From sequence record NC_103192.1: 64,000 nt of DNA. The stretch is one strand, 5' to 3'. This document shows positions 1 through 64,000 of this stretch, piece after piece. The notes under the pieces were generated by a model. That model saw only the letters and a list, made by a program, of their open reading frames with translations, did not search any database and had not been told where the DNA came from. Origin of the DNA: a phage. The position numbers were made by a program, and so were the translations under genes. Every line of letters begins with the position of its first letter. Within the stretch, counting starts at the first letter, position 1.

Positions 1-37
1 CACTATCTTCAACGAGCGAGAGTATCAACTTATTCTT

Positions 38-1351
38 ATGGCAGCATCTGTATACGCATCGCAGACGCTGTATGGGGCAGAAGGTATTTACCTGGATGAG
101 CTTCTTGGAAGACAGGGTATTTACCGAAGAGGCCGTTCTAAATCATCAGGTACCTGCCAGTTGACAATCAACACAACTGTGCCGTACAATATGATTTATG
201 ATTCCAAAACTTATACGCTGGACAGTGGCAACTTTGTTCTTAGCAACGATGTGCAAGTAGCAGGGAATCTTATTGCTCACAGAATAAATGCTCCAGACCT
301 AAGGATTGGGAAATACAACTTTCAAATTACCAACCAGACAGATGGAAGCATCAAAACAAAAAGTCTGGTTTTAACCGATAAGTCTCTGGACTCTTCTGAT
401 TTACCAAGCTTTTACGGCGAGATTAAGCAATTCATTGTAGATAATACAACCCTGTTGAACGACGATTTGATTCAGATCGATATGTTGACAGGAACGTTGT
501 GGATAGGATACAATTCGAATCTTGATCAAGTTGGGCTTAATAGCAGAGTAGATTTCAGAGTATCCCCGATTGTAGGTGAAAGAACTATCACCCTAGATGT
601 TATCGCTAACGAGGCTGGTGAGCTGTCAAGAGAGGCAGAAACCGTGACAACAATGTCGCCTACTCCCAGCGGATTTATCAAGCTTACCAACCGAGAAAGA
701 TTCAATGAGGGCAGGGATGTTGAGAAGGACTCAGAGTATCGCTTAAGAGCTTCCAGCACTAAACAGTTGACATCTAAAGCTACCCGTCCTGCAATCCTTA
801 GCGCTGTAAGCGAGGTGAAAGGTGTTGAGAAAGTAAGAGTGTTCTCTAACAACACCGATAAAACGGATGCGAAAGGTATACCACCTTATAAGTTTCAAGT
901 GGTGGTGTTTGGTGGTGCAACAGAGGATATCTGTCAGGCGCTGTATCAAACCATAGCTTGCACAAACAGAACTTATGGGAATATCTTCTACGATATTACC
1001 ACATCAGACGGTCAAACTGAAAGGATTTATTACTCCAAGGCAAATACCTACCGCCTAGATGTAAGAATTACCTACTCAGGTGCTGCGCTTTCCACAACCG
1101 AAAAAGATGCCATTACAGAGGCTCTTTTGCAGGTTGTTAACGGCTTGGATGTTGCCGATACGTTGTACAATATCCAATTGGTCGGTGCTGCATCAGCTGC
1201 TGTGTCAATAGGCAGATTTAACAGACTGGTAATTCAAGTTAAACCTGTTGGAGCCTCTGATGAAGCTTACACTACAAACGATATTGTTGCGAACATGACC
1301 GAGGTGTTTGACCTCGATGAAAGTAATATAACTTTCCAACAAACTATTTAA
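38..1351 (+). CDS. virion structural protein, putative baseplate component (may start upstream of window)
   Basis: 437-aa ORF heading a co-directional tail-fiber gene block; no stop in frame upstream to position 2, so N-terminus may be truncated by the window; product assigned by position only. Confidence 0.55.
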   Translation: MAASVYASQTLYGAEGIYLDELLGRQGIYRRGRSKSSGTCQLTINTTVPYNMIYDSKTYTLDSGNFVLSNDVQVAGNLIAHRINAPDLRIGKYNFQITNQTDGSIKTKSLVLTDKSLDSSDLPSFYGEIKQFIVDNTTLLNDDLIQIDMLTGTLWIGYNSNLDQVGLNSRVDFRVSPIVGERTITLDVIANEAGELSREAETVTTMSPTPSGFIKLTNRERFNEGRDVEKDSEYRLRASSTKQLTSKATRPAILSAVSEVKGVEKVRVFSNNTDKTDAKGIPPYKFQVVVFGGATEDICQALYQTIACTNRTYGNIFYDITTSDGQTERIYYSKANTYRLDVRITYSGAALSTTEKDAITEALLQVVNGLDVADTLYNIQLVGAASAAVSIGRFNRLVIQVKPVGASDEAYTTNDIVANMTEVFDLDESNITFQQTI

Positions 1352-1362
1352 GGCGGCGGGAT

Positions 1363-2049
1363 ATGGCAGAGATTAAGTCGGATGTTAACCACATCCACAC
1401 TCTGCCAGATTTTGTTCAGGGGGGTCTTGATTACCTCCCTGGGGATTTTCTGGCTGAGAAGGTTAATTTAGTCACATTCTTAACCGTATACCTTAAAAGG
1501 TTGGAGAATGTTGATAAAATGCTGGTAGGCTTGGCTGAAGGAAGATTGCTTAACAATGCCAGCGGGAGATACCTTGACGAAGTTGGTAATCAACTTGGTA
1601 TTCTTAGGAATGGTCTTTCAGACGCGGATTTTCGTGCTACGCTGATTATTCAGCAGGCAGCATCATCAAGAGGTGGTACTCGCGAAGATGTCATCTCCAC
1701 CTTGCGACAATTGTTCGGAAGAGACAATTTCGATACGTGGAAAGGTGACAACTTTAGATTTGACATAAATATTAGAAAAACTTGCTTCGACATATTACAG
1801 TCCATCGATCAGATCTTAGATATGCTGCCATTGCCTTGTCATTTGCGTCTTACAGAATCGCAAGGGCAAGCTTTTGGTTTTGAAGGAGACTCTACAGCTC
1901 TTGGCTTCGGATCAGTGTGGGAAGAAAACCAGTTCGGAGTTGGTGGGCTGGCTACTTTGCTGTATGTTCCTGACGTAAGACCTGATTGGGACACCACAAC
2001 TATTTATTGTGAAAGTATTACAGTAAACGCAACTAGACAGGAGGGTTAA
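1363..2049 (+). CDS. virion structural protein (baseplate/tail module)
   Basis: 228-aa ORF tightly packed between structural ORFs; no diagnostic motif. Confidence 0.5.
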   Translation: MAEIKSDVNHIHTLPDFVQGGLDYLPGDFLAEKVNLVTFLTVYLKRLENVDKMLVGLAEGRLLNNASGRYLDEVGNQLGILRNGLSDADFRATLIIQQAASSRGGTREDVISTLRQLFGRDNFDTWKGDNFRFDINIRKTCFDILQSIDQILDMLPLPCHLRLTESQGQAFGFEGDSTALGFGSVWEENQFGVGGLATLLYVPDVRPDWDTTTIYCESITVNATRQEG

Positions 2050-4121
2050 TGGCAACAGCTGTTTTTAAACCTTACCGTGATTACTCTACGATGGCTGCAC
2101 GGTTTCATTACCGCACAGTTCAGGATACTGCAGTTCCAGGTAGGGATTATGATCATGTTGAGGGAGATGTAACTATCCCGGTTGGAGCAACCAGTATTGA
2201 GATCCCTGTAGAAATTGTTGACAAATTGCCAAACAGGTTGCCAAGAAGCTTCTTTATGGAGTTTTCATCAAACTCCCAAGGGGTTATGATTGGAACACAA
2301 AGAGCGAAATGTACAATAGTTTCAGATGAGAATCTTGACAGAATATCTTGGGATACCGTTGAGGAGAGAATGTTTCACCCAAGATATTGGGTTACAACCA
2401 CACAGCAGACTGAAAGCACCTGCATTGTTGCGGATAATAACTGCTGTATTAACCGTTTAGTGTCAAGAACATATGGAGGCATGGCTGGGTGCATTTGGGA
2501 AACAGTTGACAAGTATGACCATTTCGGCATTGGATTTGATGATCACTACGAGATGAGAAACACCAAGCTTTGGTTCAGAATGTCAATAACCAATGCCAGC
2601 AACTTCTCCACCCCTGAAAAGATGATTATGACTGTAGACCTTGTTGACGGCACAATCATCTATGTTCCTTTAGCTCAATATGCTGTCAGCATCTCAGAGG
2701 ATAAGAATGTTGCAGAAATTCATATTGATTTCGAGGACTGCGTCGGGATGGACCAGAACAACAATATGATGGGTGTTGATCCTCGGCAGGTGAGAAAGAT
2801 TTTAATACCGCTTATGCCTAAAGATTGGGTAAGTAATAGCACAGACCCAAGAACGGAAAATGTAGAGTGCGAGTTGCGTCTAGATCTGCTTCAGCCGGAC
2901 ACAGGCTGGAAAATGATGCAACTTAACAATATCCAGGTGAAAGAGCACGACGTCGGGATCTGCACAGCATATGACGATATGTGGAACGTATCCCCTTTAA
3001 GGGTGTTGAGCAATATCAAGCGTCTGGGCTATACCGGAACCATAAATCATTATGTTGGTATGAGTCATTATTATGACTACACATGGTCAGGAACCCAATG
3101 GTCTATAAACAAAACAGGGGCTCTAAACGCTGCAGCTTATAAATGGCATGATGATTTTATGTACAATGCCAAACGACATGACTTCGACGTTATGCAGTCT
3201 GTAAGCTTCGAGCTTTATAGCGATGCCTGTCCGTTGGAATGGACCCAGAGAGACTGGAACGATAACTACGCTAAAACAGGATATACACCTTGTAGCTACC
3301 TCCTGTCTCCAACCATTGAAGAGGGTATGAATTTCCTTACTGCAGTATTTAAGAATTTTGCATCAGCCGCTATGAGAAACAACCTGCCAGTGATTATGCA
3401 GGTTGGTGAACCGTGGTGGTGGTACAATACCGATACTCGTAGACCTTGTATTTATGATTACCCTACAAAGCAGGCGTTTTATGATGAGACAGGTGAGTAT
3501 GCATTAGATATTGGGACTATTGACGATCCTAAAACTGGTGGTGTTTACGACAAGTATGTAGCATTTTGTCGTGGTAAGCTTGGCGCTCGTATTGCGGCTA
3601 TTTCAAAGGCAATAAAAGCACACGCTGCATCGGCTCAGATGACAGCTTTACTGTTTTTCCCCACTATTATGGAAACCGAGCTTACGCAAAAACTGAACCT
3701 TGCTGACCAATATAAAAAGGAAGCAGGCGCTCTTGATTTCTTCTGCACTGAGTGCTACGATTGGGTGATGCAGGGAGGTATTGAAAAGGCAAAAGAGTCT
3801 GTAAACATACCTATCGTTAAGTTAGGTTGGAAACCGTCTGAAATACAATACCTTGCAGGGTTCGTTCCTAGCAAAGAGCTTGCTCCGGTATATGGCTACG
3901 ACCCAACCAGGAATTACCAAGAATTTTTATGGAGATGTATTTGCGGAAACATGGCAACCATAGAGTATAGATACCCTGAGGTAAAACAGTATGTGTGGGC
4001 ATACCCGCAAGTAATGTCTGACAGCATCACTGTTACCGCCAGAGATTCTACCGTGCTTCATATGGGACAGGTTGCTCTGAAAGGGTATGTAGAAGATGTT
4101 GTCCCGCCAGACTTCTCATAA
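2049..4121 (+). CDS. virion structural protein, tail/baseplate associated
   Basis: 690-aa ORF, start overlaps previous stop (ATGA-type coupling), directly upstream of tail fiber gene. Confidence 0.6.
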   Translation: MATAVFKPYRDYSTMAARFHYRTVQDTAVPGRDYDHVEGDVTIPVGATSIEIPVEIVDKLPNRLPRSFFMEFSSNSQGVMIGTQRAKCTIVSDENLDRISWDTVEERMFHPRYWVTTTQQTESTCIVADNNCCINRLVSRTYGGMAGCIWETVDKYDHFGIGFDDHYEMRNTKLWFRMSITNASNFSTPEKMIMTVDLVDGTIIYVPLAQYAVSISEDKNVAEIHIDFEDCVGMDQNNNMMGVDPRQVRKILIPLMPKDWVSNSTDPRTENVECELRLDLLQPDTGWKMMQLNNIQVKEHDVGICTAYDDMWNVSPLRVLSNIKRLGYTGTINHYVGMSHYYDYTWSGTQWSINKTGALNAAAYKWHDDFMYNAKRHDFDVMQSVSFELYSDACPLEWTQRDWNDNYAKTGYTPCSYLLSPTIEEGMNFLTAVFKNFASAAMRNNLPVIMQVGEPWWWYNTDTRRPCIYDYPTKQAFYDETGEYALDIGTIDDPKTGGVYDKYVAFCRGKLGARIAAISKAIKAHAASAQMTALLFFPTIMETELTQKLNLADQYKKEAGALDFFCTECYDWVMQGGIEKAKESVNIPIVKLGWKPSEIQYLAGFVPSKELAPVYGYDPTRNYQEFLWRCICGNMATIEYRYPEVKQYVWAYPQVMSDSITVTARDSTVLHMGQVALKGYVEDVVPPDFS

Positions 4122-4133
4122 TCAGGAGATAAA

Positions 4134-5174
4134 ATGTCAAAACCTAGTTTTCCATTAGAGATTTGGGCAGAGGAGGATCAGGTTCTGCCTAACACCCACA
4201 GACAGAACAGGCTACGCCCGATTGATGATTTGTGGAGAAAAGGTTGGGATCTTGGTCAAAAGCCATCCTGTGAAGAACTTAACTATATTTTCAATATGCT
4301 CGGGACTTGGGCAAAATACATTGCTGACGAGCAGATCCCCGCTCAAGAAGGCCGTTATCTGGTACGTGATAATAACTTGAGTGATCTTTTGAACATCCCT
4401 GTTGCCCGTAGAAACCTTGGTATTATTACTAAGGAAGAGGCAGACGCCAGGTATGTGAAAGTTGCAGGTGATACAATGACAGGCCCATTGGGTTTGCAAC
4501 GTATCAACTTTAAAGCTGCCGATACAGATAAGGCTTGGATAGAGACAACTATTGGCCCAGATAAGACAACCCTTGACTTTGGGTTAAGTGATAATATTGG
4601 GGCGTTCGATGATGGTGGCACATCTACAGTAGATGCGTTCCGTTGGAGATTCCAGCCAACTCAGCCGGACATTAACCCAGAGTTCACTCTGATGTACCTG
4701 AACGCAATCACGGCTAATCGTGCGTTGTTGAAAGTGGTGGGCAATGTTGAAGTTGTTGATAACATGCGATGTAATAACCTCACCATTAGCAGCACAGCAA
4801 CATTCACCAACTGCAATGTAGCTAGTCAGTTGACGGCTGGGTCAGTATATGTCAATGGTGGTGCAAGTTGTGACAGTATGGTTGTAAGAAGCCAGCATTG
4901 TGTTGTCGGTAACAGAAATGTGGTGCGCTCTGTGAATGGAGTGACGGCTAACGGCAACGGAGATGTAACGATCACCATCCCGCAGACAGGTGTACAGGAT
5001 ATCAGAATCGGTGCAAGACTTGTTGACGGTGTTTCTGAATCTCCGGTTCGCAACGGTTATGTTGTCACAGGTTGGCATTTTGGTGATAAAAAAGAGATGC
5101 GTGGTTCAACCTACTGGGCAGGACCTTTACAAAAACTTGTAAATGGTCAATGGATCACTGTTAATTATGCGTAG
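4134..5174 (+). CDS. tail fiber protein (paralog A)
   Basis: 346 aa; N-terminus MSKPSFPLEIW..., GDTMTGPL collar-like motif, C-terminus QKLVNGQWITVNYA shared with ORF 6189-7232. Confidence 0.75.
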   Translation: MSKPSFPLEIWAEEDQVLPNTHRQNRLRPIDDLWRKGWDLGQKPSCEELNYIFNMLGTWAKYIADEQIPAQEGRYLVRDNNLSDLLNIPVARRNLGIITKEEADARYVKVAGDTMTGPLGLQRINFKAADTDKAWIETTIGPDKTTLDFGLSDNIGAFDDGGTSTVDAFRWRFQPTQPDINPEFTLMYLNAITANRALLKVVGNVEVVDNMRCNNLTISSTATFTNCNVASQLTAGSVYVNGGASCDSMVVRSQHCVVGNRNVVRSVNGVTANGNGDVTITIPQTGVQDIRIGARLVDGVSESPVRNGYVVTGWHFGDKKEMRGSTYWAGPLQKLVNGQWITVNYA

Positions 5175-5188
5175 ATCGGAGGACTAGC

Positions 5189-5773
5189 ATGAAAATACTT
5201 CAAGAGTTTAAACTTTACCAGCCGGGATCTGGCGAATACTACACCAACAAGGAGACCAAGGAGCTGACTCCTCAGGAGGTTGAGGATTACACAGCATACA
5301 CTGGATATTTTTTACGTAATGATGATGGCGATTGGTATGTGCAATCACGAACACTGCGACAAGAAAATCCAGGCTGTATCTTCCTACTTGTTGACGAGAA
5401 GGGTATTCTTAAGACATCTACAGAAGAACCTGATGCCTTGTGGCCTGCTCCAGGTCTTCGTGTGGTTATCGCCAAAAAAGAAGAGGTACCAGAAAACATT
5501 ATGCTCCACCACGACGCTTTGCGTTTAGTTGGTGATGAATTTGTCACAGACAATGAATTCTTTGTTCAACAGGCAGAGGGTGTCATAGAGACAGAACTTG
5601 CTTGGGCTACTGCTAGAATTGGTGCCTATCAAGACATGATTGACCTTGAATACGATCTTACTGATGACCAAAAACGCAACATCAGAGATTTGAAAATGTA
5701 CAGGGTAAAACTTCTTGAAATAGATACATCTAAAGCCCCTGACATTTTCTTCCCGGAACGACCTACCCTCTAA
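5189..5773 (+). CDS. hypothetical protein, possibly tail fiber assembly/chaperone
   Basis: 194-aa ORF immediately downstream of tail fiber gene; function by position only. Confidence 0.45.
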   Translation: MKILQEFKLYQPGSGEYYTNKETKELTPQEVEDYTAYTGYFLRNDDGDWYVQSRTLRQENPGCIFLLVDEKGILKTSTEEPDALWPAPGLRVVIAKKEEVPENIMLHHDALRLVGDEFVTDNEFFVQQAEGVIETELAWATARIGAYQDMIDLEYDLTDDQKRNIRDLKMYRVKLLEIDTSKAPDIFFPERPTL

Positions 5774-5784
5774 GAGGAGGTGTT

Positions 5785-6099
5785 GTGGAGTTGGATTTGG
5801 CGGCATTGTACGGTATCTGCATGGGTACCGTTGTCCCGATCTGTGTATGGGCTTTCAACCAGTGGCACACCAAATGGAAAGGCATTTCCAAGAGGTTGGA
5901 TGAACTGGAGAAAGACCTCATCTTAGTGAAAAACAGTATGGTTACAAAAGATAAACTTGATTCCGTTATAGAGACCCGGTTAAGCAAGCTAGAGGCCGAT
6001 ATTAACGACCTTAAGCAGGATGTCAGGACAGATGTCTCCGGTATCCGAGCCGATGTACAAAAGATTTTGCACATGCTCGTAGAGCATAGTAAAAGGTAA
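5785..6099 (+). CDS. small membrane-anchored coiled-coil protein
   Basis: GTG start 5 nt after AAGAGGAGG; hydrophobic N-terminal segment then heptad-like charged region. Confidence 0.5.
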   Translation: MELDLAALYGICMGTVVPICVWAFNQWHTKWKGISKRLDELEKDLILVKNSMVTKDKLDSVIETRLSKLEADINDLKQDVRTDVSGIRADVQKILHMLVEHSKR

Positions 6100-6188
6100 A
6101 CAAAGGTCAGAACGGAAAGGACTCCGTTCTTGCATTTTGTTCCCTAAAGTGTTAAAATAGTCCTAAGGAATTTTCTCAGGAGAACGTG

Positions 6189-7232
6189 ATGACTAAACCA
6201 GTTATCCCTCTTGATATTTGGGCCAATCAGGATGTTGTGCTTGAAAATACGGGAGAGTTGAATAAGTCTCAACCAAAAAAAGAAGAGAGATTGAAAGGTT
6301 GGGATATGACACAAAGAGTGGCATGTGAAGTTGTTAACTTTGAACTTCACATGCTTTCTGCGTGGTTAAAGCATTTAACAGAAGATGTTGTCCCAGGATG
6401 GGATAATAGATTCTTAAGGGTCACTAATAATCTAGCAGACGTTCCAGACAAAGCTGCTGCACGTCAAGTTCTCAATGTATACTCGCCTGAAGAAATGGAT
6501 GACCTTTATGTTGACAAGACTGGAGACACAATGATCCAGACTCAAACTTTAGGTCTTCAAAGAATTGAGTTTGCATCTGCGTCAACAGACAATGCGGCGA
6601 TATACACCACCATAACTCCAGACAAGACGATGATGGATTTCTGGATTATGGACAACATTGGTGGCGCTGACGGCACAGACCTTGATGATCCTTCTCACCA
6701 AATAGACGGTTTCCGTTGGAGATTTCAACCTTCTGGTGGGCAGCCTGTGTTTTCGGCTATGAAGCTCAATGCTATAACTGCCAACCGTGCAAGACTGGCT
6801 ATCCAAGGAAATCTTGAATGCAATGATGCAAAAAGCTCCTCTGCAAATGCCAATGCGGTAACGATACCAAGAGCCACTGTTAATGGACAACAATCCTGCG
6901 GCAGCGCTCAAATAGGTGGAAGAGTAGATTGTAACGATAAAACCGCCAGGGGTCAATATGCAACAGTTGGTGGAAGAAACGTGGTCCGCAGGGTAAATGG
7001 TAGTAGCGCAGATAGCAGTGGTAACCTTACCATCCCTATGCCTAGTAGAGGTGTTGAGGATGTAAGGATAGCAAACCGTTTCAGAACCACCTACAGAGAA
7101 TCGAGAGTATACCCTGGGCATGTAATGTGCTCCGGCAATTACGCCTATAAACACCCGTATCAGGGCGACTATTGGACTGGTGCTATTCAAAAATTTGTAA
7201 ACGGTCAATGGATCACTATATCTTATGCTTAA
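6189..7232 (+). CDS. tail fiber protein (paralog B)
   Basis: N-terminus MTKPVIPLDIW... parallels paralog A, GDTM motif, C-terminus QKFVNGQWITISYA; ATG at 6189 preferred over in-frame GTG at 6186. Confidence 0.75.
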   Translation: MTKPVIPLDIWANQDVVLENTGELNKSQPKKEERLKGWDMTQRVACEVVNFELHMLSAWLKHLTEDVVPGWDNRFLRVTNNLADVPDKAAARQVLNVYSPEEMDDLYVDKTGDTMIQTQTLGLQRIEFASASTDNAAIYTTITPDKTMMDFWIMDNIGGADGTDLDDPSHQIDGFRWRFQPSGGQPVFSAMKLNAITANRARLAIQGNLECNDAKSSSANANAVTIPRATVNGQQSCGSAQIGGRVDCNDKTARGQYATVGGRNVVRRVNGSSADSSGNLTIPMPSRGVEDVRIANRFRTTYRESRVYPGHVMCSGNYAYKHPYQGDYWTGAIQKFVNGQWITISYA

Positions 7233-7241
7233 AGAGGGTAA

Positions 7242-7508
7242 ATGAAATTAACTCAGTTTTTATGGGGACTGGTTGCAGCATCTGATGACCCTACAAAAGT
7301 GTCCCAATCTAAGCTATGGTCAAACATAGGCATGGCAGTGATGACTGGGGTGTTTATTCATATGGGGTATAATGATACGCTTCCTGAATGGTATGCGTGG
7401 ATATACGCACCTTCGGTAGCTTGCCCCCAGCTTATTAGCAAATTCATCTCGCTCCGGTGGGGTTGCCAACACCCTGACCACGTTAAAAACGAAGAGCAAA
7501 AAGCTTAA
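7242..7508 (+). CDS. hypothetical protein
   Basis: 88-aa ORF between tail fiber genes. Confidence 0.45.
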   Translation: MKLTQFLWGLVAASDDPTKVSQSKLWSNIGMAVMTGVFIHMGYNDTLPEWYAWIYAPSVACPQLISKFISLRWGCQHPDHVKNEEQKA

Positions 7509-7517
7509 GGAGAAATC

Positions 7518-9263
7518 ATGGCGCAAGACATGACAAGCTTCGAGCAGGCGGTAGATCAAGTAATTGTTGATTCTGAACGTTTGCACTTGATTGTCAACGG
7601 TAACGCTGTGGATGAAGTTGTCGTAGAGGATGGGACCACTATCCCTACGGTACGAAAAGCCATGCTTGACACCCTTTATTTTAAAACGCCGCCGATCCCT
7701 TGGGCGTATGGTGCATCCACAACAGTTTTTAACCAGTTGTATGAGTTTAAAGGAGATACGGGCACTCAGTGGTGGTACGCCCCAGCAGCATCAAAATCTA
7801 ACCCAGTTAGGATGCCAGCAGATCCTTCAGAATCTCCGAACTGGAGATTATATACCGATTCTGCAGTAATGGCAAAATACTACGCAAAACTTAACAGTCC
7901 AAGGTTCGAAGGTGACCCGAGAGTACCTACACCTCCAATGGACGATAAGTCCGAGTCTATAGCAAACACAGAGTTTGTTGTTGACTATGTGGATAGTATA
8001 TTCAAAGCCATGGAGGGGATGAAAGTAACTGTAGGGTCTTTGGTGGTAAAAGGTCTTACAGAACTTGCTAACACCATAGTTGGTGGCACCCTTACCTTGC
8101 ACGGGCCTGTTAATGGAGCGGATTCTACTGCACGCTTCAGGAACCTAATCCTTACTGCAAATACTTCTACATTGACTTTTGCGTGGAGCGATCCTAAGCA
8201 TGCAGACTGGAGAAGCACAGAGCTGCAACCTCATGAAGTATCCACCCACAGAGTTATAGCTGACACTATAACTTCTGGGAAACCAGTGGCTAATAACAAC
8301 GATGTGCATTTTGATGGTCTAGGTAATAACTTTTTTGACTACGTGTACATTCGTGGTAATGCCATGAAGGCAGCCACCGAACCGACATTGCAGGTTGATG
8401 GGACCACTAGGGTTAAGAACCTTGAGGTGACAGGCACCGTTACAGGGATAACCTACTCTGTAGATGGCACCATGATCTACCCTAGCTATATTGAAAGCAC
8501 GGGAGATGCACTGATCAATGGAGATTTAGAGGTTGGCGGGTCTGTAGTCATTCGTGGCACAGCATCTGTCCAGAACATATCTTTAAATACTCTGAGGGTG
8601 AATGAGCGTGCCACTTTTGAAGGAGAGGGGCTTACAGCCAACAAAGGTGTAATTACCGAGCTGACAACCACCACTCTAACTGCAACAACTGCAAACTCTG
8701 AAAACTGCAACGTTACCAGAAACTTGCAGGTAAATGGAGATGTTAGTTTAAACACAGCAGGGACGGGCACTACCCACCTTCACAACCTTGAAATATCAGG
8801 TACAGTGACTGGGTGGCTGCCAGACTTCTCTAATGTCAACTTTGTCTGTAATGGCATTAACTCCAGTGGCAAGATAACCACCTCTCAAGAAATTGAAGCT
8901 GGTAAAACTATTACTGCCCCTGCTTTCCATGCAGGGAAGGTGGAGTTTGACTTAGAGGAGGCTGACGCATCTAGTGGGACATGGACACCTAACGGGCAGG
9001 CCAATATGTATGTTGTCCACGCGAAAGGGGATTTTACAATAGGGCAATGGCCTGGAACATCGGCTGAAGATAAACCTTACCCGTTCACTGCAATCATCTA
9101 TGTCATTCAGGATGCTGTAGGCCACAACGTGACCTTACACGATAAATATGCCATACTGTCGGCTACTCCTGTTATTAACAACAAAGCCAACAGTGTCACC
9201 TTGCTACAATTGACATATTGTGGTGTTGGTGATATTGTGGATGTGGTTATTGCACAACGTTAA
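7518..9263 (+). CDS. tail fiber / tailspike-like protein
   Basis: 581 aa, repetitive T/G/N/V-rich segments (e.g. NLEVTGTVTG, NLEISGTVTG) typical of fibrous beta-structure proteins. Confidence 0.65.
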   Translation: MAQDMTSFEQAVDQVIVDSERLHLIVNGNAVDEVVVEDGTTIPTVRKAMLDTLYFKTPPIPWAYGASTTVFNQLYEFKGDTGTQWWYAPAASKSNPVRMPADPSESPNWRLYTDSAVMAKYYAKLNSPRFEGDPRVPTPPMDDKSESIANTEFVVDYVDSIFKAMEGMKVTVGSLVVKGLTELANTIVGGTLTLHGPVNGADSTARFRNLILTANTSTLTFAWSDPKHADWRSTELQPHEVSTHRVIADTITSGKPVANNNDVHFDGLGNNFFDYVYIRGNAMKAATEPTLQVDGTTRVKNLEVTGTVTGITYSVDGTMIYPSYIESTGDALINGDLEVGGSVVIRGTASVQNISLNTLRVNERATFEGEGLTANKGVITELTTTTLTATTANSENCNVTRNLQVNGDVSLNTAGTGTTHLHNLEISGTVTGWLPDFSNVNFVCNGINSSGKITTSQEIEAGKTITAPAFHAGKVEFDLEEADASSGTWTPNGQANMYVVHAKGDFTIGQWPGTSAEDKPYPFTAIIYVIQDAVGHNVTLHDKYAILSATPVINNKANSVTLLQLTYCGVGDIVDVVIAQR

Positions 9264-9270
9264 TATATCT

Positions 9271-9297
9271 GACCGCTCCTGACGGGGCGGTTTTCTT
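9271..9297 (+). terminator. stem-loop plus T-run (partial terminator/attenuator)
   Basis: accgctcctgacggggcggt followed by ttttctt right after the stop of 7518-9263. Confidence 0.5.
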
Positions 9298-9311
9298 ATC
9301 TGGAGAACACA

Positions 9312-12300
9312 ATGCTTCCAATCCCTTTGCTAAAACTTGGTCGTCATTTCCTCGATAAGAGGGGTGGAGTTAAGGAACTTGCTGTTCTGTCATACCCAAT
9401 AGACAACAGTGACGGTACAAGCACTACAGTAGCTTATGTAAATAGCTTAGCTATACTTTTTGACGACGGTCAGCTTAATATTACTGGCTATAACAAGTTC
9501 GGGGAGTGTCGCACTGGGGATCGTAACCCTATAAACTACCCGAGCGAGACGGCCTGGAATGTTGATCATGTGTGGAGAGCAGACCGTGCGTTTGTGATCC
9601 GGACTTTTGATAACCAGTTTTTCTACATCGGTTGCACTGCAGGTCTTATCGGATCCACTGCGGCAGGTGGTAACGATGTTTGCGTAAACGAGTGGACACC
9701 TCTTCCGGAACAGATTGTTCAAGGATTGCACCTTGACACCCACCCAGAGCGCCTTATCGAGGTAATGGGTGGTATTAACAACACTGTTTGGGTTATGGCA
9801 GAGGCTGAGGGTGACGGCATTTTACACCTGTACGGGTCTGGTAACAACACCTACGGATCTTTACATGTAGATAAGAACCAGCATGCAACTCCTGTAAAGA
9901 TTGGTGAAACATCAGAAAATCCTGAAACAGGCCCTTGGAAAAACCCAAGTATCAACTGCGAGGTGCATGACAACTCTGTTATTTTCGGTGGGCCTAGAGG
10001 TTTTTGGATTGCTGGATACGACTTTCTGAGAAACAACAGTAGAAACGACCTTGTTTGGCCCCCTGCTCAGATTACTCGCAACGATTTGAAAGGCATTCCT
10101 GCAGATGAGGAGTGGAAAGGATTCATGTGTGGTCCGAACGGGGCAGTGGTTGCAACACAAAGAATGCACAGACCTGATGACCAACAACTTGTTAACGTAT
10201 TTTATGGTCAAAACGTTTGGGGGGATGATACCTGGCGTGCTTTGAATATAACCTACACCCATGAGGTGATAATGGCTCGTGGGTACGGCACAAGTGGCAT
10301 TTTCTTCAACAATGGTACTAAGCAGTATCGTGGCTTCTCTCGAAACCTGTGCAACGATATTGGCGCACAATCTGCAAACAATAACCCCCGTGCCGATTTT
10401 GTTCATTACCAGGCCCTTGCTACGGCTAAATACGTTGAGCAACGCCTCCCAGTTAGCTGGACAGAGAGTGTTTATTTCCAAGGCATTCACAGAGAAGGTT
10501 TCTTAGGGACCTTTACTGTTGTTAATGGTAAACTTTGGTGGTCAGGCATCCCAAGGGGAAGTTTTGCAGGTTCTAATAACCTGTTTGGTGGCAGACTTAA
10601 TAGTCAAGGGTTCACAGAGGTTCCTGAGAATTGGTATAAAAATGTCCCAGTAGATAGTTGGGGTGTTGATGATATTTTTGACGTTAACGGTGTTAGCAGC
10701 GTTAGCAATATCTACATTGGTGACACGGTAAAGATGAAATTGAAGCCTCAGCCAGAGGGAGCTACGTTCATTATTGACAAGATTGAACTGGTAAATGCTG
10801 CAGGTACGGTTGTTACAGATGCAAATTACCAATTCTCCACCAACTGGAACCACGGCGGGGCCAACGAAGTTGTTGTTACTCAGTATAACAGGAATGTGAA
10901 CAGACGTGGCCTGTACTCTGTAAAAATAACCTATCATGACAAGCATGGCACAGGCAGAACGCACACGACAAGGAACTTGAACTGGAACACCATAGTTCCT
11001 GCGTATCCTTCTGACGGTAAGTGGCATACTGTCGGTAGAAACAAACAGTTCCATGTTAATGACACTGTATACTTCGGGCTGAATGGGACTCAGCCTGCGG
11101 TAGAAGGAGATACATCGTATATGGTCCGACTCCACAGAATGGATGGTGGATCAGTCACTTATGATGTTACCCAAGAGATTTATGATCAGAGACGAAATAC
11201 CTACAACAACTTAGTGCAGACACAGGCCGTATGGGAGTTCAACCCTAACGGCAGAGGTGGTAAAATGTTGCAGGTTAACGAGCAAAACGGAACGTCGTTG
11301 ACTGTCCACGAACACCCAGACCCTTGGCCTGATCCTGGAAAACCTCACCCAGGTGCTCGTACACTGAAAATTGTCAGCCATGATGCAGGATATTTCGGAA
11401 TACGCTGGGAAGCCACAGTAAGATATGCCGACGGGACAACAAACAACATAGGGATTACACTTGGGGGCACCAGTGAGGATAACTCACTGAAAATTGCCTA
11501 CACCCCTAGAGGCATCTCTATTGACAATATGGATGTTGTTCGCAACGGTTACGGAGATGTGAACATCAAAGTTACTCTTGGTGAACATCTTGGCGGGGAA
11601 AGGATCATCATGTACGCCTTTGATCACGACCCACGCACTGACGGAACCTATGCAGACCAAGCGTGGAGCTACCTGATAAGCGCACCTGAGCCAAATACCA
11701 AAGAATTCTACTACGGTATGAAACGGGATGTGTGCAAGAAAACAGGGACACATGACTGGATTGCAATCTGCGTTAAAGATGAACGTACCGCTTGGGACGA
11801 GCCTGTTAACAGATGGTTCATAGGAATTCCCACTCGAAGTGATAAATACGTTGAAGAATATATTGTATGCATGGGCGGCACCAACCTCAACATGTGTTGG
11901 AACGAGGATGCAAACAAATACTCTGATTACGATTATATGAGGGATTACTCTTGCAATCAATGGTTTAACCAAACCGGGTATGCTAATCGACAGTCAAGAG
12001 TAAACCCTGCAATCTTTACAGATACGCAGGTTTTCTTGACAAAACAGGCCAACGAGGTTCAGACCTTCAAGAACAAATACGACCCTAACAAGTGGTTTTA
12101 TAACTGTTATGGCGCATTTTTCTGGGGGCCAGGGGAACTGCCTAACGGGGGATCTTGCTTCGAGGCTGCAACTTACGCCAGTGACAGGTTCATGGGGCAG
12201 GTTAAGAAGTACAAGATAATCCCCGGGCCTGAAACTTTAGGCAACGCTGTTGACCCATATATCATCATGACAGCACTAAGATCGAACATGGACGGAACAT

Positions 12301-14945
12301 CCCTATCTATGCAAGTTCCAGTAACAAACGGGTACAAACGTGTTGTGATGATCATTAAGTGCGACTTAATAGGTAAGCAAGTTCTTGCAGAAAACGGAAC
12401 CTCAACACATCTATTCGAGACTGCTCTGCATTATCAGTTTGCTGATTCACCTTTTGCAGGGGATAAGAGAATATCTGATACAGACAATACTCGATGCAAG
12501 AAATTTATGCTTGGTGGTGGATGGTGGTGGTATGAATTTGATTTAACAGACAAATTCACTGACACGTCTAAAGTGGTGACAGGGCTTCGTCTAGATCTTG
12601 GCGAAAACATGCACAAAAGTGTTTGTGATGGCACCTACGGTGACCCAACAATCTACTTAAAGTATGTCTCTTTTGAGCATCCGGAAGATGTTGTTTACGG
12701 TCCAAAACTGAGATTGTTTGGCAGTTGGATTGCAAAAGACAGGGTAGGCATGGGTAAAAAGGTAAGAGGGTTCTTGGTTGATGCAGGAACAGAAGACATG
12801 CTGGTTAATGCAGTGTGGCCTGAATTACCTGGGACTCAGTGGGATAACTCAGCCAAGTCCATAAACTGGTTCAACATTCACAGAGCTATGTGGACAACTA
12901 ACTGCTACCTGTGGAAAGAGTTGAATGACGGCGCTTTCGGGTTTACAGGTGGCAGAAGAATGGCAATCATTTGCTGGACAACGCTGCAAAGATGTTATGA
13001 CCATGACTACGAGATTGGGGGTAGGGCATGGAAAAATATTAGGGATAGAATCATAACTAACTTCGCAGACCCTAATGGTGGTGGAGCGTATGGCTTCGAC
13101 TGCAGCAGGCTCATCCATTTGAACGGGTCCTCTGCATATAAGAAAGAGGGTTACTCTGGATCTATGATTGAGTGGGGCCTGGTGAAAGATGCTCGCGTAT
13201 TGATGGGTCAACAACTTGCTGCTGCAATAGGACCTAACGCAGTGCAGTCTGTTAAACCAGCGTGGTTCGATATCCCAATATGGTCATCTGGAACACCAGG
13301 AACTGCGGCAATCAACCCTACCACTGGGGATCTGGAAATCTCTTGGGAGGACTTGAAGCAGGTTGGTGGCTGGGATAAGACAGGCTACCAGGTACAATGG
13401 TGGAGATCTGACGGATCGTTAGCGGCTGATGAGTTTGTTAAGGACAATTTCTACACTATGTCCTCTGCAAAAGCACAGCAATTGTTTGGTCAGGCAACTC
13501 CGTCAACGATCACCATGTCCATGTGCTGTAAAGACAACAGGACTGGAGCCTTGGGACCGAGGGTTGCTAAAGTTTTCTCAGGTATTAAATGGAATCTCCC
13601 TGTTCAAAGTGTTTCATGGAAGCAAATAGGTGATAACAAGCTGCTGGTTACTCCTGCCTGTCAGTTCAACGCAACTCTTAACGTTGATCCTGCTGTTGCG
13701 GCAAACTCAGCTAAAGCTTCTGACTTCTCTGTGTCTAACACTGCTATGGCAGATGTGAGGAAGATTGACACACTGAACGCCAGAATTACCTGTAAAAACA
13801 CTTATGGCACATTCCAGATCATCAACAACTTCACAGATGCTGATTCTAAGGTAGTGAGGACAGCAAGCCAGACTATGCAGTTGGGCACTCTGGCATACTC
13901 TGCCCGGATCACTGAACAATCTCCTACTCTTCAGGGTGGGGGTGTTGGTAAGTTGATCACAACACCTGTGTGGAAGCCAAATGAGTGGGTTGTGTTTGAT
14001 TTGACTGTAGACTTCTCCAGTGACAATAACTGGACATGGGTAAGGAATTGCTTGTCACAGTTGATGGGTGGTCCAAGCTCTGTTAGTGATAGCCACGACT
14101 CTACTGACCCCAGCGTGTTCCAGGTTGGTAAAACTCACCCAGAGACGGGAGCAACGTTGCCTGACAGGAAGTATGCTTTGGTTTGCATCTCTTACGGAAA
14201 AGCAGATGTCACCTTCTCAGGGACGCACACTTATAACGGAACTTACAACTTCTCAAGGAAGTATAGTCTCAAGGCAGGTAACATTATAGATGAAGTTGGT
14301 GCGTTGTATAACCCAGGTAACGGCATAGGGATTGTGGGTGGTAAACTGCAGATGCAGGAACCTTCTATTACCCCTTCCAATGTGTCTGGGATTAGAAAGA
14401 CTTGGGAAAGCAGTAATACCAACATTGCAACAGTGGATGCCACCACAGGACTGGTAACATTTAAAGCTACTGGGAATGTCACCATAAAGTTTGTAGTTAC
14501 TGATGATGCAGGGCGCAAAACGTCTTCAACATCTTTTACTGTCAAACAGATGGCACCACAGTGGAGAATGTGGATAGGTACAGCAACAAACGGGGCATAC
14601 CCTAATCCGGCAGGTACTTCTGGTATGAAGACTTTCTCTACAAGCAAACCGATGGAGTACGGCAGCGGTCCTAAGGTAGGGCAGATGGTGTACTTTGGTG
14701 CGTATATTCCTGAAATTATAGGGCTTCCGAGAAGTCAGCTTCAGTTGCTGTTTGGGGCTGGTGTTGACGATCTTGCCACTTTCGGGTATAGCGACAACAT
14801 CGAGGCTGCAAGGAGTTCAGGATGGGTAGGGTTCAGAATGGAGTCTGGAAAGGAAGGCAGGATTCTAGGGACAGCCTCTATAGGTGTTATGTTCCCTGGT
14901 GACCAGCAGTATCGTCTGGGAGCCTACGCGACTTTCTCTCTTTAA
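9312..14945 (+). CDS. giant virion protein (putative long fiber/adhesin) with Ig-like Big_2 domain
   Basis: 1877-aa uninterrupted ORF; Big_2-like segment WESSNTNIATVDATTGLVTFKATGNVTIKFVVTDDAG near C-terminus; last gene of structural block. Confidence 0.75.
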   Translation: MLPIPLLKLGRHFLDKRGGVKELAVLSYPIDNSDGTSTTVAYVNSLAILFDDGQLNITGYNKFGECRTGDRNPINYPSETAWNVDHVWRADRAFVIRTFDNQFFYIGCTAGLIGSTAAGGNDVCVNEWTPLPEQIVQGLHLDTHPERLIEVMGGINNTVWVMAEAEGDGILHLYGSGNNTYGSLHVDKNQHATPVKIGETSENPETGPWKNPSINCEVHDNSVIFGGPRGFWIAGYDFLRNNSRNDLVWPPAQITRNDLKGIPADEEWKGFMCGPNGAVVATQRMHRPDDQQLVNVFYGQNVWGDDTWRALNITYTHEVIMARGYGTSGIFFNNGTKQYRGFSRNLCNDIGAQSANNNPRADFVHYQALATAKYVEQRLPVSWTESVYFQGIHREGFLGTFTVVNGKLWWSGIPRGSFAGSNNLFGGRLNSQGFTEVPENWYKNVPVDSWGVDDIFDVNGVSSVSNIYIGDTVKMKLKPQPEGATFIIDKIELVNAAGTVVTDANYQFSTNWNHGGANEVVVTQYNRNVNRRGLYSVKITYHDKHGTGRTHTTRNLNWNTIVPAYPSDGKWHTVGRNKQFHVNDTVYFGLNGTQPAVEGDTSYMVRLHRMDGGSVTYDVTQEIYDQRRNTYNNLVQTQAVWEFNPNGRGGKMLQVNEQNGTSLTVHEHPDPWPDPGKPHPGARTLKIVSHDAGYFGIRWEATVRYADGTTNNIGITLGGTSEDNSLKIAYTPRGISIDNMDVVRNGYGDVNIKVTLGEHLGGERIIMYAFDHDPRTDGTYADQAWSYLISAPEPNTKEFYYGMKRDVCKKTGTHDWIAICVKDERTAWDEPVNRWFIGIPTRSDKYVEEYIVCMGGTNLNMCWNEDANKYSDYDYMRDYSCNQWFNQTGYANRQSRVNPAIFTDTQVFLTKQANEVQTFKNKYDPNKWFYNCYGAFFWGPGELPNGGSCFEAATYASDRFMGQVKKYKIIPGPETLGNAVDPYIIMTALRSNMDGTSLSMQVPVTNGYKRVVMIIKCDLIGKQVLAENGTSTHLFETALHYQFADSPFAGDKRISDTDNTRCKKFMLGGGWWWYEFDLTDKFTDTSKVVTGLRLDLGENMHKSVCDGTYGDPTIYLKYVSFEHPEDVVYGPKLRLFGSWIAKDRVGMGKKVRGFLVDAGTEDMLVNAVWPELPGTQWDNSAKSINWFNIHRAMWTTNCYLWKELNDGAFGFTGGRRMAIICWTTLQRCYDHDYEIGGRAWKNIRDRIITNFADPNGGGAYGFDCSRLIHLNGSSAYKKEGYSGSMIEWGLVKDARVLMGQQLAAAIGPNAVQSVKPAWFDIPIWSSGTPGTAAINPTTGDLEISWEDLKQVGGWDKTGYQVQWWRSDGSLAADEFVKDNFYTMSSAKAQQLFGQATPSTITMSMCCKDNRTGALGPRVAKVFSGIKWNLPVQSVSWKQIGDNKLLVTPACQFNATLNVDPAVAANSAKASDFSVSNTAMADVRKIDTLNARITCKNTYGTFQIINNFTDADSKVVRTASQTMQLGTLAYSARITEQSPTLQGGGVGKLITTPVWKPNEWVVFDLTVDFSSDNNWTWVRNCLSQLMGGPSSVSDSHDSTDPSVFQVGKTHPETGATLPDRKYALVCISYGKADVTFSGTHTYNGTYNFSRKYSLKAGNIIDEVGALYNPGNGIGIVGGKLQMQEPSITPSNVSGIRKTWESSNTNIATVDATTGLVTFKATGNVTIKFVVTDDAGRKTSSTSFTVKQMAPQWRMWIGTATNGAYPNPAGTSGMKTFSTSKPMEYGSGPKVGQMVYFGAYIPEIIGLPRSQLQLLFGAGVDDLATFGYSDNIEAARSSGWVGFRMESGKEGRILGTASIGVMFPGDQQYRLGAYATFSL

Positions 14946-14957
14946 CAAGGGGTAAAT

Positions 14958-14987
14958 AAAAAGGGGCCAAACGGCCCCTTTCTTTTT
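14958..14987. terminator. bidirectional intrinsic terminator
   Basis: aaaaaggggccaaacggcccctttcttttt: GC stem flanked by A-run and T-run between convergent gene blocks. Confidence 0.7.
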
Positions 14988-14991
14988 ATAA

Positions 14992-15192
14992 TTAGTAGTA
15001 TTCCCAACACGACCCATCTTCAGACGGCTGGACACGCTTACCTTCATGATCGACATAGGTGTAACCACAGCCTTCACAAATAACAGGTGCTGCATAGCCT
15101 TCCTTCCACTGATCCTCAGTGATCAATCCTTTCAGATCTCCGCAGTCACTACCAAACAACTCTTCAGAACAGTCTTTACAAAAATCAGCCAT
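14992..15192 (-). CDS. small Cys-rich protein
   Basis: 66-aa ORF with paired CxxC-like cysteines (CKDC...CEGCG). Confidence 0.5.
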   Translation of the reverse strand: MADFCKDCSEELFGSDCGDLKGLITEDQWKEGYAAPVICEGCGYTYVDHEGKRVQPSEDGSCWEYY

Positions 15193-15261
15193 CTCTATCA
15201 GTCTCCATATTTAACCAATCTATATTACATATTGCCGAAGAAACAGTATTTCATTTCATCA

Positions 15262-15480
15262 TCACAGATCTCCAACAACTTCCCAAATACCCCAGTGAGC
15301 ATCTATATCCTTGATAAAGTATCTTTCTCCACGGTTTGTCCACACACCTATCCCAACTTTACCATCTATCCCATTGTATACATCTGCCTCATACTCTTTG
15401 CCCGGTGTAAAGTGTACACCCATCATAAGGGCTGTTATTCCATTAGGATTTTTAAATTTAACAAATTTTACTTTGCTCAT
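15262..15480 (-). CDS. hypothetical protein
   Basis: 72-aa ORF in minus-strand gene array. Confidence 0.5.
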   Translation of the reverse strand: MSKVKFVKFKNPNGITALMMGVHFTPGKEYEADVYNGIDGKVGIGVWTNRGERYFIKDIDAHWGIWEVVGDL

Positions 15481-15481
15481 A

Positions 15482-15811
15482 TTACTTAATCCTTGCAGTT
15501 ACAGTAGCGCTATACCCTATGTAGTTATGAGACATAAAGAATGTAAGCCCTTTAAGTTCAGGATTCTTTCTAAGAAATCGTTTCAATTTTCGAATGCAAT
15601 TAACACCATGATCATAATTTGAGAAATTAAATTTAATACCCTGCTCCATCATAGTACACACTTCTTCATGGGTATGCCATTGTCTATCGTGGTCACAAAA
15701 CCAGTAACCAATACCTTCTTTTTCTTGGATATGCAATCCCCAAAATACTTTATGCATTGGATATTTTGGTTTTCTACCATGATAATGTAGTTTAATATTC
15801 ACATGTGCCAT
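15482..15811 (-). CDS. hypothetical protein
   Basis: 109-aa ORF, His/Cys-containing, no assignable motif. Confidence 0.5.
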   Translation of the reverse strand: MAHVNIKLHYHGRKPKYPMHKVFWGLHIQEKEGIGYWFCDHDRQWHTHEEVCTMMEQGIKFNFSNYDHGVNCIRKLKRFLRKNPELKGLTFFMSHNYIGYSATVTARIK

Positions 15812-15979
15812 TTTTTGTTACTCCGTTCTGTATCTGTGATAATGAGAATAGCAAACTGGGGTGTGTGCTGTCAACAACATTTTTAAGCGTTTTGGGGAAG
15901 TTTTTTGAAAGGTGGGTGTAATCACAAGAGAGGGTGGAGTTGTTGAAGGCACAGGCCTCTTTTGAGGCCTTAAAATCGA

Positions 15980-16360
15980 TTATGACACTTTGACGTAGCG
16001 CTCTGACAGAGCTGGAAAGCCAAAAGCAGTACCTATACTACCGTATGCTACCCACCATTGAAGTTCATCGTGACACCATTTTCCGATCAGGAAGGTGCTG
16101 GGGTAGCGGGTCAGTATTTTGGCATAAGCTTTAGGATCTGCATCCTCTGGGATAATGATACTTGGAACATCTTTGTTATGACCACAGCAGCAGTTTAGAG
16201 TTTTCAATCCTGCCGCCCATAGACTCATGATAGGCTTAGCCATGCACTTATCAAGGCACACACGTTTTTTGCCGTCACGGAGCTTTTTAGGCACATCAAC
16301 GATAACATTTTGATGCTTGGCACCTTTCACTTTCCAATTATAGGATTTACACTTGCACAT
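15980..16360 (-). CDS. hypothetical Cys-rich protein
   Basis: 126-aa ORF with CCCGHN cluster; function unknown. Confidence 0.5.
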   Translation of the reverse strand: MCKCKSYNWKVKGAKHQNVIVDVPKKLRDGKKRVCLDKCMAKPIMSLWAAGLKTLNCCCGHNKDVPSIIIPEDADPKAYAKILTRYPSTFLIGKWCHDELQWWVAYGSIGTAFGFPALSERYVKVS

Positions 16361-16390
16361 TTAATCAGTCTCCATCTAGAAAGCAATACT

Positions 16391-16561
16391 TTACTTAAAG
16401 TCTTTATCACCTGCCACGATTGCATGAATCCACTCATTGTGATGCTCAATAGCGGTGAGATGTAACATGATGTAGTGATCGTCATTGCCAAACATGATAT
16501 GATAGGCTTTGGCAGCATTTTGATATAACTTCCACATCAGGTAATGATATCTTCGCCTCAT
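16391..16561 (-). CDS. small hypothetical protein (56 aa, below ORF-track cutoff)
   Basis: ATG 5 nt downstream of stop of 16567-17037 with GGAG upstream; translation MRRRYHYLMWKLYQNAAKAYHIMFGNDDHYIMLHLTAIEHHNEWIHAIVAGDKDFK. Confidence 0.4.
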   Translation of the reverse strand: MRRRYHYLMWKLYQNAAKAYHIMFGNDDHYIMLHLTAIEHHNEWIHAIVAGDKDFK

Positions 16562-16566
16562 GGCTC

Positions 16567-17037
16567 TTACTCCGGTTCAGGATCTGGGTAATCTTCGATA
16601 ATAAAGGGCCATCCGTTCCGCTTAGCCGCAGACTTATACTCGATCTCCTTCATTGCAAACTCTAACTGATTCTTAGCCGGAATACATGCCGGAGAATCAT
16701 CAATCCAGATATCTGGGTAGATATCAAACTGCGCCAGATAGGCTGCCTTCTGGACACCACCAGTATAAAACACACCAACATCGAGATCCTTACGCCAATA
16801 CTCAATGTCTACATTATCTTGAGTAATGAATCGGAAAGTCACAAGGTATACTGTCCACCCTTCCTTTTTCAAGTCCCTAATCAGGCGGGAGAAGATGAAA
16901 GGACTCGCATTAAATGTTCCATCAAAGTCAATGGCAATGATGTGTGTGCCGTGGCGTGTCTCATATGGATTGCTTGTGGTAAGATTGCTGTAGTTAAAAG
17001 GAACTTCTTCCCCGCAGTAGCTGTAGTCCATATTCAC
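16567..17037 (-). CDS. HAD-superfamily phosphatase (5'-nucleotidase-like)
   Basis: motif I IIAIDFDGT (DxDGT) near N-terminus. Confidence 0.6.
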   Translation of the reverse strand: MNMDYSYCGEEVPFNYSNLTTSNPYETRHGTHIIAIDFDGTFNASPFIFSRLIRDLKKEGWTVYLVTFRFITQDNVDIEYWRKDLDVGVFYTGGVQKAAYLAQFDIYPDIWIDDSPACIPAKNQLEFAMKEIEYKSAAKRNGWPFIIEDYPDPEPE

Positions 17038-17309
17038 ACCTTCTCGTTGATAAATTTACGGGCGGTTTGGTGAGTTGTTTCTGCTGTCTTCAGAATGATA
17101 TTAATCTTATTGTCAAGATCATTCATCTCTGCAGTTAATTCAGGAATCTCTCCGGCATGCATAGTGAAATCATACATAGACATGCCCAGAATCTCATTGA
17201 TTCGGCGGTTGCATTCTGCAGCACGCTGGTTCATTTTCCAAGCTAACACCAGAGCCTCTTGCGTAGCCTCCAGTGCAAAGTCTAATACGTCAGCTTCTTC
17301 TTTCGTCAT
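17034..17309 (-). CDS. hypothetical protein
   Basis: 91-aa ORF, stop/start overlap with next gene. Confidence 0.5.
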   Translation of the reverse strand: MTKEEADVLDFALEATQEALVLAWKMNQRAAECNRRINEILGMSMYDFTMHAGEIPELTAEMNDLDNKINIILKTAETTHQTARKFINEKV

Positions 17310-17364
17310 CTCAGTCTCTCTTGTTGTATTGTTGGTAGGTGCATGAACACCTTATATCTCACTT

Positions 17365-17931
17365 TTATTCAAACTGCAATAGCAAGTCCACCACCGCACT
17401 AGGCCTGTCAACAAATTCCCCAGGCCCACATGCCCATAGAGGGTATCCATCAACATACCGCCATATCCAACCTGCAGTGTGAAGCTCAAGCAGGGCAGTG
17501 CCGTCCTTACTGTCAACCACCCTTTCCCACAGTGTTGGGCAGCGAAGCTTGAGAATCGGGTCCCCGCCCTTATACCCGTCCATGTAGATACCCATTGCAA
17601 AGTTCAGCATCATCTTTTTGTGCACTGATCTTTTACTGAGGGTGCTCATCACTTCCTCTTTGTGAATGTTTGTAAGCTTCTCTTTGGCTACCCGCAGATC
17701 ATTGCAACCATTGTTCAGCAGATCTTCCAGACACTTGATCCGAAGGTCGTGAATGTCTTTGTCGTGTACCGTTGGCACAGGGTCGTAGCGGTATAGCACT
17801 GTTGATACAAGGTTGCTCGGGTGTGGGTCTGACAGCAACCCATAACCCCAATACTCCTCTGTATCTGAAAGGACAAGACACCCAATGTCTCTGTCAAGCT
17901 TTCCTGTGTTGTAAGCCACATTGACCGCCAT
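17365..17931 (-). CDS. hypothetical protein
   Basis: 188-aa ORF. Confidence 0.55.
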   Translation of the reverse strand: MAVNVAYNTGKLDRDIGCLVLSDTEEYWGYGLLSDPHPSNLVSTVLYRYDPVPTVHDKDIHDLRIKCLEDLLNNGCNDLRVAKEKLTNIHKEEVMSTLSKRSVHKKMMLNFAMGIYMDGYKGGDPILKLRCPTLWERVVDSKDGTALLELHTAGWIWRYVDGYPLWACGPGEFVDRPSAVVDLLLQFE

Positions 17932-17933
17932 GA

Positions 17934-18179
17934 CTATAGCTCCACTAGCAAAGTGCTTTCAAAGTGCCGTTCATGCAAACCATTGTAAGGGACCACTTCT
18001 ACAACGCCATCACGGACATATGGGGCCATCATAGTGGTATAATCTCCAAACGGGTTGGTATTGTCACTAACCACAACCACCTTCTGCCCTTCCTTGGCAG
18101 AGTGCCAAATAGATCTGCACTTCATCAGGTGTTCGAGAGCTCCAGGTAAAATTTTGTTACGTTCTTTACGAGTCTTCAT
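17934..18179 (-). CDS. hypothetical protein
   Basis: 81-aa ORF. Confidence 0.5.
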   Translation of the reverse strand: MKTRKERNKILPGALEHLMKCRSIWHSAKEGQKVVVVSDNTNPFGDYTTMMAPYVRDGVVEVVPYNGLHERHFESTLLVEL

Positions 18180-18625
18180 AACAGGTATAGCTCCTTATGA
18201 AAGTGATCTTTTAATTTCTCACTGAGAAACTTCTTGATACCTTCCTCTAAAGTGTTTTCGATGTAGTCCAGCTTAACTGCTTCGATGGACATATCATAGA
18301 TCGCCAGCTCTAAGCTGTCAAGTCCCATCATAGCATGAACCATAAGATTTTCATCTTCAGATACATTCAGGGGGCTTCCTATAACATCTGGAGGCAGAAT
18401 AGTTTCCCAATTATTCTGGGTGGTAGTTCTCCCTCCCTCTACTTTACGGCGCAGTTCGAATGTGTTCTTAGTGTAGAACACTTCATAAGAAACGATACGA
18501 CTGTCGCTCTCATAATAAACGAAGTTCAGGTAGGAGCCTAGCCGCAGTCGGCAAACTTCCACCCCAAACCATTGTTTCTTATAAGAATTCAGGCTAATGC
18601 TGTCGCATTCACGTTTGCTCAACAC
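18176..18625 (-). CDS. hypothetical protein
   Basis: 149-aa ORF overlapping the neighbouring gene by 4 nt. Confidence 0.55.
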   Translation of the reverse strand: MLSKRECDSISLNSYKKQWFGVEVCRLRLGSYLNFVYYESDSRIVSYEVFYTKNTFELRRKVEGGRTTTQNNWETILPPDVIGSPLNVSEDENLMVHAMMGLDSLELAIYDMSIEAVKLDYIENTLEEGIKKFLSEKLKDHFHKELYLL

Positions 18626-18641
18626 GGCTCTCTCCTTCTTG

Positions 18642-18875
18642 TTAATCTTCGTAAATAATGATTTCTGCTTTAGGTTTTCGTGCTTTCAGGTCCAGCTCTA
18701 TCCAGTGCACCATCGCTGTTTCAAGAAAAACAGCCTGGATGCATCCGTCTTCAGCGTGCCCTACCAGCATAACAAGATCTTCACATTCATCATCTGCATC
18801 ACGGACATACAAGATCTCTCCAGATTCAAAGTCTTTCACAACCTGATTGCTGGATAATTTACGAATTTTTGCCAT
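18642..18875 (-). CDS. hypothetical protein
   Basis: 77-aa ORF. Confidence 0.5.
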   Translation of the reverse strand: MAKIRKLSSNQVVKDFESGEILYVRDADDECEDLVMLVGHAEDGCIQAVFLETAMVHWIELDLKARKPKAEIIIYED

Positions 18876-18876
18876 A

Positions 18877-19140
18877 TCAGAAACCCTCTAAAAAGCTCTT
18901 GTAGAAAATAATCTCAGTATCCACACCAGTCACGATCTTGTCGTTCCAGATTTCATCTGTAAGATAGGTGTCAAAACGCAGCACCTGTGTGGTATTGTCA
19001 CACATCCACTCGGCTGTGACCATGGCAAAAATCTTGGCATCTTCATTATCTGGTGTGAATGTTACCACCTCGCCGCACTTAAACTTTTCGATAGGTTGAG
19101 TGTTAGCTTTCGGTTCTGCGATAGTGATTTTCGTGGTCAT
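18877..19140 (-). CDS. hypothetical protein
   Basis: 87-aa ORF. Confidence 0.5.
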   Translation of the reverse strand: MTTKITIAEPKANTQPIEKFKCGEVVTFTPDNEDAKIFAMVTAEWMCDNTTQVLRFDTYLTDEIWNDKIVTGVDTEIIFYKSFLEGF

Positions 19141-19406
19141 TACTCTTCCTCCATAGTTTCACCAAATACTTCGATACGAGCATCGAGCTCGGTTGCTTTC
19201 AGCTCACCAACAAAATCTTTTAGTTCTTTCTCGTCCAGATCGTAAGCCCACACACAAGAAGAACATGCAGATTTCACAATCAGCAGCGTAGATACACGAC
19301 CTGACTCCGTGATCATGCTCACAATGGTTCCTACAGGGAACGTGTTGATAGCTTTTTTAACTGGGCGTTCAGCTTTGATTACTACCTCTGTTGCCATAAA
19401 TAACAT
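19140..19406 (-). CDS. hypothetical protein
   Basis: 88-aa ORF. Confidence 0.5.
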   Translation of the reverse strand: MLFMATEVVIKAERPVKKAINTFPVGTIVSMITESGRVSTLLIVKSACSSCVWAYDLDEKELKDFVGELKATELDARIEVFGETMEEE

Positions 19407-19412
19407 CCTCTC

Positions 19413-20894
19413 TTATTTAGCGTACCCGATCAATTCTACAGTTTTCCCAAAGCTTGGGATATAATTTTTATTATACCCTTCGGTGAGAACCCATAAAGTA
19501 TCGTACTTTTTCCACTTGTTGTCAACAACCTTTTGTTCAAAGTTGTGCTCAAAGTAGAGGTCGGTCAGGACGATGACATCTTTTGCATTTGGTATGTTAG
19601 CGTCCAGATACTCGAACACGCAAGCGGCTGTTGTGCCCCATGTTGAGTGGACCTCGTAGTTGATCATCTCGTCGATGTTCCCGCGAGTGTATACTTTAAC
19701 CTCTCCAACCTCAGTTGACCAACAGAACATCGTAACCTTGAACTCTTTATACAGATTGCACAACCCAGTGATCTCATTGAACATTTTCTTTAAAGTTCTT
19801 TGTGAGATCGATCCAGAAACGTCTAAAGCCACCACAATATCTATAGTGTTTTCCGGATTACGACCAGGAACAACAACGTGCTGATTCTTGTTTATAGCTC
19901 CAACTTTTCGCATTGTGCTGGTCAAAGACCCAGATCGGCGACCAGGTTTTCTGTAGGTTAGTTCAGCCTTTCGTTTAGACAGCATACGTTGCTTAATGAT
20001 GTCTATATAATTGATTACAGGCTTGCCTCTGTTTTTGACAAACTCGCGCACAGCCTCAGGGCAACGACCTCCGGAAGCTTGCATTGCTGCTTCCAACATG
20101 TCACCAGAGTCCTGCATGGCCTGATCTTTATCAGATTGACTGATCACGGGTTGTGGCTGATCATACCCCATAGCCTTTCCAAGATCGTCACTTGTGCCAC
20201 CGTTCCCACTCATGTGATCATCGGTTTGTCGTTTATCTCCTTGAGAGTTCTCGCCTTTACCGTTCTTACTTTTACCACTATTCTGATCTCTTTGCTTATC
20301 AAGAACTGCATAGACGTTCTCAGCAATCCATCCATGGAACCTCATGTCACAGTAGCAACTAGCTAAGAAGCCAAAAGGCTTACCTTTTACGAACGTAGTG
20401 CTTTTCCCCTTCGGAAAGAAAACACAAGGGGGCTTGCTAAAGTCAACCACAAGACCTGTGTTGATAACATGATCACAGGCAATATTGAACAGTTCCGGCT
20501 CAAAGCTTTTACCACGGACCAGATGATCGCAGATAATATGCCCCACTTCATGCGATAGAAGAAAGGCCACCTCTTTCACAGATTTGGGGGAATAGAAAAC
20601 CTCAGCCATCTCAAACTGCTCGTCAGTCAGAGATGCTTTAAGAATGGTTTTGCGCTCATCAGCCAGTCCCATAATGAACTCGGGACTGTAATAAATGCGT
20701 TTATGGTCTGTTGCCATGGTGGAGCACCATGTGTGGTTTTCTACGAACTGCAGCCCTGACAATAGTGTGCCATAAAACGGCAGTTTTTCAAGAAGATACA
20801 TGCGTGCTGCCTGCAGCATTCGCAAGGCGTCATCTTTTTGTGCGGCAATGATTTCTGAACTTCTGCTATCCATTAAAACTCCAGAAGGGGCCAA
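19413..20894 (-). CDS. metallopeptidase-like / von Willebrand factor A domain protein (CobT-like)
   Basis: HEVGHIICDH (HExxH) in N-terminal half; vWA MIDAS-type start IVVALDVSGSIS in C-terminal half. Confidence 0.75.
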   Translation of the reverse strand: MAPSGVLMDSRSSEIIAAQKDDALRMLQAARMYLLEKLPFYGTLLSGLQFVENHTWCSTMATDHKRIYYSPEFIMGLADERKTILKASLTDEQFEMAEVFYSPKSVKEVAFLLSHEVGHIICDHLVRGKSFEPELFNIACDHVINTGLVVDFSKPPCVFFPKGKSTTFVKGKPFGFLASCYCDMRFHGWIAENVYAVLDKQRDQNSGKSKNGKGENSQGDKRQTDDHMSGNGGTSDDLGKAMGYDQPQPVISQSDKDQAMQDSGDMLEAAMQASGGRCPEAVREFVKNRGKPVINYIDIIKQRMLSKRKAELTYRKPGRRSGSLTSTMRKVGAINKNQHVVVPGRNPENTIDIVVALDVSGSISQRTLKKMFNEITGLCNLYKEFKVTMFCWSTEVGEVKVYTRGNIDEMINYEVHSTWGTTAACVFEYLDANIPNAKDVIVLTDLYFEHNFEQKVVDNKWKKYDTLWVLTEGYNKNYIPSFGKTVELIGYAK

Positions 20895-20902
20895 CGGCCC
20901 CT
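20886..20902. other. GC stem-loop between two minus-strand genes
   Basis: aggggccaacggcccct; no T-run on the minus strand, so more likely a processing/stability hairpin than a terminator. Confidence 0.4.
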
Positions 20903-20906
20903 GTCA

Positions 20907-21962
20907 TTATTTAACGTGCTTGAAAATACCAGCCAACTCGGTCATTGTCATGCGAGTGGTCTTCATAAGGTCTGTCATAGCCTTCTCCATAATTGGAGAT
21001 ACTACCATAAAGTTACCTTTGGTGAAACCTTTATTCCAGTCGGTCACTAATAACGGTTTAAGTCCTGCCCCGAAACGCTCACCAGTTAAAGCACAGCATT
21101 TTCGAATGTACGTGCTCTTAAATTGGCTGAATGACAGATCAACTTTCATACCTGCATCGTAGAACGTCTGGCAATAGAAAGTGTAGGCTTTAGCAATCTC
21201 AACATCGTCAGGCAGTGCAGGAACCTCTTCTGTAAGCCCTTCTTCGACCTTTTGAGGCTCTTTTTCCTCTTCGTGAGCCTGTTGCGTCATTTCTTCAATC
21301 TCTTCTGTTACAGGCTCATTTACGATGTCAGAAATGTGCTTGTTGGCTTCACGATTAGCCATGAAGTTTTTAAAATCCTGCATTGGTGACATATCTTCCT
21401 CCCATTCTTCGTCAAAGAGTGCCAGTTTATCCTCTTCCGTTCCATATTGCAAGATGAAATCTTCAAAAGTGTAATCACCTTTCAATTTCTCCATGCGCTC
21501 TTCGCTCAGGTGAAGCATCATCTGCTGGACAATTTTTCGATCAGTTTTGTCTTTAATCAAGACTGCGGTCTTTTTATCTACCAGACAGTCCTTCAGGGAG
21601 TTGCACCTTAACCCAACCACACAACAGTTATCAATTGCGTAAGGACCTTCATCATCTATCCGCTCTAAGGATGGATAGAAAGGATTGCCCAACCCGTTTT
21701 CATCTGTGTGCATGTCAAAAGGTATAAGGGTATAGTCGCACACCCCCTCTCCTAAAAGTTTTTTACCAAATAGGAGGTATTCTTCCCATGACAGGTTGAA
21801 CTCTATATCTCGTTTCCGTGCATTATTTTGTTTGCGTCTGTATTTTTTGAGCAGGCGCTCTAACTCTTCTGGTGTATAATATTTTTCAAGATTCATAAGT
21901 CGTCTCTTGTGCTTTGTAGGTGAAGAAATCTTATCAAGTGCCTCAACAGATGTCAACCTCAA
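20907..21962 (-). CDS. hypothetical protein with two HNH_3-like repeats
   Basis: SLERIDDEGPYAIDNCCVV resembles HNH_3 core, second degenerate copy near C-terminus; product tentative. Confidence 0.45.
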   Translation of the reverse strand: MRLTSVEALDKISSPTKHKRRLMNLEKYYTPEELERLLKKYRRKQNNARKRDIEFNLSWEEYLLFGKKLLGEGVCDYTLIPFDMHTDENGLGNPFYPSLERIDDEGPYAIDNCCVVGLRCNSLKDCLVDKKTAVLIKDKTDRKIVQQMMLHLSEERMEKLKGDYTFEDFILQYGTEEDKLALFDEEWEEDMSPMQDFKNFMANREANKHISDIVNEPVTEEIEEMTQQAHEEEKEPQKVEEGLTEEVPALPDDVEIAKAYTFYCQTFYDAGMKVDLSFSQFKSTYIRKCCALTGERFGAGLKPLLVTDWNKGFTKGNFMVVSPIMEKAMTDLMKTTRMTMTELAGIFKHVK

Positions 21963-22038
21963 AAACGTGTTGACTTTACTCTAAATCCACGATATAGTGC
22001 ACCCATTCTAAAGAAAACGAACACAGGATCACTTAATC

Positions 22039-22938
22039 ATGTCAAATCTTAACAGCTTTAGCACTCGGTGGAAACAAGATATCACAACCAATCTCTCAGC
22101 AGGGGATATCCTTTCTGCAATTTACGAGGCCTTGGATGATAAAGCTACTTCAAAATCGGTCTGTACCAACCCGCTAATTCCTATAGTAATGAAGGTGATT
22201 GAACGTAGGTTGGTATCCGGATCTGATAAGTGGACATATCTGGATAATGGAGGCCACACTTACTCCAACGGATATGTTGATATAAAAGTGGAATACGCAG
22301 TATCATATCGCCGGAGCGGCTCTGTAACTTTCAACTTCTCTGGTGGTTTCCGATCTCTGGCAACTTCACCTTTTGTTTCCTCAGAGGAGAAGTTTGAACT
22401 TCCGTTCCTTTGGATGATGGCTAACGCGACAGGCAAAACCCCTGTAAGCATTCGCGTAAAATACAACTACAACGGATCTAGTAAGATCTATGCCGAGAGT
22501 GTCTCAGCAAGTTTTTATTTTGTGATGGGAGATGGAATCCTCAAACATATAAAGATGTGTGATATGCATGATGTTATAAATGAAGTAACTGATAAGAATG
22601 TTCTAGTAAAAGACCTCAACAATTTTTATACACCTGGAGACTATTACGTCAACCGTCCACTGTGCATCTTTAATGCCGCACACCCTTTAGGTGAGTATTT
22701 GATCGCCAATAGCGATATTGCCAATAACCGCTTCGAGGTAGCAAGAGTACAGAATGAGGTGTTGACATCTTGCAAGAGTGGTGATAAGTTTACCGAAGAA
22801 GAGATGAGTGTTTTAGAAATGATGGGATATAAGTGTAGCCTTTGGGTAGATGAGGTGTTTAATGACGGCATCTATGGACAGGATATTTACCCGTTAAAGA
22901 AGTATACTGATTCCAGTTTAATTTACGCGGAGATTTGA
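22039..22938 (+). CDS. hypothetical protein
   Basis: 299-aa ORF, first gene of plus-strand block after divergent intergenic region. Confidence 0.6.
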   Translation: MSNLNSFSTRWKQDITTNLSAGDILSAIYEALDDKATSKSVCTNPLIPIVMKVIERRLVSGSDKWTYLDNGGHTYSNGYVDIKVEYAVSYRRSGSVTFNFSGGFRSLATSPFVSSEEKFELPFLWMMANATGKTPVSIRVKYNYNGSSKIYAESVSASFYFVMGDGILKHIKMCDMHDVINEVTDKNVLVKDLNNFYTPGDYYVNRPLCIFNAAHPLGEYLIANSDIANNRFEVARVQNEVLTSCKSGDKFTEEEMSVLEMMGYKCSLWVDEVFNDGIYGQDIYPLKKYTDSSLIYAEI

Positions 22939-23213
22939 CTATGATGAAGTCATGTGGTAGTGTATATTATGTTGGTGAGGATGTTCAGGCAGATAGTGTG
23001 TGGAAATCCATTAAGTCCACCACCGACGATGCCTTCTTGAGCGGGTTATGTTTCCCCAATCCAGGAGACATTCTCCCTCACCCTGGAGATTTTGTTGTCA
23101 ACAAGACGGACGGTTATACCGTGTGCCTGATGGTTGAAAAAATCTTTTTAGACACTAGACACAATCACCGTCTTGTGCTAAAATTTCAAGAATGTAAAAT
23201 GACAGTTGCCTAA
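22935..23213 (+). CDS. hypothetical protein
   Basis: 92-aa ORF. Confidence 0.45.
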   Translation: MTMMKSCGSVYYVGEDVQADSVWKSIKSTTDDAFLSGLCFPNPGDILPHPGDFVVNKTDGYTVCLMVEKIFLDTRHNHRLVLKFQECKMTVA

Positions 23214-23226
23214 GGAGGCCTTACCG

Positions 23227-23583
23227 ATGTCCAAAGTTACTTATCGTGCAGCTATTTACTGCAATGAACAACCAATCAATAATGACGGTCACTGCCTTTT
23301 TAAAGAAAATCAGTTGGGCTGTATTGTCCTCCCTGATGAAGGGGAAGGTTATCTGATTGCATTGACAGGGTTTGAGCCTGAAGCCTTGGAAGCCAATCTG
23401 GACTACCTGGTAGAGAAGGGTGCTGCAGACCTGGTTGCCAATGGCCTCTCCATAAGCCTTGAAGAAGTGGAGCGCTTCATGGGCAATTACCGTGTAGTGC
23501 GTGAGTTTACTGTCGAGGTGGAAACTCCAGAGTGGGGTAGCACTGAAACTAATGCTGAAGAAAAAGAAGAGGAGGTAGAATAA
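23227..23583 (+). CDS. hypothetical protein, acidic C-terminus
   Basis: ATG 8 nt after AAGGAGG; C-terminal EEKEEEVE. Confidence 0.5.
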   Translation: MSKVTYRAAIYCNEQPINNDGHCLFKENQLGCIVLPDEGEGYLIALTGFEPEALEANLDYLVEKGAADLVANGLSISLEEVERFMGNYRVVREFTVEVETPEWGSTETNAEEKEEEVE

Positions 23584-23840
23584 TGAAAGTGCAAATCTTG
23601 ACTAATGCCGAGAAGATGTTTATCGAAGATACGCCTTTTGAAACTGGTGAGCTACAGTTTGTATATTTTGTTGACTTAGATAAGGTTTTTCCTGCGCTGA
23701 ATCTGGGTTTGGAGAAAGTACCTTATAAAACTCTATGCCAGGTTGTCCGTGCCTTAGCGGCAGATGGGGAGTTCCGCACCCTTGAAGATATCCAGACCTG
23801 TGGGTATCTTGAACTGCAACGAGAAGAAGAGGTGGACTGA
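23583..23840 (+). CDS. hypothetical protein
   Basis: 85-aa ORF, ATGA overlap with upstream gene. Confidence 0.5.
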   Translation: MKVQILTNAEKMFIEDTPFETGELQFVYFVDLDKVFPALNLGLEKVPYKTLCQVVRALAADGEFRTLEDIQTCGYLELQREEEVD

Positions 23841-23842
23841 TA

Positions 23843-24223
23843 ATGGCCCAGTGGAAGACAACAGTTGACCTTCATGATCAGTGGTTAGGACGCATCACCG
23901 AAGACGGGAAACTAGTGGAGTGGGACAACAAGCATGTTAGCGAGTTGGCAAGCATTGTGGCTGGTAAATTACGCTCCAAGTTCCCTGAACAACTGGATCC
24001 TGATAGTTCAAAGTTCGATCCTGAGTTGGAGGATGTTGTATACTACTTCGACACCGTTGATGACTACGACGCGTGGTTTGCAGCACGGGAGCTTTACCCA
24101 CAAGGCTCTGCTATGCGCCAGATGGAAGAAGATTATCCTCCGTGTGAGCAATTCAATAGTGCAATGACTTGCCTCTATGATTGGGCAGATAAGAACCTTG
24201 TCTGGATTCGGACTGCATTTTAG
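23843..24223 (+). CDS. hypothetical protein
   Basis: 126-aa ORF. Confidence 0.5.
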   Translation: MAQWKTTVDLHDQWLGRITEDGKLVEWDNKHVSELASIVAGKLRSKFPEQLDPDSSKFDPELEDVVYYFDTVDDYDAWFAARELYPQGSAMRQMEEDYPPCEQFNSAMTCLYDWADKNLVWIRTAF

Positions 24224-24267
24224 TGGGCAGGAATGGCGGCAAGGATGCTGCTTAAGGAGTAGTAGAG

Positions 24268-24537
24268 ATGTTATACCAGCAATATGAACTTCGTGCAGAA
24301 AAAGAGTTAAATTTTGACAAAGATATTCACAGATATTATTATGGGAAAGTTAGAGGGCAAGCAAGAAAGTGTACTCCAACACTCTTTTATGCCAGCAGAC
24401 GACTAGCGCCAGAAGAGGCAACAGCAGAAAGGGTTGCATATGGCTGGAGAGTTGCGTATGATATTGACAGATCCGATGTGATGTCTGTTTTGGAAAACTT
24501 TGAAAACACTTACACACAAGTAGAGGACTTTTACTAA
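24268..24537 (+). CDS. hypothetical protein
   Basis: 89-aa ORF directly coupled to the ATPase gene. Confidence 0.5.
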   Translation: MLYQQYELRAEKELNFDKDIHRYYYGKVRGQARKCTPTLFYASRRLAPEEATAERVAYGWRVAYDIDRSDVMSVLENFENTYTQVEDFY

Positions 24538-25721
24538 TGTCAAGAAACGTATTCGAAAGTGGTCAAATCACTGTCCGCGAGTTGCCAGCTATTATTCAAT
24601 TTGCCCAGCGTCATAACCGATCTGTCCTGATTTTAGGACCGATGGGTGTGGGGAAGAGCCAGGTGATGAAGCAGATTGCTGATAATATGTTCGGTGAGCG
24701 AGATGACAACCTGGTTGACGTGCGGCTGTCAGATAAAGATCCTGCTGACTTGTCTGGACTACCTATCCCTGTAGAGGCAGATGGAACTACACGCACAGTG
24801 TTTGCAATTCCAGAATTTTGGCCTGCAGACTCGGACTGGAGCGGAATTATCTTTCTGGATGAGCTTACTCATGCAGATAACTACCTGCAGAAGGTTGCAA
24901 TGCAAATTATGCTCGACCACAAGTGCGGCACCTATGCATTTCCTAAGGGCTCTGTTTTTGTAGCTGCAGGTAACCGTTCTACAGATGGTACGGTTCTTTC
25001 GGCGCTCGAAGCTCCTCTGGCTAACCGCTTTATCATTGTAGAAGTTACAAGCAATGCAGAGGTGTTTATTGAGGACTATGCATTCCTTAATGGGGTGCAC
25101 TCCTCTGTAATTGGATATTTGAAAAGAGTTCCATCAGCTATTGATAATTATGAGGCTATGGCTGAGATTAATTGTCCATCTTTTGCCACACCGCGATCTT
25201 GGGTTGCTGCATCTGATATCTTGCACGATTTTGACAGCGGTATTATTTCTGACGCTATGGCCCGTGTTCTTCTGCAAGGTGCTATTGGTCACACTGCAGC
25301 GGTAGAGATCTGGACTTACCACACCAAGAAACGCAATTTACCGGAAATCGGTCGGATTATGGCAGGTGGCTGCAAAGAATACGTAGGTCCTAAGCAGCCA
25401 GACATTTTGTGGATTCTTGGATCTGAAGGTTGTATCGCTATTCGTAATATGATGGAAAATGCAAGTATCTCAGACGAAGATCTTGTCAGCTGCGTGGCAA
25501 ACTTCCTCGATTTCCTTTGGGAAAACTTCAAGGACGAGAACCGAGATTTTGTATTCTCAGTCTTTATGGCGATGATGAAACCTAATGCCTTAGGAAATGC
25601 CTTGCTTATCGGTAAAGGGCGTGACAAGATTGTTGCTCAGCTGATCAAAGCATACCCAAACCTGATGAAGATTGTAAAAGAGTTTGGTGAAGAGTTTAGC
25701 GCCATTTTGGCTAAAGCTTAA
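24537..25721 (+). CDS. AAA+ ATPase, MoxR/CobS-like
   Basis: Walker A GPMGVGKS, Walker B IIFLDELTHA, sensor-like AAGN. Confidence 0.8.
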   Translation: MSRNVFESGQITVRELPAIIQFAQRHNRSVLILGPMGVGKSQVMKQIADNMFGERDDNLVDVRLSDKDPADLSGLPIPVEADGTTRTVFAIPEFWPADSDWSGIIFLDELTHADNYLQKVAMQIMLDHKCGTYAFPKGSVFVAAGNRSTDGTVLSALEAPLANRFIIVEVTSNAEVFIEDYAFLNGVHSSVIGYLKRVPSAIDNYEAMAEINCPSFATPRSWVAASDILHDFDSGIISDAMARVLLQGAIGHTAAVEIWTYHTKKRNLPEIGRIMAGGCKEYVGPKQPDILWILGSEGCIAIRNMMENASISDEDLVSCVANFLDFLWENFKDENRDFVFSVFMAMMKPNALGNALLIGKGRDKIVAQLIKAYPNLMKIVKEFGEEFSAILAKA

Positions 25722-25730
25722 GGGGGTTGT

Positions 25731-26111
25731 ATGGCTAAAGTAGGTAAGCGGGGAAACTACCTGGTGGTATTGACCGAGGAGCCGGAGAAGGAGTACGAAT
25801 GCAGCTCCACTTGCGTGATCGATATCCGAGAAAAAGATGTAGATGAAATCTGGTTTAAAATATTGGACGCTTGCGATAGCAGTGATTATTTCTTCATCTA
25901 TGTCAACGATAAGGCTGGGTTCTTCCATGACGACGGAGAGTTGCCGTATGAAATCTATGAACTTGTAGAGGCTTGCCATCGTGGAGATGCGGAGTTATTT
26001 GGCTTACGGCTGAAAAGCGGTAAATTCTTCTACCAAGACGAGTGCATGAATCTTCACAACTTCGTAGAGGGAACTTGCAACGATGGAGAGATTTTGGCAC
26101 ACTACGACTAA
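25731..26111 (+). CDS. hypothetical protein
   Basis: 126-aa ORF. Confidence 0.55.
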   Translation: MAKVGKRGNYLVVLTEEPEKEYECSSTCVIDIREKDVDEIWFKILDACDSSDYFFIYVNDKAGFFHDDGELPYEIYELVEACHRGDAELFGLRLKSGKFFYQDECMNLHNFVEGTCNDGEILAHYD

Positions 26112-26123
26112 TTTCTAAGACCA

Positions 26124-26150
26124 CCCCCGCTTCGGCGGGGATTTTCTATT
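26124..26150 (+). terminator. intrinsic terminator
   Basis: cccccgcttcggcgggg (UUCG loop) followed by attttctattt. Confidence 0.6.
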
Positions 26151-26160
26151 TGGAGCTATT

Positions 26161-26661
26161 GTGAAAATTAAAATCTTTGCTATTATTTTGAGCGCATTTT
26201 TATCGCTGCCTGTTGTTGCAGCACCCAAACAAAAAGTATATCACACCTGCAAGCCATCGGATACTAAGGAGAACATTCTGGCATGCAATATCTACAGGGA
26301 AGCCAGAGGAGATGGCACGATGGGTATGCTGGCATCAGGGTTTGCCACACTAAACAGGAAATCTCACCCCAAATACCCGGACACCATAAGAAAGATTGTC
26401 TACCAACCTAACCAGTTTTCGTGGACAAACCACGGCAAAACTTTTAAGGTGACAGAAAAAGATTCATGGGATCACGCTAAAAGTCTTGCAAAGATGCTTC
26501 TAAAGGTCTATAATAACAACCATGTTGCATACATGGCTATGGATATAACAGGTGGAGCAACGCACTATCATACAACAAAAGTACGACCGAAATGGGCAAA
26601 AAAGATGCAGAGGACAGCTCAATTCGGGAGTCATATCTACTACAAGGAGCGCAATAAATGA
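26161..26661 (+). CDS. SleB-type cell wall hydrolase with signal peptide (candidate endolysin)
   Basis: N-terminal MKIKIFAIILSAFLSLPVVAAP signal-like segment; NIYREARG motif of the Hydrolase_2 family; GTG start after GGAG. Confidence 0.7.
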   Translation: MKIKIFAIILSAFLSLPVVAAPKQKVYHTCKPSDTKENILACNIYREARGDGTMGMLASGFATLNRKSHPKYPDTIRKIVYQPNQFSWTNHGKTFKVTEKDSWDHAKSLAKMLLKVYNNNHVAYMAMDITGGATHYHTTKVRPKWAKKMQRTAQFGSHIYYKERNK

Positions 26662-28640
26662 TTGTAAACAGTAATGAAACTAAAGCAGTACTAACCGGAA
26701 ATATGGAGGTCACCAGGGGCTCAATTTCTCTGAACAAAGAGACTTTTGGGCTAATCATTAAAGGGATTTACGAAGATAAGGTGCTGGCAAGCTGCCGTGA
26801 ACCAATCTTCAATGCCGTGGACTCCCATGTTGAGTCTGGACGAGGTGATGTACCGATCATTATTCACTCTCCTACAGACCTTGAACCATACTTCTTTGTG
26901 CAGGACGTTGGATTGGGCATGTCAGAAGAGATGGTCCGCAACACTTTCATGAACCTCGGGGAGTCAACCAAGCGCAACAGCAACGCTCTGGTAGGTAATA
27001 AAGGTGTAGGTTCAAAGGCCCCGTTCAGCATGGTGGACACTTTCGATGTGATCAGTGTGCACAACGGTGTTGAAAGCACATATCTGTTGTTCTTGGATCA
27101 GGGTATCCCAAACGTTACCAAGATCCGCGAGCGGAAGACTGAAGAGCACAACGGGGTAAAAGTTCAGTTCCATGTTAAGAAAGAGCATGTCCTGAAATAT
27201 CGCACTGCTATTGCATCGTGCTTACGCTATGCGAAGTTTCCGTTCACCGTCACCGACCCTATGACCAGTAAAATGCTGGAAGGTGACAAGGTTGAGGCGC
27301 AGTATCACTACGAGAAAGATGGTTGGAAAATGACTATCCTAAAGGGCTATACCAGCTCTGACGAGAGTCGTGTGGTAATGGGGCACCAACCTTACCGATC
27401 TAAATTTCTGGAAACATTGACAGACTACCCTGCAATCTGTGTAGAGATCCCTATCGGGGATTGCAATATTAACCCAGGGCGTGAATGGACTATAGAGGGT
27501 CACGACGATGGTGGATTCCAAGAGCGTCTGGAGGCTTTTGTCAAAGAGGGTATCCGCCTACGTGGGGCAGAAGTTGTTGCGGAATTAGAGACAGCAAAAA
27601 CATCCTCAGAAGCACGCGAGATGATGAAGAACAGTGGAGTGTTCGGGCACATCTTCGGTAAAAATTTTATGTGGGAACGATGGGAAGAGACAGGACTAGG
27701 AAGCTTGGGAGATTGCGAGATCTTCGCTGGCGGCTTAAATAAAGGCCGTATAGGTTACGCCTGCTACGGAAAGGTAGAATTCTTACGGGGAGTCTATTTA
27801 GTATTTAACGACGGAGACGGCAAATATAACCGAAATAAGTGTAACTACTTAAGCGAGATCACCGGACGCAACGTTTTCTATTGCCGAAACACGGATCTGG
27901 TGAAAGAGTTTAAAGAGGCGGCACACCATCCTTTCTTTGCAGATACGGTCAAATTGTTATCAGAGCTCCCTCGCCGACCTGCGAAGAAAGGTGAAACAAA
28001 AACTCATTATGAGCCAGGCTATTGGGTTAAAAAACTTGAGAAGGATGGTTACTTCCGTCGTGAGCGTATTACTAAGGCAGAGTTCAAGAAGATTAAGCAC
28101 TGCATTCCTTATGAGGGTGATATCCAACGTGGAAGTTGTTGGCTGGGACAGCTAAGTAACATCTACCAGCAAAATTATGACCGTGTGCGTGCGGCACTCC
28201 AGATTCCTGAAGGGGAAGATCTGTACCTGGTATCAGAATCTCGTCTGCTTTGGACTGATCCTGATTGCCAGTATGTTACAGAGAAAAATGTGGAACATTT
28301 GTTGAAAGAGGACGCCTGGAAATTCTTACTGACTCGCGCAGCAAATGAAACTTCATATGACAGCCTGTATAGACAATTAGGGAAAATTATCCCCATGCAA
28401 GATTTTGGAAATTATCGGCCACATTTTCACAAGTGGGAAGGTAACACCGCGTGGAAGCACAGTGAGCTAAATCATCGTGCCAAAATCTTAATCGCCAACC
28501 GAGTCAAGTGCGGGAAGGCCTATATTGCAAGATTGGAAAAGAAATATCCACTTTTGAAGCATGTGGGCTTGAAATATTGGGACACTCCTGCTATGATTGA
28601 ATACCGTGAACTGATCGACGCAAAGAATAACACCAAATAA
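26658..28640 (+). CDS. rIIA: rIIA-like protein (GHKL ATPase fold)
   Basis: DVGLGMSEEMV and GNKGVGSKAPFS match the T4 rIIA ATPase motifs; immediately followed by rIIB. Confidence 0.75.
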   Translation: MIVNSNETKAVLTGNMEVTRGSISLNKETFGLIIKGIYEDKVLASCREPIFNAVDSHVESGRGDVPIIIHSPTDLEPYFFVQDVGLGMSEEMVRNTFMNLGESTKRNSNALVGNKGVGSKAPFSMVDTFDVISVHNGVESTYLLFLDQGIPNVTKIRERKTEEHNGVKVQFHVKKEHVLKYRTAIASCLRYAKFPFTVTDPMTSKMLEGDKVEAQYHYEKDGWKMTILKGYTSSDESRVVMGHQPYRSKFLETLTDYPAICVEIPIGDCNINPGREWTIEGHDDGGFQERLEAFVKEGIRLRGAEVVAELETAKTSSEAREMMKNSGVFGHIFGKNFMWERWEETGLGSLGDCEIFAGGLNKGRIGYACYGKVEFLRGVYLVFNDGDGKYNRNKCNYLSEITGRNVFYCRNTDLVKEFKEAAHHPFFADTVKLLSELPRRPAKKGETKTHYEPGYWVKKLEKDGYFRRERITKAEFKKIKHCIPYEGDIQRGSCWLGQLSNIYQQNYDRVRAALQIPEGEDLYLVSESRLLWTDPDCQYVTEKNVEHLLKEDAWKFLLTRAANETSYDSLYRQLGKIIPMQDFGNYRPHFHKWEGNTAWKHSELNHRAKILIANRVKCGKAYIARLEKKYPLLKHVGLKYWDTPAMIEYRELIDAKNNTK

Positions 28641-28650
28641 GGAGACAGCT

Positions 28651-29856
28651 ATGATTTTCATCTACGAACATTTCAAAACTCGTAAAGAAGCACGTGACCG
28701 CCGTGCAGAGCTTGAGAAGAAGGGTTTCACATGCGCTATTGAGAAAGGTAACACAACCTGGACACTGGCAGTGGGTGCCCCAGAGTTGTTCGATCCTGAC
28801 CGTGACAGCGTCTGCTACACCCGTGAGGATTTTGAAACCCGTGAAGAGGCCCGTTTATTTCGATATGGGCTGGAAGATAACGGTAAGTACGCCATGATCT
28901 TAGACTTAGGAGAAGGTTCCGTTAAACGTTGGGGCGTGGTATATCCGCTGTGTGTTGTTCACGGTGTAGGGTTCACTGGGGTAGCAATCAAGTCAGAAGA
29001 ACCTTTAGTAGAAGTAAAAGACCCGGTGCTGGAGGTGGTGAGCAGTGTGTCTCAGCAACAGACCCGAAGCATCGAGCCTTTGGTGGTTATTTGCGGAGAA
29101 CTCCTCCAGATCACCTGTAACGAAGGCATTTTTGAAATTCGCCGCAGTGAAAGTGAGGAAGTTTACCAGAAAGTTTTCGACCATATCTCTGTTCAGGAAT
29201 ATGATGAGGCAATTGGTGAAATCCTTGTCTGGCTGGAACGCAAGAATGAGTTCACCACACTTGCAGACAACCTGATCATGAAAGATGGCAAGCTCTACTA
29301 CTACGGTGTAGAGATGCGATCCACCATTGCAAAGAAAATTGAGAAAGATTATGCAGATGGAACACTGGATGACCGCTATGTGAAATTCCTCGTTCGCCTG
29401 CTACGCAATCCTTCTGCAAAATCTGTAAACATGCTCTACGATTTTATGCAGGCCAACGATATCCAGATTGCAGAAGATGGTCGAATCATTTGCTACAAAG
29501 GGGTTCAGTTTAACGGCAGCAAATGGGTGGATTGGCACAGTGGTAAAGTTCCACAATACCAGGGTGCTTTTGTATCCATGCCTCGTAACTTTGTAGAGGA
29601 TGATCCGGAAGCTGCGTGCTCCTATGGCTTACACTGCGCCAGCAAAGAGTATGCAAAGAGCTACGGCACTGTAATGATGGTTATGGTTGATCCTGCAGAT
29701 GTGGTTAGTGTGCCATACCAACACAATAGCGCTAAGTGCCGTGCATGCCGCTATGAGATTGTGGTAGCTCCGGAAGCACGCAAAGATGGAGACCCTATCG
29801 AATATGTAGTTGATCGTGACGGTAACACTATCGACATTCTTTACGAGGAGGCGTAA
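28651..29856 (+). CDS. rIIB: rIIB-like protein
   Basis: C-terminal half (YDFMQANDIQIAEDG...SYGLHCASKEYAKSYG...VDPADVVSVPYQHNSAKCRACRYEIVV) is collinear with the T4 rIIB C-terminal region as recalled. Confidence 0.75.
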   Translation: MIFIYEHFKTRKEARDRRAELEKKGFTCAIEKGNTTWTLAVGAPELFDPDRDSVCYTREDFETREEARLFRYGLEDNGKYAMILDLGEGSVKRWGVVYPLCVVHGVGFTGVAIKSEEPLVEVKDPVLEVVSSVSQQQTRSIEPLVVICGELLQITCNEGIFEIRRSESEEVYQKVFDHISVQEYDEAIGEILVWLERKNEFTTLADNLIMKDGKLYYYGVEMRSTIAKKIEKDYADGTLDDRYVKFLVRLLRNPSAKSVNMLYDFMQANDIQIAEDGRIICYKGVQFNGSKWVDWHSGKVPQYQGAFVSMPRNFVEDDPEAACSYGLHCASKEYAKSYGTVMMVMVDPADVVSVPYQHNSAKCRACRYEIVVAPEARKDGDPIEYVVDRDGNTIDILYEEA

Positions 29857-31226
29857 TGGAAAAAGGGCAGTATGATGTAGGCACAGATGCTGCCCTCGTT
29901 GCAATCATGAGTGGTGAGAATGTCTTCGTTTCAGGACCTGCAGGTTGTGGGAAGACGTATCTCATCAACATGATCCAGTCAATGTATGGAGACTCTTGCA
30001 TAACGGTTGCCCCGACAGGGGTAGCCGCTTTAAACGTTAATGGAGCAACAGCACACCGAACATTCGATCTTGCAGCAGGTGTGAGCATGGAGTCGGACTG
30101 GACCGCAATAAGGGCAAAAACAGCAAAGCCTTTGAAAAGCAAGGCATTTACCATCCTAATTATCGATGAAATCTCTATGATCCGTGCTGATAAGTTTATA
30201 GAGATGGATAGGAAACTCCGCTTCCTTCGAAAAAATGACAAACCTTTCGGAGGCATACAGGTCATATTGTTTGGCGATTTTTACCAGGCACCTCCTGTTG
30301 TCTCTTCTATGGAGAAGGAAGCCTACTTCAACTTCTACCATACGGACCTGTGTTGCTATACCGAATCTTGGAAAGAGCTTGACCTCCACAACATAGCCCT
30401 AGTAGATCAGTTCCGACAGGAGTCTATTCGATTTGCCACAATGCTCAACTGTGTTCGTGAGGGTCGTCGCATAAAAGAGGTTGTAGCAGAACTTAATGCT
30501 CGCTGTTACAAAGGCGGTGTACCAACAGACGCTCTCACAATTTGCGCTACCAACAAACAAGCGGAGGAAGTGAACAGAAGGTTCTATGATGCCATCAACG
30601 CCCCAGAGAAGGTATACACTGGTGAAATGAAAGGTAAGTTTCCCTCCACCCTGCCAGTTGAGCAGGAGATGAAGTTGAAAATTGGCATGAAGGTCATGAT
30701 AACCGCTAACGATGTTGACCCGACTCACAAAGTACCTTATTATGTTAACGGAACACGTGCCACAATTGTTAAATTTAAGAACAAGGCGGTGGTGGTAGAG
30801 CTTGAAGATGGAACACAGGTTGACATAGAGCAGAGGTTGTGGGAGAATAACGAGTATAAGCCATCTCAGAGATACAACATTGCAGAAAGGAAGATGGAGA
30901 AGTTTATAGAGAGGGTAGTGATTGGGTCATACAAGCAACTTCCTCTGAAATCTGGGTACGCCGTAACATCTCATAAAAGTCAAGGACTTACGCTAGATTG
31001 TTACAACCTAGACCTTGGAAAGAACGGGGCTTTCTCTCCTGGGATGACGTATGTTGCTTTGAGTCGAGTTAAGACAATACAAGGAATAAACTTGTTGCGT
31101 CCACTAAGAGAAGTTGACATTATTGTTGACCCGCGAGTCGTAGAGTTTTACAATACAACATTCCCTGACTTAGACAAAATTGTCAGGAAAGATTTTGAAA
31201 CCAGAACTGAAGAGGGGGACGTATGA
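29856..31226 (+). CDS. SF1B DNA helicase, Dda/RecD-like
   Basis: Walker A GPAGCGKT, Walker B IIDEISM, GDFYQAPPV, C-terminal TSHKSQGLTLD. Confidence 0.8.
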   Translation: MEKGQYDVGTDAALVAIMSGENVFVSGPAGCGKTYLINMIQSMYGDSCITVAPTGVAALNVNGATAHRTFDLAAGVSMESDWTAIRAKTAKPLKSKAFTILIIDEISMIRADKFIEMDRKLRFLRKNDKPFGGIQVILFGDFYQAPPVVSSMEKEAYFNFYHTDLCCYTESWKELDLHNIALVDQFRQESIRFATMLNCVREGRRIKEVVAELNARCYKGGVPTDALTICATNKQAEEVNRRFYDAINAPEKVYTGEMKGKFPSTLPVEQEMKLKIGMKVMITANDVDPTHKVPYYVNGTRATIVKFKNKAVVVELEDGTQVDIEQRLWENNEYKPSQRYNIAERKMEKFIERVVIGSYKQLPLKSGYAVTSHKSQGLTLDCYNLDLGKNGAFSPGMTYVALSRVKTIQGINLLRPLREVDIIVDPRVVEFYNTTFPDLDKIVRKDFETRTEEGDV

Positions 31227-31564
31227 GTTTGTGGAGAAATATAGTTAACTACGTGTGCGGCAATCCAACTCCTGAAGAGAAGGATGTTGTGATTCACGAT
31301 TTTACTAAAAGATCTCGTGAAAAAGATCTACTGCTAACAAAGGTGACTGATAAAGATCCTGCAGTAGGGGACTGGGCAGGTTTTGCGTTCACATCGGACA
31401 AATACACCTTTAACAAAGGTGACTATCTTGTTGTGGATTTTAACGAGGACATCGAGGGTGCTGAACCTTACTATCAGACCCTTATCGTTGCAGGGTGTGT
31501 TAATCTCTCTGCAGGTATGCACAGTTTGATTCTTTTTGAGCTTGACTCTGAAGACCTCCAGTAG
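31223..31564 (+). CDS. hypothetical protein
   Basis: 113-aa ORF. Confidence 0.5.
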   Translation: MSLWRNIVNYVCGNPTPEEKDVVIHDFTKRSREKDLLLTKVTDKDPAVGDWAGFAFTSDKYTFNKGDYLVVDFNEDIEGAEPYYQTLIVAGCVNLSAGMHSLILFELDSEDLQ

Positions 31565-31625
31565 TAAGATGTGAGTATAAAGGGGAGGCACTCCTCCCCA
31601 CAAAAACTAAGGAGAGCACCAAACG

Positions 31626-32951
31626 ATGAGTAAAACCAAATTAGAACTTACCTGGATAGGTAAAAACGAGCGCAAAAAGTTAGAGCCGCACATTTTGTTA
31701 GAAGATTCTAGCAAGTCTTACCACAGCCAGAAAGTGACCGAAAACGATATTTTTGATAATAAACTGATTTTTGGAGATAACTTATTAGCATTGAAGGCGC
31801 TAGAGCAAGAGTATGCAGGCAAAGTGAAGTGTGTTTACATAGACCCACCATTCAATACTGGAAGGGCTTTTGAGCACTACGATGATAGCCTTGAGCATTC
31901 CATTTGGCTGGGCTTAATGAGGGATAGGTTAGAAATAATTCGTAATCTTCTAAGTGATGATGGGGTAATATTCGTTCACTTAGATGATTGCGAGATGGCG
32001 TATTTAAAAGTTTTGATGGACGAGATTTTTGGTCGTGCAAATCAGTTAAATACCATATCGATGACCACAAATTCCCCTTCGGGATTTAAGGCAACAGGAG
32101 CCACAGTTTTCTCCACAGCAAACTTTTTGCTAGTATATGCAAAAGATCGCACCCAGAAACCGCTTAACAAAATCTATATACCTAAAGGGTATGATACAGG
32201 ATATAACAAATACCTATTAAACCCGGATGACCATTATAAAAATTGGACGTGGTGCGGTATTGCCGATGCGTTTGCAAAGGCCAATGGCTATAAAGATGCA
32301 AAAGAAGCCAAGAAAAAACTGCCTGATACATTCGATGATGAATTAGCACAATTCGCAATTGATAATGCAGAACGTGTATTTCAATCTGTTGCAATTGGCG
32401 GTGGTGCTAAAATAAAGAGAAAAGAAACTATCGAGAAGTCAAAGAAAGACAGGGATAAGGTTTATGTACATCCAAATGAAGATGTTGAAGGATTTTATAT
32501 CGCAAATGGTAGGCAAATGGTCTTTTACTCCAACAGGCTTTTGGAAATTGACGGTGAGATGCAACCTGCGGAACTAATAACTGATGTTTGGACAGACATT
32601 AGTTGGAATGGGATAGCAAATGAAGGTGGCGTTAGTTTCAAAAATGGGAAAAAACCAGAAGCGCTTTTGAAGCGAATTTTCGAAATGTGTACGCGAGAAG
32701 GTGATTTGGTATTGGATTCATTCGGTGGTTCGGGAACTACTGCTGCTGTAGCTCACAAGATGAAAAGACGTTGGATCTCAATCGAGCTAGGTGATCATTG
32801 TCATACCCATATTATTCCGCGCTTGGAAAAAGTGATCGATGGTGAAGATCAAGGTGGTATTTCTAAGTCTGTAAACTGGCAAGGTGGTGGTGGCTTCCGT
32901 TATTACAAACTTGCCCCGACCTTAATTGCGAAAGATAAGTCTGACCAATAA
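31626..32951 (+). CDS. DNA N6-adenine (or N4-cytosine) methyltransferase, beta-class
   Basis: catalytic motif IV DPPF (VYIDPPFNTG) precedes AdoMet motif I DSFGGSGTTAAVA. Confidence 0.8.
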   Translation: MSKTKLELTWIGKNERKKLEPHILLEDSSKSYHSQKVTENDIFDNKLIFGDNLLALKALEQEYAGKVKCVYIDPPFNTGRAFEHYDDSLEHSIWLGLMRDRLEIIRNLLSDDGVIFVHLDDCEMAYLKVLMDEIFGRANQLNTISMTTNSPSGFKATGATVFSTANFLLVYAKDRTQKPLNKIYIPKGYDTGYNKYLLNPDDHYKNWTWCGIADAFAKANGYKDAKEAKKKLPDTFDDELAQFAIDNAERVFQSVAIGGGAKIKRKETIEKSKKDRDKVYVHPNEDVEGFYIANGRQMVFYSNRLLEIDGEMQPAELITDVWTDISWNGIANEGGVSFKNGKKPEALLKRIFEMCTREGDLVLDSFGGSGTTAAVAHKMKRRWISIELGDHCHTHIIPRLEKVIDGEDQGGISKSVNWQGGGGFRYYKLAPTLIAKDKSDQ

Positions 32952-33270
32952 AGAGTACAATCAAATGATGAAACGTTATAAACCATACACTTTTGAAATC
33001 GATTTCGAACTTGACGATATGTTCACTGTGGAAGCTCAGGCAGTTGTCCAGTTGCCAGACCCAGAGTGCCGTGATTCTGATGTTGACTATTACGGATTTA
33101 GACAAATTACCGATGTGCATGTTTACCACAACGGTGAAGAGGTTGACTTTCACCAACTGCCAAACGATATGCGCCACTCAATTTACAAACGTGCAGCCCG
33201 TGAACTAGAGTCCTATCTGGATGCAGCGACGACAGCAGCTGCATTTGCTGAAGAAGTGGGAGGTTTCTGA
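32926..33270 (+). CDS. hypothetical protein (start uncertain)
   Basis: 114-aa ORF; alternative ATG at about 32965. Confidence 0.45.
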   Translation: MRKISLTNKEYNQMMKRYKPYTFEIDFELDDMFTVEAQAVVQLPDPECRDSDVDYYGFRQITDVHVYHNGEEVDFHQLPNDMRHSIYKRAARELESYLDAATTAAAFAEEVGGF

Positions 33271-33668
33271 TGATTACAGGTGTGAAGATTATCCAATACC
33301 ACTTAACCAAATTGGAAGATGCTGAAAAAGAGCTTGCAGAAGTTCTGAATAGTGGATATACTTTACTATCATGCGCCTGCTCAGACACCTACGTTGTGTG
33401 GACACTTATCCGGAAGGAAGAGCCTGCAGGGATCTTGGTGCCAAACCCTAAGATTATTAGTGAGGTGGATGACTATTCCCAGGACGGCCTGCCAGAAGGC
33501 TGGGAAGTATGGGAAGGTGGTGAAAACCCTGCACCAGGTAAGTGGGTAAAATATAAACTACGTAGTGGTGCACAGTACGCTGACTACTCTGATGACCTAG
33601 ACTGGAGTCATTCTTCACCAGGATCGTCTGCAAGTTCATATGATATCGTTGCTTTTCAGGAAGAATAA
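33270..33668 (+). CDS. hypothetical protein
   Basis: 132-aa ORF. Confidence 0.5.
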   Translation: MITGVKIIQYHLTKLEDAEKELAEVLNSGYTLLSCACSDTYVVWTLIRKEEPAGILVPNPKIISEVDDYSQDGLPEGWEVWEGGENPAPGKWVKYKLRSGAQYADYSDDLDWSHSSPGSSASSYDIVAFQEE

Positions 33669-33680
33669 GGAGATAGTGTT

Positions 33681-34163
33681 ATGTCAGATTTTATGTGGAA
33701 AGTAGGTTACGCAGCTCCTGAAATGTGTGAGGCTTGCTTTGTGAAAATAGGCCGCGAGGATATCGACAAAGTGATCCTTAAGTTTCGTGATGTGGCTGTG
33801 ATCGGCAACCGAGTGCTTAAGCACTTAAAGAATCTGAAGCTCACCAAAAAGAAGTTCTTCGGACTTTTCGAAGAGAAAGTCGATGCTTGGACCCATTGCA
33901 TTCAGGAAGCTAAATCTCACTACAGTGCTATCGTTACCCCAGAACGGGTAGCCAAGATGGAAGGATTTATCAACAGCACAGAGTTTGAGTGCTTAAAGGC
34001 GGCTCTTGATAGTTATCCAAAGTGCCTCAAACACCTTGACAAGTATGTGGAAAAGGATGGGGAAATGTATCTCACCCTGGACGCATACTATGAGATGCAA
34101 GAAATTTTAAATTTAGATTTGACATTGGTATCCACCGAGTATACAATAGGTATCCGGGTTTAA
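33681..34163 (+). CDS. hypothetical protein
   Basis: 160-aa ORF. Confidence 0.55.
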   Translation: MSDFMWKVGYAAPEMCEACFVKIGREDIDKVILKFRDVAVIGNRVLKHLKNLKLTKKKFFGLFEEKVDAWTHCIQEAKSHYSAIVTPERVAKMEGFINSTEFECLKAALDSYPKCLKHLDKYVEKDGEMYLTLDAYYEMQEILNLDLTLVSTEYTIGIRV

Positions 34164-34169
34164 CACTAG

Positions 34170-34196
34170 GCCCTGCCCGAAAGGGTGGGGCTTTTT
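34170..34196 (+). terminator. intrinsic terminator (repeated hairpin, copy 1)
   Basis: ccctgcccgaaagggtgggg (GAAA loop) followed by cttttt; near-identical copy at 46250-46277. Confidence 0.6.
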
Positions 34197-34214
34197 GCAT
34201 TAGGAGACAGCAAA

Positions 34215-34979
34215 TTGAAATTTATCTACAAAGAACACCACCACAAAGGTGTTGTGTGGAGTCTATTTGACGGGTCTGGTGGTGCAGTCATTGACTGGGC
34301 TAAAGCTGGGTATCTGTGCCTGTGCTTTAACGCAGAAGGTGCTGACCATGGTAGTTATGCAGAGGTGATAACCGATCATCCTAACATTCACTACGTTGAT
34401 TATTGGATTGACCCGTGGTTCCCTCAAGAAACTTTTTGCATGTACCCAGCTCCAGACTTTATTCTTGCATTTCCTCCGTGCACGCATTTAGCAGTATCAG
34501 GTGCTGCACATTTTAAGAAAAAGCTGGCTAAGGACCCTCTGATTCAAATTAATGCTGTAAAAGATGCTCGGGTTGCAGAAGAGTTGGGAGAGATTTACGA
34601 TTGCCCGTGGCATGTAGAGAACCCTGTAGGGGTTATGTCCACACTGTGGCGAAAACCTGATTACCGTTTTCATCCTTCTGATTATGGCGGGTATTTACCA
34701 GAAGATGATGTAAACCCGTGGTTTCCTGAATTTATAGCTCCACGTGATGCCTACCCAAAAATAACTTGCGGTTGGATAGGCAATGGATTTATAATCCCAG
34801 CCACAAAACCTGTCCCGCAAATAGTGGATGCGGTTAGTGGTTATTCTATGCAACACGCTAAGCTAGGTGGAAAGAGTGCAAGGACGAAGATGATTCGAAG
34901 CCTTACACCACGTGGCTGGGCAAGAGCTGTATTCTTAGCAAACGAGACTGTAGTAAGGAGCAGAATTAATGGGCAGTAA
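34215..34979 (+). CDS. DNA (cytosine-5)-methyltransferase-like protein
   Basis: motif I LFDGSGG, PC motif AFPPCTHLAVSG, ENV-like HVENPVG; TTG start 7 nt after AGGAGA, because the upstream in-frame GTG lies inside the terminator stem. Confidence 0.5.
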   Translation: MKFIYKEHHHKGVVWSLFDGSGGAVIDWAKAGYLCLCFNAEGADHGSYAEVITDHPNIHYVDYWIDPWFPQETFCMYPAPDFILAFPPCTHLAVSGAAHFKKKLAKDPLIQINAVKDARVAEELGEIYDCPWHVENPVGVMSTLWRKPDYRFHPSDYGGYLPEDDVNPWFPEFIAPRDAYPKITCGWIGNGFIIPATKPVPQIVDAVSGYSMQHAKLGGKSARTKMIRSLTPRGWARAVFLANETVVRSRINGQ

Positions 34980-37047
34980 ATTCATGGCATCTGCATATAA
35001 CCGCTATGGAGAGCCTAACCCAGTTGCAACAAGATACAAAAGCGGAGGCAGTATGAAACGAGACTATCGTGATGAAAAAGAGGTCGAAACTGTAGAAGCT
35101 GTTTTAGAAAATACTAAAATTGTCCCTGTTCCACAACAAAATATCGGACTGATGGCTGCACAATATTTTGGGGTGCGATCAGCATTGTCTCAAGAAGACG
35201 GGGTAACGGTCACTGCAACATATTTCCCATATTACGACCGCTACGGTAATCTATCCGGTTTCAAAAAGCGCGATTGGTCTAAGCCGAAAGAGCAGAAAGG
35301 GCACTGGTCTGTAGTAGGGATCGTGAAGGCCAGCTCCCAGATGTTCGGTCAAAAGCTGTGTGCATCCTCCAACAACCGTAAACAGATTAACGTTTGCGAG
35401 GGGGAGGGTGATGTTATTGCAGCATGGCAGGCTGCATATCAGATACAAGTAAAAGGGATTCTCACCAATGCTAAAGCCCCAGCGAAGGTGAAGCAGTGGG
35501 CTAAAGAAGTCCAGGATGGGATCGATGCAGTTATCAACGGCGGCGATCTGGCAGGAAAACCCTGCCTGCCTTTTGTTGGAATTAACTGCGGGTGTGCAAA
35601 CGCCGTAGACACTTTTGCGAACAATGAGAAATTTATCCGTAGCTACGGAACAGTGGTCCTTGCAATGGACAACGATGCAGCTAACGAGGTAGAGAAGCAA
35701 AAACACGTTATCAAAGGTGTTGAAGCCACACATAATATCGCAGCATTTTTGATGGCTGATAACGTTTACCACGTGGAATACCCAGGTGAGGTAAACGACC
35801 CTGATGGTGTAAAAGATATCCGTGACATGCTGAAGGCTAAAAAGCTGGAAGATATTGTCAACATGTTCCGTCACCCAGTCAAATATGTGCCTGATGCTGT
35901 ATCTGATTTAGAAGACTTCTCCATTGAATCTCTTCGTAAGAAGACTTCTAATGGCGTAGATATCAGTGCGGAGTTCCCTAAATTGCAGAAGATGCTGAAA
36001 GGACTCCACAAAGGCACCTTGATGATGCTGACAGGACCATCTGGTGGCGGTAAAACAACTGTAGCCAAGAAGCTGGAACACTGTATTGCAAGATACTTGA
36101 TGGATCCAACATGCCCTAAAGCTGATGATTATGAAGAGGATGATCGCCTGTGCCTGATTCACCTTGAAGAGGATCCAGAGGAAGCAATCAACTCTCTATA
36201 TGCTAACCAGTTAGGGTTTGATGTTAAAGAGTTTGTTGAAGACCCCAGTCAGTTCCTGACCGATCAGGAGCATGCTGAGATTCATCAATCTTGGGCCAAG
36301 GCCGGAAAAATCAAAGTGTTCAAACATTTCGGTTCTATCCCTGTAGATGAACTGATTACCAAGCTTAAACAAATGGTATGTCTGTATCATTGCCGTTACA
36401 TTGTGCTGGATCACCTGTCCATGGTGATTTCAGGGCTTAATGTTAAGGATGAGCGCAAAGAACTTGACATGGCTATGACTCAACTAGCCGCGTTCTGTAA
36501 GCAGTTTAATGTGTTTATCCTGGTGATTGCTCACCTGAAGCGCACAGAGATTGTACCTCCGAAGGATAAGGATGGAAATCCGTTACCTTTCTGGTACCCT
36601 GTACGAAAAGAGAACCTTCGCGGTAGTGCCGGATTGGAGCAACTTAGCTGGGTGGTTGTCGGGGTAGAGGCAGAGGAGATGGTGGATCGTTCCCGTGGAC
36701 GTGTCCGACTGGTAGGTCTTAAAAACCGCCCAGCAAAAACCTTAGGTATTGCAGACACTCTAGTTATGGATCCCCACACAGGCAAGTTCCATGATGCCAG
36801 CAACTGGTACTGGGACAAAGAAATGCAGATGTTTACAGACGGGGAAGGTGGGGAGGTTGTTTGGAGACCTCAGGCTATGTTTGAGGATCAGGAGCATGCA
36901 GTTGTAGAAACACCTGTGGGCAAGGTTGTGGCTGATAAGGTTATAACTCCTGCTGTTAACCCTGTTGACACACAGGAAGATCTTCAGTACGATGATCCAT
37001 CCTCTGACCCGGTCCCTGGTTTTGAGGATGATGAAACGCCTTTTTAA
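34969..37047 (+). CDS. bifunctional primase-helicase (Toprim + DnaB-like)
   Basis: Toprim-like CEGEGD, Walker A GPSGGGKTT, DnaB-type VLDHLSMV. Confidence 0.8.
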   Translation: MGSKFMASAYNRYGEPNPVATRYKSGGSMKRDYRDEKEVETVEAVLENTKIVPVPQQNIGLMAAQYFGVRSALSQEDGVTVTATYFPYYDRYGNLSGFKKRDWSKPKEQKGHWSVVGIVKASSQMFGQKLCASSNNRKQINVCEGEGDVIAAWQAAYQIQVKGILTNAKAPAKVKQWAKEVQDGIDAVINGGDLAGKPCLPFVGINCGCANAVDTFANNEKFIRSYGTVVLAMDNDAANEVEKQKHVIKGVEATHNIAAFLMADNVYHVEYPGEVNDPDGVKDIRDMLKAKKLEDIVNMFRHPVKYVPDAVSDLEDFSIESLRKKTSNGVDISAEFPKLQKMLKGLHKGTLMMLTGPSGGGKTTVAKKLEHCIARYLMDPTCPKADDYEEDDRLCLIHLEEDPEEAINSLYANQLGFDVKEFVEDPSQFLTDQEHAEIHQSWAKAGKIKVFKHFGSIPVDELITKLKQMVCLYHCRYIVLDHLSMVISGLNVKDERKELDMAMTQLAAFCKQFNVFILVIAHLKRTEIVPPKDKDGNPLPFWYPVRKENLRGSAGLEQLSWVVVGVEAEEMVDRSRGRVRLVGLKNRPAKTLGIADTLVMDPHTGKFHDASNWYWDKEMQMFTDGEGGEVVWRPQAMFEDQEHAVVETPVGKVVADKVITPAVNPVDTQEDLQYDDPSSDPVPGFEDDETPF

Positions 37048-37105
37048 TGTTTAACAAAGAGTGGGAGGGGTAGTACAACCGCCTCCCCTTTAAGGAGAAC
37101 TGTAT

Positions 37106-40100
37106 ATGAGCATGTATAGCTTCGATTTTGAGGCCTCCGGGCTTTTGGAAGATCCAGATCTTTATTATCACTGCGGCCTGTTTAAAGAGCTGAATAAGAA
37201 CCGTTTTATGCTGTTCCTCCCTCTAAATGACCGCACACACTACTCCGAGGAGGATATAGAGAAGGCTAAGAACTTTATTCTGGCAAAGAAAACTCTTTAT
37301 AAAGATTTTGAAGTTCGCATAGCAGATTTTTCAGAGTTGGAAGGTTGGCTTACAGGCAATTCTGACTGGTCACCAACAGCTTTGAACTGCCATAACTGCT
37401 ACAGTTATGACTTTATGCTGATGGAGAGATTATCCGGTATTCATTTTGATATGTTCCGTGATCCTAAATGCATGGGTACTATCAACGATCACCAGGTTAA
37501 CCTGTTTGATACGTTGGCGATGAGCCGAATCTTGTGGCCTGATCGCCCTTTACCAAAAGGTTGCCCGGACGCTGTATTCAACCCGGTTACTAAGAAAATG
37601 CAGCCTGTTGGTCCTCACGGCCTTATGGCATGGGGCTACGCTCTTGGTAACCAGAAAGTTCAAATTGATGACTGGCGCGATCTTCCGCTGTGGAAGTATG
37701 TGGATCGTGTATTTGAGGACGTTATCATCCAGGAGCTGCTCTGGAAAGAGCTAGTAGCGGAATCAAAAGGTGTATTCTACGGCAAATCTGACATGCAGAA
37801 CTTCATGTATGACCCTGCCAAAGAGAAGCCTAAAGGATTCAAGAAGATTACCTGGAAGAATGCATTACGCCGAGGCATGCTGCAGCACTTCCTGATGGAG
37901 CTGCAGGCCCGTCAGGGTGTGTATTTCGACATAGATGGGGCTATTGCTTTACGTGACCGTTGCGATGCGTGGATGAAAGAGATCGCTGATCGTGTTGAAC
38001 CTCAACTCCCTTTAAAAGAGTTGTCAATATCTCAGCGGCCCAAGTTCCCTGAAAAGCCGTTTAACCAAGATGGGACAATCTCCAATAATGGTTGGAAATG
38101 GTTAAAAGATAAGCTTGGCTACCCTGTGGACATGAGCGCTTTAGATTTCAAAGCCCCACCTAAGCGAGCATTTACCTCCACAGGAGATGTCAGTAAGATG
38201 GGGATAAAATGGTGTGAAGAGATGGGCTGCAAAGACCCCGATAAGATGGCTGCTTTCTTGAGAGGCTATATTAAGGGCACTTCCACACCACAACCTTTAC
38301 CTAAAGAGCTGATGGATCAGGCAATAAGTGATCTACAGCAGAAGCGAATGCCTGACTGCAAGATACCTATGAAAATCAGCAATCAGGACGACATTAAGCG
38401 ATACCTGATCAGTGCTGGTTGGCTTCCGACAATGTGGAGAACTAAGGATGTAACTAAAGACAGCAAGAAGAAAGCTCTACCTGATGCAGATGTTGATGCA
38501 CGAGTATATGCATATATGGACGAGCTTTTAGAGTCAGAGTATTGTGACCTAATTATCAACTTCTGGAACAAAACTGATGCTAAGTTTCAGACAACAGTGC
38601 ACAAGTTCCGAAGCTTTCCTAACTCCGAAAGGATTAAAAAGGAAGTATTCGGGAAAATACGCAGAAAAGCTAGGGCACTTATTACTTCCCCGCAACTGAA
38701 AGATACGTTTGGACACCTATGCCCGAATCTTGAAAGATTGAACGGAGAGATGGCTAAAGATATCGTCTTGTGGTTATCATTGCGAAACCGCAGATCGGTA
38801 CTTGATCCAATCAAGGAGGATAAGGTTGATACTGGTCTTCTTAATCACCCACGTTTGAAGATTGACCATAAGCTTCCTGCTAAAAGCTCTGGATTAACAA
38901 ACACTTCCCGACAGAAACACAGTATTTGTGCAAACATGCCTAAACCATCTCCTAAAGTGGTTATGGGTAAAGAGATGCGTAGTCTGTGGGGTGTTCCTCC
39001 AGGATACTTTGAGATCGGTATTGACGGGTCTAACTTGGAGCAGCTTATCGGGGCTTGGGGTGCCTTTGAGTTCGACAACGGCCTGTATTACGATGTTGTA
39101 AGTAACGGCGATGCACACTGTTATTCAGGAGATACACAAATTCTCACGGAGAAAGGGTGGGTGAGGTTTGAAGATCTTGATCCGGGAACACAAGTGTTCC
39201 AGTACGATCACAACACCTCGTCGATGAACCTTGTTACTCCATTAAATTACGTTAAGCGTAGTTATTGTGGGGATATGTATCATTTCCACAACAGCGGTGT
39301 GGATTTTATGGTTACAGATCAACACAGGATGCTGACCGTGGATCACAGAAGCAATAAATTGTTTGAAGATTTGGCAAAAGACCTGAAAGCAGGTAAAGGG
39401 TCTAATTCAGGAAGAAGGTTTATCCATGCGGCAGAGTTTTATGGGAATACAACCTTATCTCCTGCCCAGGTTAATTTGCTTATTGCTATTCACGATGATG
39501 GGCACTTGCATACAAATAAGGACGGCAGCATCGTGTGCAGGATTCAGGTCGGGAAGGGCAGAAAAGTTGCAACGCTTTTAGATACTTTTTCTGCTCTAAG
39601 CCTTAGTTATGTAGAGCAGAGCGGGAAAACCACAAAAGGGGGCTTACTGGCGAGAAGGTTCCAATTCCACGTTCCGTCCTGGGTATTTGAGTTTTTGGAC
39701 AGCAATAAGGATTTCACCTACAACCTGATGGACCTTGATAAAGAATCTAAAAACCTGTTTATAGCTTCTTTATCTAACTGGGACGGGTGGGTATCTTCCG
39801 AAGGTGGAAAAGTTGCCTACTACTCTCAGGCCGAGTGCAGGAAGAAATCTGTAGAGGTTGTGTCTGCGCTGGCTACTCAGTGTGGTTTACGGAATAATAC
39901 GGTAGCGATTCACAAAAAAGGTCGTTCCGTACAGCACAGAATCACGATTGGTAGCAAACAGAGAGCAGGGTTGCTGACACTATCTAAAGAGTCTGTCGAG
40001 GTGAGCGGTTCTTTGGTTTATTGCGTTACCGTCCCTTCTGGAGCAATCATTGTGAGAAGGAATGGTAAAGTGGCAGTGTGCGGTAACTGTAATAACGCCA

Positions 40101-41180
40101 AAGCTTACTCTTCTGTAGCAGGCAAGGAGATTTCCCGTAACGATGGTAAGCCTGTCACGTACGGTGTTATGTACGGGGCACAAAAAGATAAAGTTGCAGA
40201 TATGCTGGACATCTCTCCAGAGTTGGGACAAAGGGTAATCGATGCGCTTTGGGATGCCAACCCCGGTCTTAAGGGGCGTAAAGAGGATCTGGAGAAATTC
40301 TGGGAAGCAACTGGTAAGAAGTTTATCTACTCTTTTGATGGTCATGCCATCTGGACCCGATCTAAACACTCTTTACTTAATGCATACCAACAAAATGGTG
40401 GTGCATCGTTGTGTGACTTAGTTGGGATACTCATGCACCACCAAATGGTGAAGCGTGGGTGGTACGATGAAGGTGTTCGCCGTATTATCTATTACCATAA
40501 ATAACATTGTGGCTTCGTGCAGTGATGCACGTCGAAAACCTCTTTAATTGACGGGAAGGCTAAGTTGACTTTTACACCTAAACATGGTAAAAGCTCGATA
40601 TGCTAATCCGCAGCGAAGCATCCGAGAGGATGAACGTTCAGAGACTATCGAAAGCATAGCTCCAGCATAGTTTGGTGTGAAGAAGCGAGTAGAGTAGGCC
40701 AGCAAGTGCGGTCGAAATGAGAGGTGCCTTGGTAACAAGGCAGTGAGATAGTCCGATCCATACGGGAAACTGTATGGCTATGCACGTAATGGTGCGGGGT
40801 AGCTTAACGACCTACCTGAACTATTGGATGAGTACCAACTTCAAGTACCTGACACACCGAAGTATAAGACTGTGTACACCTTCGACACAATCGAAGAACT
40901 GGAAGCATTTAAGGCAGAGCAGGAGGCCAAACTTCATGTGTTCGACGGTCATAAGTACAAAAAGGCACGCAAGGATGAGGACGGAAACGAAGTGGTTGAC
41001 AGAGACGGAAACACGGTGTACGATCCTATCCTGAACGATGACGGAAAGCTTGAACTTATCTGGAGCCCTGTGGGTGAAATGGTGGTGCATTGCTTCTGGC
41101 AAGCTTCTAAAATGATGGGCGTCCCATTCCAGATCACAGGTGAATACTTGTGTGGGGCTAATTGGGGTAGTTGTCACTAA
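37106..41180 (+). CDS. family A DNA polymerase, exons 37106-40498 and 40827-41180, containing an intein
   Basis: N-terminal exo motif FDFEASGL; motif A IDGSNLEQL; KPVTYGVMYGAQ (motif B region); HDE motif split across the intron (YYH | DEYQL); C-terminus GANWGSCH. Confidence 0.85.
39119..40087 (+). mobile_element. intein (323 aa) with LAGLIDADG-like homing endonuclease domain
   Basis: begins CYSGDTQILTEKGW (block A), block B TDQH, LAGLIDADG-like LLIAIHDDGHL and LFIASLSNWDGW, ends ...VCGN followed by Cys +1; extein flanks GDAH/CNNAK fit the family A pol O-helix region. Confidence 0.7.
40499..40826 (+). ncRNA. group I self-splicing intron (ORF-less)
   Basis: core elements P aattgacgggaagg (40546-40559), Q aatccgcagc (40605-40614), R gttcagagacta (40636-40647), S agatagtcc (40746-40754); 5' exon ends in U, intron ends in G; restores the HDE motif in frame. 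Confidence 0.8.
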
Positions 41181-41229
41181 TGTAAACTATCAACACATGG
41201 AAGTGTTGTTGAGCAAAGAGGAGACTTTT

Positions 41230-41514
41230 ATGGTAGTAGAACCAACAAAAACATTTACATCCATGACTATCCCTGTTATTATGCAGGTGGAGTGTGTTCA
41301 GGTATCTCAAGTGTGGCCTGGCACTAAAATCCCAACAGGGCCTGATTTCTTTCAGGTTGGGAAAGTGTATAATGTCTGGAAGGCACCAGATTGTTACCCT
41401 TTCATTAAAGATGACCGTGGGATGCTGTGGTATCTTGGAAATGATTTGACACTGCACCTTGGGAATGCTATTATTGCAGTATTCAGACTTAACAAGAAGG
41501 AGACCGATCAATGA
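41230..41514 (+). CDS. hypothetical protein (small paralog family)
   Basis: ATG 6 nt after AGAGGAG; shares a KDD.G..W(Y/F)L motif with the next two ORFs. Confidence 0.5.
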   Translation: MVVEPTKTFTSMTIPVIMQVECVQVSQVWPGTKIPTGPDFFQVGKVYNVWKAPDCYPFIKDDRGMLWYLGNDLTLHLGNAIIAVFRLNKKETDQ

Positions 41515-41738
41515 CAACTTTGGTTAAAGCTACTTTTGTAGAAGAAAAGATGACAGACCTGTCCTTCTTTAAAGAAGGAAAGACCTACGAGGTTTATTAC
41601 GATAAAAATCGTGCAAACAAGATGATTAAAGACGAGGAAGGGATTGCCTGGTTTATCTCCCATCTGGCAAACGGTGAGTATCATATCTACGGAACCACCC
41701 TGCTTGCCAAGTTTGTAGCTGTTGAAGAGGATCTATGA
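41511..41738 (+). CDS. hypothetical protein (small paralog family)
   Basis: 75 aa, motif IKDEEGIAWFISH. Confidence 0.5.
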   Translation: MTTLVKATFVEEKMTDLSFFKEGKTYEVYYDKNRANKMIKDEEGIAWFISHLANGEYHIYGTTLLAKFVAVEEDL

Positions 41739-41929
41739 AAGTAAAGTATCTGGCTGAAGGTATGAGTAGGTATTTTACCCTCGGAGAGGAGTATTGGCCC
41801 TTTACGGAAAATGGAGATGTATACGTGAAGGATGACCAAGGTGTGCCGTGGTTTCTGCACCATAATGGGTTGGGGTATTCCATCTACTGTGGTGCAGTGA
41901 ACAATACAACCCTTGCAGAGTTTGTCTAG
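41735..41929 (+). CDS. hypothetical protein (small paralog family)
   Basis: 64 aa, motif VKDDQGVPWFLHH. Confidence 0.5.
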   Translation: MKVKYLAEGMSRYFTLGEEYWPFTENGDVYVKDDQGVPWFLHHNGLGYSIYCGAVNNTTLAEFV

Positions 41930-41939
41930 AGGAGGCAGA

Positions 41940-42311
41940 ATGTTAGTAAAAGGTACCCACACAGTCAAGCAACGTATTGAAGTTGAGATCGATGATTGTG
42001 AGCTGAAGCATATTTTGCGGTCATGCTCCAACGTTTTGCTCCTTAGTGTTCTCCAGGAGCGAGCGGAGAACGAGTTCTTAAATGCACTGGCAGGCCGTCC
42101 TGGTGACTTCTGTGTACGTAAACGTGGAAATAACAAACCGTGGCTATGGGAAATCGATGCCAGCTGGGATTACCACAAAAATGAGGGTATAGATGAGCCT
42201 ATTCGCGAACTGACTGAAAACGAAGTTCAGATGTACGAAGATGTTTGCCAGTGGGCAAAAAGTCAACAAACCTACCTTGATCCTTGGTGGATGATTGAAA
42301 ATAGTCGTTGA
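41940..42311 (+). CDS. hypothetical protein
   Basis: ATG after AGAGGAGG. Confidence 0.5.
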   Translation: MLVKGTHTVKQRIEVEIDDCELKHILRSCSNVLLLSVLQERAENEFLNALAGRPGDFCVRKRGNNKPWLWEIDASWDYHKNEGIDEPIRELTENEVQMYEDVCQWAKSQQTYLDPWWMIENSR

Positions 42312-42387
42312 CAACAGGTCGGGGTAGATGTAAGATACCCCACACAAACAGAGCGTTGATTTTTAAATAACTAAGGAGACTGCCAAG

Positions 42388-42642
42388 ATGAAAATTACTT
42401 TGAAGCCAGAATGCGTTGCAAATGACCTAGCTTTTAAGGATTGCACAGTCGGTGCAATTTATGAAGCAGAGTTTTGTGAGAACCCTCTGGTAAAAGCCCT
42501 TCTGGAAGAAGGGGCCCCTTTATCACAAGAAGAGATTGATGAGCTGGAAAACTCAGCCCAGTGCCTTACCTTTAAAGATGATGAAGGAGACTCTGTCTGG
42601 TGCACTGTTAATGAAGTAGTTTTTGTAAAACCTGAGCATTAA
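42388..42642 (+). CDS. hypothetical protein (paralog of 42673-42966)
   Basis: 84 aa; KPECVANDLAFKDCTVGAIY parallels KPDYLEKDSAFRDCTADKVY in the next ORF. Confidence 0.5.
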   Translation: MKITLKPECVANDLAFKDCTVGAIYEAEFCENPLVKALLEEGAPLSQEEIDELENSAQCLTFKDDEGDSVWCTVNEVVFVKPEH

Positions 42643-42672
42643 TACTTGACAACATCGATAGGGCCTAATACA

Positions 42673-42966
42673 ATGGCTCTATCAAAACGGAAGGGGACCA
42701 CAGCAATGACCAAACAATATCAACGAATTAAAGCCAAGGTTAAGCCAGACTACTTGGAGAAGGACTCTGCTTTTCGGGACTGCACCGCAGACAAAGTTTA
42801 CACAGGTGCTGTTCTGTTAAACGATGAATTTGAAGTGGATGTTCTTGGCAAAGAGGCCGTTATCGAAGATGACAACGGGGACTGTGTTTTCTGCACCACC
42901 CGTGAGCTGGAAGTCTTAGAATACTTCGGTGAAATCTTCAACTCATTAGATGACGAGGAAGTGTGA
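42673..42966 (+). CDS. hypothetical protein (paralog of 42388-42642; start uncertain)
   Basis: conserved motif as above; ATG at 42673 or 42706. Confidence 0.4.
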   Translation: MALSKRKGTTAMTKQYQRIKAKVKPDYLEKDSAFRDCTADKVYTGAVLLNDEFEVDVLGKEAVIEDDNGDCVFCTTRELEVLEYFGEIFNSLDDEEV

Positions 42967-43367
42967 TGAAAAACATTTGGGATATTAGTATCTTTGAAGC
43001 CTCTGAGCTTGACGGTGCCGATGGGGTTATTATAGTTTCTGATGGAAAGGCAACATTGACCTCTGGACTGACCTATGAGGACACTACCTACGCATTGGGC
43101 GATCTTGCCTTGTTGAAATCAACAGGTGACTCTCTGGAAGAACGTCTGCAAGGATTTGCCTTTAAAGAAGGCACAAGCACCACACTGATGTGCACTACAC
43201 GCACTGTTCAGTTGGGCAACGGGGTCTATATGGTCATTGCTGTGTGCCCCAAATTCAGCAACATTAATAAAGATGATGCTGACGCTGTCAACGACGTGGT
43301 TGTCCTCTTCGTTGGTGACGCTATGGCAGATCTGATGAATGCAGGAGAAGCAGCAAATGAAGACTGA
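42966..43367 (+). CDS. hypothetical protein
   Basis: 133-aa ORF. Confidence 0.5.
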   Translation: MKNIWDISIFEASELDGADGVIIVSDGKATLTSGLTYEDTTYALGDLALLKSTGDSLEERLQGFAFKEGTSTTLMCTTRTVQLGNGVYMVIAVCPKFSNINKDDADAVNDVVVLFVGDAMADLMNAGEAANED

Positions 43368-43659
43368 AAACATCAACCCAACAGGATTCTTGAAAGTATA
43401 CCGTGAACTGCTATATACTACAGAGGACAGTGTTCTAGAGTACCCAGAATACCTTTTGCTGTATAAGTATCTACAGGAAGCTGGTGAAAATCTACCAGTT
43501 AGTGCAGAAGGCGGTCCAAACTGGGTCTACAGCGCATGGAGAAAGGTTGACATTCTCCCAGATCCAGGAAAAGATATGGTAGTTTGGCAGCTTATCAACA
43601 ACATCGGGATTCCAATCTTCGACGAAGCTGTTAAAATCTATTTTGAACTTGACGATTAA
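43357..43659 (+). CDS. hypothetical protein
   Basis: ATG after AGGAGA. Confidence 0.5.
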   Translation: MKTENINPTGFLKVYRELLYTTEDSVLEYPEYLLLYKYLQEAGENLPVSAEGGPNWVYSAWRKVDILPDPGKDMVVWQLINNIGIPIFDEAVKIYFELDD

Positions 43660-43676
43660 TATCAGGAGACCTTAAG

Positions 43677-43922
43677 ATGACTGAAGTAGTTGCTCGCGCA
43701 GGACAGAAAGTACGTTGTGTTGAAGTGGGTTTTGGTGGCAAAGGGTGTCAAAACTTGACTCAAGGTAAGGAATACACTGTTGTTTCTGGCGGTGGTGACA
43801 AAAGTATTGTGTTCGATGACCATATTCTGGATGTTGAAAACTTTGAAATAATTGATGATGATGGTGATCCGATCACCTGCCTGCTGGACGGGAATTGGGG
43901 AACTTTTGAAGTGATTGGCTAA
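43677..43922 (+). CDS. hypothetical protein
   Basis: 81-aa Gly-rich ORF. Confidence 0.5.
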   Translation: MTEVVARAGQKVRCVEVGFGGKGCQNLTQGKEYTVVSGGGDKSIVFDDHILDVENFEIIDDDGDPITCLLDGNWGTFEVIG

Positions 43923-44005
43923 CAAATACCTATTGTAATTTGCAGAAGGGGATGCTAAAATAGTGTCTCCTTCTATGTTGTTCAAATAAAATCGGAGATT
44001 CCATA

Positions 44006-44371
44006 ATGGAACAAATGAACGATCAAACGTCGGTTGCGATGAACGAGCAAGAACAACCTCAAGAATTTTTCTTAGGGTTAAGTAAAGATCAAGTGTCTCT
44101 TCTGCTAGTGCTTTCTTCTTTCATGGGAAGACTTCAGGAGCTTACACAACAGCCAGAGGCTGAACAATTATTCCAGGCGCTGCGTGAAGAAGAAAAATAT
44201 CGTCGTTTGGACTATGCCTTAGGTTGGGTAGCTCAACAACGAGATATGCTGATGGCCCTCTCTGGGACCACAAGTTTTGCAATGGGCCTGTTGGCTCAAG
44301 TTCAGGACAAATTAATTCAAGCAGGGTTTGCACACACAGCAAACACCAACGAAGAACAAGGAGACAAATAA
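44006..44371 (+). CDS. hypothetical protein
   Basis: 121-aa ORF, TAATG overlap with the next gene. Confidence 0.5.
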   Translation: MEQMNDQTSVAMNEQEQPQEFFLGLSKDQVSLLLVLSSFMGRLQELTQQPEAEQLFQALREEEKYRRLDYALGWVAQQRDMLMALSGTTSFAMGLLAQVQDKLIQAGFAHTANTNEEQGDK

Positions 44372-45639
44372 TGAGTGTTATTCAACAATTTGCCAACCCG
44401 ATGAATCCGCGTGAGACTGTTTTACTGGCTCACGGCATGATTAAACGTGTTAGCATCAAGCCTATCAAAGGTGCTGATCCTACAACAGGTATTAAAACCA
44501 CTGTGTGGCAAGGTAAGAAAATTGAATCCAGCCACACCATTTCTTTACTGATTTCTGAACTGGATTCCTCTGATAACCTGCTTCAAGGTGGTGAAGAAGT
44601 CTGGATCAGCATGGGTGATAAGCTGCTTAAGCCTGGTCATCAAGACTCCGTCTCTGTTAAAATTGATGACAAGTGGGAAACAGTAACGCCAGGATGGATC
44701 GTAAATATCCCTTTAAAGGCAAATGAGCATAACGGTAAGACCTACTACAAAGGCTCACTGGCTAAAATGGTTAAGTTGGGGGCAGGAGAGGCTCCAGCAG
44801 CGACTCAGCAGCAAAAACAGCAACAAGGTGCACAATCACAAGGTCAGAAGCAGAAACCTCAGCAGAATGCCAATCAGGACGTTTTACGCATCTATGGCGA
44901 TGTGACTCAGATTGTTGGCAACGTGGTTACTGTTAATGACCACAAGATTGGCGAAGGTGCCATGGTTGTCACTGATGAGCAGCTTAAAGATCTGGTGGTA
45001 GGTGGTCGTGTTGCAGCCATTGTTGACAAAGACACCGGAAACATTATCAGTGGTTTCAAAGCCTATCCACCTAAGGCAGAGAACGGCACTCAAGGCTCTG
45101 GTGGCAAGCGTAAATCCTCTTACGACCCTATTGGTGTAGAGACGGGGCACAGCATTAATGCGTTGCAGATCATCTTGGATCGCGGGTTTAAGGTAGACAA
45201 TCCTTTAGACGTAGCTAAAACACTACACGTGGTCACCATTGAGCTTAAGAAAGAGTACGCTCAAGCCACCAACCGAACCGAAGATGAAGTGGGTGCCAGT
45301 GTCGGTAATGCGGTGTTGAACGCTTGTCGCCGTATTGACAAGAAAACGAAAGTTGATGATTTTGCAGCGGCAATTACTGCAGAAGCAAAAGATGTCTTGA
45401 CTAATCTGGCTGAGCCGTTGTACGATTGGATCAAGAACGGTGCTGGAGCCACTGACCATCAAGAGCCTCAAGCTGCCAAACAGGAAGCCACCCCACAGCA
45501 AAACACTGTAGACGCTCCTCCTGTAGATGATGCGGAAGACGACCCGATGGATCAGAATCCGGCACAGTATGAGTTCGATGACATACCTTTCGCTCCGGTG
45601 GGTTTGCAATATGGCAAAAGTAGAATCCACGCATTGTAA
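44371..45639 (+). CDS. putative single-stranded DNA-binding protein (acidic DDIPF tail)
   Basis: ATG after AAGGAGA; Q-rich linker, acidic C-terminal region ...[22 protein letters not shown] resembling bacterial SSB tips; assignment tentative. Confidence 0.5.
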
Positions 45640-46234
45640 GAGGTGCATCAAGTGTGGAGAGGTGAAAAACCTCTCCGAGTTCTACAAACATCCAAAGATG
45701 TCTGACGGTCATCTTAATAAGTGCAAAGAGTGTTGCAAGAAGGCCAGCAGGGAGGCTGACCAATTTTCCCACGACTCTTCAGAAAAAGGTGTGATCCGCG
45801 TGTTGTACAAGACTCAAAAGTGCAACAGTAAGAAGAGAGGTCACCCACCTCCGACTTACACCAAAAAAGAGTTTAAGGAGTGGCTATACCTAAACGGTTA
45901 CAAAGAGTTGTATGACCAATGGGTAGCCAGCGGATACGACAAAAGGAAAAAGCCTTCTTGTGACAGGATAGATGATTTCAAAGGGTACTCTTTTGATAAT
46001 ATCCGTTTAACGACTTGGGGAGAAAATAAAGACAAGCAGACAGAGGATATTCTGTTACATAGAAGCACCAGCGGTAGACGGTGTAAAAATGTAAGGAGGC
46101 TGGACATGAATGGCAACGTTCTTAAAGAATGGGTATCCCACAATTCTTGTAGAAGAGAAACCGGAATATGTGTTGATTACTACATTCATGAAAAAATTCC
46201 AGCCCCAGATGGATACCTCTACGAATACTTTTAG
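45611..46234 (+). CDS. HNH homing endonuclease
   Basis: zinc-binding cysteines [10 protein letters not shown]...KCKECC and HNH_3-type [18 protein letters not shown]; start overlaps the 3' end of the SSB-like gene. Confidence 0.7.
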
Positions 46235-46249
46235 CACCTAACTAACATA

Positions 46250-46277
46250 GCCCTGCCCGAAAGGGTGGGGCATTTTT
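46250..46277 (+). terminator. intrinsic terminator (repeated hairpin, copy 2)
   Basis: ccctgcccgaaagggtgggg followed by catttttg. Confidence 0.6.
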
Positions 46278-46296
46278 GTATAAGGAGATCTGAAAA

Positions 46297-46713
46297 ATGA
46301 CATTAGAAGATATCATTGTTAAACCTGAGAACTATGACCAATACAACCTGTCAACTCAATCTGTAGACCTCGGATGCGCCACAGTCAGTGCATGGCTGGT
46401 TAACGGAAAAGAGCTTGACGAGTGCCTGGAAGCTCACATGTCTATTAACAAGTTTCTGGATGAAAATACTCACTGGCTTGAGGGTGCAGGAGTATATGCT
46501 TCATGGTTGGAAAGTATGGGATTCGACTACCAATCTGAAGAAGGGTGGTGGAGCTATTTAGCTATCTGCCCAGAGACGCTGCAATGCTTCATGAAATATT
46601 CTGAAGATTTGGAGTACCGGGCGGTGGTTGATAGTGCTATTGCCCGTTATAGCCGTAAACCTTTTTCCCACGACATTAAAACTGTGGAAGAATTTGTTGA
46701 AGTTTTCTGTTGA
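46297..46713 (+). CDS. hypothetical protein
   Basis: 138-aa ORF after AAGGAGA. Confidence 0.55.
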   Translation: MTLEDIIVKPENYDQYNLSTQSVDLGCATVSAWLVNGKELDECLEAHMSINKFLDENTHWLEGAGVYASWLESMGFDYQSEEGWWSYLAICPETLQCFMKYSEDLEYRAVVDSAIARYSRKPFSHDIKTVEEFVEVFC

Positions 46714-46809
46714 CACAGGTTGGAAGGTGTGTAATTATAACCTTGTAGAGCTGGAGGACGTGATGAACGAAGAAAACTGGGATGTATAACTAACAGGAGG
46801 CCACTGCCC

Positions 46810-47007
46810 ATGATTTATCGAATCCGTGTAAGAGAAGATGCACCAGGCTGTTACTTTGACTGGCGTGGGTGGTGGTTTCTCCACCCAATGGATGGACTCA
46901 CAGATAGAATGCTAGATGCTGCCCTTTACACAGATACTGACATAGAGTATAATCTTTACTTGAAGGATGGTATCGATAACGGCCTGTTTGAAGCAATTCC
47001 TGCGTAA
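46810..47007 (+). CDS. hypothetical protein
   Basis: 65-aa ORF after AGGAGG. Confidence 0.45.
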   Translation: MIYRIRVREDAPGCYFDWRGWWFLHPMDGLTDRMLDAALYTDTDIEYNLYLKDGIDNGLFEAIPA

Positions 47008-47075
47008 GAGAATGTGATCGCCATGTTTTATGATCTCCCTGTAGCACCACCACCTGTTGAACCTGGAGAACCAAG

Positions 47076-47501
47076 ATGATTTATGAAATGCCAAAACTGA
47101 TTCGTGACGATGCACGAAACGCCCACACCTTTATTATGGGCAAGCGCATGGATATTATTTGCCACAAAGATTTCTGGGAAGGGAGCTACTTCACAGAATA
47201 TTTTGGAAAAATGGATGATGGCCTACTGATCCAGTTCTACACCGATGCGGAAAACAACATTAATTGGGAGTTCGAGACCGAAGATATCCATAAACTTTTC
47301 ACCTTCCTCAATATTAAGGTTAAGGCCAAGTTTGAAGAGGGTGAGTGCGACGATTGTGGATTTTATGAGGTAACAGATTTCTATCTTCCTAGTGGTAAAA
47401 ACCTTTACTATGAAAGCCACTTCGGTAACTCCAATATGCCACAGTGCTGGACTGAGTTTTTTGAAGTTGTGGAAGAGGAGCTGGAATATCGTGATTATTG
47501 A
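47076..47501 (+). CDS. hypothetical protein
   Basis: 141-aa ORF. Confidence 0.55.
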   Translation: MIYEMPKLIRDDARNAHTFIMGKRMDIICHKDFWEGSYFTEYFGKMDDGLLIQFYTDAENNINWEFETEDIHKLFTFLNIKVKAKFEEGECDDCGFYEVTDFYLPSGKNLYYESHFGNSNMPQCWTEFFEVVEEELEYRDY

Positions 47502-47949
47502 TACTGTAGAGGGAGATTTAATCTCCCTTTTTAAGAGCGGTGCTGGTCACCTGATCCACGGTTGTAACTGCTTCCACACAATGGGTAAGGGGATAGCAAA
47601 ACAGATTGCCCGTGAGTTCCCTCAAGCATTGGCAGCTGACAAAGAGACCAGATATGGTTGCCTAAGTAAACTGGGTGCGTTCTCCCGCTGGGAGCACTTA
47701 TCTCCGAGAGGTATTGTCTACGGAATCAATCTGTATACTCAGTTCTACCCAGGACCTAATGCTGAATATTTCTCAATCCTGAAAGGCTTTGAGCTAGTCA
47801 ATAAGGTATTCAGTGGATCGACTTTACCATTCTACATCCCTAAGATCGGGTGCGGCATAGGCGGTTTGAAGTGGGAGCACGTAGAGGACGTTATTAACCT
47901 TGCCACTTTTGATATAGATATTATCGTGGTGGAGTACAAAGAGTGTTGA
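47491..47949 (+). CDS. macro domain protein, TARG1/DarG (Macro_2) type ADP-ribosyl hydrolase-like
   Basis: GDLISLF...AGHLIHGCNCFHTMGKGIAKQIAREFP and PKIGCGIGGLKWEHVEDVI align with the TARG1 motifs (GDLF...AHCIS.DCRMGAGIA; PRIGCGLDRLQWENV) as recalled; GTG start inferred. Confidence 0.7.
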   Translation: MIIDTVEGDLISLFKSGAGHLIHGCNCFHTMGKGIAKQIAREFPQALAADKETRYGCLSKLGAFSRWEHLSPRGIVYGINLYTQFYPGPNAEYFSILKGFELVNKVFSGSTLPFYIPKIGCGIGGLKWEHVEDVINLATFDIDIIVVEYKEC

Positions 47950-48003
47950 CAGATATATTTTAAGGTGGTATAGTCACCACAACGATTAAGACAGAGGAGC
48001 ACT

Positions 48004-48198
48004 ATGGAGACTAAAATCTTAATTCTAGCTGTGATAGATACAACAGAAGGAGCCATGTTTGAATCTGCAGGAGGGTATTTCTACCTGCCCTACGGAAAAA
48101 GAACTTCCGAGCCGAGTAAAGATTCAATCCTCAAAGTGTTCCCGTGTGCTTTCTGGCTGGAGATTCTGGTAGAAGATTGCAGAGGACTAGGGAGATAA
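48004..48198 (+). CDS. hypothetical protein
   Basis: 64-aa ORF after AGAGGAG. Confidence 0.4.
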   Translation: METKILILAVIDTTEGAMFESAGGYFYLPYGKRTSEPSKDSILKVFPCAFWLEILVEDCRGLGR

Positions 48199-48200
48199 TT

Positions 48201-48395
48201 ATGAGAAACAAGAAAGAGCTTTACTCTGGTGAGTGGATAAACGATCAACAGGTAGGAGAGGTAACCTGCTTCCGGTGCTTTACTCGGTACAATCTTAAAA
48301 CTGCACCAAAAAGTGTTCCAAAGACTGATGGTTATTACATAAAAGAACCTCATTGCCCAAAATGTAAATGCCGATTGTACTGGAGCAATCTGTAA
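48201..48395 (+). CDS. small zinc-ribbon protein
   Basis: CFRC...CPKCKC cysteine pairs; ATG after GGGAGA. Confidence 0.5.
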   Translation: MRNKKELYSGEWINDQQVGEVTCFRCFTRYNLKTAPKSVPKTDGYYIKEPHCPKCKCRLYWSNL

Positions 48396-48458
48396 GAGGT
48401 TGACATCTGAAAACTGTAGTGTATAATATACGCATAAACTAACAGAGAGTGATGTATT

Positions 48459-48650
48459 ATGGTAATTTTTAACCGAGATGGTATCATAGTTAGACAGCAC
48501 CCGTTCCTTGAATACTATCAAATTGAGCAATGGTGTTATGGTGATTGCAGCCATTCTTATGGGCAAAGTTGGGGATATCGTACAGTTTTTGAATCAACAG
48601 ACATTGATAAGGTAAGACAGAAAGTTTTAGAACTTATTAACAACAAGTGA
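48459..48650 (+). CDS. hypothetical protein
   Basis: 63-aa ORF downstream of a TTGACA/TATAAT promoter at 48400-48427. Confidence 0.45.
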   Translation: MVIFNRDGIIVRQHPFLEYYQIEQWCYGDCSHSYGQSWGYRTVFESTDIDKVRQKVLELINNK

Positions 48651-48657
48651 GTATGAT

Positions 48658-48990
48658 ATGGTAACATTAGAAAGACGTAAAGCTATCGCCGCCACACTGG
48701 CAGACATCTTTTGGGATTGCAACTTAAAAGATACCCGAAATTGTGGCGCATCTGTAGATGTATTATTCCCACGGCCCACCATTGTTGCAATGGGAAACCT
48801 GTTAAACGTGGTGTACGGAGCATGGGACAAAGAAGGTGGATTCTATATCTGGCAACCTGACTACGGGGCCTGGAAAGAGGTAAGGGGTGCGGATGACTTT
48901 GGGCCTACAGTTGCTAAGATGGATGGCTGGGAAATTTATGTTGGAAATGACATGAAGCTGAAAGGCGAGATTGTTTACTGGCTACCTTAA
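48658..48990 (+). CDS. hypothetical protein
   Basis: 110-aa ORF. Confidence 0.5.
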   Translation: MVTLERRKAIAATLADIFWDCNLKDTRNCGASVDVLFPRPTIVAMGNLLNVVYGAWDKEGGFYIWQPDYGAWKEVRGADDFGPTVAKMDGWEIYVGNDMKLKGEIVYWLP

Positions 48991-48999
48991 GGGTAAAGT

Positions 49000-49245
49000 A
49001 TGAACACAGAGTGGACATTTGTAGACGGCGTTAAAAACATGCCTCTTGGAAAGTATATCGTAGCCATGGCTGATAAGGATGGCAATGTGGATTTCGGAGC
49101 TTGCGAGGTTGTTCTTGCAGGATCTGGTAACTATGTGGACAAAACCGGGATAATTAACGGTCAGTTCTACTTTGATCACAACCCTGTTGTAGCGTATATG
49201 GCTATGCCAGAGTTTAAGTTCCCAAAGGAGGGTGCTGATGTTTAA
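49000..49245 (+). CDS. hypothetical protein
   Basis: 81-aa ORF. Confidence 0.5.
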   Translation: MNTEWTFVDGVKNMPLGKYIVAMADKDGNVDFGACEVVLAGSGNYVDKTGIINGQFYFDHNPVVAYMAMPEFKFPKEGADV

Positions 49246-49435
49246 GCTTAAATCCGCATGGAACATTGCTGTGGGTGATGAGATCCGTATCCCAGGGGGA
49301 AAGACCATTATGAAGATATCTCGTATCGAGTACGAAGGTGATCGTGTATTTCATATCTTTGCAGAAGATGGTCGAGAAATTTATATACAGGCAGGCTCTC
49401 ACATCTATATTCGTAAGAAAGGGGACGACAAATGA
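49238..49435 (+). CDS. hypothetical protein
   Basis: ATG 5 nt after AAAGGAGG. Confidence 0.45.
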   Translation: MFKLKSAWNIAVGDEIRIPGGKTIMKISRIEYEGDRVFHIFAEDGREIYIQAGSHIYIRKKGDDK

Positions 49436-49761
49436 CAGAGATCATCGTTTCAACTGCAGGGTATGTATTCCTGACAATCATTGCACTGACTATTTTGGTG
49501 ACAGTGTATGGGTTTGTTATCCTTCCTATCCTTGAGACATTTAGTTTGTGTCGGTGTTGGAGAAAAGCTTACGGTCCACAACCATGGAAGGACTGGCCCC
49601 ACCTGGTGCGCTTAGCGTTCTCTTATGCTTACGATCACTCCAGCAGTGCATGCATAACCGGATACCACGCCCACAACTGGAGCTGGGAAGGGTTGAGGAA
49701 ATGGAATGTTACAAAGACCATACCTCTGCGCATGTACAAACCTAAAAACAAAGACAGCTGA
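49432..49761 (+). CDS. hypothetical membrane protein
   Basis: N-terminal hydrophobic stretch VFLTIIALTILVTVYGFVILPIL. Confidence 0.5.
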   Translation: MTEIIVSTAGYVFLTIIALTILVTVYGFVILPILETFSLCRCWRKAYGPQPWKDWPHLVRLAFSYAYDHSSSACITGYHAHNWSWEGLRKWNVTKTIPLRMYKPKNKDS

Positions 49762-49799
49762 TACTTGAAAATTCCTGGCATATCAAGTATAAGGGGGAT

Positions 49800-50265
49800 T
49801 TCTAAAATGGATTTCCTCCTTTTGATATTTCACCAGGCTGGATATTTTAAAATCCTTAGAAAATCAGAAAATGGATCGAAAACTAAAATGGATTTTTTCA
49901 AGACAGGCACGATAAGCTGCGCTGCTCATTCTATCATTCGCACCGTACTTCAAATCACAGTTCCAGATTTTCCACACACACTCTCGCCCATCTAACAGGA
50001 CTTTCCCAACTTACCTTCGACCTTTTATGACAATAAGTTAATTATTATCAGTAAGTTTTGATACATCTCTCTCAGTACTCGATCTGTTTTTCATTTCAAA
50101 GATTGGATTTTCTGAAAATTTTTCTCGATAAATTTCTCAGTACTCGATCTGTTTTTCGTTTTCTGAATTGGATTTTCTGGAAATCGTTCCAGCTCTCGAC
50201 CTGAAATTTTTGGGGACGAAATCGATTTTTCGTTTTCAGAAATGGATTTTTAAAATTTCTATATG
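49800..50265. repeat. iteron-like AT-rich repeat array
   Basis: about 6 copies of (a)aatggattt(t); three imperfect tandem copies of a ~65-bp unit from 50071 containing ctcagtactcgatctgtttttc and ttggattttctg(a/g)aaat. Confidence 0.6.
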
Positions 50266-50365
50266 GGAATATTTTAGTGGATACTATTTTATAGGAAATT
50301 GTTACGGAGGGTAATTAGCATGCTAACTAAATTTATTAAATGCGAAAAGTTCTCATTTAGAATTT

Positions 50366-50690
50366 TGAATGATAATCATTCTCGTTTGCAGAATAACGGG
50401 CACCCCCGGTGATTGTCTCCCGGCCCCTGTTGCCCCGGCTTGTTATTATAGTATCACACAGGACAAAGAAAGCAAAGACTTTTTGCATAAATTTTTAAAT
50501 GATAATGATAACCGTTCTCATTTTATGCAGCGCCCATCCCCGGTGGTTGTCTCCCCCGTCACCGGTGCCTGCCGTCCTTTCGATAGGTATATTGTGCCAC
50601 CTGGCGGGGCCGCTGTCAACACTTTTCAAAAAAAAAAAATTCTAACCTGATGCGCTAACCGTTGCAACCTGGCGGGGCCAGCCTGGCAGG
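50366..50690. repeat. GC-rich repeat family (copies A1, A2 plus acctggcgggg motifs)
   Basis: aatgataat...gttctc...cccccggtg(a/g)ttgtctccc repeated at about 50366 and 50495; acctggcgggg at 50598, 50667, 50863; inverted copy at 59727-59767. Confidence 0.5.
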
Positions 50691-50986
50691 TCCGCGCTAT
50701 AAAGTAAGCAGCTACAGAAGAGGTACAAAAATGAAAAGTAATATAATCCCCTGGAAAATGTAGCGATCAATGCCGCTGAAGTTATCGCCCTGGTTGAAAA
50801 GGCTATGGCGGGAGCGTTGGAACATAAAGAAGAGTACGAAAAAATGGTGGTTAACCTGGCGGGGGGCGGCAGGTGGATTCTATCATAAAAATAATTTAAA
50901 ATAGTCGTTGACAACAAGGTTAATCATGGTATTATTACCCTACAAGGTGAACAACACCACACTAATTAACAGAGAGGATAAAAATC

Positions 50987-51184
50987 ATGAACGCCTACGG
51001 AATTAAAGTACGTCGCAACACTCGCCAGGTGGTCACCGATCAAATGGTTTGCCGGGTGGATGTAACCATCAACAACGGGCAAGGCCTTTATAAATTCTGT
51101 CGCGGTCAGAGCTATACCCTGCAACAGCTTAATCGTTGCGCCCTGACAAAAGGTCAGATCAACCACTGGTTTAATAAAAAATAA
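50987..51184 (+). CDS. hypothetical protein
   Basis: 65-aa ORF with GAGAGGA upstream and a TTGACA-type promoter at about 50907. Confidence 0.5.
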   Translation: MNAYGIKVRRNTRQVVTDQMVCRVDVTINNGQGLYKFCRGQSYTLQQLNRCALTKGQINHWFNKK

Positions 51185-51248
51185 ATATTGACATGTAGTC
51201 TGAAACAAAACATACTGAAAGCACAAAAGGCACTAAGAGGATAAAATC

Positions 51249-51647
51249 ATGAAAACCACAACCTTTAATTTTGACAATGCTGACTTCTCTTTTTCTGATG
51301 TTAAAAGCTGCCGCCGTGATCGCGGATTCTACAAGGCCTATAATCTGGTTGGCCTGGACGATGATAATAATTTGCACGAAGTAGCGGAGATCCGGTACTA
51401 TGCCGCCGCCAGCGGTAACACTCACTACTGCGTTTTTTGGATACACGACAACAAGAACAATAAGTACGGTTATACTGGCGGCAAGGCGAGCGGTCACGGT
51501 TATGATAAAGCTAACGCAGCACTTGAGAGCGCATTAAATGCTATGGGGATCACTGCCGACGGCTGGATCTACGAAGAAGGGTTTTTGTCGGCACTTGCTG
51601 ACCACCTAGGCTATAAAAAGCACATTGTAACATGTGCCCACGAATAA
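51249..51647 (+). CDS. hypothetical protein
   Basis: 132-aa ORF after AGAGGA. Confidence 0.55.
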   Translation: MKTTTFNFDNADFSFSDVKSCRRDRGFYKAYNLVGLDDDNNLHEVAEIRYYAAASGNTHYCVFWIHDNKNNKYGYTGGKASGHGYDKANAALESALNAMGITADGWIYEEGFLSALADHLGYKKHIVTCAHE

Positions 51648-51735
51648 AAAAAAAAATTATTGACACGCTGCAAAATTCAAGTAAACTATGCACAAAAGGC
51701 GGGAATGTTTCCCGCCAACACAAAGGAAAAAGATC

Positions 51736-52131
51736 ATGAATAAGAACGTACGCCGCATCATGAACGAACTGGCAAACGATGAAAAAATTATTGACATGCA
51801 TTTAGTCAACATTTGCCGCCGTTGTGTAACATATAACAACCGCGCCGCAAAAGCGCGTGAGATGAACGCAAAAGGCACCTTAAAGCCCTTTCAGGTGGTT
51901 GTAAAATCTATAACTAATGCAGCAGGCCAGGCGCATGACCACAACAACGAGAGCGCTAATATTGATCCGTCTTACGTAATGAAACGGATCCGGACTTGCA
52001 AGAATAAAGAGCAGGTGTATAACGTCATAGATTGGCTGGACTCCCTGGGCGATGTGGTTTACAATAGGTTTTCTGCAGCTATCGAGATCCAGCTTGACAG
52101 ATTGGACGGGAAAGTACTAAAAACTTATTGA
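51736..52131 (+). CDS. hypothetical protein
   Basis: ATG after AAGGAAAAAG; preceded by promoter and hairpin ggcgggaatgtttcccgcc. Confidence 0.55.
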   Translation: MNKNVRRIMNELANDEKIIDMHLVNICRRCVTYNNRAAKAREMNAKGTLKPFQVVVKSITNAAGQAHDHNNESANIDPSYVMKRIRTCKNKEQVYNVIDWLDSLGDVVYNRFSAAIEIQLDRLDGKVLKTY

Positions 52132-52178
52132 GTTTATTTTTAGATGGCCTTGACACCAGGGCCATCAATAAAGTAAAC
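52132..52178 (+). promoter_or_regulatory. repeated promoter/operator cassette, copy 1
   Basis: tttatttttagATGGCCttgacaccagGGCCATcaataaagtaaac: -35 TTGACA inside a 6-bp-arm inverted repeat. Confidence 0.5.
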
Positions 52179-52210
52179 TAATCTCAGTTAGGCTAAAAGG
52201 AGGCTTGAAG

Positions 52211-52330
52211 ATGAGCACTACACGCCAGCACACAAAGGTAACCATCATCGTTTGCATCATTGGTTACATCCTGGCGCAAATGTTGATGGGTAGCGCCAAT
52301 GATTTCGCAAAATTTTTCTTAAACTTCTAA
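52211..52330 (+). CDS. small hydrophobic peptide (39 aa, below ORF-track cutoff)
   Basis: ATG after AAAAGGAGG; MSTTRQHTKVTIIVCIIGYILAQMLMGSANDFAKFFLNF. Confidence 0.4.
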   Translation: MSTTRQHTKVTIIVCIIGYILAQMLMGSANDFAKFFLNF

Positions 52331-52358
52331 TTGACAAGCTAACTTAAATCAGTATAAT
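52331..52358 (+). promoter_or_regulatory. sigma70-type promoter
   Basis: TTGACA (52331-52336), 16-nt spacer, TATAAT (52353-52358); followed by leader hairpin and the gene at 52411. Confidence 0.6.
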
Positions 52359-52410
52359 ACTAAGCACATAAACGGGAAAACTTCCCAGAACACCAAAAGG
52401 AGAAAACATT

Positions 52411-52761
52411 ATGAATACTTCCATCACTATGACCGCCGAAGAAAAAGCCCTGCAGATCGCCGCTCTGAAAAAACAGATTGCAGAACTTGAAGACAAGATC
52501 GACAATTTTGAAATCGACGAAGACAAACACGACGATAAATATGATGAATGGTTAGACGAGATCTACGGCGAAATCATGATCGGAAACATTTCTTTTCTTC
52601 CGTCGCGTATCCTCAAGGAGCTAGATCCTATCGCTTACCGCTGCGGATTTAGCGACTACATCGACAGCCTAGATATTGAGGACGATGAAGAATACCAGGA
52701 ATTGCAGACAGAGCTCGAAGAAGTGAAAGAGGAGCTTTCAGAGCTGGAAGAAAACGAGTAA
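52411..52761 (+). CDS. highly acidic coiled-coil protein (candidate DNA mimic)
   Basis: 116 aa, rich in D/E (IEDDEEYQELQTELEEVKEELSELEENE). Confidence 0.6.
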   Translation: MNTSITMTAEEKALQIAALKKQIAELEDKIDNFEIDEDKHDDKYDEWLDEIYGEIMIGNISFLPSRILKELDPIAYRCGFSDYIDSLDIEDDEEYQELQTELEEVKEELSELEENE

Positions 52762-52808
52762 ATTTATTTTTAGATGGCCTTGACACCAGGGCCATCAATA
52801 AAGTAAAC
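52762..52808 (+). promoter_or_regulatory. repeated promoter/operator cassette, copy 2
   Basis: identical to copy 1 over about 47 nt; immediately follows a stop codon. Confidence 0.5.
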
Positions 52809-52850
52809 TTTATACTGTTAACACTTAACCAATACAGAGGAGTTAAAACC

Positions 52851-53096
52851 ATGGCCGCACTAATTACCAAATATTATGCCCCTACCAACACCAAAAGCGC
52901 CCGTATCATGGTAAAAGGCTTCGGACGTAAAAAGGTGTACACCTGGGATTATTCCCTAGACATGGAAGACAACTACACCAACGCGATGACAGATTTTATT
53001 AATGAGCTGAACACGCGGATCTTGACAAATTATAAAATTACCGATATTGCCTATGTAGGGGAAGGCGGGATCTGTTTTGTCGGTATCGTCAAATAA
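52851..53096 (+). CDS. hypothetical protein
   Basis: 81-aa ORF after AGAGGAG. Confidence 0.5.
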   Translation: MAALITKYYAPTNTKSARIMVKGFGRKKVYTWDYSLDMEDNYTNAMTDFINELNTRILTNYKITDIAYVGEGGICFVGIVK

Positions 53097-53172
53097 ACTG
53101 TTTTTTCGGTGGTCCTGGTAGCAGGGCCATCTATAAAGATAGTTTATCAACACAATGAAAGGAGAAAGTAAC

Positions 53173-53520
53173 ATGATCAGCGGGGCAAGTTTTATTATTG
53201 GCGCTATTGCTACGGCTTTAATTGTAAACAAGATCCAGGATAAAAAGGAAAGTACCGCCCTTGCAGAATATCCATTTTGGACATTCAACGATAATGAAGA
53301 TTATATTGTAAAGTATAAAAATAAAGAAGGTGACCAAGTAACACCGCGACCGATCCCGGCTTACAAAATGCAGGAAACACTGTACCGCCTGGAAGCGGGG
53401 GGCGCAAAAATTGTAGACTTTTGGGGATACGATCACACAGATCAGGAAGTTATAAAGCGCCGTATCCGGGCTATTCAGGCCAATATCGAAGTTAGTAAGG
53501 GGGGAATATATGAAGATTAA
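53173..53520 (+). CDS. hypothetical membrane protein
   Basis: ATG after AAAGGAGAAAG; N-terminal hydrophobic segment. Confidence 0.5.
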   Translation: MISGASFIIGAIATALIVNKIQDKKESTALAEYPFWTFNDNEDYIVKYKNKEGDQVTPRPIPAYKMQETLYRLEAGGAKIVDFWGYDHTDQEVIKRRIRAIQANIEVSKGGIYED

Positions 53521-53707
53521 TTTTGAAAAGATTGTAAAGCGATCTCATGATTCCGAAGAGCTGCCGGAACGCCGCCAGCGTAACAATAAACTGAATAAGC
53601 CAAAAAGATTTGGGAAGATCTGGCGGAATCATTATGATCGCAAATTACCGGGCCTGCTTTTGGAACGTGAACGACAGGCGGAACGATACCGCCACAAAGG
53701 CAAATAA
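53510..53707 (+). CDS. small basic protein
   Basis: 65-aa Arg/Lys-rich ORF. Confidence 0.45.
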   Translation: MKINFEKIVKRSHDSEELPERRQRNNKLNKPKRFGKIWRNHYDRKLPGLLLERERQAERYRHKGK

Positions 53708-53715
53708 CAACCAAC

Positions 53716-53741
53716 GCCCCGCCATTGTGCGGGGCTTTTTA
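53716..53741 (+). terminator. intrinsic terminator
   Basis: gccccgccattgtgcggggc followed by tttttatttc. Confidence 0.65.
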
Positions 53742-53952
53742 TTTCTATCCTACGAATAGCGCCCCTGGTTGGCCCCACAAACGCCACAAAAGCCCCTACC
53801 TATGCAATCCCCTTTCTTAATCTGAAAACATCACCCAGGGCCGTTTTATGGCGTTAAAAATATTATTGACAGTTATTTTATTTAAAGCTTGACACCTTGG
53901 AATAGTCCGGATATACTAGCCACATCAAAGCAAGAAGGAAGGAGTAAACGCC

Positions 53953-54213
53953 ATGCGTAAATTGAAAAATTTTGATAAGGTCGATGCAGTACTAAATAAT
54001 TTTTACTACTGCAATAATAAAGCCGTTTGGTGGCGTGATAGTTCCACCGATAAAGTTAAAGCGCGCTTTCTCCAGGGGCACTGGCAAGGCCGCCCAGTGA
54101 TTAAAATCTTGGGGCAATTGGTAGCGTTTAAAAATTGCCGCCGTGTTGATGACGTTGAAGAGATTTTAAACATTTTGCGCCACAATAATTTAAAAAATAG
54201 TGTTGACAAGTAA
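53953..54213 (+). CDS. hypothetical protein
   Basis: 86-aa ORF after GGAAGGAG. Confidence 0.5.
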   Translation: MRKLKNFDKVDAVLNNFYYCNNKAVWWRDSSTDKVKARFLQGHWQGRPVIKILGQLVAFKNCRRVDDVEEILNILRHNNLKNSVDK

Positions 54214-54285
54214 GTATCAATAAGTATACTTAAACACAGGCGGGAAAACTTCCCGCCACTAACAAAGAAAATAGGAGAAAATATC

Positions 54286-54909
54286 ATGACCACCGTTAAC
54301 ATTACCACAGGTTACAATTTAGCTTTCGACGTGCTGACCGACGAACAAAAAGAAAAAGCCGTTGAAATGGTCCGAGAAAGAGAAGAACACAGCGGGGATA
54401 ACTTTTTTGCAGAAAGTGTAATTGAAGACTATAAAGAATATGTCTTTCCAGAGTATGGCCTTGAAGATACCAAGGTACATTGGTCCGGCTTTTGGTGTCA
54501 GGGTGACGGCGCGTCAATCAGTGCGGAAAACGTGGATTTAGAAAAATTCTTGCGTAAAGTCAAGTCTCTGACTAAATTTCGCTCAATTCGTCACTTGTTC
54601 GGCACAATGCACGATGGCGAACTATCCGCAAGTGTTGAGCGTGATCCATATAGCCGCTATAGCCACGAAAACACTGTAAACGGGTACATCGATACTACAT
54701 GGCTAGACCTGACCGCCAAACAAGAAGATAAAGTGGAAGATTTGGAAGAACTGATCACCGAGACGGTACGGGAGCTATCCCGCAAGGTTTACGTAGACTT
54801 GGAAGCGGCCTATTTGGAGCAATTCACATCTGAAAACCTGATCAACCTTATTAAGGACAATGATTGGCGGTTTGATGTAGATGAACATGGCGAGATGACT
54901 TTTTCATAA
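54286..54909 (+). CDS. hypothetical protein
   Basis: 207-aa ORF after ATAGGAGA; preceded by promoter and hairpin ggcgggaaaacttcccgcc. Confidence 0.55.
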   Translation: MTTVNITTGYNLAFDVLTDEQKEKAVEMVREREEHSGDNFFAESVIEDYKEYVFPEYGLEDTKVHWSGFWCQGDGASISAENVDLEKFLRKVKSLTKFRSIRHLFGTMHDGELSASVERDPYSRYSHENTVNGYIDTTWLDLTAKQEDKVEDLEELITETVRELSRKVYVDLEAAYLEQFTSENLINLIKDNDWRFDVDEHGEMTFS

Positions 54910-54998
54910 ATAAAGTGTTGCAATAACCTAAAAACCTGCTATATTAAAACTCAAGGGGGCAAGACGTTTGCCCCACACAAAACAAAGAGGAAAACATT

Positions 54999-55379
54999 AT
55001 GAAAAACACTACTAAAGCTATTGACACCGTTATGTTTAACCTGGTTACCTTTCGCGAGGATATGAAAGATCTTCCACGTGAAACAGTGTGCGATCACATT
55101 GAAAACTATCGCAAACTAATCAAAGAGTTGCCTTTAAAACGTGACCAGTATGCGGCTAACGCTATGCTCAACGCCATGATCAAAAAGATGATTCAGTGTG
55201 ATTTAACCCTGGCCTATGATTATGCAGGTGGTCGTTTTGCAGTATATAATCAGCCCGTGCCTGGTATGGGCACCACCGAAGAATTGCACGCGCTCAATCT
55301 AAAACAAGACGTGTGGGATAGTATGCCTCGCGTGGTGGTGTGGGCAGAAAGCGGAAAGATTTACGGCGATAATTTTTAA
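54999..55379 (+). CDS. hypothetical protein
   Basis: 126-aa ORF after AAAGAGGA. Confidence 0.55.
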   Translation: MKNTTKAIDTVMFNLVTFREDMKDLPRETVCDHIENYRKLIKELPLKRDQYAANAMLNAMIKKMIQCDLTLAYDYAGGRFAVYNQPVPGMGTTEELHALNLKQDVWDSMPRVVVWAESGKIYGDNF

Positions 55380-55445
55380 TCAAGAACAGACGGCGGCATA
55401 TTTGCCGCCTTATTGTTAAACAGAACTGCAAAAGAGGTACATAGA

Positions 55446-55817
55446 ATGGAATTTATTATTTTGGCTGTATTAGTTGCCTTGTTTAACGCCTGGATCGCTG
55501 GCAAGATGGGTAGATCCGCCTTTTTATGGTTTATTATATCTATTTTCCTGGGGGTGGTTGCAACTATTGTATTAGTTATCCTTGCAATTGTTGACAAGGG
55601 CGATAATAGAAAGGGTAAAGTATTTTCAGACCTGTACGACGCTCAAACGTTTGTCAACGCATATTATAGTGATCTTCCAGTCTCCCTACGCTGCAGCCTG
55701 GCACAACAAGTTTTCGATGAGGCTAAAACCAGAGATCAAGCCCATGAGATATGTTTAACTGAGGCGGATCGCCTATTTGAGAGGAATAGAAAATATGTGG
55801 GCCAACCGTTTAAATAA
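55446..55817 (+). CDS. hypothetical membrane protein
   Basis: two hydrophobic segments at N-terminus; ATG after AGAGG. Confidence 0.5.
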   Translation: MEFIILAVLVALFNAWIAGKMGRSAFLWFIISIFLGVVATIVLVILAIVDKGDNRKGKVFSDLYDAQTFVNAYYSDLPVSLRCSLAQQVFDEAKTRDQAHEICLTEADRLFERNRKYVGQPFK

Positions 55818-56040
55818 TGCCACGTTAATTAATCCCTTTAGTGAAGATTTGAAGCCAGCCGCCTGGCGTGATGGATTCAATACCGAACGCTTTATTTTCA
55901 GGCCTGATCTTGAGGAATTTTATAACAATGGATCGAACAACGACAGAGATAATTTTTCTTGTGATGTGCGTAGTGATGGTACTCCTGGGGGCCATTGTAA
56001 ACCACGTCACTACTACCAGGAGGAAAGGGGGAGACGATGA
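55795..56040 (+). CDS. hypothetical protein
   Basis: ATG after GAGAGGAA. Confidence 0.45.
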   Translation: MWANRLNNATLINPFSEDLKPAAWRDGFNTERFIFRPDLEEFYNNGSNNDRDNFSCDVRSDGTPGGHCKPRHYYQEERGRR

Positions 56041-56156
56041 CACCCAAGGATAAGCCACGCACCGATAAGGCGCGCCGTGTTATGGTGTGGCTGGAGATCA
56101 TCGCCCTTGAAATATTGTTAGGCGTAGGGATGTACTTTATCGCTATAAGTAACTAA
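56037..56156 (+). CDS. small membrane peptide (39 aa, below ORF-track cutoff)
   Basis: ATG overlaps upstream stop (ATGA) after GGAGG; hydrophobic C-terminal half; followed by a hairpin plus T-run at 56161-56190. Confidence 0.35.
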   Translation: MTPKDKPRTDKARRVMVWLEIIALEILLGVGMYFIAISN

Positions 56157-56295
56157 GAACGGCCCCCGATCATGGGGCTTATCTTTTTAAAAAATTTTTC
56201 TTCTAGGGTGTTGCAATCCGGTCCGAGATGTGGATAATGACAATCAACGGGGAGCCAATCCCCACCAACACAAAAAACCAGAAAGGAGAAACAAA

Positions 56296-56496
56296 ATGAG
56301 CAACAATATCCGCGTTATTAACTTCAAAAAAGAAGAAAAAATTGCCGTGCTGATTGACGGTCAAGAAATCTTCAAGGGCGATTATGAAGATCATCAAACG
56401 GCGATTAGTATCACTCGCGTGATCGGTTACCATAATTTCTACCCCCAAGGCGCTGAGGCAGCAGTTAAACGAATCAAAGAGATTGTAGGCCTGTAA
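56296..56496 (+). CDS. hypothetical protein
   Basis: ATG after AAAGGAGAAA. Confidence 0.5.
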   Translation: MSNNIRVINFKKEEKIAVLIDGQEIFKGDYEDHQTAISITRVIGYHNFYPQGAEAAVKRIKEIVGL

Positions 56497-56545
56497 AATT
56501 TATTTTTAGATGGCCTTGACATCAGGGCCATCAATAAAGTAAATT
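56497..56545 (+). promoter_or_regulatory. repeated promoter/operator cassette, copy 3
   Basis: aatttatttttagATGGCCttgacatcagGGCCATcaataaagtaaat; one substitution in the spacer. Confidence 0.5.
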
Positions 56546-56581
56546 TAAACCCTGTTAAAATAATCAGTGCAAAAAGGAGTA

Positions 56582-56887
56582 ATGATCATGTTTATACCCG
56601 CCAATAATCTTTATTTCTTTGATGGTCAGATCGTAGACGGTGTGGAAGTCGAGATCACTGGATGTCAAGGCGGTCAGGCAATGATCTTTCGCAATAGTGC
56701 CTTTAACGATCAATTCATTACAATGACCATGGAAGTTAAAAAGCTGGACGATAAGAAAACGCTCATTGACTATTCCGTGAAAGATCATCCAGACTACCAC
56801 ATGATCTATGGTGATTTGTGCATTGTTGACCGTGACAAGGTGGGCGGCATTGTGATCGCTATTGTGAACGATGTTTTCTCAAACTAA
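56582..56887 (+). CDS. hypothetical protein
   Basis: ORF after AAAAAGGAG; start 56582 or 56588. Confidence 0.5.
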   Translation: MIMFIPANNLYFFDGQIVDGVEVEITGCQGGQAMIFRNSAFNDQFITMTMEVKKLDDKKTLIDYSVKDHPDYHMIYGDLCIVDRDKVGGIVIAIVNDVFSN

Positions 56888-56904
56888 TTTCAGCAGGTGA
56901 TTTT

Positions 56905-57255
56905 ATGAAAGTAAAACTATATTACCTTAATGAGCTTAACCCCCTTGCCCAGGTCCGCGCCCTGGCTAATACCTTGATTTGTGAGAAATCTGCATATTGT
57001 GTTGAGCTTAACGCCATGCGTGAACGTCTTAAAGGGGGTTACTTTGACATCCATGCTGCAATCAACGGCCTGAATATGGGATTTATACGCTTACGTAACA
57101 GCCGCCGGAATCTGGCAAGAATGGAACAAGATCCGGCCCACCTTCGTAAGCTGGTTATTGAAAACCATCTGATGTTTAATGCCGAGGGTGATTATTACCA
57201 TTTTCACCGCAAACGCTGGTACCGTGGCGGCAATACAGGCAAGAGTGCAAAATAA
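56905..57255 (+). CDS. hypothetical protein
   Basis: 116-aa ORF. Confidence 0.5.
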   Translation: MKVKLYYLNELNPLAQVRALANTLICEKSAYCVELNAMRERLKGGYFDIHAAINGLNMGFIRLRNSRRNLARMEQDPAHLRKLVIENHLMFNAEGDYYHFHRKRWYRGGNTGKSAK

Positions 57256-57290
57256 GGCCCCAGGCAGGGCCTGCAGCGATATAATCACAT

Positions 57291-57324
57291 AAAGGCTATG
57301 CGGTTGCATGGCCTTTATTATTTT
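57291..57324 (+). terminator. intrinsic terminator
   Basis: aaaggctatgcggttgcatggccttt followed by attatttt. Confidence 0.55.
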
Positions 57325-57456
57325 AGCGTTACAGCGGCCTCCAAGGCGCTTAAAAATTTTTAAAGAAGTACTTGCATCAAGCCCTACAATATGGATAATA
57401 GGACGTGTCAGGGGGGCGGCCCCCAATCATTAACCAGATAGATAGGAGTTAAAACC

Positions 57457-57741
57457 ATGGCTATTGTTACCGCTGGCGATGTAGTAGAAATGGAAGCAAA
57501 ATACTTAAAAGCTGGTATGCATATCATCCGCAATGATCTTGATCTGGTCCTCACTATGGTTGATTATAACCCTGGTCAAGATTATCCAAGCGTTGACTAC
57601 TTTTTCCAGTATGTTGATGAAGAATTAAAAGAGGATGAGGCTTATCGGGGTGAATTTTGTAATTTCTTTTGCCCTGATGAGGTTGTAAAAGTTATTTATC
57701 AACCTGGCGTACCTTTCCCGTTGCACGCTATCAATAAATAA
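57457..57741 (+). CDS. hypothetical protein
   Basis: 94-aa ORF after ATAGGAG. Confidence 0.5.
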   Translation: MAIVTAGDVVEMEAKYLKAGMHIIRNDLDLVLTMVDYNPGQDYPSVDYFFQYVDEELKEDEAYRGEFCNFFCPDEVVKVIYQPGVPFPLHAINK

Positions 57742-57807
57742 ACCTGGAGGGGCCGATAAGGCCCCCACCCAACCTGAGATTATGAAAATAAAGAGAGACA
57801 AATCATC

Positions 57808-58041
57808 ATGATGGAACAAATTAAACGCGCTGAGGCTATTAATGGCAATGTGATCTATTTTGTCAGCAAAAACGAAAAAGGCGTACCATATGCGGCGGTA
57901 ATAGTACAGCCTGACGGCAATTATTGGTTTACTGTATACGGATCTTATTCTTTCGGGCGTCCGGTGCATGATAGAATTTTGAAAGTAGCGAACCCCACCG
58001 GGAAGAATATCACGGCAGAAAAATTTTTTGAAAATAATTGA
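57808..58041 (+). CDS. hypothetical protein
   Basis: 77-aa ORF. Confidence 0.5.
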   Translation: MMEQIKRAEAINGNVIYFVSKNEKGVPYAAVIVQPDGNYWFTVYGSYSFGRPVHDRILKVANPTGKNITAEKFFENN

Positions 58042-58119
58042 CAACGTTTTAAATTAGTTTAAGATGTATCACGTAGGGGCAAGCGCCCTATTAAACGCAA
58101 CAAGAAGAGGATAAACACC

Positions 58120-58359
58120 ATGAAAAGCAGTAAAGGTTATAACGGTTGGAAAAACTTTAATCAGTGGAACGTTGTTCTGTGGATCAATAATGACGAAAGT
58201 ATGTACTTTTTCGCCCTGGGCCTGATTAATGAGTGTGGTAATAAAGGTGCGGCGGCTGATTTGATGTGCTACCGTTTGAAACAGGAAGGGATCACCCATA
58301 CCCCTGACGGTGTGCCTTATACTAAAACCAATATCCGCGCCGCTATGGTTGGAATGTGA
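58120..58359 (+). CDS. hypothetical protein
   Basis: 79-aa ORF after AGAAGAGGA. Confidence 0.5.
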   Translation: MKSSKGYNGWKNFNQWNVVLWINNDESMYFFALGLINECGNKGAAADLMCYRLKQEGITHTPDGVPYTKTNIRAAMVGM

Positions 58360-58448
58360 TAAAATAGCTTGACACTGTTTTTTATTCTGGTATAGTTTAT
58401 CACATAGGGCGGCAATAGTGCCGCTCACAACTAAAAAGGGAAATCATC

Positions 58449-58643
58449 ATGGCGCTTAAAAAACTAACAAGCAATACTCGTTGGGATGAAATCGACGGGG
58501 AAGTTTACATTTTTGCCCGTAAACCAGGGGATCAAAAATGGTCAAAGGCTTTTACTTGCCACCCTGCAACAATAGATCTAATAAAAAGTAAAGGTTTACG
58601 TGAAGCAGTAGCGAGAAGTTTACTGATCCCTTATAAAAAATAG
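58449..58643 (+). CDS. hypothetical protein
   Basis: 64-aa ORF after AAAAAGGGAAA. Confidence 0.45.
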   Translation: MALKKLTSNTRWDEIDGEVYIFARKPGDQKWSKAFTCHPATIDLIKSKGLREAVARSLLIPYKK

Positions 58644-58703
58644 TTTGACAATATCGCACTAACCTTTAAAATGTTCTCTGTTACGTATCTTTAAAGGTGT
58701 AAC

Positions 58704-58883
58704 ATGTTCCAATCAATCATTGATGTTCTATCAGTCGCTAACAACGTGATGAACGTCATTACAATGATTAAACTTGTTGCGTGGTTTGTTTCTGGGGATT
58801 ATCGCTATACTAAGTGGCGCAAGCCAACCATAAAAGACGTAGCAAAGATCTTGTTTGAAGCAATGACAGAATATTATCTATAA
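58704..58883 (+). CDS. small hypothetical protein (59 aa, below ORF-track cutoff)
   Basis: ATG after AAAGGTG; promoter-like TTGACA at about 58644. Confidence 0.35.
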   Translation: MFQSIIDVLSVANNVMNVITMIKLVAWFVSGDYRYTKWRKPTIKDVAKILFEAMTEYYL

Positions 58884-58979
58884 CGATTATTTTTTGTTGA
58901 CATCTTGGGATTGCTCTTTTACTATTAACGTGACTCGAAGGCCGTAACTGGTACGGCCTGATTCGAAAGGTGAATTAAT

Positions 58980-59180
58980 ATGAAACGTTTTACTTATGGC
59001 GTTGTTGGTGGGTATGTATCTAACCGTTTTTACAATACCGAGCGTGGTGCTAAAAATGCCGCTACCCGTGAACATGGCAATAGTGTGAATTTACAAATTG
59101 GTTATATTAGCAACATTAGTGGTATGTTTATTCCGGTTGCTCAACGCGGCATGTATTGCATAAACTGGATGCCAATGTAA
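58980..59180 (+). CDS. hypothetical protein
   Basis: 66-aa ORF. Confidence 0.45.
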   Translation: MKRFTYGVVGGYVSNRFYNTERGAKNAATREHGNSVNLQIGYISNISGMFIPVAQRGMYCINWMPM

Positions 59181-59195
59181 AAAGGAGTAATAAAA

Positions 59196-59387
59196 ATGAA
59201 TGCCGAACAAGTTAGAAAGGTATTGGCGGTACTGCGTTATCATAATCATAGAAAGGTCATAGACGATCCTGATTATGTTGATTCAAGCCTGGAAGAAGGC
59301 ACATTGCAAGCTATAAGCCATATGCAAGAATTGCTTAAGCGTATGACAGAGAAAAACAGATCTGATTATATAGGTGACGAGATCTAA
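59196..59387 (+). CDS. hypothetical protein
   Basis: 63-aa ORF after AAAAGGAG. Confidence 0.45.
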   Translation: MNAEQVRKVLAVLRYHNHRKVIDDPDYVDSSLEEGTLQAISHMQELLKRMTEKNRSDYIGDEI

Positions 59388-59471
59388 AATAGCTTGCACA
59401 ATGTATCTGATAGTGTAAGATGTATCACGTAGGGCGGCAATGGTGCCGCTCACAACTGGAAGGAAAACACC

Positions 59472-59675
59472 ATGACTACAGCTAACCGCCTGATCGCCGT
59501 CCTGAACAAAGCAAAGGCTAACCGCCTGGATGTTCAAATCAAAGATCAAGCAAATGGCGAGATCCTTGCTACGGTGTCCGATGGCGGTTATGTATCGGAA
59601 TCATTTTTATCAGGGAGCTTAGATCATCTTGTTTGGAAATTAGAAATTATCGTGGAGGATATGCAGATCATCTAA
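59472..59675 (+). CDS. hypothetical protein
   Basis: 67-aa ORF. Confidence 0.5.
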   Translation: MTTANRLIAVLNKAKANRLDVQIKDQANGEILATVSDGGYVSESFLSGSLDHLVWKLEIIVEDMQII

Positions 59676-59684
59676 TCTTTACAA

Positions 59685-59712
59685 AACAGGGCTTGCAATG
59701 GTCCTGTTTTTT
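59685..59712 (+). terminator. intrinsic terminator
   Basis: acagggcttgcaatggtcctgt followed by tttttt. Confidence 0.65.
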
Positions 59713-59726
59713 GTTATACTTATTCT

Positions 59727-59767
59727 ACGGCAGGCACCTGGCGACGGGGGGAGACAATCACCGGGCC
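59727..59767. repeat. inverted copy (A3) of the GC-rich repeat seen at 50533-50576
   Basis: cggcaggcacctggcgacggggggagacaatcaccgggcctgcc is approximately the reverse complement of ccccggtggttgtctcccccgtcaccggtgcctgccg. Confidence 0.5.
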
Positions 59768-59879
59768 TGCCTGTCATATAAGAACTATAAAAACCGTTGA
59801 CATCTGCCATGGGGTGGGGTAACATTTATCTTGAAGGGGCAAAAGTGCCCACACAACAACCAGGAGAGAGGAAAACATT

Positions 59880-60152
59880 ATGTCAAGCTGGATTAATCAA
59901 GAAGTCGAATCACGTTTTAACGCTATTTGGGATCTCATCGAAAAAGAAGACGGAACATCAAGCCCCTACCTCAACAATTTGGAATTCCATTTTGTGGAAG
60001 CGATGAACGCAGAACATGATCACGAAGGTGGTGCGGATGAGTTCGCTAAAGGTTATGGCTTCAACAGCGCCAACGAAATGATCGAGGCGGTTGTACTCCA
60101 GGCTGAGGAAGATTATCAATTAAAAACGCTTGAATTTTGCCGCCGTAAGTAA
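59880..60152 (+). CDS. hypothetical protein
   Basis: 90-aa ORF after AGGAGAGAGGAAAA. Confidence 0.5.
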   Translation: MSSWINQEVESRFNAIWDLIEKEDGTSSPYLNNLEFHFVEAMNAEHDHEGGADEFAKGYGFNSANEMIEAVVLQAEEDYQLKTLEFCRRK

Positions 60153-60211
60153 TAAGATAATGACACGGGCCAAAAGGCCCACCAAACCAGAACCGCATAG
60201 AGGTAAACATC

Positions 60212-60475
60212 ATGAAACGTCTTGACCAGCTCAAACTAGTTCAATATATGGCTTATCGTGTTCTTGAAGTACAGAAAGGTAGCAAAAAAGAGGTTTGCGA
60301 AAAAGCGTACAAGATCTTTACTCGTAAAAAAGATGATTGGATGTTACGCCAGACCAAAAAAGCCGATATCCTGGGGTACCTGGAAGAAGAGATCCGACTT
60401 GAAGAGCAAGAAGAGATCCGCCGTAGTGAGGCAGATTATCAGGCAGCTTGGGAAAACTGGATGAGCAACAAATAA
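60212..60475 (+). CDS. hypothetical protein
   Basis: 87-aa Lys/Glu-rich ORF. Confidence 0.5.
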   Translation: MKRLDQLKLVQYMAYRVLEVQKGSKKEVCEKAYKIFTRKKDDWMLRQTKKADILGYLEEEIRLEEQEEIRRSEADYQAAWENWMSNK

Positions 60476-60618
60476 TACAACAAGTTACGGTCAGGGGGTA
60501 ATAAAGCCCCTTGATCACATAAAAATTATGCTATCCCTGGTTGACAGGGATCGGCAGTTTTGCTATATTCTTTTTTGAAGGGAAGTTGTAAGAAAATTAA
60601 CTAAGAGGTAAAAACACC

Positions 60619-61038
60619 ATGAACATTAAATCTAATAATCCGGCATATAGCTTTGATAACGCTTTTTGTCACGGTCCGGCGGCGAAAGGATTCGAAATCG
60701 ATGGTAAACTAATTATTGTCAATGTTGACGGGGAAGAGGTTGCAGTATATCCGGTGGCAGACGTTAAAAGCCGTTTGCAATGCCGCATGGATGTTACCGC
60801 CTACCAGCTTGATCCGGTCCGCATAGTTGCCCTGGTCCTGGAGGAAGAGATCAAAGCAATGCACCACAGCAACAAGTTTATTGGTGACGCTCAAGATAAT
60901 ATGAAGGTGTGCCGCCATAAAGTTAATGAAGTGCTTAAAGAATATGGCTTTAAAGATCTGATGATCAAACGTGAGGAAAAATTCCGCTACCGTAACGACC
61001 TGGCAAATCGGATTTTTGAAATATACGAATCATTATAA
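60619..61038 (+). CDS. hypothetical protein
   Basis: 139-aa ORF after AAGAGG. Confidence 0.55.
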   Translation: MNIKSNNPAYSFDNAFCHGPAAKGFEIDGKLIIVNVDGEEVAVYPVADVKSRLQCRMDVTAYQLDPVRIVALVLEEEIKAMHHSNKFIGDAQDNMKVCRHKVNEVLKEYGFKDLMIKREEKFRYRNDLANRIFEIYESL

Positions 61039-61057
61039 TTTCTTAACTGAATTATCA

Positions 61058-61083
61058 AGGGGCTTAAAGGCCCCTTTCTTTTT
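61058..61083 (+). terminator. intrinsic terminator closing the small-gene module
   Basis: aggggcttaaaggcccct followed by ttcttttt. Confidence 0.65.
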
Positions 61084-61099
61084 GTCTGCTCTTCTCCTA

Positions 61100-63600
61100 C
61101 CATAAACGGCCCCACCCGGCAAGTGGAATAATTGACTAGCCAGCAATTGCCTGCACTGTACAAACATACAGGTAAAATAGTTATTGCATAACCTTTCATT
61201 GTGTGGTAGCAGTGCCATTTTTACACGTTTTTCCTTCCAAAATTGCACGTAATGCCGCTATTGCATAAATTTTAACCTGATGCATATCTTCAATATCTTG
61301 TCAACAACTAAAAATCTTTATAAGTCATACACTTACACCACCACAAAAGCGTGTTCTACGTGAAAAATCGGGTGTAACTATAGCCGCCAGATCTCAGAAT
61401 TTACGTACGCTCACCAGTCTATAGCCTGCTAAGTATTTATTCCAACCATAGAATAACGGAATAGTCAATACCTGCATAAAATAATTATTCGTGTAAACTG
61501 CATAACATAAATCAGCCAGGGTGTCAACATTTTTCGTAAACATCTCGAAATTATCACGATGAGTTATCATAAACAGAGAAATCTTTAGTCGTCTAATGTT
61601 TACTGTACATTACTATACTGGCTGGAATCATTAGATGACTAAGAGAAAGATAAGAAATAGTTAACAATGTAATTGTTTTACCTGTAACAATAAGGCAACT
61701 ATGCAAACGAATGGCATGGCGCGACGGAGTCGCGACATAATATAAAAGCAGTAACCATCACCCCCGTGATAGTTTGTCTGCAAACTATTAATCAGATCAT
61801 AGTTGCCTTGTAGTTAGTTAATCATGACACAATAAGCAAGGCAACTATAGATCTGCTAATAGTTGCCCTGCTTTTATATTATGTCATAGAAACACCCGAA
61901 GGGGTGACCGAAGGTCACCTGGCCTAGCCAGTGAAAGATTATTAACTTGTTAATTGTTAACTTGCTAATTGTTTTCATGCAAACGAATGTCATGGCTTAT
62001 CATATCTGCGTGAACAGTGAAACATGGAAATGATAAATATGTGAACAGTTATCCATGTAAACTATTAGACATGCAAACAATCAGGTGTGCAAAAGTGACA
62101 TAGTATGTCACCAGTATGTCATAGTATGTCAGACAAGTTTTTCTCCTCTTTGTCAAGTGCTGCATGGAAAATTTACAAACTGGTATGGTAGCATTTTTGC
62201 GGCCCTGTTTACATTCAGGAGTGTATGTATAATCCTTGTTGTGTGGGCGTTTAGACGTCTGGACGGTCAGAAGTCCGCAGGTTAATATCTAATCTATTGG
62301 TTGCTAACTATATCCCACACAAATAGTAAGAAATATAATTGTTATATGCGTAAACAGTAACTCATGTTATCAATCCATGTATGGATCGCCAGTGGTGCGC
62401 ATAATGGGTATTATGTTAAATTGCCCGTAATGATAACCATTCCCACAATGATAGGTATTCTCATTCACCCCCACAAGATAGGTTGCAAATGTTGTGCCAC
62501 TGTGTGAACGGCCTCACCTATTAATTTGCCCCACTGCCTCGATATTTGAGAATTGTTATAAGAATGAGAAGTATTCCCATTCCGTCCGCCTGGCAGCACT
62601 CCAGTCGCTAACGCTCTCGGGCTGAGAGCTATGCTCGATGCTACCGGCTCCTGACAGGGAGGCACTCCTGTAGGACAGGTCAAAATCGGGGCATAACTGG
62701 ACCCCCCTTCAGATATTTCTGGCTGACTCTTCAGGTCTGTGTGGGAAAAGCCAACCTCTCCGGCAGAGGGGAGGGGGTCAATTAAAAAATTTACGTGGTG
62801 TATGAAGCGCTCTTCAGGCAAGGTGTGTATTATGGGAGGAATCACTCTTCAGGTGATGATATTTGTGGGTGTGATATTTGCTGGAAAGCCAGATATGACG
62901 GGACTCCCGGCGGGGCAGGGGTAGTACAGACAGGGAAAATGTGGAGAATGTGGTGGGTAAATTGATCAGGCAGGTAGAGTATGAAATATGTTACAGGTAT
63001 GTTAAATATGGAGGGTGAATATCTGTAAGATTTGTGTGTAAAATCAAAGACTTAAGTGGTGTTGTGGTATTTTCTATAAATAATTCAAGTTTAATAGGTA
63101 ATATTTGTCTCTATCCACTTTGTGTGGTAACCAGATTCAGATGAAATTGGTTTACAAGTGTATACATAATATACAAATTAAAGATACAAGAAACCCCCCT
63201 CCCCCTTCGGCTACCATTCACCTTTTCCTCTGACTGGTACTTAAACACTTATTCAGACTCTTCAGGTTATCACCCATATATCATATGGCAGTGACTGGTG
63301 TCCTCCGGCCCCTCTTTCGTCACCCGTCCGCTTCGCCATGCTAATGCCATAGCCAAAGGTTCGGTTGTTCACCCTGTTCACTCAGGTGTATCTCCATACC
63401 CCTTCAAACCGAAGAGAACAGAAAACCCGAATTACTCGGTAAAAGAAAAGAGAAGAACTTAATTTTATCAGGATAGGCAAGAATGTCAAGGCATGACTGC
63501 TCACTAAACAAGCAAACAGTCATGTGTGGGAGGTAAGTGATTGTGGTGGTAGGAAATTTAGTTGAAAGATGTGTTATAGGTGCTTCCAGCACTTTAGCCG
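61100..63600. repeat. 2.5-kb non-coding, repeat-dense region
   Basis: no convincing ORF; ggcaactat/atagttgcc x4 in alternating orientation (61691-61879); 18-bp inverted repeat gacataatataaaagcag / ctgcttttatattatgtc; agtatgtca x3 (62098-62135); ctcttcagg x4; attgcataa x3. Confidence 0.5.
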
Positions 63601-63616
63601 GGCAGCTAATTGTGTG

Positions 63617-63832
63617 TCAGTCCAGCGGTTCATCTACTACTTCACTGAAATCAATGTTCAGAGTCTCTTCCCAACCATCGATCTCAGCACAAGAGTGGAG
63701 TTCTTTAGGGTTTACTCCCAAAGCCTCAGCAACAGAGTCTATATTTAACACCTCTGGCAGGTATGATTCATCGAATTCAAGGTAAATCAGGCCACGAGTG
63801 TTGTCAGCTCCACCAAATATTTCTATCTTCAT
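63617..63832 (-). CDS. hypothetical acidic protein
   Basis: 71-aa ORF with AGAGGAG 5 nt upstream of ATG on the minus strand. Confidence 0.5.
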   Translation of the reverse strand: MKIEIFGGADNTRGLIYLEFDESYLPEVLNIDSVAEALGVNPKELHSCAEIDGWEETLNIDFSEVVDEPLD

Positions 63833-64000
63833 AAAATCTCCTCTGGAAATGAGAGTGTGAACAGGGTTATACGTTCCAATGCACTGGAATTTATATACGT
63901 TTGCCTCTTCAGGCCATGCTTTAGCATGATAAACTTGTGTGGGCTCGGTACTTCATAGTCTGCCACCTCTGAACTCTTCGTTCTCAGGCATGATAGAGAA

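What the first reader, a model, noticed from the sequence alone, without database searches (positions are those of the whole stretch)
52132..52178. Three near-identical promoter cassettes with a palindrome around the -35 hexamer
A ~47-nt cassette occurs three times (52132-52178, 52762-52808, 56497-56545), each placed immediately after a stop codon and about 70 nt upstream of the next gene. It contains TTGACA inside a perfect inverted repeat ATGGCC-N10-GGCCAT. A palindrome overlapping the -35 element is the geometry of an operator for a dimeric repressor or activator, so these three genes (starts 52211, 52851, 56582) may be co-regulated by a phage or host factor. The preceding T-rich tract could also act as an UP element.
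Basis: seen in the sequence. Interest (0 to 1): 0.5.

Follow-up and report, generated by a model that had tools for sequence, protein, structure and literature searches.

The report
Promoter nested in a repeated hairpin
The three "promoter cassettes" are real, but there are four copies, and each is a long hairpin in the sense-strand RNA that sits between small early genes of an rV5-like coliphage; three copies carry a host-type promoter and the copies also recombine with each other, so the palindrome is RNA structure, not a repressor binding site.

Summary
The core 22-mer occurs 3 times against 0.01 expected by chance.

The window is a Vequintavirus (rV5-like coliphage). The cassettes lie in its early region of small genes of unknown function.

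ATGGCC-N10-GGCCAT is only the top of a two-tier hairpin of 20-23 bp that spans the whole cassette. The T-tract pairs with the "-10" region. It folds well only as + strand RNA (-22 to -28 kcal/mol, z -6 to -8).

The fourth copy has lost TTGACA. It keeps both stems through four double compensatory changes and G.U wobbles.

In copies 1-3 TTGAC is invariant in 36 of 37 copies examined, while the rest of the loop varies. This supports a real sigma-70 -35 element.

Magaca, ime, phiWec189 and one metagenome contig carry a single hybrid copy 1/copy 2 cassette and lack the 577-bp two-gene module between them. The cassettes are therefore recombination points.

Best reading: a PeSL-type composite cassette, known so far from T4-like phages, whose hairpin has the geometry of T7 RNase III sites. 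The dimeric-operator idea is not supported. It is a new variant of a known kind, of moderate interest.

The parts
52129..52181 (+). Cassette copy 1. Stop codon TGA 52129-52131. Lower stem 52131-52140 pairs with 52170-52179. Internal loop 52141-52142 and 52167-52169. Upper stem 52143-52152 pairs with 52157-52166. Loop ACAC 52153-52156. Embedded -35 TTGACA 52150-52155 and -10 TAAACT 52174-52179.
   Evidence: 80.2 bits
52759..52811 (+). Cassette copy 2. Stop codon TAA 52759-52761. Same two-tier hairpin at 52761-52809. -35 at 52780-52785, -10 at 52804-52809.
   Evidence: 79.8 bits
53093..53147 (+). The hairpin is retained (13-bp lower stem, 10-bp upper stem with two extra G.U pairs, loop GUAG). 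TTGACA is replaced by CTGGTA and there is no promoter-like site of 9/12 or better. Stop codon TAA 53094-53096.
   Evidence: -28.2 kcal/mol, z -8.1; 73 bits
56495..56547 (+). Cassette copy 3. Stop codon TAA 56494-56496. Hairpin 56497-56545, loop ACAU. -35 at 56516-56521, -10 TAAATT at 56540-56545.
   Evidence: 81.6 bits
52182..52758 (+). Two-gene module bounded by copies 1 and 2: a 39-aa ORF at 52211-52330, the consensus promoter at 52331-52358, and a 116-aa ORF at 52411-52761. It is absent from magaca, ime, phiWec189 and IMG/VR contig L004, which keep one hybrid cassette.
52211..52330 (+). Gene downstream of copy 1 (39 aa, rV5 ORF193 homologue, phrog_16391, unknown function).
52851..53096 (+). 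Gene between copy 2 and copy 4 (81 aa, rV5 ORF191 homologue, phrog_3199, unknown function). Distant homologues occur in unrelated sipho-, podo- and Pseudomonas phages.
53173..53520 (+). Gene 27 nt after copy 4 (115 aa, rV5 ORF190 homologue). It has no promoter-like site of its own, so it is inferred to be transcribed through the copy 4 hairpin.
56588..56887 (+). Gene downstream of copy 3 (99 aa from the ATG at 56588; an in-frame ATG also lies at 56582). phrog_7366, unknown function.

Best explanation
Each cassette is a composite intergenic punctuation module of the PeSL type (promoter-early stem-loop), sitting in the early, hyperplastic region of small unknown-function genes of a Vequintavirus.

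(1) Shown. The roughly 50 nt from the upstream stop codon to the end of the -10-like hexamer form a two-tier hairpin in the + strand, which is the mRNA sense strand: a 10-13-bp A/U-rich lower stem, a 2x3 internal loop, a 10-bp G/C-rich upper stem and a 4-nt loop. Pairing, not sequence, is what the diverged fourth copy and its orthologues conserve.

(2) Inferred. The hairpin forms in transcripts arriving from the promoter upstream and marks the 3' boundary of the upstream message. The most likely mechanism is endonucleolytic processing by host RNase III, as at the T7 early R-sites. A helix of at least 20 bp with a small internal loop 10 bp below a tetraloop matches the geometry of the T7 sites I folded. 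After cleavage, or otherwise, the hairpin would act as a 3' stabiliser or partial attenuator. It is unlikely to be a strong terminator: no U-tract follows, and the gene after copy 4 has no promoter of its own.

(3) Inferred from sequence. In copies 1-3 the same DNA is also a host sigma-70 early promoter: a T/A-rich UP-like tract, TTGAC(A/T/G) in the top of the upper stem and the loop, an 18-nt spacer and TAAA(C/T)T. It restarts transcription about 7 nt past the hairpin, so its own transcripts lack the hairpin.

(4) Shown by comparison. The near-identical copies are substrates for homologous recombination. Several relatives carry a single copy 1/copy 2 hybrid and lack the module between them, and loop variants are shared between copies within a genome, which indicates concerted evolution.
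For: Identity of the window: 92-93% identical to Vequintavirus genomes such as naswa, EmilHeitz and FFH2. The cassette is present in 120 phage records, all rV5-like, usually 3 blast-detectable copies each.

Hairpin:
- RNA minimum free energy is -22.5 to -28.2 kcal/mol, z -5.8 to -8.1, with 0 of 200 shuffles as good. The - strand gives only -12.7 to -16.9.
- As ssDNA it is only about -10 kcal/mol, and the lower stem is missing from the centroid structure of copy 2.
- RNAalifold independently returns the same structure.
- In the pair counts, 98.7% of cells are paired and 4 pairs have changes on both sides. The covariation score is 0.206 against 0.118 shuffled (0 of 500 shuffles reach it) and at most 0.058 when the partner is slid.
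- The base at the outer edge of the T-tract covaries with the 5th base of the '-10' hexamer 46 nt away (G-C 9, A-U 7, G.U 4, other 3). Promoter function alone does not explain that.
- Orthologues of copy 4 show C-G to U-A and G.U to A-U to G-C exchanges.

Against a strong terminator: there is no promoter-like site of 9/12 or better in or after copy 4, and the next ATG is 27 nt downstream.

RNase III-like geometry: the five T7 early R-sites fold with a 9-13-bp upper stem and a 3-5-nt loop. R0.3 and R0.5 show a clear internal loop and a lower stem of about 8 bp, R1 only in part, and R1.1 and R1.3 lack a lower tier in the 77-nt windows I folded. The site positions are from my memory of Dunn and Studier; the positions of the adjacent promoters come from the T7 record.

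Promoter: 10 of 12 match with an 18-nt spacer. TTGAC is invariant in 36 of 37 copy 1-3 sequences and the next two bases vary. PhagePromoter calls copies 2 and 3 promoters in the Gotham record. Two 45-nt features annotated 'terminator' in the Murica record cover copies 3 and 4. Independent annotators therefore flagged both halves of the composite.

Recombination:
- Magaca L008 5024-5076, phiWec189 L009 1626-1678 and IMG/VR L004 214-266 each have the left flank of copy 1 and the right flank of copy 2, and lack window 52182-52758.
- Ime shows the same single-piece junction. Magaca's flanks are 100% identical to module-bearing phages such as nom, nimi and inoa.
- Loop position 3 is A/A/A in the window and T/T/T in rV5, Gotham, Murica and two metagenome genomes.

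Context: 8 of 16 strong + strand promoter sites at 48-64 kb have a G/C hairpin within -50 to +80, against 21% of random positions. All neighbouring genes match only PHROG families of unknown function.

Published analogue: PeSLs begin at the upstream stop codon in an AT-rich tract and contain a sigma-70-like promoter plus a stem-loop with G-T pairs. The stem-loop can overlap the -35 or the -10. One tested stem-loop reduced downstream reporter expression, and PeSLs mediate ORFan indels between RB49 and phi1 (PMC2839356; PMC4122927).
Against: - There are no experimental data for this phage group. I found no mapping of transcription start sites or 3' ends for any Vequintavirus.
- RNase III cleavage is inferred from geometry only. 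The internal loop (2x3) is smaller than in the T7 sites, so cleavage could be double-stranded, or absent.
- A Keio-collection screen with the rV5-like phage LL12 found only LPS genes to be required. RNase III is not named in the main text, so it is presumably not essential for plaque formation (PMC7229145). To my knowledge the same is true of T7.
- Most of the covariation rests on one old split (copy 4 against copies 1-3) plus a few within-lineage changes. All sequences come from one genus, so independent events are few.
- The rV5 authors' stringent promoter list, as reflected in the GenBank features, does not include the cassettes. The 18-nt spacer and the 4/6 -10 hexamer predict a moderate promoter.
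- The direction of the copy 1/copy 2 event (deletion or insertion) is unknown. The two deletions in rV5_ev146 do not use cassettes as junctions.
Confidence: 0.6

Rival explanations
1. The cassettes are early promoters whose ATGGCC-N10-GGCCAT palindrome is an operator for a dimeric phage or host repressor or activator that co-regulates the three downstream genes.
For: The perfect 6+6 (really 7+7) inverted repeat is centred on the -35 hexamer, and the arms are invariant in copies 1-3 of nearly all genomes examined; the exception is the truncated copy 1 of Gotham. The geometry is that of many operators.
Against: The repeat is the top of a much longer helix that includes the T-tract and the -10 region. 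Copy 4 keeps pairing while its left arm changes by wobble-compatible transitions, four lower-stem pairs change on both sides, and TTGACA is lost. The G.U asymmetry picks out one strand (my count of 82 against 5; energies), which a duplex-DNA protein site does not explain. No candidate regulator was identified. Three identical promoters are co-expressed without any factor.
Confidence: 0.1
2. The hairpin is a transcription terminator or attenuator, or simply a barrier to 3' exonucleases, acting without RNase III. Together with the embedded promoter it would insulate one-gene transcription units, as proposed for PeSL stem-loops.
For: One PeSL stem-loop reduced downstream lacZ expression as much as the rrnB T1 terminator (PMC2839356). 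Two 45-nt features annotated 'terminator' in the Murica record cover copies 3 and 4. A short UUUA(U) follows the lower stem in copies 2, 3 and 4.
Against: There is no real U-tract, and the stem next to the tail is A/U-rich, so the cassettes are absent from the terminator scan. The gene after copy 4 has no promoter and must be read through. Neither a terminator nor an exonuclease barrier needs the selected, covarying 10-13-bp lower stem that extends the helix beyond 20 bp.
Confidence: 0.2
3. The structure acts at the DNA level. A + strand ssDNA hairpin or cruciform would serve as a recombination, replication or mobility signal, as in a miniature palindromic mobile element, and the promoter-like hexamers would be incidental.
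For: The cassette was copied between unrelated genes. The copies recombine and evolve in concert. The PeSL authors speculated that a protein might target the stem-loop (PMC2839356).
Against: The ssDNA fold is weak, about -10 kcal/mol, and for copy 2 the lower stem is not in the centroid. A.C mismatches on the other strand disfavour a cruciform. I saw no target-site duplication and no associated recombinase. Ordinary homologous recombination over 44-50 identical bases is enough to explain the junctions.
Confidence: 0.07

Closest known systems
PeSLs (promoter-early stem-loops) of T4-like phages RB49/phi1, T4/PST and KVP40/nt-1 (Arbiol et al. 2010, PMC2839356; Comeau et al. 2014, PMC4122927)
   Same: Both are intergenic and start at the stop codon of the upstream small ORF in an AT-rich tract. 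Both contain a sigma-70-like -35/-10 pair and a stem-loop with G-T(U) pairs that may overlap the -35 or the -10, followed by a Shine-Dalgarno sequence and an ATG. Both occur in several similar copies clustered in a variable region of small unknown-function genes. In both, related genomes differ by loss or gain of the ORFs between two copies, leaving one chimeric copy.
   Different: The host lineage is different (Vequintavirinae, not T4-like). There is no sequence similarity: blastn with the cassette finds only rV5-like phages. Here the entire promoter, from the UP-like tract to the -10, is nested inside one long two-tier helix of 20-23 bp, rather than carrying a short GGGG...CCCC stem. One copy has the hairpin without the promoter. 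Promoter activity, terminator activity and mini-circles were shown experimentally for PeSLs and are untested here.
RNase III processing sites of the phage T7 early region (R0.3, R0.5, R1, R1.1, R1.3)
   Same: Both are a small family of similar two-tier hairpins between genes of a polycistronic early transcript. In the folds the T7 upper stems are 9-13 bp with 3-5-nt loops, and at R0.3, R0.5 and partly R1 an internal loop and a lower stem follow. In T7 they sit next to promoters.
   Different: There is no sequence homology. The internal loop is 2x3 here, against about 4x5 in T7. The lower stem here is pure A/U. A promoter is embedded in the helix rather than beside it. Cleavage by RNase III has not been tested.
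Morons of lambdoid phages (promoter-gene-terminator units)
   Same: Both are small accessory genes bracketed by their own transcription signals and found in variable positions. The 81-aa gene between copies 2 and 4 has homologues in unrelated phages.
   Different: Moron signals are not conserved repeats and are not thought to mediate their own shuffling. Here the bracketing element is a near-identical repeat that is itself the crossover site.

Membership tests
PeSL (promoter-early stem-loop) cassette | Sigma-70-like -35 and -10 with an AT-rich region upstream | tested here: met
   TTGACA-18-TAAACT or TAAATT, 10 of 12 matches, preceded by AAATTTATTTTT, in copies 1-3. Not met by copy 4 (7 of 12 by my count, and absent).
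PeSL (promoter-early stem-loop) cassette | Stable stem-loop within or overlapping the promoter, G-T pairs allowed | tested here: met
   Two-tier hairpin, -22 to -28 kcal/mol, z -6 to -8. The upper stem and loop contain the -35, and the lower stem contains the -10.
PeSL (promoter-early stem-loop) cassette | Intergenic position, from the upstream stop codon to the Shine-Dalgarno/ATG of the next small ORF, in a variable region dense in such motifs | tested here: met
   The stop codon lies at the base of the lower stem in all four copies. The neighbours match only PHROG families of unknown function. 8 of 16 nearby promoter sites have G/C hairpins, against 21% of random positions.
PeSL (promoter-early stem-loop) cassette | Indels of ORFs between two copies in related genomes, leaving one chimeric copy | tested here: met
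   Magaca, ime, phiWec189 and IMG/VR L004.
PeSL (promoter-early stem-loop) cassette | Promoter activity, reduction of downstream expression, and mini-circle formation shown experimentally | not testable with these tools
   Needs reporter assays and inverse PCR on infected cells.
PeSL (promoter-early stem-loop) cassette | Occurrence in T4-like phages, the only group in which PeSLs have been described | tested here: not met
   The window is a Vequintavirus. No PeSL paper in the held library concerns this group. PeSL is a functional class, not a homologous family, so this limits the claim to 'PeSL-like'.
RNase III processing site (T7 R-site type) | Helix of about 20 bp or more (two turns), often interrupted by an internal loop about 10 bp below the hairpin loop | tested here: met
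   10-bp upper stem, 2x3 internal loop and 10-13-bp lower stem. The T7 sites were folded for comparison.
RNase III processing site (T7 R-site type) | Located between cistrons of a polycistronic transcript | tested here: inconclusive
   The position between genes is shown. Read-through transcription from the upstream promoters at 51660, 52331 and 52780 is inferred, because no terminator lies between them and the cassettes.
RNase III processing site (T7 R-site type) | Cleavage by RNase III in vitro, and rnc-dependent ends in vivo | not testable with these tools
   No data exist. The LL12 host-factor screen does not mention rnc.
Rho-independent terminator | G/C-rich stem immediately followed by a U-tract | tested here: not met
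   The cassettes are absent from the terminator scan. The tails are AAUCUC, UUUAUAC, UUUAAAC and UCAACAC, after an A/U-rich lower stem.
Operator for a dimeric DNA-binding protein | Both half-site sequences conserved among functional copies | tested here: inconclusive
   The half-sites are conserved in copies 1-3. In copy 4 the left arm differs at 2 of 7 positions while complementarity is kept through G.U pairs. Binding itself cannot be tested here.
Any Rfam family | Match to a curated covariance model | tested here: not met
   There is no hit at the cassettes in 48-64 kb at E up to 1.

The most novel reading that the evidence does not exclude
One 50-nt sequence would be read three ways. As duplex DNA it is a host sigma-70 promoter. 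As RNA in read-through transcripts it is an RNase III-type processing and stabilising hairpin whose stems are built from the promoter's own UP-like tract, -35 and -10. As a repeat it is the crossover point that inserts and deletes small early genes. If so, PeSL-like shuffling cassettes are not peculiar to T4-like phages, and their 'terminator' half may really be an RNA-processing site.
Probability: 0.3. Interest if true: 0.55.

Novelty: new variant of a known kind. Interest (0 to 1): 0.4.

Why it matters
rV5-like phages are widely isolated and used for E. coli O157 typing and biocontrol, but their early transcription has never been mapped. These cassettes give a concrete, testable unit for two things: how their early messages are punctuated, and how their variable genes of unknown function are gained and lost.

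If the hairpins are RNase III sites with nested promoters, the PeSL concept extends beyond T4-like phages and links to T7-style mRNA processing. Phage engineers would then have a natural 50-bp recombination and insulation site for swapping small genes. If not, the finding remains an ordinary repeated early promoter with a stem-loop.

Tried and rejected
- Rfam scan of 48-64 kb at E up to 1: only two weak, irrelevant hits away from the cassettes.
- Search for more copies or more distant relatives. The covariance model found none beyond the four in the window (filters off) or in the whole rV5 genome. blastn with the cassette against 50,697 phage records found only rV5-like genomes. Degenerate-pattern scans of IMG/VR and the JGI/ENA metagenomes returned only rV5-like contigs. 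The search for related loci with the 81-aa neighbour gave 2 loci. No cross-genus covariation could therefore be obtained.
- rV5_ev146, which has a single cassette and a 6-kb smaller genome, was checked as a possible cassette-mediated deletion. Its two deletions have junctions with 15-19 nt of overlap elsewhere, not at the cassettes.
- Literature search for Vequintavirus transcriptomics or start-site mapping: nothing usable.
- The LL12 Keio screen does not implicate RNase III.
- The rV5 paper and its GenBank features do not list the cassettes as promoters or terminators.
- Intrinsic terminator on either strand: rejected, because no U-tract follows the hairpin on either strand.
- Functional link between the three downstream genes: none found. 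They match only PHROG families of unknown function, and there is no Pfam hit above threshold.
- tblastn of the 81-aa gene found homologues in unrelated phages but in no other Vequintavirinae genus. I did not fetch phi92, PVP-SE1 or Certrevirus genomes.

Full report
**1. Observation.**
The three sites read exactly as described. The core ATGGCCTTGACACCAGGGCCAT occurs three times on the + strand with 0-1 mismatch, against 0.01 expected from 100 dinucleotide shuffles. A repeat search adds a fourth copy at 53095-53145 with 71% identity. A covariance model built from the four copies finds them at 73-82 bits and nothing else in the 64-kb window with filters off.

Each copy begins at the stop codon of the upstream ORF. 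The next ATG is 79-91 nt from the cassette start.

**2. Where we are.**
The window is 92-93% identical to Vequintavirus (rV5-like) coliphages. Positions 48-61 kb correspond to rV5 ORF210-ORF164. This is a run of small + strand genes of unknown function with many near-consensus sigma-70 promoter-like sites.

The cassette occurs in 120 phage records, all rV5-like, usually three blast-detectable copies each. The complete rV5 genome has exactly four copies, all between ORF194 and ORF178.

Existing annotations disagree:
- rV5 annotates none of the copies.
- Gotham labels copies 2 and 3 as PhagePromoter promoters.
- Murica has 45-nt features annotated 'terminator' over copies 3 and 4.

**3. Anatomy.**
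Folding shows that the 6+6 palindrome is only part of the structure. The whole cassette is a two-tier hairpin:
- a lower stem of 10-13 bp, in which the T-tract pairs with AAAGUAAAC, the '-10' region;
- a 2x3 internal loop;
- an upper stem of 10 bp (GAUGGCCUUG with CAGGGCCAUC, including one U.G pair);
- a 4-nt loop.

| Strand and molecule | Free energy (kcal/mol) |
|---|---|
| + strand RNA | -22.5 to -28.2 (z -5.8 to -8.1) |
| - strand RNA | -12.7 to -16.9 |
| + strand ssDNA | about -10 |

As ssDNA the lower stem is not in the centroid structure of copy 2. TTGACA occupies the last three pairs of the 5' arm plus three loop bases.

**4. Is the pairing selected?**
Copy 4 has CTGGTA in place of TTGACA, but it keeps every pair. 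Three upper-stem positions changed on one side only, and all three remain wobble-compatible: A-U to G.U, C-G to U.G, and U.G to C-G. Four lower-stem pairs changed on both sides.

I collected orthologues from nine phage or IMG/VR loci and four further metagenome genomes. They add C-G to U-A and G.U to A-U to G-C exchanges in copy 4. They also add G-C, A-U and G.U states at the outermost variable pair, which links the edge of the T-tract to the 5th base of the '-10' hexamer 46 nt away.

On 23 distinct sequences:
- 98.7% of cells are paired;
- the covariation score is 0.206 against 0.118 for shuffles (0 of 500 reach it);
- the score is at most 0.058 when the 3' partner is slid by 1-3 columns.

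RNAalifold predicts the same structure without my input.

G.U cells on the + strand outnumber A.C cells 82 to 5 (my count from the table). The folded strand is therefore the + strand, which is the mRNA sense strand.

One caveat applies. All sequences come from one genus, and most of the signal is one old split plus a few recent changes.

**5. Is there also a promoter?**
Copies 1-3 match TTGACA-18-TAAACT or TAAATT at 10 of 12 positions. The upstream AAATTTATTTTT tract resembles the distal half of the UP-element consensus (my own knowledge).

Of the 37 copy 1-3 sequences examined, 36 keep TTGAC and the two following loop bases vary freely: ACAC, ACUC, ACUU, ACAU, ACGC. The exception is the diverged copy 1 of L005/L016, with TTGATA. 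A pure hairpin loop would not protect only its first two bases, so this favours a real -35 element. A start about 7 nt after the -10 would give a 25-40-nt leader with a strong Shine-Dalgarno sequence and no hairpin.

Copy 4 scores 7 of 12 by my count and is not in the scan output. Its downstream gene starts 27 nt later. That gene must therefore be transcribed through the hairpin, which argues against efficient termination.

**6. Recombination.**
Magaca, phiWec189 and IMG/VR contig L004 each have one cassette. Its left flank is that of copy 1 and its right flank is that of copy 2. The 577-bp module between the copies (a 39-aa ORF, a consensus promoter and a 116-aa ORF) is missing. Ime has the same single-piece junction.

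Magaca's flanks are 100% identical to those of phages that carry the module. The crossover lies within the 44 nt shared by the two copies.

Loop position 3 is A/A/A in this window but T/T/T in rV5, Gotham, Murica and two metagenome genomes. The simplest explanation is exchange between copies.

The deletions in rV5_ev146 do not use the cassettes as junctions, so the cassettes are not the only route to deletion.

**7. Mechanism.**
Shown:
- a conserved + strand helix;
- promoter-like hexamers conserved in three copies;
- indels bounded by cassettes.

Inferred:
- In transcripts coming from the upstream promoters (51660, 52331, 52780), the helix marks the end of the upstream message.
- The selected extension of the helix to at least 20 bp, with a small internal loop 10 bp below a tetraloop, is not something a terminator or an exonuclease barrier needs.
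- It matches the geometry of T7 early RNase III sites. I folded the five sites for comparison. Upper stems are 9-13 bp with 3-5-nt loops. R0.3 and R0.5 show an internal loop and a lower stem of about 8 bp, R1 only in part, and R1.1 and R1.3 lack a lower tier in the windows I folded. In T7 the sites lie next to promoters.

I therefore rank RNase III processing, leaving a 3' hairpin or separating the messages, as the most likely RNA-level role, at roughly 0.4-0.5. An attenuator or 3' stabiliser acting without RNase III comes next.

**8. Comparison with what is known.**
The closest published class is the PeSL of T4-like phages. A PeSL runs from the stop codon in an AT-rich tract, through a sigma-70-like promoter and a stem-loop with G-T pairs that may overlap the -35 or -10, to the Shine-Dalgarno sequence and ATG. 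PeSLs cluster in hyperplastic regions. One tested stem-loop reduced downstream reporter expression, and recombination between flanking PeSLs deletes or inserts ORFans (PMC2839356; PMC4122927).

Every sequence-level PeSL feature is met here. The experimental features are untested. The phage lineage is different, and I found no report of PeSLs in Vequintavirinae.

The neighbourhood as a whole is PeSL-like. Half of the strong promoter sites carry G/C hairpins without U-tracts.

The differences from described PeSLs are:
- full nesting of the promoter inside a long two-tier helix;
- one copy that has only the hairpin.

**9. Verdict.**
The promoter reading is plausible. The operator reading is not supported. 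This is a new variant of a known kind of phage regulatory and recombination cassette. It is of moderate interest and is easily testable by RNA end-mapping in rnc+ and rnc- hosts.

Noticed in passing
window 50000-50320: A non-coding gap holds three imperfect direct repeats of 47-55 nt, starting at 50065, 50130 and 50204 (spacing 65 and 74 nt). It lies upstream of the ORF at 50369. The repeats might be an iteron-like or other regulatory array.
   Followed up: partly
window 51698-51716, 54239-54257, 58407-58426, 58939-58959 (also 52373-52387 and about 59432): G/C-rich hairpins without U-tracts begin 36-42 nt after the start of the -35 hexamer of strong + strand promoters, roughly at the predicted transcript 5' end. 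Two are near-identical (GGCGGGAA...TTCCCGCC). Another pair belongs to repeat family D7. Overall 8 of 16 promoter sites have such a hairpin nearby, against 21% of random positions.
   Followed up: partly
window 42291-42316 and 50891-50916: A 26-nt repeat (ATRATTKAAAATAGTCGTTGACAACA) contains a -35 hexamer with its upstream A/T tract. It is a second, different duplicated promoter upstream region (family D13).
   Followed up: no
GenBank MG0656xx records (for example MG065635 and MG065672): About 17-21 records named 'Campylobacter phage', with host given as C. jejuni, are more than 90% identical to E. coli Vequintavirus genomes across this region. The host label looks doubtful.
   Followed up: no
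L003 (rV5_ev146, LR699804) 7479-7497 and 8894-8908: This phage has two deletions relative to the window: about 51730-52222, which removes cassette copy 1, and about 53658-59755, which removes copy 3. The junctions show 15-19 nt of overlap and do not lie in the cassettes.
   Followed up: partly
window 52851-53096: The 81-aa gene flanked by cassette copies 2 and 4 has 30-46%-identical homologues in unrelated phages: slur01-like siphoviruses, Pseudomonas KIL-like myoviruses and Klebsiella podoviruses. It appears to be a widely exchanged small gene.
   Followed up: no
L002 (Gotham) 5389-5436; L005 5281-5335: These are decayed variants of copy 1. Gotham lacks GGGCC, which destroys both the hairpin and the promoter spacing. 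IMG/VR contig 3300010279 has TTGATA, a 5-nt loop and a different downstream gene.
   Followed up: partly

What the first reader, a model, noticed from the sequence alone, without database searches (positions are those of the whole stretch)
52411..52761. 116-aa highly acidic coiled-coil protein: candidate DNA mimic
The ORF is extremely rich in Asp/Glu over a predicted helical scaffold and is expressed from its own strong promoter in the small-gene module. This composition and size are characteristic of DNA-mimic anti-restriction or anti-defence proteins (Ocr/ArdA-like), although no sequence similarity can be asserted by eye.
Basis: inference. Interest (0 to 1): 0.45.

Follow-up and report, generated by a model that had tools for sequence, protein, structure and literature searches.

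The report
Hyper-acidic early phage protein, function untested
A real, strongly promoted 116-residue gene of an rV5-like E. coli phage encodes the most acidic protein of the genome and belongs to a very large, phage-only, uncharacterised family with an unmatched fold; it is a reasonable but unproven candidate for a DNA-mimicking inhibitor of host proteins, and it is not related to Ocr or ArdA.

Summary
Window 52411-52761 (+) is rV5 ORF192 of a Vequintavirus. It encodes 116 aa with 32% Asp+Glu, net charge -27 and pI 4.05. It is the most acidic of 631 ORFs in the genome set, and its size and charge nearly match T7 Ocr (117 aa, -28). It has a perfect sigma70 promoter of its own.

The protein is not a plain coiled coil. 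AlphaFold (pLDDT 90) gives a heptad N-helix and a very acidic heptad C-helix around a conserved 50-residue core (helix, beta-hairpin, two helices; motif SRILKELDPIAYRCGF). The core defines a family of at least 3,570 clusters at 50% identity:
- it is found almost only in phages of many host phyla
- it often sits in early regions
- every member examined is acidic

Profile comparison with Ocr and ArdA is negative.

Published plating data show that Vequintaviruses escape type I restriction. Two control phages that lack the family escape too, so this is not specific support.

Best reading, at about 0.37: a polyanionic DNA-mimic decoy against a host DNA-binding protein, target unknown. No function was tested.

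The parts
52130..52180 (+). Upstream copy of a 47-51-nt intergenic stem-loop element that contains a -35-like TTGACA. It starts right after the stop codon of the preceding 147-aa gene.
   Evidence: The 40-nt core is identical to the copy at 52769-52808. The element belongs to repeat family D1. A promoter-like site TTGACA-18-TAAACT lies at 52150-52179.
52211..52330 (+). 39-aa hydrophobic small ORF, the equivalent of rV5 ORF193. It lies between the upstream element and the promoter of the target gene. It is context, not shown to be functionally linked.
   Evidence: ORF list and sequence: AGGAGG lies 16 nt before ATG 52211. It is annotated in rV5 as ORF193.
52331..52358 (+). Sigma70-type promoter: TTGACA, 16 nt, TATAAT.
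   Evidence: It matches 12 of 12 consensus positions. The rV5 record annotates it as promoter P192. Activity and timing were not measured.
52373..52387 (+). Small 5'-UTR hairpin, CGGGAAAACTTCCCA.
   Evidence: It is one of three such hairpins placed just downstream of strong promoters in the window, against 0.06 expected by chance. Its fold energy is weak: -6.8 kcal/mol, z -1.1.
52397..52402 (+). Shine-Dalgarno sequence AAGGAG, 8 nt before the ATG.
   Evidence: Read from the sequence. The same RBS and start context recurs at 54271 and 54984 (family D2).
52411..52761 (+). Coding sequence of the 116-aa hyper-acidic protein (rV5 ORF192; phrog_9294).
52435..52503 (+). N-terminal amphipathic heptad helix, residues 9-31, with near-neutral charge.
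   Evidence: AlphaFold2 helix H9-31. The a/d positions I16, L19, I23, L26 and I30 are conserved as hydrophobic in 171 distant members.
52519..52674 (+). Conserved core domain, residues 37-88: a helix with an acidic stripe, a beta-hairpin and two short helices. Signature: YDEWLDE..G.I.IG..SF.PSRILKELDPIAYRCGF.DY.DSL.
52687..52752 (+). C-terminal hyper-acidic heptad helix, residues 93-114.
   Evidence: AlphaFold2 helix H93-114. The a/d positions Y95, L98, L102, V105, L109 and L112 are conserved. Most of the other positions are 60-80% Asp/Glu across the family. The segment resembles the 'acid' strands of designed acid-base coiled coils in the PDB.
52760..52810 (+). Downstream copy of the intergenic stem-loop element, starting at the stop codon of the target gene.
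   Evidence: The RNA fold is -22.5 kcal/mol with z -6.65. No U-tract follows, so it is not a canonical intrinsic terminator.

Best explanation
The gene encodes a small, soluble, very acidic accessory protein that host RNA polymerase makes from a consensus sigma70 promoter, most likely early in infection. A conserved 50-residue core domain sits between an N-terminal amphipathic helix and a C-terminal helix covered with carboxylates. The two helices are predicted to pack against each other as an antiparallel hairpin. The most likely mode of action is a polyanionic decoy, that is, a DNA mimic in the functional sense. Its fixed arrays of Asp and Glu would occupy the DNA-binding surface of a host protein and block it. 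Candidate targets are a restriction or BREX-type complex, RecBCD, or a nucleoid protein; which one is unknown.

Shown here: the gene, its promoter sequence, its composition, the family and its distribution, and the predicted fold.

Inferred, not shown: early timing, binding to a host protein, DNA mimicry, and any anti-defence effect.
For: **Charge**
- Net charge is -27 over 116 aa, the top of 631 ORFs, and matches Ocr's size and charge.
- The acidity is selected, not incidental. The 177 family members of 160 aa or less have a median of 31% Asp+Glu and a median net charge of -27, and none is above -5.
- All 48 dereplicated metagenomic and phage-locus members are acidic, from -4 to -31.
- Acidic residues sit at fixed positions. 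In the core helix, positions 41, 42, 46, 49 and 50 are 71-85% acidic and position 45 is 50% acidic. In the C-helix most non-core heptad positions are 60-80% acidic across 171 distant members.

**Rigid scaffold**
- The predicted structure is confident: pLDDT 89.9 for the whole protein and 89.1 for the core.

**Expression and genome position**
- The promoter is a perfect sigma70 match with a good RBS.
- Homologues lie among the first genes, next to sigma70-like promoters, in Autographiviridae: Providencia PS3 gp05 and Pseudomonas Lepni01 gene 4.

**Distribution**
- The family is essentially phage-only. Only 5 metagenome-assembled-genome (MAG) contigs appear among 185,579 species genomes. No true plasmid carries it. 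IMG/VR gives 53 loci. There are 3,570 clusters in all.
- It occurs in phages of Proteobacteria and Actinobacteria, and on MAG contigs binned as Cyanobacteria, Bacillota and Mycobacterium. This fits a target that is generic, such as a DNA-binding surface.

**No enzyme signature**
- No catalytic motif and no Pfam, NCBIfam or PDB relative was found.
Against:
- There is no sequence or fold similarity to any solved DNA mimic.
- The most conserved part is a compact core with hydrophobic, Gly, Pro, Cys and two basic positions (K69, R77). This looks more like a specific fold or binding module than a charge array.
- Core identity of 45-60% across very distant phages is unusually high for the known mimics (own knowledge).
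- Acidity alone is not diagnostic, because many phage proteins are acidic.
- The only phenotype data are neutral. Vequintaviruses plate at 0.06-1.1 on type I systems. So do a Felixounavirus and a phi92-like phage that lack the family.
- Vequintaviruses are strongly restricted by type II and III systems (PMC8594841).
Confidence: 0.37

Rival explanations
1. It is a specific protein-protein inhibitor or modulator that works through the conserved core domain and does not mimic DNA. The SRILKELDPIAYRCGF surface would bind one conserved host (or phage) protein, and the acidic helices would serve solubility, oligomerisation or secondary contacts.
For: - The core is the only part shared by all members. 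Many members of 58-75 aa are little more than the core.
- Conservation is highest at non-acidic positions: P73, A75, Y76, G79, C78, S65, L68.
- The C-helix resembles the acid strand of acid-base heterodimeric coiled coils, which could pair with a basic helix of a partner.
Against: - Even the core-only members are strongly acidic, from -10 to -17 over 58-75 aa.
- Host range spans several phyla, so the target would have to be nearly universal.
- No conserved neighbouring gene points to a partner.
- For so small a domain, the conserved residues may simply be the fold's core.
Confidence: 0.28
2. It is specifically an Ocr-like inhibitor of type I restriction-modification and BREX.
For: - Size and charge match Ocr.
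- No Ocr or ArdA homologue exists elsewhere in the window or the three WalterGehring segments, which together cover the Vequintavirus genome. No anti-restriction gene is annotated in the three WalterGehring segments read, which leave out record positions 50,001-59,999.
- Vequintaviruses with 9-15 EcoKI sites plate at EOP 0.06-1.1 on EcoKI and EcoCFT_I. A control phage with 3 sites drops to 1e-4 (PMC8594841 supplements).
Against: - The same escape is seen in Bas63 (9 sites) and in the phi92-like group (12-14 sites). Bas63 and Bas60 have no family homologue: best hmmsearch E is 0.12-1.3.
- WalterGehring encodes three putative N6-adenine methyltransferases that could also matter.
- There is no homology or fold similarity to Ocr or ArdA.
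- BREX was not tested in that data set.
Confidence: 0.12
3. It has a role within the phage itself. For example, it could be an acidic chaperone or neutraliser for basic phage nucleic-acid-binding proteins, or a regulator of phage replication or transcription.
For: - Acidic helical proteins often chaperone basic partners (own knowledge).
- A very basic 65-aa ORF (53510-53707) lies 750 bp downstream. It is syntenic in two Vequintavirinae-sized contigs of about 139-141 kb.
- Some homologues are modules of large polyprotein-like proteins.
Against: - Across 48 dereplicated loci, basic small neighbours are not enriched: 11 of 48 against about 18% expected.
- No neighbour is conserved beyond closely related phages.
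- The carrier phages share no specific replication or transcription machinery; they include myo-, podo- and siphoviruses.
Confidence: 0.15
4. It is a spurious ORF or a compositional artefact.
For: None beyond the low-complexity look of the C-terminus.
Against: - It has a consensus promoter and RBS.
- Substitutions against rV5 are 7 synonymous to 2 non-synonymous.
- Thousands of homologues exist.
- The structure prediction is confident.
Confidence: 0.01

Closest known systems
T7 Ocr (gp0.3), DNA-mimic inhibitor of type I R-M and BREX
   Same: - Length and charge nearly match: 116 against 117 aa, 32% against 29% Asp+Glu, net -27 against -28.
- Both are mostly helical and end in an acidic tail.
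- Both are phage genes with a host-type promoter.
   Different: - No detectable homology: Pfam gives no hit and hhalign probability is 1% or less.
- The predicted topology differs: a helical hairpin plus an alpha/beta core.
- The dimer state and the target are unknown.
- The family is far more widespread than Ocr's.
ArdA (Tn916 Orf18 type), DNA-mimic anti-restriction protein of plasmids and ICEs
   Same: Both are highly acidic, act early after DNA entry, and have a broad taxonomic spread.
   Different: - No homology: hhalign probability 0.2%, and phmmer finds no hit in the phage.
- ArdA is a three-domain protein of 165 aa.
- This family is absent from plasmids.
Coiled-coil DNA mimics T7 gp5.9 and lambda Gam (inhibitors of RecBCD; gp5.9 also of MukBEF)
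   Same: Acidic heptad helices could display carboxylates along a rod. These are small early phage proteins. This is a resemblance by kind only, from my own knowledge and the titles listed.
   Different: - The comparison was not made sequence to sequence.
- gp5.9 and Gam lack anything like the DPxAY core.
- Oligomerisation of this protein was not tested.
PHROG families 9294, 9396 and 37123 (unknown function)
   Same: The protein is a member: E 4.7e-51, 2.6e-10 and 1.8e-9. The core domain is the same.
   Different: These families carry no functional annotation, so membership names the protein but does not explain it.

Membership tests
Ocr (T7 gp0.3; Pfam Ocr family) | Sequence homology to Ocr | tested here: not met
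   - The Pfam scan at E up to 10 lists no Ocr family among the 25 best of 39 weak hits.
- hhalign of the family profiles against the Ocr sequence gives probability 1% or less. That sequence was verified as 1s7z_A at E 4.6e-73.
Ocr (T7 gp0.3; Pfam Ocr family) | The Ocr fold (a helical monomer that forms a banana-shaped dimer mimicking bent B-DNA) | tested here: not met
- The predicted topology includes a beta-hairpin.
- The dimer could not be modelled.
Ocr (T7 gp0.3; Pfam Ocr family) | Very high negative charge on a small protein | tested here: met
   Net -27 over 116 aa, against -28 over 117 aa for Ocr.
Ocr (T7 gp0.3; Pfam Ocr family) | Inhibits type I R-M and BREX by occupying the DNA-binding groove | not testable with these tools
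   Only indirect plating data exist, and they do not discriminate.
ArdA | Sequence homology to ArdA | tested here: not met
   - No ArdA family appears among the 25 best of the 39 weak Pfam hits shown.
- hhalign probability is 0.2% against the verified 2w82_A sequence.
- phmmer of ArdA against all ORFs of the window and WalterGehring gives no hit at E of 1 or less.
DNA-mimic proteins (functional class) | A rigid surface array of carboxylates with the spacing of DNA phosphates | tested here: inconclusive
   - Acidic residues are conserved at fixed helical positions on a confidently predicted scaffold.
- No coordinates are available, so distances could not be measured.
DNA-mimic proteins (functional class) | Binds a DNA-binding protein in competition with DNA | not testable with these tools
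   This needs pull-down, EMSA competition or complex prediction.
PHROG 9294 / 'DPxAY-core' family (uncharacterised) | A significant match to the family profile that includes the conserved core | tested here: met
   - phrog_9294 at E 4.7e-51.
- A local family HMM gives E 4.6e-47 and a core HMM gives E 6e-30.
- D72, P73 and A75 are invariant in the alignment of 171 members; Y76, G79 and D82 are nearly so.
PHROG 9294 / 'DPxAY-core' family (uncharacterised) | Acidic composition | tested here: met
   The family median is 31% Asp+Glu and net -27; the target has 32% and -27.

The most novel reading that the evidence does not exclude
The DPxAY-core proteins are a new and very widespread structural family of phage polyanionic (DNA-mimic) inhibitors. 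They would be used across phages of several bacterial phyla, either as early-transcribed genes or, in some viruses, as tandem modules of large proteins whose repeated AE(S/T)F linkers suggest proteolytic release. They would act on a near-universal host DNA-binding target.
Probability: 0.22. Interest if true: 0.7.

Novelty: new variant of a known kind. Interest (0 to 1): 0.45.

Why it matters
Known DNA-mimic and anti-defence proteins belong to a handful of narrow families, and most small early genes of large virulent phages have no assigned function. This gene belongs to a family of thousands of clusters that has no Pfam model, no solved structure and no tested function. The family also shows three traits together: selection for extreme acidity, restriction to phages, and placement among early or accessory genes.

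If it proves to be a mimic or another host-directed inhibitor, one experiment would annotate a very large set of phage 'dark matter' genes. It might also yield a broad-spectrum inhibitor useful for phage engineering or for DNA transformation of restrictive hosts. If it does not, the family is still a clean, small, confidently folded domain worth a structure.

Tried and rejected
**Libraries and structure searches**
1. Pfam and NCBIfam gave only sub-threshold coiled-coil noise such as HalX, FlxA and SMC-like families. The source names attached to homologues ('SbcCD ATPase', 'GvpG', 'Zn-ribbon') are the same artefact.
2. PDB sequence searches with two profiles hit only the acidic heptads, in occludin, designed coiled coils and GCN4 acid strands. 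Nothing hit the core.
5. By eye, PSRILKELDPIAYRCGF resembles the ArdA C-terminal VPASLQNYIDYQAYGRDL. hhalign rejects this at probability 0.2%.

**Genomic context**
6. Neighbourhood analysis of 60 loci found no neighbour conserved outside one group of related phages. That group carries an SprT-like protein, a MoxR-like ATPase and a DUF2201-like gene nearby, assigned by eye from sequence motifs only. Basic small neighbours are not enriched.
7. Longer family members carry no informative fused domain. The only one is Kyano_Gp96, itself of unknown function.
8. The plasmid search returned one 'plasmid', which is a mis-filed rV5-like genome.

**Phenotype data and literature**
9. At first the BASEL plating data looked like specific support, because Vequintaviruses escape type I restriction. 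I rejected this after finding the same escape in Bas63 and in the phi92-like group, whose scanned genomes Bas63 and Bas60 lack the family.
10. Five literature searches, with three further papers read, found no paper that treats this gene or family.

**RNA**
11. Rfam found nothing significant in 50000-57500.

Full report
**What the window is.**
- The 3 kb around the finding is 92-94% identical to more than 100 genomes of rV5-like E. coli myoviruses (genus Vequintavirus). The best match is phage WalterGehring at 94%.
- The ORF corresponds to rV5 ORF192 (ABI79257.1, 'hypothetical protein'). The rV5 record annotates a sigma70-type promoter, P192, just upstream of it.
- It lies in a long run of about 55 small, same-strand hypothetical genes downstream of the DNA polymerase gene.

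**Observation check.**
- The ORF is at 52411..52761 (+) and encodes 116 aa.
- It has 37 Asp+Glu (31.9%) against 10 Lys+Arg. Net charge is -27 and pI is 4.05.
- It is the most acidic of 97 ATG ORFs of at least 60 aa on the + strand of the window; the next has 22.7%.
- It is also the most acidic of 631 ATG ORFs of at least 50 aa on both strands of the window plus WalterGehring.
- T7 Ocr is 117 aa with 29.1% Asp+Glu and net -28.
- The promoter TTGACA-16-TATAAT at 52331-52358 matches 12 of 12 positions and is the best site in the region. AAGGAG lies 8 nt before the ATG.
- Against rV5 the gene differs at 9 of 351 nt, with 7 synonymous and 2 non-synonymous codon changes. That is 97.4% identity, in a region that is 92.5% identical overall. 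This is a gene under purifying selection.

**Anatomy of the protein.** AlphaFold2 on a 22-sequence alignment gives a confident model with mean pLDDT 89.9 and pTM 0.68. Its elements are:
- helix 9-31
- helix 37-52
- beta-hairpin 55-62
- helices 64-71 and 73-86
- helix 93-114

An alignment of 171 family members from outside Vequintavirus shows the pattern of conservation:
- Both terminal helices have conserved heptad a/d hydrophobic positions: I16, L19, I23, L26 and I30 in the N-helix, and Y95, L98, L102, V105, L109 and L112 in the C-helix.
- The N-helix is of mixed charge.
- Most non-core positions of the C-helix are 60-80% Asp/Glu.
- Residues 37-88 form a separate small domain. Its first helix carries an acidic stripe: positions 41, 42, 46, 49 and 50 are 71-85% acidic and position 45 is 50% acidic.
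- The rest of the domain holds the signature SRILKELDPIAYRCGF.DY.DS. D72, P73 and A75 are invariant in that alignment. S65, L68, Y76, C78, G79 and D82 are nearly invariant. K69 and R77 are conserved basic positions.

Folded alone with a 74-sequence alignment, the core is again confident at pLDDT 89.1. 'Coiled coil' therefore describes only the two ends of the protein.

**The family.**
- A word-seeded search found 50 relatives.
- An exhaustive profile search of 1.84 billion cluster representatives found 3,570 proteins at E of 1e-3 or less and 1,281 at 1e-10 or less. Most are 100-135 aa.
- A second profile search found 1,431 proteins. None has an informative name or Pfam domain.
- There are two architectures. 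The long form has the N-helix, core and acidic C-helix, as here. The short form, of 58-75 aa, is little more than the core plus a short acidic tail.
- Acidity is universal. The 177 members of 160 aa or less have a median of 31% Asp+Glu and a median net charge of -27, and none is above -5. The C-terminal flank is 47% acidic. Dereplicated locus-derived members range from -4 to -31.

**Distribution.**
- Carriers include Vequintavirinae and other large myoviruses of Vibrio, Klebsiella, Salmonella, Serratia and Aeromonas. They also include Autographiviridae of Proteus, Providencia and Pseudomonas, Pseudomonas myoviruses, and phages of Microbacterium, Clavibacter, Gordonia and Stenotrophomonas.
- IMG/VR gave 53 loci.
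- A scan of one genome for each of 185,579 bacterial and archaeal species gave only five hits, all on MAG contigs.
- The plasmid collection gave one hit, a 137.6-kb record that is an rV5-like genome.
- In Providencia phage PS3 the homologue is gp05, and in Pseudomonas phage Lepni01 it is gene 4. Both lie in the host-transcribed early region ahead of the replication or RNA polymerase genes.

**Comparison with what is known.**
- Pfam, NCBIfam: nothing above threshold, only coiled-coil noise.
- PHROGs: families 9294, 9396 and 37123, all of unknown function.
- PDB by sequence: only the acidic heptads match, for example the acid strands of GCN4 acid-base heterodimers. Nothing matches the core.
- BFVD: only uncharacterised phage proteins.
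- hhalign of the family profiles against the verified Ocr and ArdA sequences: probability 1% or less.
- The protein is therefore not a member of the Ocr or ArdA families. It resembles them only in bulk properties.

**Context.**
- All eight neighbouring genes belong to PHROGs of unknown function and have no Pfam domain.
- Clustering the neighbours across 60 loci shows no gene that travels with the family beyond closely related phages.
- I tested the idea of an adjacent basic partner. A very basic 65-aa ORF lies at 53510-53707, but basic small neighbours occur in 11 of 48 loci against about 18% expected.
- Longer members add no informative domain.

**Phenotype data.**
- The BASEL paper states that Vequintavirinae are 'exceptionally susceptible' to R-M systems (PMC8594841).
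- Its raw data show a split. WalterGehring has 13 EcoKI and 6 EcoCFT_I sites and was grown on a restriction-less host. It plates at EOP 0.11-0.56 on EcoKI and 0.12-0.75 on EcoCFT_I. On EcoRI it plates at about 1e-4, and on EcoRV and EcoP1 it forms no plaques.
- DrSchubert and RudolfGeigy behave the same way.
- A control siphovirus with 3 EcoKI sites drops to about 1e-4.
- This is the pattern an Ocr-like protein would give, so I looked for a control.
- The Felixounavirus Bas63 (9 EcoKI sites) plates at 0.75-1.5 on EcoKI. The phi92-like phages (12-14 sites) plate at 0.10-0.72. The block I take to be Bas60 lost its header at the part boundary.
- hmmsearch without filters, using the family HMM and a core HMM against every six-frame ORF of Bas63 and Bas60, finds nothing better than E 0.12. 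The same models score 1e-47 and 1e-30 on the Vequintavirus gene.
- Escape from type I restriction is therefore common among these large myoviruses with or without the family. It is not evidence for this gene.
- WalterGehring also encodes three putative N6-adenine methyltransferases.

**Mechanism.** The facts that need explaining are these:
- selection for extreme negative charge at fixed positions on a rigid small scaffold
- restriction to phages
- a host-type strong promoter and early-region placement
- spread across phages of very different hosts
- no enzymatic signature

The explanation that covers most of them is a polyanionic decoy, a DNA mimic in the functional sense, that blocks a host DNA-binding protein. 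I put this at about 0.37, with the specific Ocr-like target (type I R-M or BREX) at about 0.12 within it.

The main rival is a specific binder acting through the conserved core, at about 0.28. It is favoured by the unusually high conservation of non-acidic core residues and by the existence of core-only members. A role inside the phage's own biology comes at about 0.15. None of these was tested; everything beyond sequence, family and predicted fold is inference.

**Novelty and value.** I found no paper on this gene or family in five literature searches, with three further papers read. It is best described as a possible new structural variant of a known kind of protein, the acidic phage decoys. 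It belongs to a large uncharacterised family. It is a good, cheap experimental target rather than a surprise in itself, so I score interest at 0.45.

Noticed in passing
window 52130-52180, 52760-52810, 56496-56546; degenerate copy at 53095-53145: A 47-51-nt intergenic element, TTTATTTTTAGATGGCCTTGACACCAGGGCCATCAATAAAGTAAAC, starts right after stop codons.
- It folds into a strong 10-bp stem-loop: -22.5 kcal/mol, z -6.65.
- No U-tract follows it.
- It carries TTGACA-18-TAAACT.
- Two copies with an identical 40-nt core bracket exactly the unit made of the 39-aa ORF, the P192 promoter and the target gene.
- It resembles the promoter-early stem-loop (PeSL) cassettes described for T4-type phage RB49 (own knowledge). 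That would make the gene part of a shuffling cassette.
   Followed up: partly
window 51700-51714, 52373-52387, 54241-54255: Short hairpins of the form CGGGAA-NNN-TTCCCG sit just downstream of three strong sigma70-like promoters, in the 5' UTRs. Three are found against 0.06 expected. The RBS and start context AAAGGAGAAAACATTATGAA also recurs at three genes. This may be a shared leader for stability or regulation.
   Followed up: partly
PMC8594841 supplements 5 and 7 (BASEL raw data): Large virulent myoviruses with 9-15 EcoKI sites plate at EOP 0.06-1.5 on both type I systems while being hit hard by type II and/or type III systems. These are Vequintavirus, phi92-like phages and a Felixounavirus. 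A siphovirus with 3 sites is restricted 1e4-fold. The paper attributes weak type I restriction to rare sites. The data instead suggest unidentified anti-type-I functions in several phage groups.
   Followed up: partly
L062 8001-10514 (protein P0152); also P0060, P0072, P0088, P0104, P0108, P0111: Some homologues are large proteins of 211-837 aa with two tandem core domains at the N-terminus.
- Further modules are separated by repeated AE(S/T)F motifs: 5 in P0152, reached by 0 of 2000 shuffles.
- Four of the seven have a C-terminal hydrophobic anchor.
- P0152 lies on a 145-kb contig whose other genes are almost all unrecognisable.
- The motifs look like protease cleavage linkers of a polyprotein. 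This was not tested.
   Followed up: partly
window 53510-53707 (+): A 65-aa, extremely basic ORF (MKINFEKIVKRSHDSEELPERRQRNNKLNKPKRFGKIWRNHYDRKLPGLLLERERQAERYRHKGK) lies 750 bp downstream. It is conserved in the same position in two contigs of about 139-141 kb that carry a 54-57% identical family member.
   Followed up: partly
L005, L037, L040, L051, L058, L061 (family members listed): Several short-form family members replace the acidic tail with a Cys-rich acidic tail, for example ECEDCGECVIDCKCEE and CDECGCEYDCEYDAECCCEDEE. This suggests a metal-binding variant.
   Followed up: no
window about 61040-63300: An ORF-poor stretch of roughly 2.3 kb, somewhat AT-rich (GC 0.36-0.38 over 61200-62400), lies where the + strand and - strand arrays of small genes converge. 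The corresponding WalterGehring region (93,912-96,377) is unannotated. It has no tRNA and only short tandem repeats.
   Followed up: partly
MG0656xx phage records: Seventeen records named 'Campylobacter phage', with host given as Campylobacter jejuni, are 135-143-kb genomes that match this E. coli Vequintavirus region by megablast, and their copy of the ORF translates at about 90% identity. This looks like contamination or mislabelling in the source records.
   Followed up: no

Follow-up and report, generated by a model that had tools for sequence, protein, structure and literature searches.

The DNA analysed here, a stretch of 64 kb called the window below, comes from the genome of a Vequintavirus, an rV5-like myovirus and coliphage. 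A DNA search with the region 61100-63600 matched 121 phage records, all of them Vequintavirus, at about 88-95% identity, and a search in distant mode found no relatives of this interval outside Vequintavirus. The nearest record is about 92% identical, and the genome of the window is distinct. On the left, the interval starts at an intrinsic terminator (Table 1), annotated at this position in relatives, which closes a rightward unit of small genes. On the right, it ends at the stop of a minus-strand gene, also annotated in relatives, which is the first of a leftward unit. The conservation figures given below refer to an alignment of 16 genomes, and a second, divergent lineage (lineage 2) was used for comparison. 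A pattern scan of IMG/VR and the scan of one metagenome gained only one further lineage, plus chance matches (L031, for example).

Table 1. Features of the gene-free interval and of its two edges (positions in the window)
Feature	Position	Strand	Remarks
Intrinsic terminator	61057..61076	+	8-bp stem with 5 G-C pairs, then T-run
Conserved non-coding block	61090..61690		58-86% of columns invariant (16 genomes), almost no indels
Composite palindrome	61694..61885		18-bp inverted repeat and nested dyads
Segment between 20-bp direct repeats ATGCAAACGAATGNCATGGC	61701..61996	+	copies at 61701-61720 and 61977-61996 (family D8)
50-nt triple-hairpin element (CACCCGAAGGGGTG, GACCGAAGGTC, CTGGCCTAGCCAG)	61888..61937		presence varies among genomes
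Copy-number-variable arrays	61938..62098	+	ATTGTTAACTTGYTA x2.4, then units of about 16 nt
AGTATGTCA x3 array, period 10-11	62099..62131	+	abuts the terminal-repeat boundary exactly
Direct terminal repeat, single collapsed copy, 459 bp (by homology to the repeat of relatives)	62132..62590		
Indel-rich flank with direct repeats GCRCTCCWGT	62591..62690		8-18% of columns invariant, 30-43% gaps
CTCTTCAGG sites	62727..63266	+	starts 62727, 62810, 62845, 63258; a fifth at 63905, also plus
AT-rich stretch, 27% G+C	63030..63185		between G-rich block and conserved block
Candidate RNA, about 265 nt	63190..63455	-	highly conserved, downstream of the promoter
Sigma-70 promoter TTGACA-16-TGaTAAAAT	63462..63489	-	11 of 12 consensus positions, extended -10
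71-aa gene, phrog_12108	63617..63832	-	annotated in relatives

Between these two edges no credible gene was found, in agreement with the preliminary description of this DNA, which had reported some 2.5 kb without genes. No ORF behaves as coding, and it is here that the longest two stretches without ORFs in the 64-kb window are found (836 and 479 bp with a 60-aa ORF cut-off, against at most 373 bp elsewhere). The same interval appears in the rV5 paper (Kropinski et al. 2013, PMC3606486) as a "non-coding" box flanked by genes 163 and 164, in which bidirectional terminators are expected. None of the eight internal ORFs tested matches a PHROG family, whereas both flanking genes do, and ARAGORN detected no tRNA or tmRNA in the interval. 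It could be argued that the interval is decayed or mis-assembled coding sequence, with frameshifted genes that are intact in relatives. Some GenBank records do annotate small hypothetical proteins (14 under the match in MiataMamis), APCEc02 labels one 44-aa ORF a "structural protein", and three of the 16 internal ORFs are intact in all 16 aligned genomes. The annotated ORFs differ, however, from one record to the next, and the better curated rV5, FV3 and BASEL phages annotate none. Each of the remaining 13 is interrupted in one or more of the 16 genomes, and no signs of coding were seen in the three intact ORFs. Indeed, the 47-aa ORF shows no codon-position bias (14, 16 and 12 variable columns by codon position) and yields 16 different protein sequences, while the other two, located where the DNA is almost invariant, are frameshifted in lineage 2. 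The usual marks of protein-coding sequence (a frame kept in relatives, third-position bias, family matches) are missing from the interval, and a search among relatives for conserved genes that would be frameshifted here found none. Decayed coding sequence is thus largely refuted and highly improbable.

From sequence comparison, the centre of the interval is homologous to the direct terminal repeat, 458/459 bp long, that close relatives carry. It is 95.9% identical to the 459-bp repeat that the Gotham and HdK5 records have in exact copy at either end. The YN3 record has a repeat of 458 bp at both ends with the same boundaries, the ECP2303 record is cut at the same left boundary, and all four records end at the 62131/62132 junction. 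For the Vequintavirus phages HdK5 and EdH4, terminal redundancies of 458 bp are reported by Korf et al. 2019 (PMC6563267), whose methods describe linearising the genomes at the points where the majority of reads stopped abruptly. A terminal repeat is also reported by Dias et al. 2020 (PMC7471380) for the Vequintavirus phage Gotham. Phage KPP-1, of the same subfamily, has a 514-bp repeat with two-fold coverage and was typed as T7-type packaging by PhageTerm. A 2026 paper, on the contrary, types a Vequintavirus as headful (pac) by PhageTerm on a phage-cocktail assembly, a call that conflicts with the defined ends of the other reports.

The boundaries of the repeat, TGTCA/GACAAGTTTT on the left and CGTCCGCC/TGGCAGC on the right (the slash marks the junction), are invariant in all 16 aligned genomes, as expected of specific cutting sites, and the sequence just outside them is hypervariable in copy number. 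In lineage 2, homology to the window ends exactly at 62590/62591 with the right boundary word kept, and the layout is preserved, namely arrays, then two or three AAGTATGCCT, then the conserved start of the repeat. The two boundaries share a short word, TGYCA/GRC, that cannot be made out in lineage 2. The CM1 record contains a 523-bp tandem duplication that ends exactly at 62590. An identical sequence is present at both ends in the relatives, and the window holds one copy of it. As the assembly has the repeat once, the first and last positions of virion DNA are expected at 62132 and 62590, respectively, with a copy of the repeat at each end; these two positions are the predicted physical ends of the present phage. 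A genome terminus was one of the options raised in the preliminary description, and it is directly supported by this homology to an experimentally reported repeat, one end of which is abutted by the AGTATGTCA array.

Short-repeat arrays are found just outside the terminal repeat on both sides. On the left, units of about 16 nt containing GTRAACAGT or GTAAACTAT are followed by units of about 10 nt of the TRTGTCA type, both variable in copy number. The former range from 1 to about 9 units across relatives, with some five in the window, and have no invariant column; GTRAACAG is 24 times denser in these arrays than in the rest of the window. The latter correspond to the triple tandem AGTATGTCA noticed earlier, which indeed consists of exactly three copies (62102, 62113 and 62123); its last TGTCA is invariant and its copy number varies in relatives. 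Analogous arrays are present in lineage 2. The locus is thus the one represented by the rV5 non-coding box and by the repeats of HdK5, EdH4 and Gotham (88-95% identity over the whole interval, the same terminal repeat, identical boundary sequences), but with array lengths of its own, three exact AGTATGTCA units and about five 16-nt units. On the right, the repeat is followed by the indel-rich flank, in which several relatives show a deletion between the GCRCTCCWGT repeats.

Further to the left lies a composite palindrome of 150 bp, built on a perfect 18-bp inverted repeat. This inverted repeat does exist, but at 61734-61751 / 61868-61885 rather than at the positions first given for it (61736-61753 / 61876-61893). 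Nested within its arms are dyads with the half-sites GGCAACTAT / ATAGTTGCC and CAAACTAT / ATAGTTTG. As described previously, the 9-bp GGCAACTAT is present in four copies of alternating orientation (starts 61694, 61799, 61840 and 61859), and the window contains five where 0.48 are expected by chance. All four had been placed inside the inverted repeat, which is true of the three located between the arms but not of the one at 61694. Folded as single-stranded DNA, 61690-61940 reaches -57.1 kcal/mol, whereas its shuffles give -23.6 +/- 3.5 (z = -9.5). The palindrome block is near-invariant in 15 of the 16 genomes and absent from phage FV3, which has kept one copy of ATGCAAACGAATGNCATGGC and lacks everything between the two copies. 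The palindrome is therefore probably dispensable, and it cannot be essential if the FV3 assembly is correct; the GGCAACTAT block, on which the preliminary description had put its emphasis, is accordingly unlikely to be an essential site. The neighbouring 50-nt triple-hairpin element, found once in the window, is absent from Gotham and IMGVR_3300010279, present in three copies in L022, and found in extra copies in L023 and L024. The conserved block at the left edge of the interval, whose ORFs are broken in relatives, contains TGTCAACAACTAAAAATCTTTATAA (61299-61323) and GTAACTATAGCC (about 61370-61381). Both are kept in the divergent second lineage, and they are all that L004 retains of the block. 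A sigma-70 promoter at 61298-61324 was considered and rejected for its poor spacing on both strands, which leaves a conserved motif at this site.

Beyond the indel-rich flank, the four CTCTTCAGG reported initially were all recovered. The window has seven copies where 0.40 would be expected; relatives conserve the sites, and the divergent L004 has five plus-strand copies at the same place. Three of the four sites inside the interval are followed at 2-15 nt by a G/T-rich word of the TGTGKG type; no such word is near the site at 63258, and it stands 22 nt downstream of the one at 63905. The segment 62820-63060 is strongly G-rich on the plus strand (GC skew +0.65 to +0.75) and is followed by the AT-rich stretch, a candidate DNA-unwinding region, which is 94% invariant at 63040-63089 and 36-44% invariant at 63090-63189. 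Two further repeats of the preliminary description fared less well. The inverted pair GGGGAGGGGG / CCCCCTCCCC is present (62768-62777 and 63195-63204), but relatives do not conserve its left arm; the pair is therefore probably fortuitous, and a long-range helix between its arms was rejected. Only two of the three copies of ATTGCATAA belong to the interval, the third being at 59155, and this repeat was discarded as a signal since its number is at chance level (3 observed, 1.1 expected; a count of 3 was reached in 9 of 100 shuffles).

The right part of the interval, 63190-63540, is far more conserved than the surrounding sequence: 80-98% of the columns, and mostly 90-98%, are invariant per 50-bp bin in the 16 genomes. 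It carries the only strong promoter match inside the gene-free interval, reading leftward toward the terminal repeat. Both promoter hexamers are kept in 16 of 16 genomes, one relative having a spacer longer by 2 bp; the lineage 2 counterpart is TTGCAA-17-TGcTATAAT, with a diverged spacer. The candidate RNA downstream of this promoter coincides with the best-conserved segment in lineage 2 (about 77% identity). Its 5' end is rich in C and U and carries a hairpin with a U-run behind it; the RNA also contains two GTGAACA words and, in its 3' part, a G5AG6 run followed by UUUCUU. The 5' hairpin keeps its pairing through three compensatory changes, and the CU-rich 5' end may form a closing helix with the G-rich 3' end. 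Folding of the alignment gave z = -3.3 to -4.6 against column shuffles. A first MAFFT alignment displayed a bias of structure toward the minus strand (z = -4.55 vs -1.72), but in a better, anchor-based alignment the two strands were alike (z = -3.3 and -3.7). The latter contains 10 compensatory pairs, compared with a shuffle mean of 6.5, and 30 of 200 shuffles reach 10. Single-sequence folding of 63185-63460 was not significant on either strand (z = -1.4 and -0.7). Because the strand difference was lost and the covariation does not exceed that of shuffles, a structured RNA is not claimed as proven. No Rfam 15 family matched the interval at its gathering score, and searching up to E = 10 brought only eukaryotic or viral families at chance level. 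A literature search found nothing relevant on the transcriptomics of Vequintavirus.

The whole arrangement recalls the concatemer junction of T7 and T3, which reportedly combines a short repeat, SRL/SRR arrays and pac signals, and is said to include also a nearby promoter/origin and a hairpin intermediate. In a comparable way, the present interval, which is non-coding, associates a terminal repeat that is short and exact, arrays of short repeats directly outside both of its boundaries, a palindrome on one side capable of forming a long hairpin, and a promoter reading toward the junction. The T7-type assignment of the subfamily relative KPP-1 points in the same direction. There are also differences. 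The present phage is a 137-kb myovirus without a phage RNA polymerase, its promoter is of the host sigma-70 type, its repeat measures 459 bp instead of 160 bp in T7 with no sequence similarity, and its non-coding flanks extend for about 1 kb on each side with genes facing the ends. According to PMC13236587, which cites Chung and Hinkle 1990, T7 packaging requires an origin as well as a pac signal and the terminal repeat. The best reading of the interval is a T7-type concatemer junction with its packaging region; a probability of about 0.78 is given to its being the terminal region (concatemer junction) of the Vequintavirus genome.

By analogy with T7-type phages, replication would produce concatemers having one copy of the repeat between genomes. 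The terminase would recognise signals around the repeat and nick opposite strands at the two invariant boundaries, the nick words being TGTCA/GAC on the plus strand and TGCCA/GGC on the minus strand. The resulting 5' overhangs of 459 nt would then be filled in, so that each genome would receive a full repeat; this nicking and fill-in are here assumed from T7. The roles of the other elements are putative. The variable arrays outside both boundaries, including the triple AGTATGTCA, are plausible protein-binding sites and probably represent landing sites for the terminase or an accessory protein, or else spacers. The AACTAT-dyad palindrome, about 250-440 bp to the left of the repeat, may be an accessory element that binds proteins or forms a hairpin, and for the CTCTTCAGG sites, too, any role would be conjectural.

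The same repeats can be viewed differently, as the initiator iterons (GTRAACAGT units, AACTAT dyads and CTCTTCAGG) of an interval that would be primarily a replication origin, the terminal repeat being merely nearby. The short repeats are indeed dense, conserved and oriented, the conserved promoter is followed by an AT-rich stretch like that of transcription-activated origins, and lineage-2 relatives possess two or three perfect DnaA boxes within their terminal-repeat equivalent. The authors of the rV5 paper (PMC3606486) were unable to locate the origin and described a skew change in this interval. These local skew switches are, however, explained by the local G-rich and C-rich blocks, both copy number and sequence vary freely in the arrays beside the repeat, and the dyad block is missing from FV3. 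Moreover, DnaA boxes (TTWTNCACA) are not enriched, with 6 in the window against 8.6 expected and 2 relaxed matches in the interval. A primary origin is thus considered doubtful. Origin and terminus readings may both hold. A second possibility gives the key role to one or more non-coding RNA genes, chiefly a trans-acting structured RNA of about 265 nt, driven leftward by the promoter at 63489-63462, that could serve, for instance, to take over the host or counter its defences. The promoter conserved across two lineages, the high conservation of the transcribed block, the three compensatory pairs of the 5' hairpin with the possible closing helix, and the alignment-folding scores all argue for it. 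Against it stand the lack of an Rfam family match even at E = 10, the non-significant folding of the single sequence, a structure signal that is not strand-specific, and a covariation count not above shuffles, drawn from two lineages only and hence from few independent changes. This RNA would moreover account for only about 10% of the interval, and as an explanation of the whole it is likewise considered doubtful. The origin and non-coding RNA options of the preliminary description receive some support, but for 63190-63490, a segment that it had not singled out; its interpretation as a whole is partly supported, as its observation is partly confirmed.

We infer that 63190-63490 most likely corresponds either to the primer RNA of a transcription-activated origin or to an early regulatory RNA. 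Transcription-activated origins include the primary origin of T7, where promoters precede an AT-rich region, ori(uvsY) and ori(34) of T4, and RNA II of ColE1. In mitochondria, the CSBII G-run (G6AG8) stalls transcription and forms a primer R-loop. The layout proposed here would be of this kind: a strong conserved promoter, then about 265 nt of conserved transcribed sequence giving a structured, G-rich RNA that ends in G5AG6 followed by U residues as in CSBII, and the AT-rich stretch just beyond. A promoter preceding an AT-rich region is compatible with an origin and is no proof of it. Unlike in the known cases, a replication start at this place is a candidate; the window contains no initiator or DnaA-box cluster, and in L004 a homing-endonuclease gene lies just past the G-run. 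The sigma-70 promoter would fire toward the terminal repeat once the DNA enters the cell, and the transcript would stall at the CSBII-like G5AG6 run, leaving a persistent R-loop beside the AT-rich stretch that could prime the initial replication round. Being directed toward the junction, this transcription might also help end processing. Such a primer-RNA origin at the genome end, driven by the host RNA polymerase, is regarded as rather unlikely. If true, it would locate the unknown origin of rV5-like phages and constitute a bacterial-virus counterpart of the mitochondrial CSBII primer mechanism.

Control of DNA injection or protection of the ends was also envisaged. The terminal repeat of T5 contains a repeat-rich non-coding region that stops injection, and the present interval is similarly a kilobase-scale gene-free region, rich in repeats and palindromes, near the ends of a virulent coliphage genome. 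Its arrays and palindrome could pause DNA entry or bind host or phage proteins at the end that enters, since it sits at both physical genome ends and comprises many direct and inverted repeats in addition to the large palindrome. The T5 repeat, however, is about 10 kb long, carries genes and has no sequence similarity to this one; the palindrome is dispensable in FV3, and to our knowledge no two-step DNA transfer has been reported for rV5-like phages. Injection control consequently appears improbable. Protection of the ends by Chi sites was rejected, since the 64 kb contain none on either strand. Both flanking gene units are transcribed toward the genome ends, and genes begin only about 1 kb from either end.

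The terminal repeat and the non-coding box have both been published, and the advance therefore consists of an anatomy and of hypotheses, not of a new kind of element. As far as could be found, this fine anatomy is apparently undescribed: in the passages covered by a keyword search, the rV5, Korf 2019 and Dias 2020 papers do not locate the repeat within the non-coding box, and they contain no description of the arrays on its flanks, of the palindrome or of the promoter-driven conserved block. The anatomy names candidates for terminase recognition (the arrays and the boundary words), and the promoter-driven block, more conserved than the surrounding 2.5 kb, is a candidate for the unmapped origin or for an early RNA. 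Placing the true ends in the gene-free box, with invariant boundary words, would allow correct linearisation, a correct genome length and the design of packaging-competent constructs. The rV5-like phages are widely isolated and are candidates for therapy and biocontrol. In GenBank, the majority of their records are opened at an arbitrary position, spurious small proteins are predicted within the interval in some of them, and one carries the repeat twice in tandem.

The rightward gene unit, closed by an intrinsic terminator, and the minus-strand gene facing it are separated by, and therefore converge on, about 2.5 kb of DNA in which both of the largest ORF-free gaps of the 64-kb window are found (60-aa threshold). 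This interval was compared in an alignment of 16 genomes: the window, rV5, FV3, V18, Murica, APCEc02, navn, naswa, Alma, CM1, JLBYU08, rV5_ev156, C9, Gotham, HdK5 and one IMG/VR contig. Thirteen of the 16 internal ORFs are interrupted in at least one of these genomes, and no conserved gene of the relatives was found frameshifted in the window. Among the intact ORFs, one of 47 aa (62364-62507) has variable columns distributed 14/16/12 by codon position and yields 16 different proteins in the 16 genomes; the other two fall where the DNA hardly varies, and in a divergent second lineage their frames are shifted. None of the internal ORFs matches a PHROG, whereas both flanking genes do. The small "hypothetical proteins" placed here conflict between GenBank records and are absent from the more carefully curated ones. 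The interval is non-coding, as the preliminary description had proposed.

Some annotations at this locus call for comment. In APCEc02, a 44-aa ORF (L017 1912-2046, FDG86_gp065; window ~62710-62850) is labelled "structural protein", and its frame is not kept in relatives. The last gene before the non-coding region (60619-61038, plus strand, 139 aa, phrog_12277) is missing from FV3, Alma and APCEc02, where the last gene is instead a 264-nt gene mislabelled "DNA translocase FtsK".

A megablast search of the phage collection with 61000-63700 matched 121 records, essentially all from Vequintavirus, the rV5-like myoviruses with genomes of about 131-143 kb. The matches were 90-95% identical, and 97 of the records covered 80% or more of the query. 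A more sensitive search of the same collection returned these 121 records again and no match outside the genus. The interval is therefore conserved across a genus that is well sampled. Nineteen matched records bear the title "Campylobacter phage" (e.g. MG065661.1, L020) but belong to Vequintavirus, with about 90% identity to coliphages. MG065661.1, the only one inspected, carries an UNVERIFIED flag, and the host label is doubtful.

The records of Gotham, HdK5, ECP2303 and YN3 all stop, in a sensitive search, at the same query position, window 62132, the base directly after the third AGTATGTCA. Gotham is annotated with a repeat_region at 1-459 and 136567-137025, and the fetched record ends of both Gotham and HdK5 carry an exact 459-bp direct terminal repeat; the window has a single counterpart of it, 95.9% identical, at 62132-62590. 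The YN3 repeat, also exact, measures 458 bp and has identical boundaries; the ECP2303 record, cut at this left boundary too, gives the repeat once. In CM1 (MK962749.1), a perfect 523-bp tandem duplication corresponding to about 62057-62590, with its right end exactly at 62590, is probably an assembly artefact in which both repeat copies were kept. At the sequence level, the centre of the interval is the homologue of the published terminal repeat, with invariant boundaries, and the "genome terminus" option of the preliminary description is supported. By homology with these relatives, the ends of the present phage would lie at the same repeat.

Vequintavirus ends were reported by Korf et al. (PMC6563267) and Dias et al. 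(PMC7471380); according to the methods of the former, linearisation was done where most of the reads came to an abrupt end. For KPP-1, which belongs to the same subfamily, a repeat of 514 bp is reported, with two-fold coverage and classification as T7-type by PhageTerm. A 2026 paper assigned headful packaging to a Vequintavirus whose genome came from a phage-cocktail assembly; this is given less weight than the three records with exact repeats. In the rV5 paper (Kropinski 2013, PMC3606486), a grey box marked "non-coding", between genes 163 and 164, stands for the interval, and bidirectional terminators were expected in it; the box was left unexplained, and the origin could not be placed. The locus is thus the known rV5 box and the repeat the known Vequintavirus terminal repeat; as far as could be found, the placement of the repeat in the box and the fine anatomy are unpublished.

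Coordinates and copy numbers of features in and around the non-coding interval
Feature	Position	Strand	Copies in window	Expected	Remarks
Last rightward gene	ends 61038	+			left neighbour of interval
Intrinsic terminator, good	61057-61076				after rightward gene unit
GGCAACTAT			5	0.48	4 within 174 bp, alternating orientation
Triple-hairpin element, 50 nt	61888-61937				CACCCGAAGGGGTG, GACCGAAGGTC, CTGGCCTAGCCAG; adjoins palindrome
AGTATGTCA	62102-62131		3 (exact)		tandem
CTCTTCAGG			7	0.40	5 on plus strand, 62727-63913
ATTGCATAA			3	1.1	only 2 inside interval
Sigma-70-type promoter	63489-63462	-			TTGACA-16-TGaTAAAAT; only strong promoter match in gene-free interval
71-aa ORF	63617-63832	-			next credible gene; right neighbour of interval
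Lineage-2 DnaA boxes	L004 7845-7884; L022 (reverse complement) 557-596; L027 6430-6457

Most of the repeats listed in the preliminary description are real and non-random. The alternating GGCAACTAT sites, the AGTATGTCA triplet and the four CTCTTCAGG of the interval were all recovered, the last with a fifth plus-strand copy at 63905. The 18-bp inverted repeat is perfect and lies a few bases from where it had been placed, at 61734-61751 / 61868-61885. Of the three ATTGCATAA claimed for the interval, only two lie in it; this word occurs at chance level. The inverted G-run pair is abandoned because its left arm is not conserved among relatives.

In the 16-genome alignment, the interior of the repeat has 54-88% invariant columns, and both boundary words are invariant, the left one reading ...TRTGTCA/GACAAGTTTT and the right one ...CGTCCGCC/TGGCAGC (slash at the boundary). 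Immediately to the left, 61890-62131 has no invariant column. It holds an array of ~16-nt units with GTRAACAGT or GTAAACTAT (1 to ~9 per genome) and of ~10-nt units ending in TGTCA (2 to 5 per genome), of which the triple AGTATGTCA is the final part. Immediately to the right, 62591-62690 is indel-rich, with two GCRCTCCWGT direct repeats between which several genomes have a deletion. Read on the strand pointing into the repeat, the word TGYCA/GRC is common to both boundaries, and more TGTCA-like words lie outside each in the same orientation. This symmetry is directly observed; its significance is uncertain.

Further left, 61734-61885 is a composite palindrome whose 18-bp arms enclose operator-like dyads, CAAACTAT-N10-ATAGTTGCC and GGCAACTAT-N10-ATAGTTGCC, together with ATAGTTTG-N4-CAAACTAT. 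The single-stranded DNA fold of 61690-61940 reaches -57.1 kcal/mol, and shuffles give -23.6 +/- 3.5 (z = -9.5). Fifteen of the 16 genomes keep the palindrome almost unchanged. FV3 is missing 61721-61976, exactly what lies between two direct repeats of 20 bp; if the FV3 assembly is correct, the block is dispensable. AACTAT-type words, found also at ~61375 and in lineage 2, fit a putative conserved DNA-binding protein. The adjoining triple-hairpin element, present in some Vequintavirus genomes and not in others, with three copies in the lineage-2 relative L022 and occurrences in L023 and L024, behaves like a small duplicating palindromic element.

To the right of the repeat, a TGTGKG-type G/T-rich word follows three of the four CTCTTCAGG copies of the interval by 2-15 nt; the copy at 63258 has no such word nearby, and that at 63905 has one 22 nt downstream. 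The copies are kept in relatives, with five plus-strand copies at the equivalent place in L004, and in lineage 2 one copy lies inside a small indel. The plus strand is strongly G-rich over 62820-63060, then AT-rich (63030-63185, 27% G+C), then C-rich. The block 63190-63540, 80-98% invariant per 50-bp bin and mostly 90-98%, stands far above the remainder of the interval; within it, 63360-63473 (~77% identity) is the best-conserved segment in lineage 2. Both hexamers of its promoter are kept in all 16 genomes, the spacer being 2 bp longer in one relative. The lineage-2 counterpart reads TTGCAA-17-TGcTATAAT, with a spacer otherwise diverged, the pattern expected of a functional promoter.

The predicted transcript would run toward the terminal repeat from a CU-rich start. 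A predicted 5' hairpin followed by a U-run keeps its pairing through three compensatory changes (CCGAG/UUCGG versus CCAGAA/UUCUGG in the two lineages); two GTGAACA words, shared with the left arrays, occur in it in inverted orientation relative to those arrays, and the predicted end, G5AG6-UUUCUU, lies ~265 nt downstream of the start and adjoins the AT-rich stretch. A structured RNA, one option of the preliminary description, is favored for this block by alignment folding, which beats column shuffles (z = -4.55 with MAFFT, -3.3 with an anchored alignment). Against it, single-sequence folds of the block are not significant, the plus strand scores equally in the anchored alignment (z = -3.65), the 10 compensatory pairs of that alignment, drawn from two lineages only, do not exceed shuffles, and no Rfam family matches the block. 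Because this evidence for RNA structure is only suggestive, the block is treated as a conserved, promoter-driven non-coding element. In combining a promoter, a G-rich, putatively structured transcript with a terminal G-run, and a neighbouring AT-rich stretch, it resembles transcription-activated origins such as the T7 primary origin, the T4 origins, ColE1 RNA II and the mitochondrial CSBII R-loop. Also bearing on an origin is the T7 gp4-like primase-helicase that the rV5 paper (PMC3606486) assigns to rV5.

The divergent lineage 2, drawn from IMG/VR and metagenomes (L004, L022, L024-L027, L037, L042, L045), resembles the window in patches only and has the same layout, GTGGAAACAGTTGCAGG x3, then AAGTATGCCT x2-3, then the conserved start ACAAATTTCGCTCTTTTTGTCAACC; its homology with the window ends exactly at the right boundary, CGCCTGCC/T. 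As a further point on a possible origin, the terminal repeat predicted for these relatives contains perfect DnaA boxes (TGTGGATAA), two or three of them and directly oriented; DnaA boxes are not enriched above chance in the window. L004 (IMGVR_UViG_3300045988_159287) also carries an HNH_3 endonuclease gene (8716-9486, plus strand, Pfam E = 1.6e-18) in its non-coding terminal region, between blocks homologous to 62839-62935 and 63360-63473.

The flanks of the terminal repeat hold the variable arrays, the large palindrome and the conserved block with its promoter. The repeat would be present in one copy per concatemer junction. The terminase would recognise signals around it and nick opposite strands at the two boundaries, and the 459-nt 5' overhangs would be filled in, so that the repeat is duplicated according to the classical scheme of T7-type packaging. 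Arrays and dyads are candidate binding sites for terminase or an accessory protein, and the conserved block might supply a primer or regulatory RNA; beyond "terminal repeat region", all these roles are inferences. The likeness to T7, whose repeat is likewise flanked by short-repeat arrays, lies in these arrays and in the type of junction, but the present locus belongs to a large myovirus that has no RNA polymerase of its own, and ~1 kb of non-coding DNA flanks the repeat on each side. The closest functional precedent comes from T7 phagemids, which require the terminal repeat together with an origin and a pac signal (PMC13236587).

Over the whole 64 kb, neither strand of the window carries a Chi sequence (GCTGGTGG), and tRNA genes are absent from this half of the genome. 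At 37106-41180 (plus strand), a 1132-aa ORF has a group I intron (Rfam RF00028, 73.7 bits; 40489-40776) at its 3' end and also an intein-like insert (CYSGDTQILTEKGW...), with an exon-like ORF downstream (40824-41180); one gene therefore appears to hold both elements.
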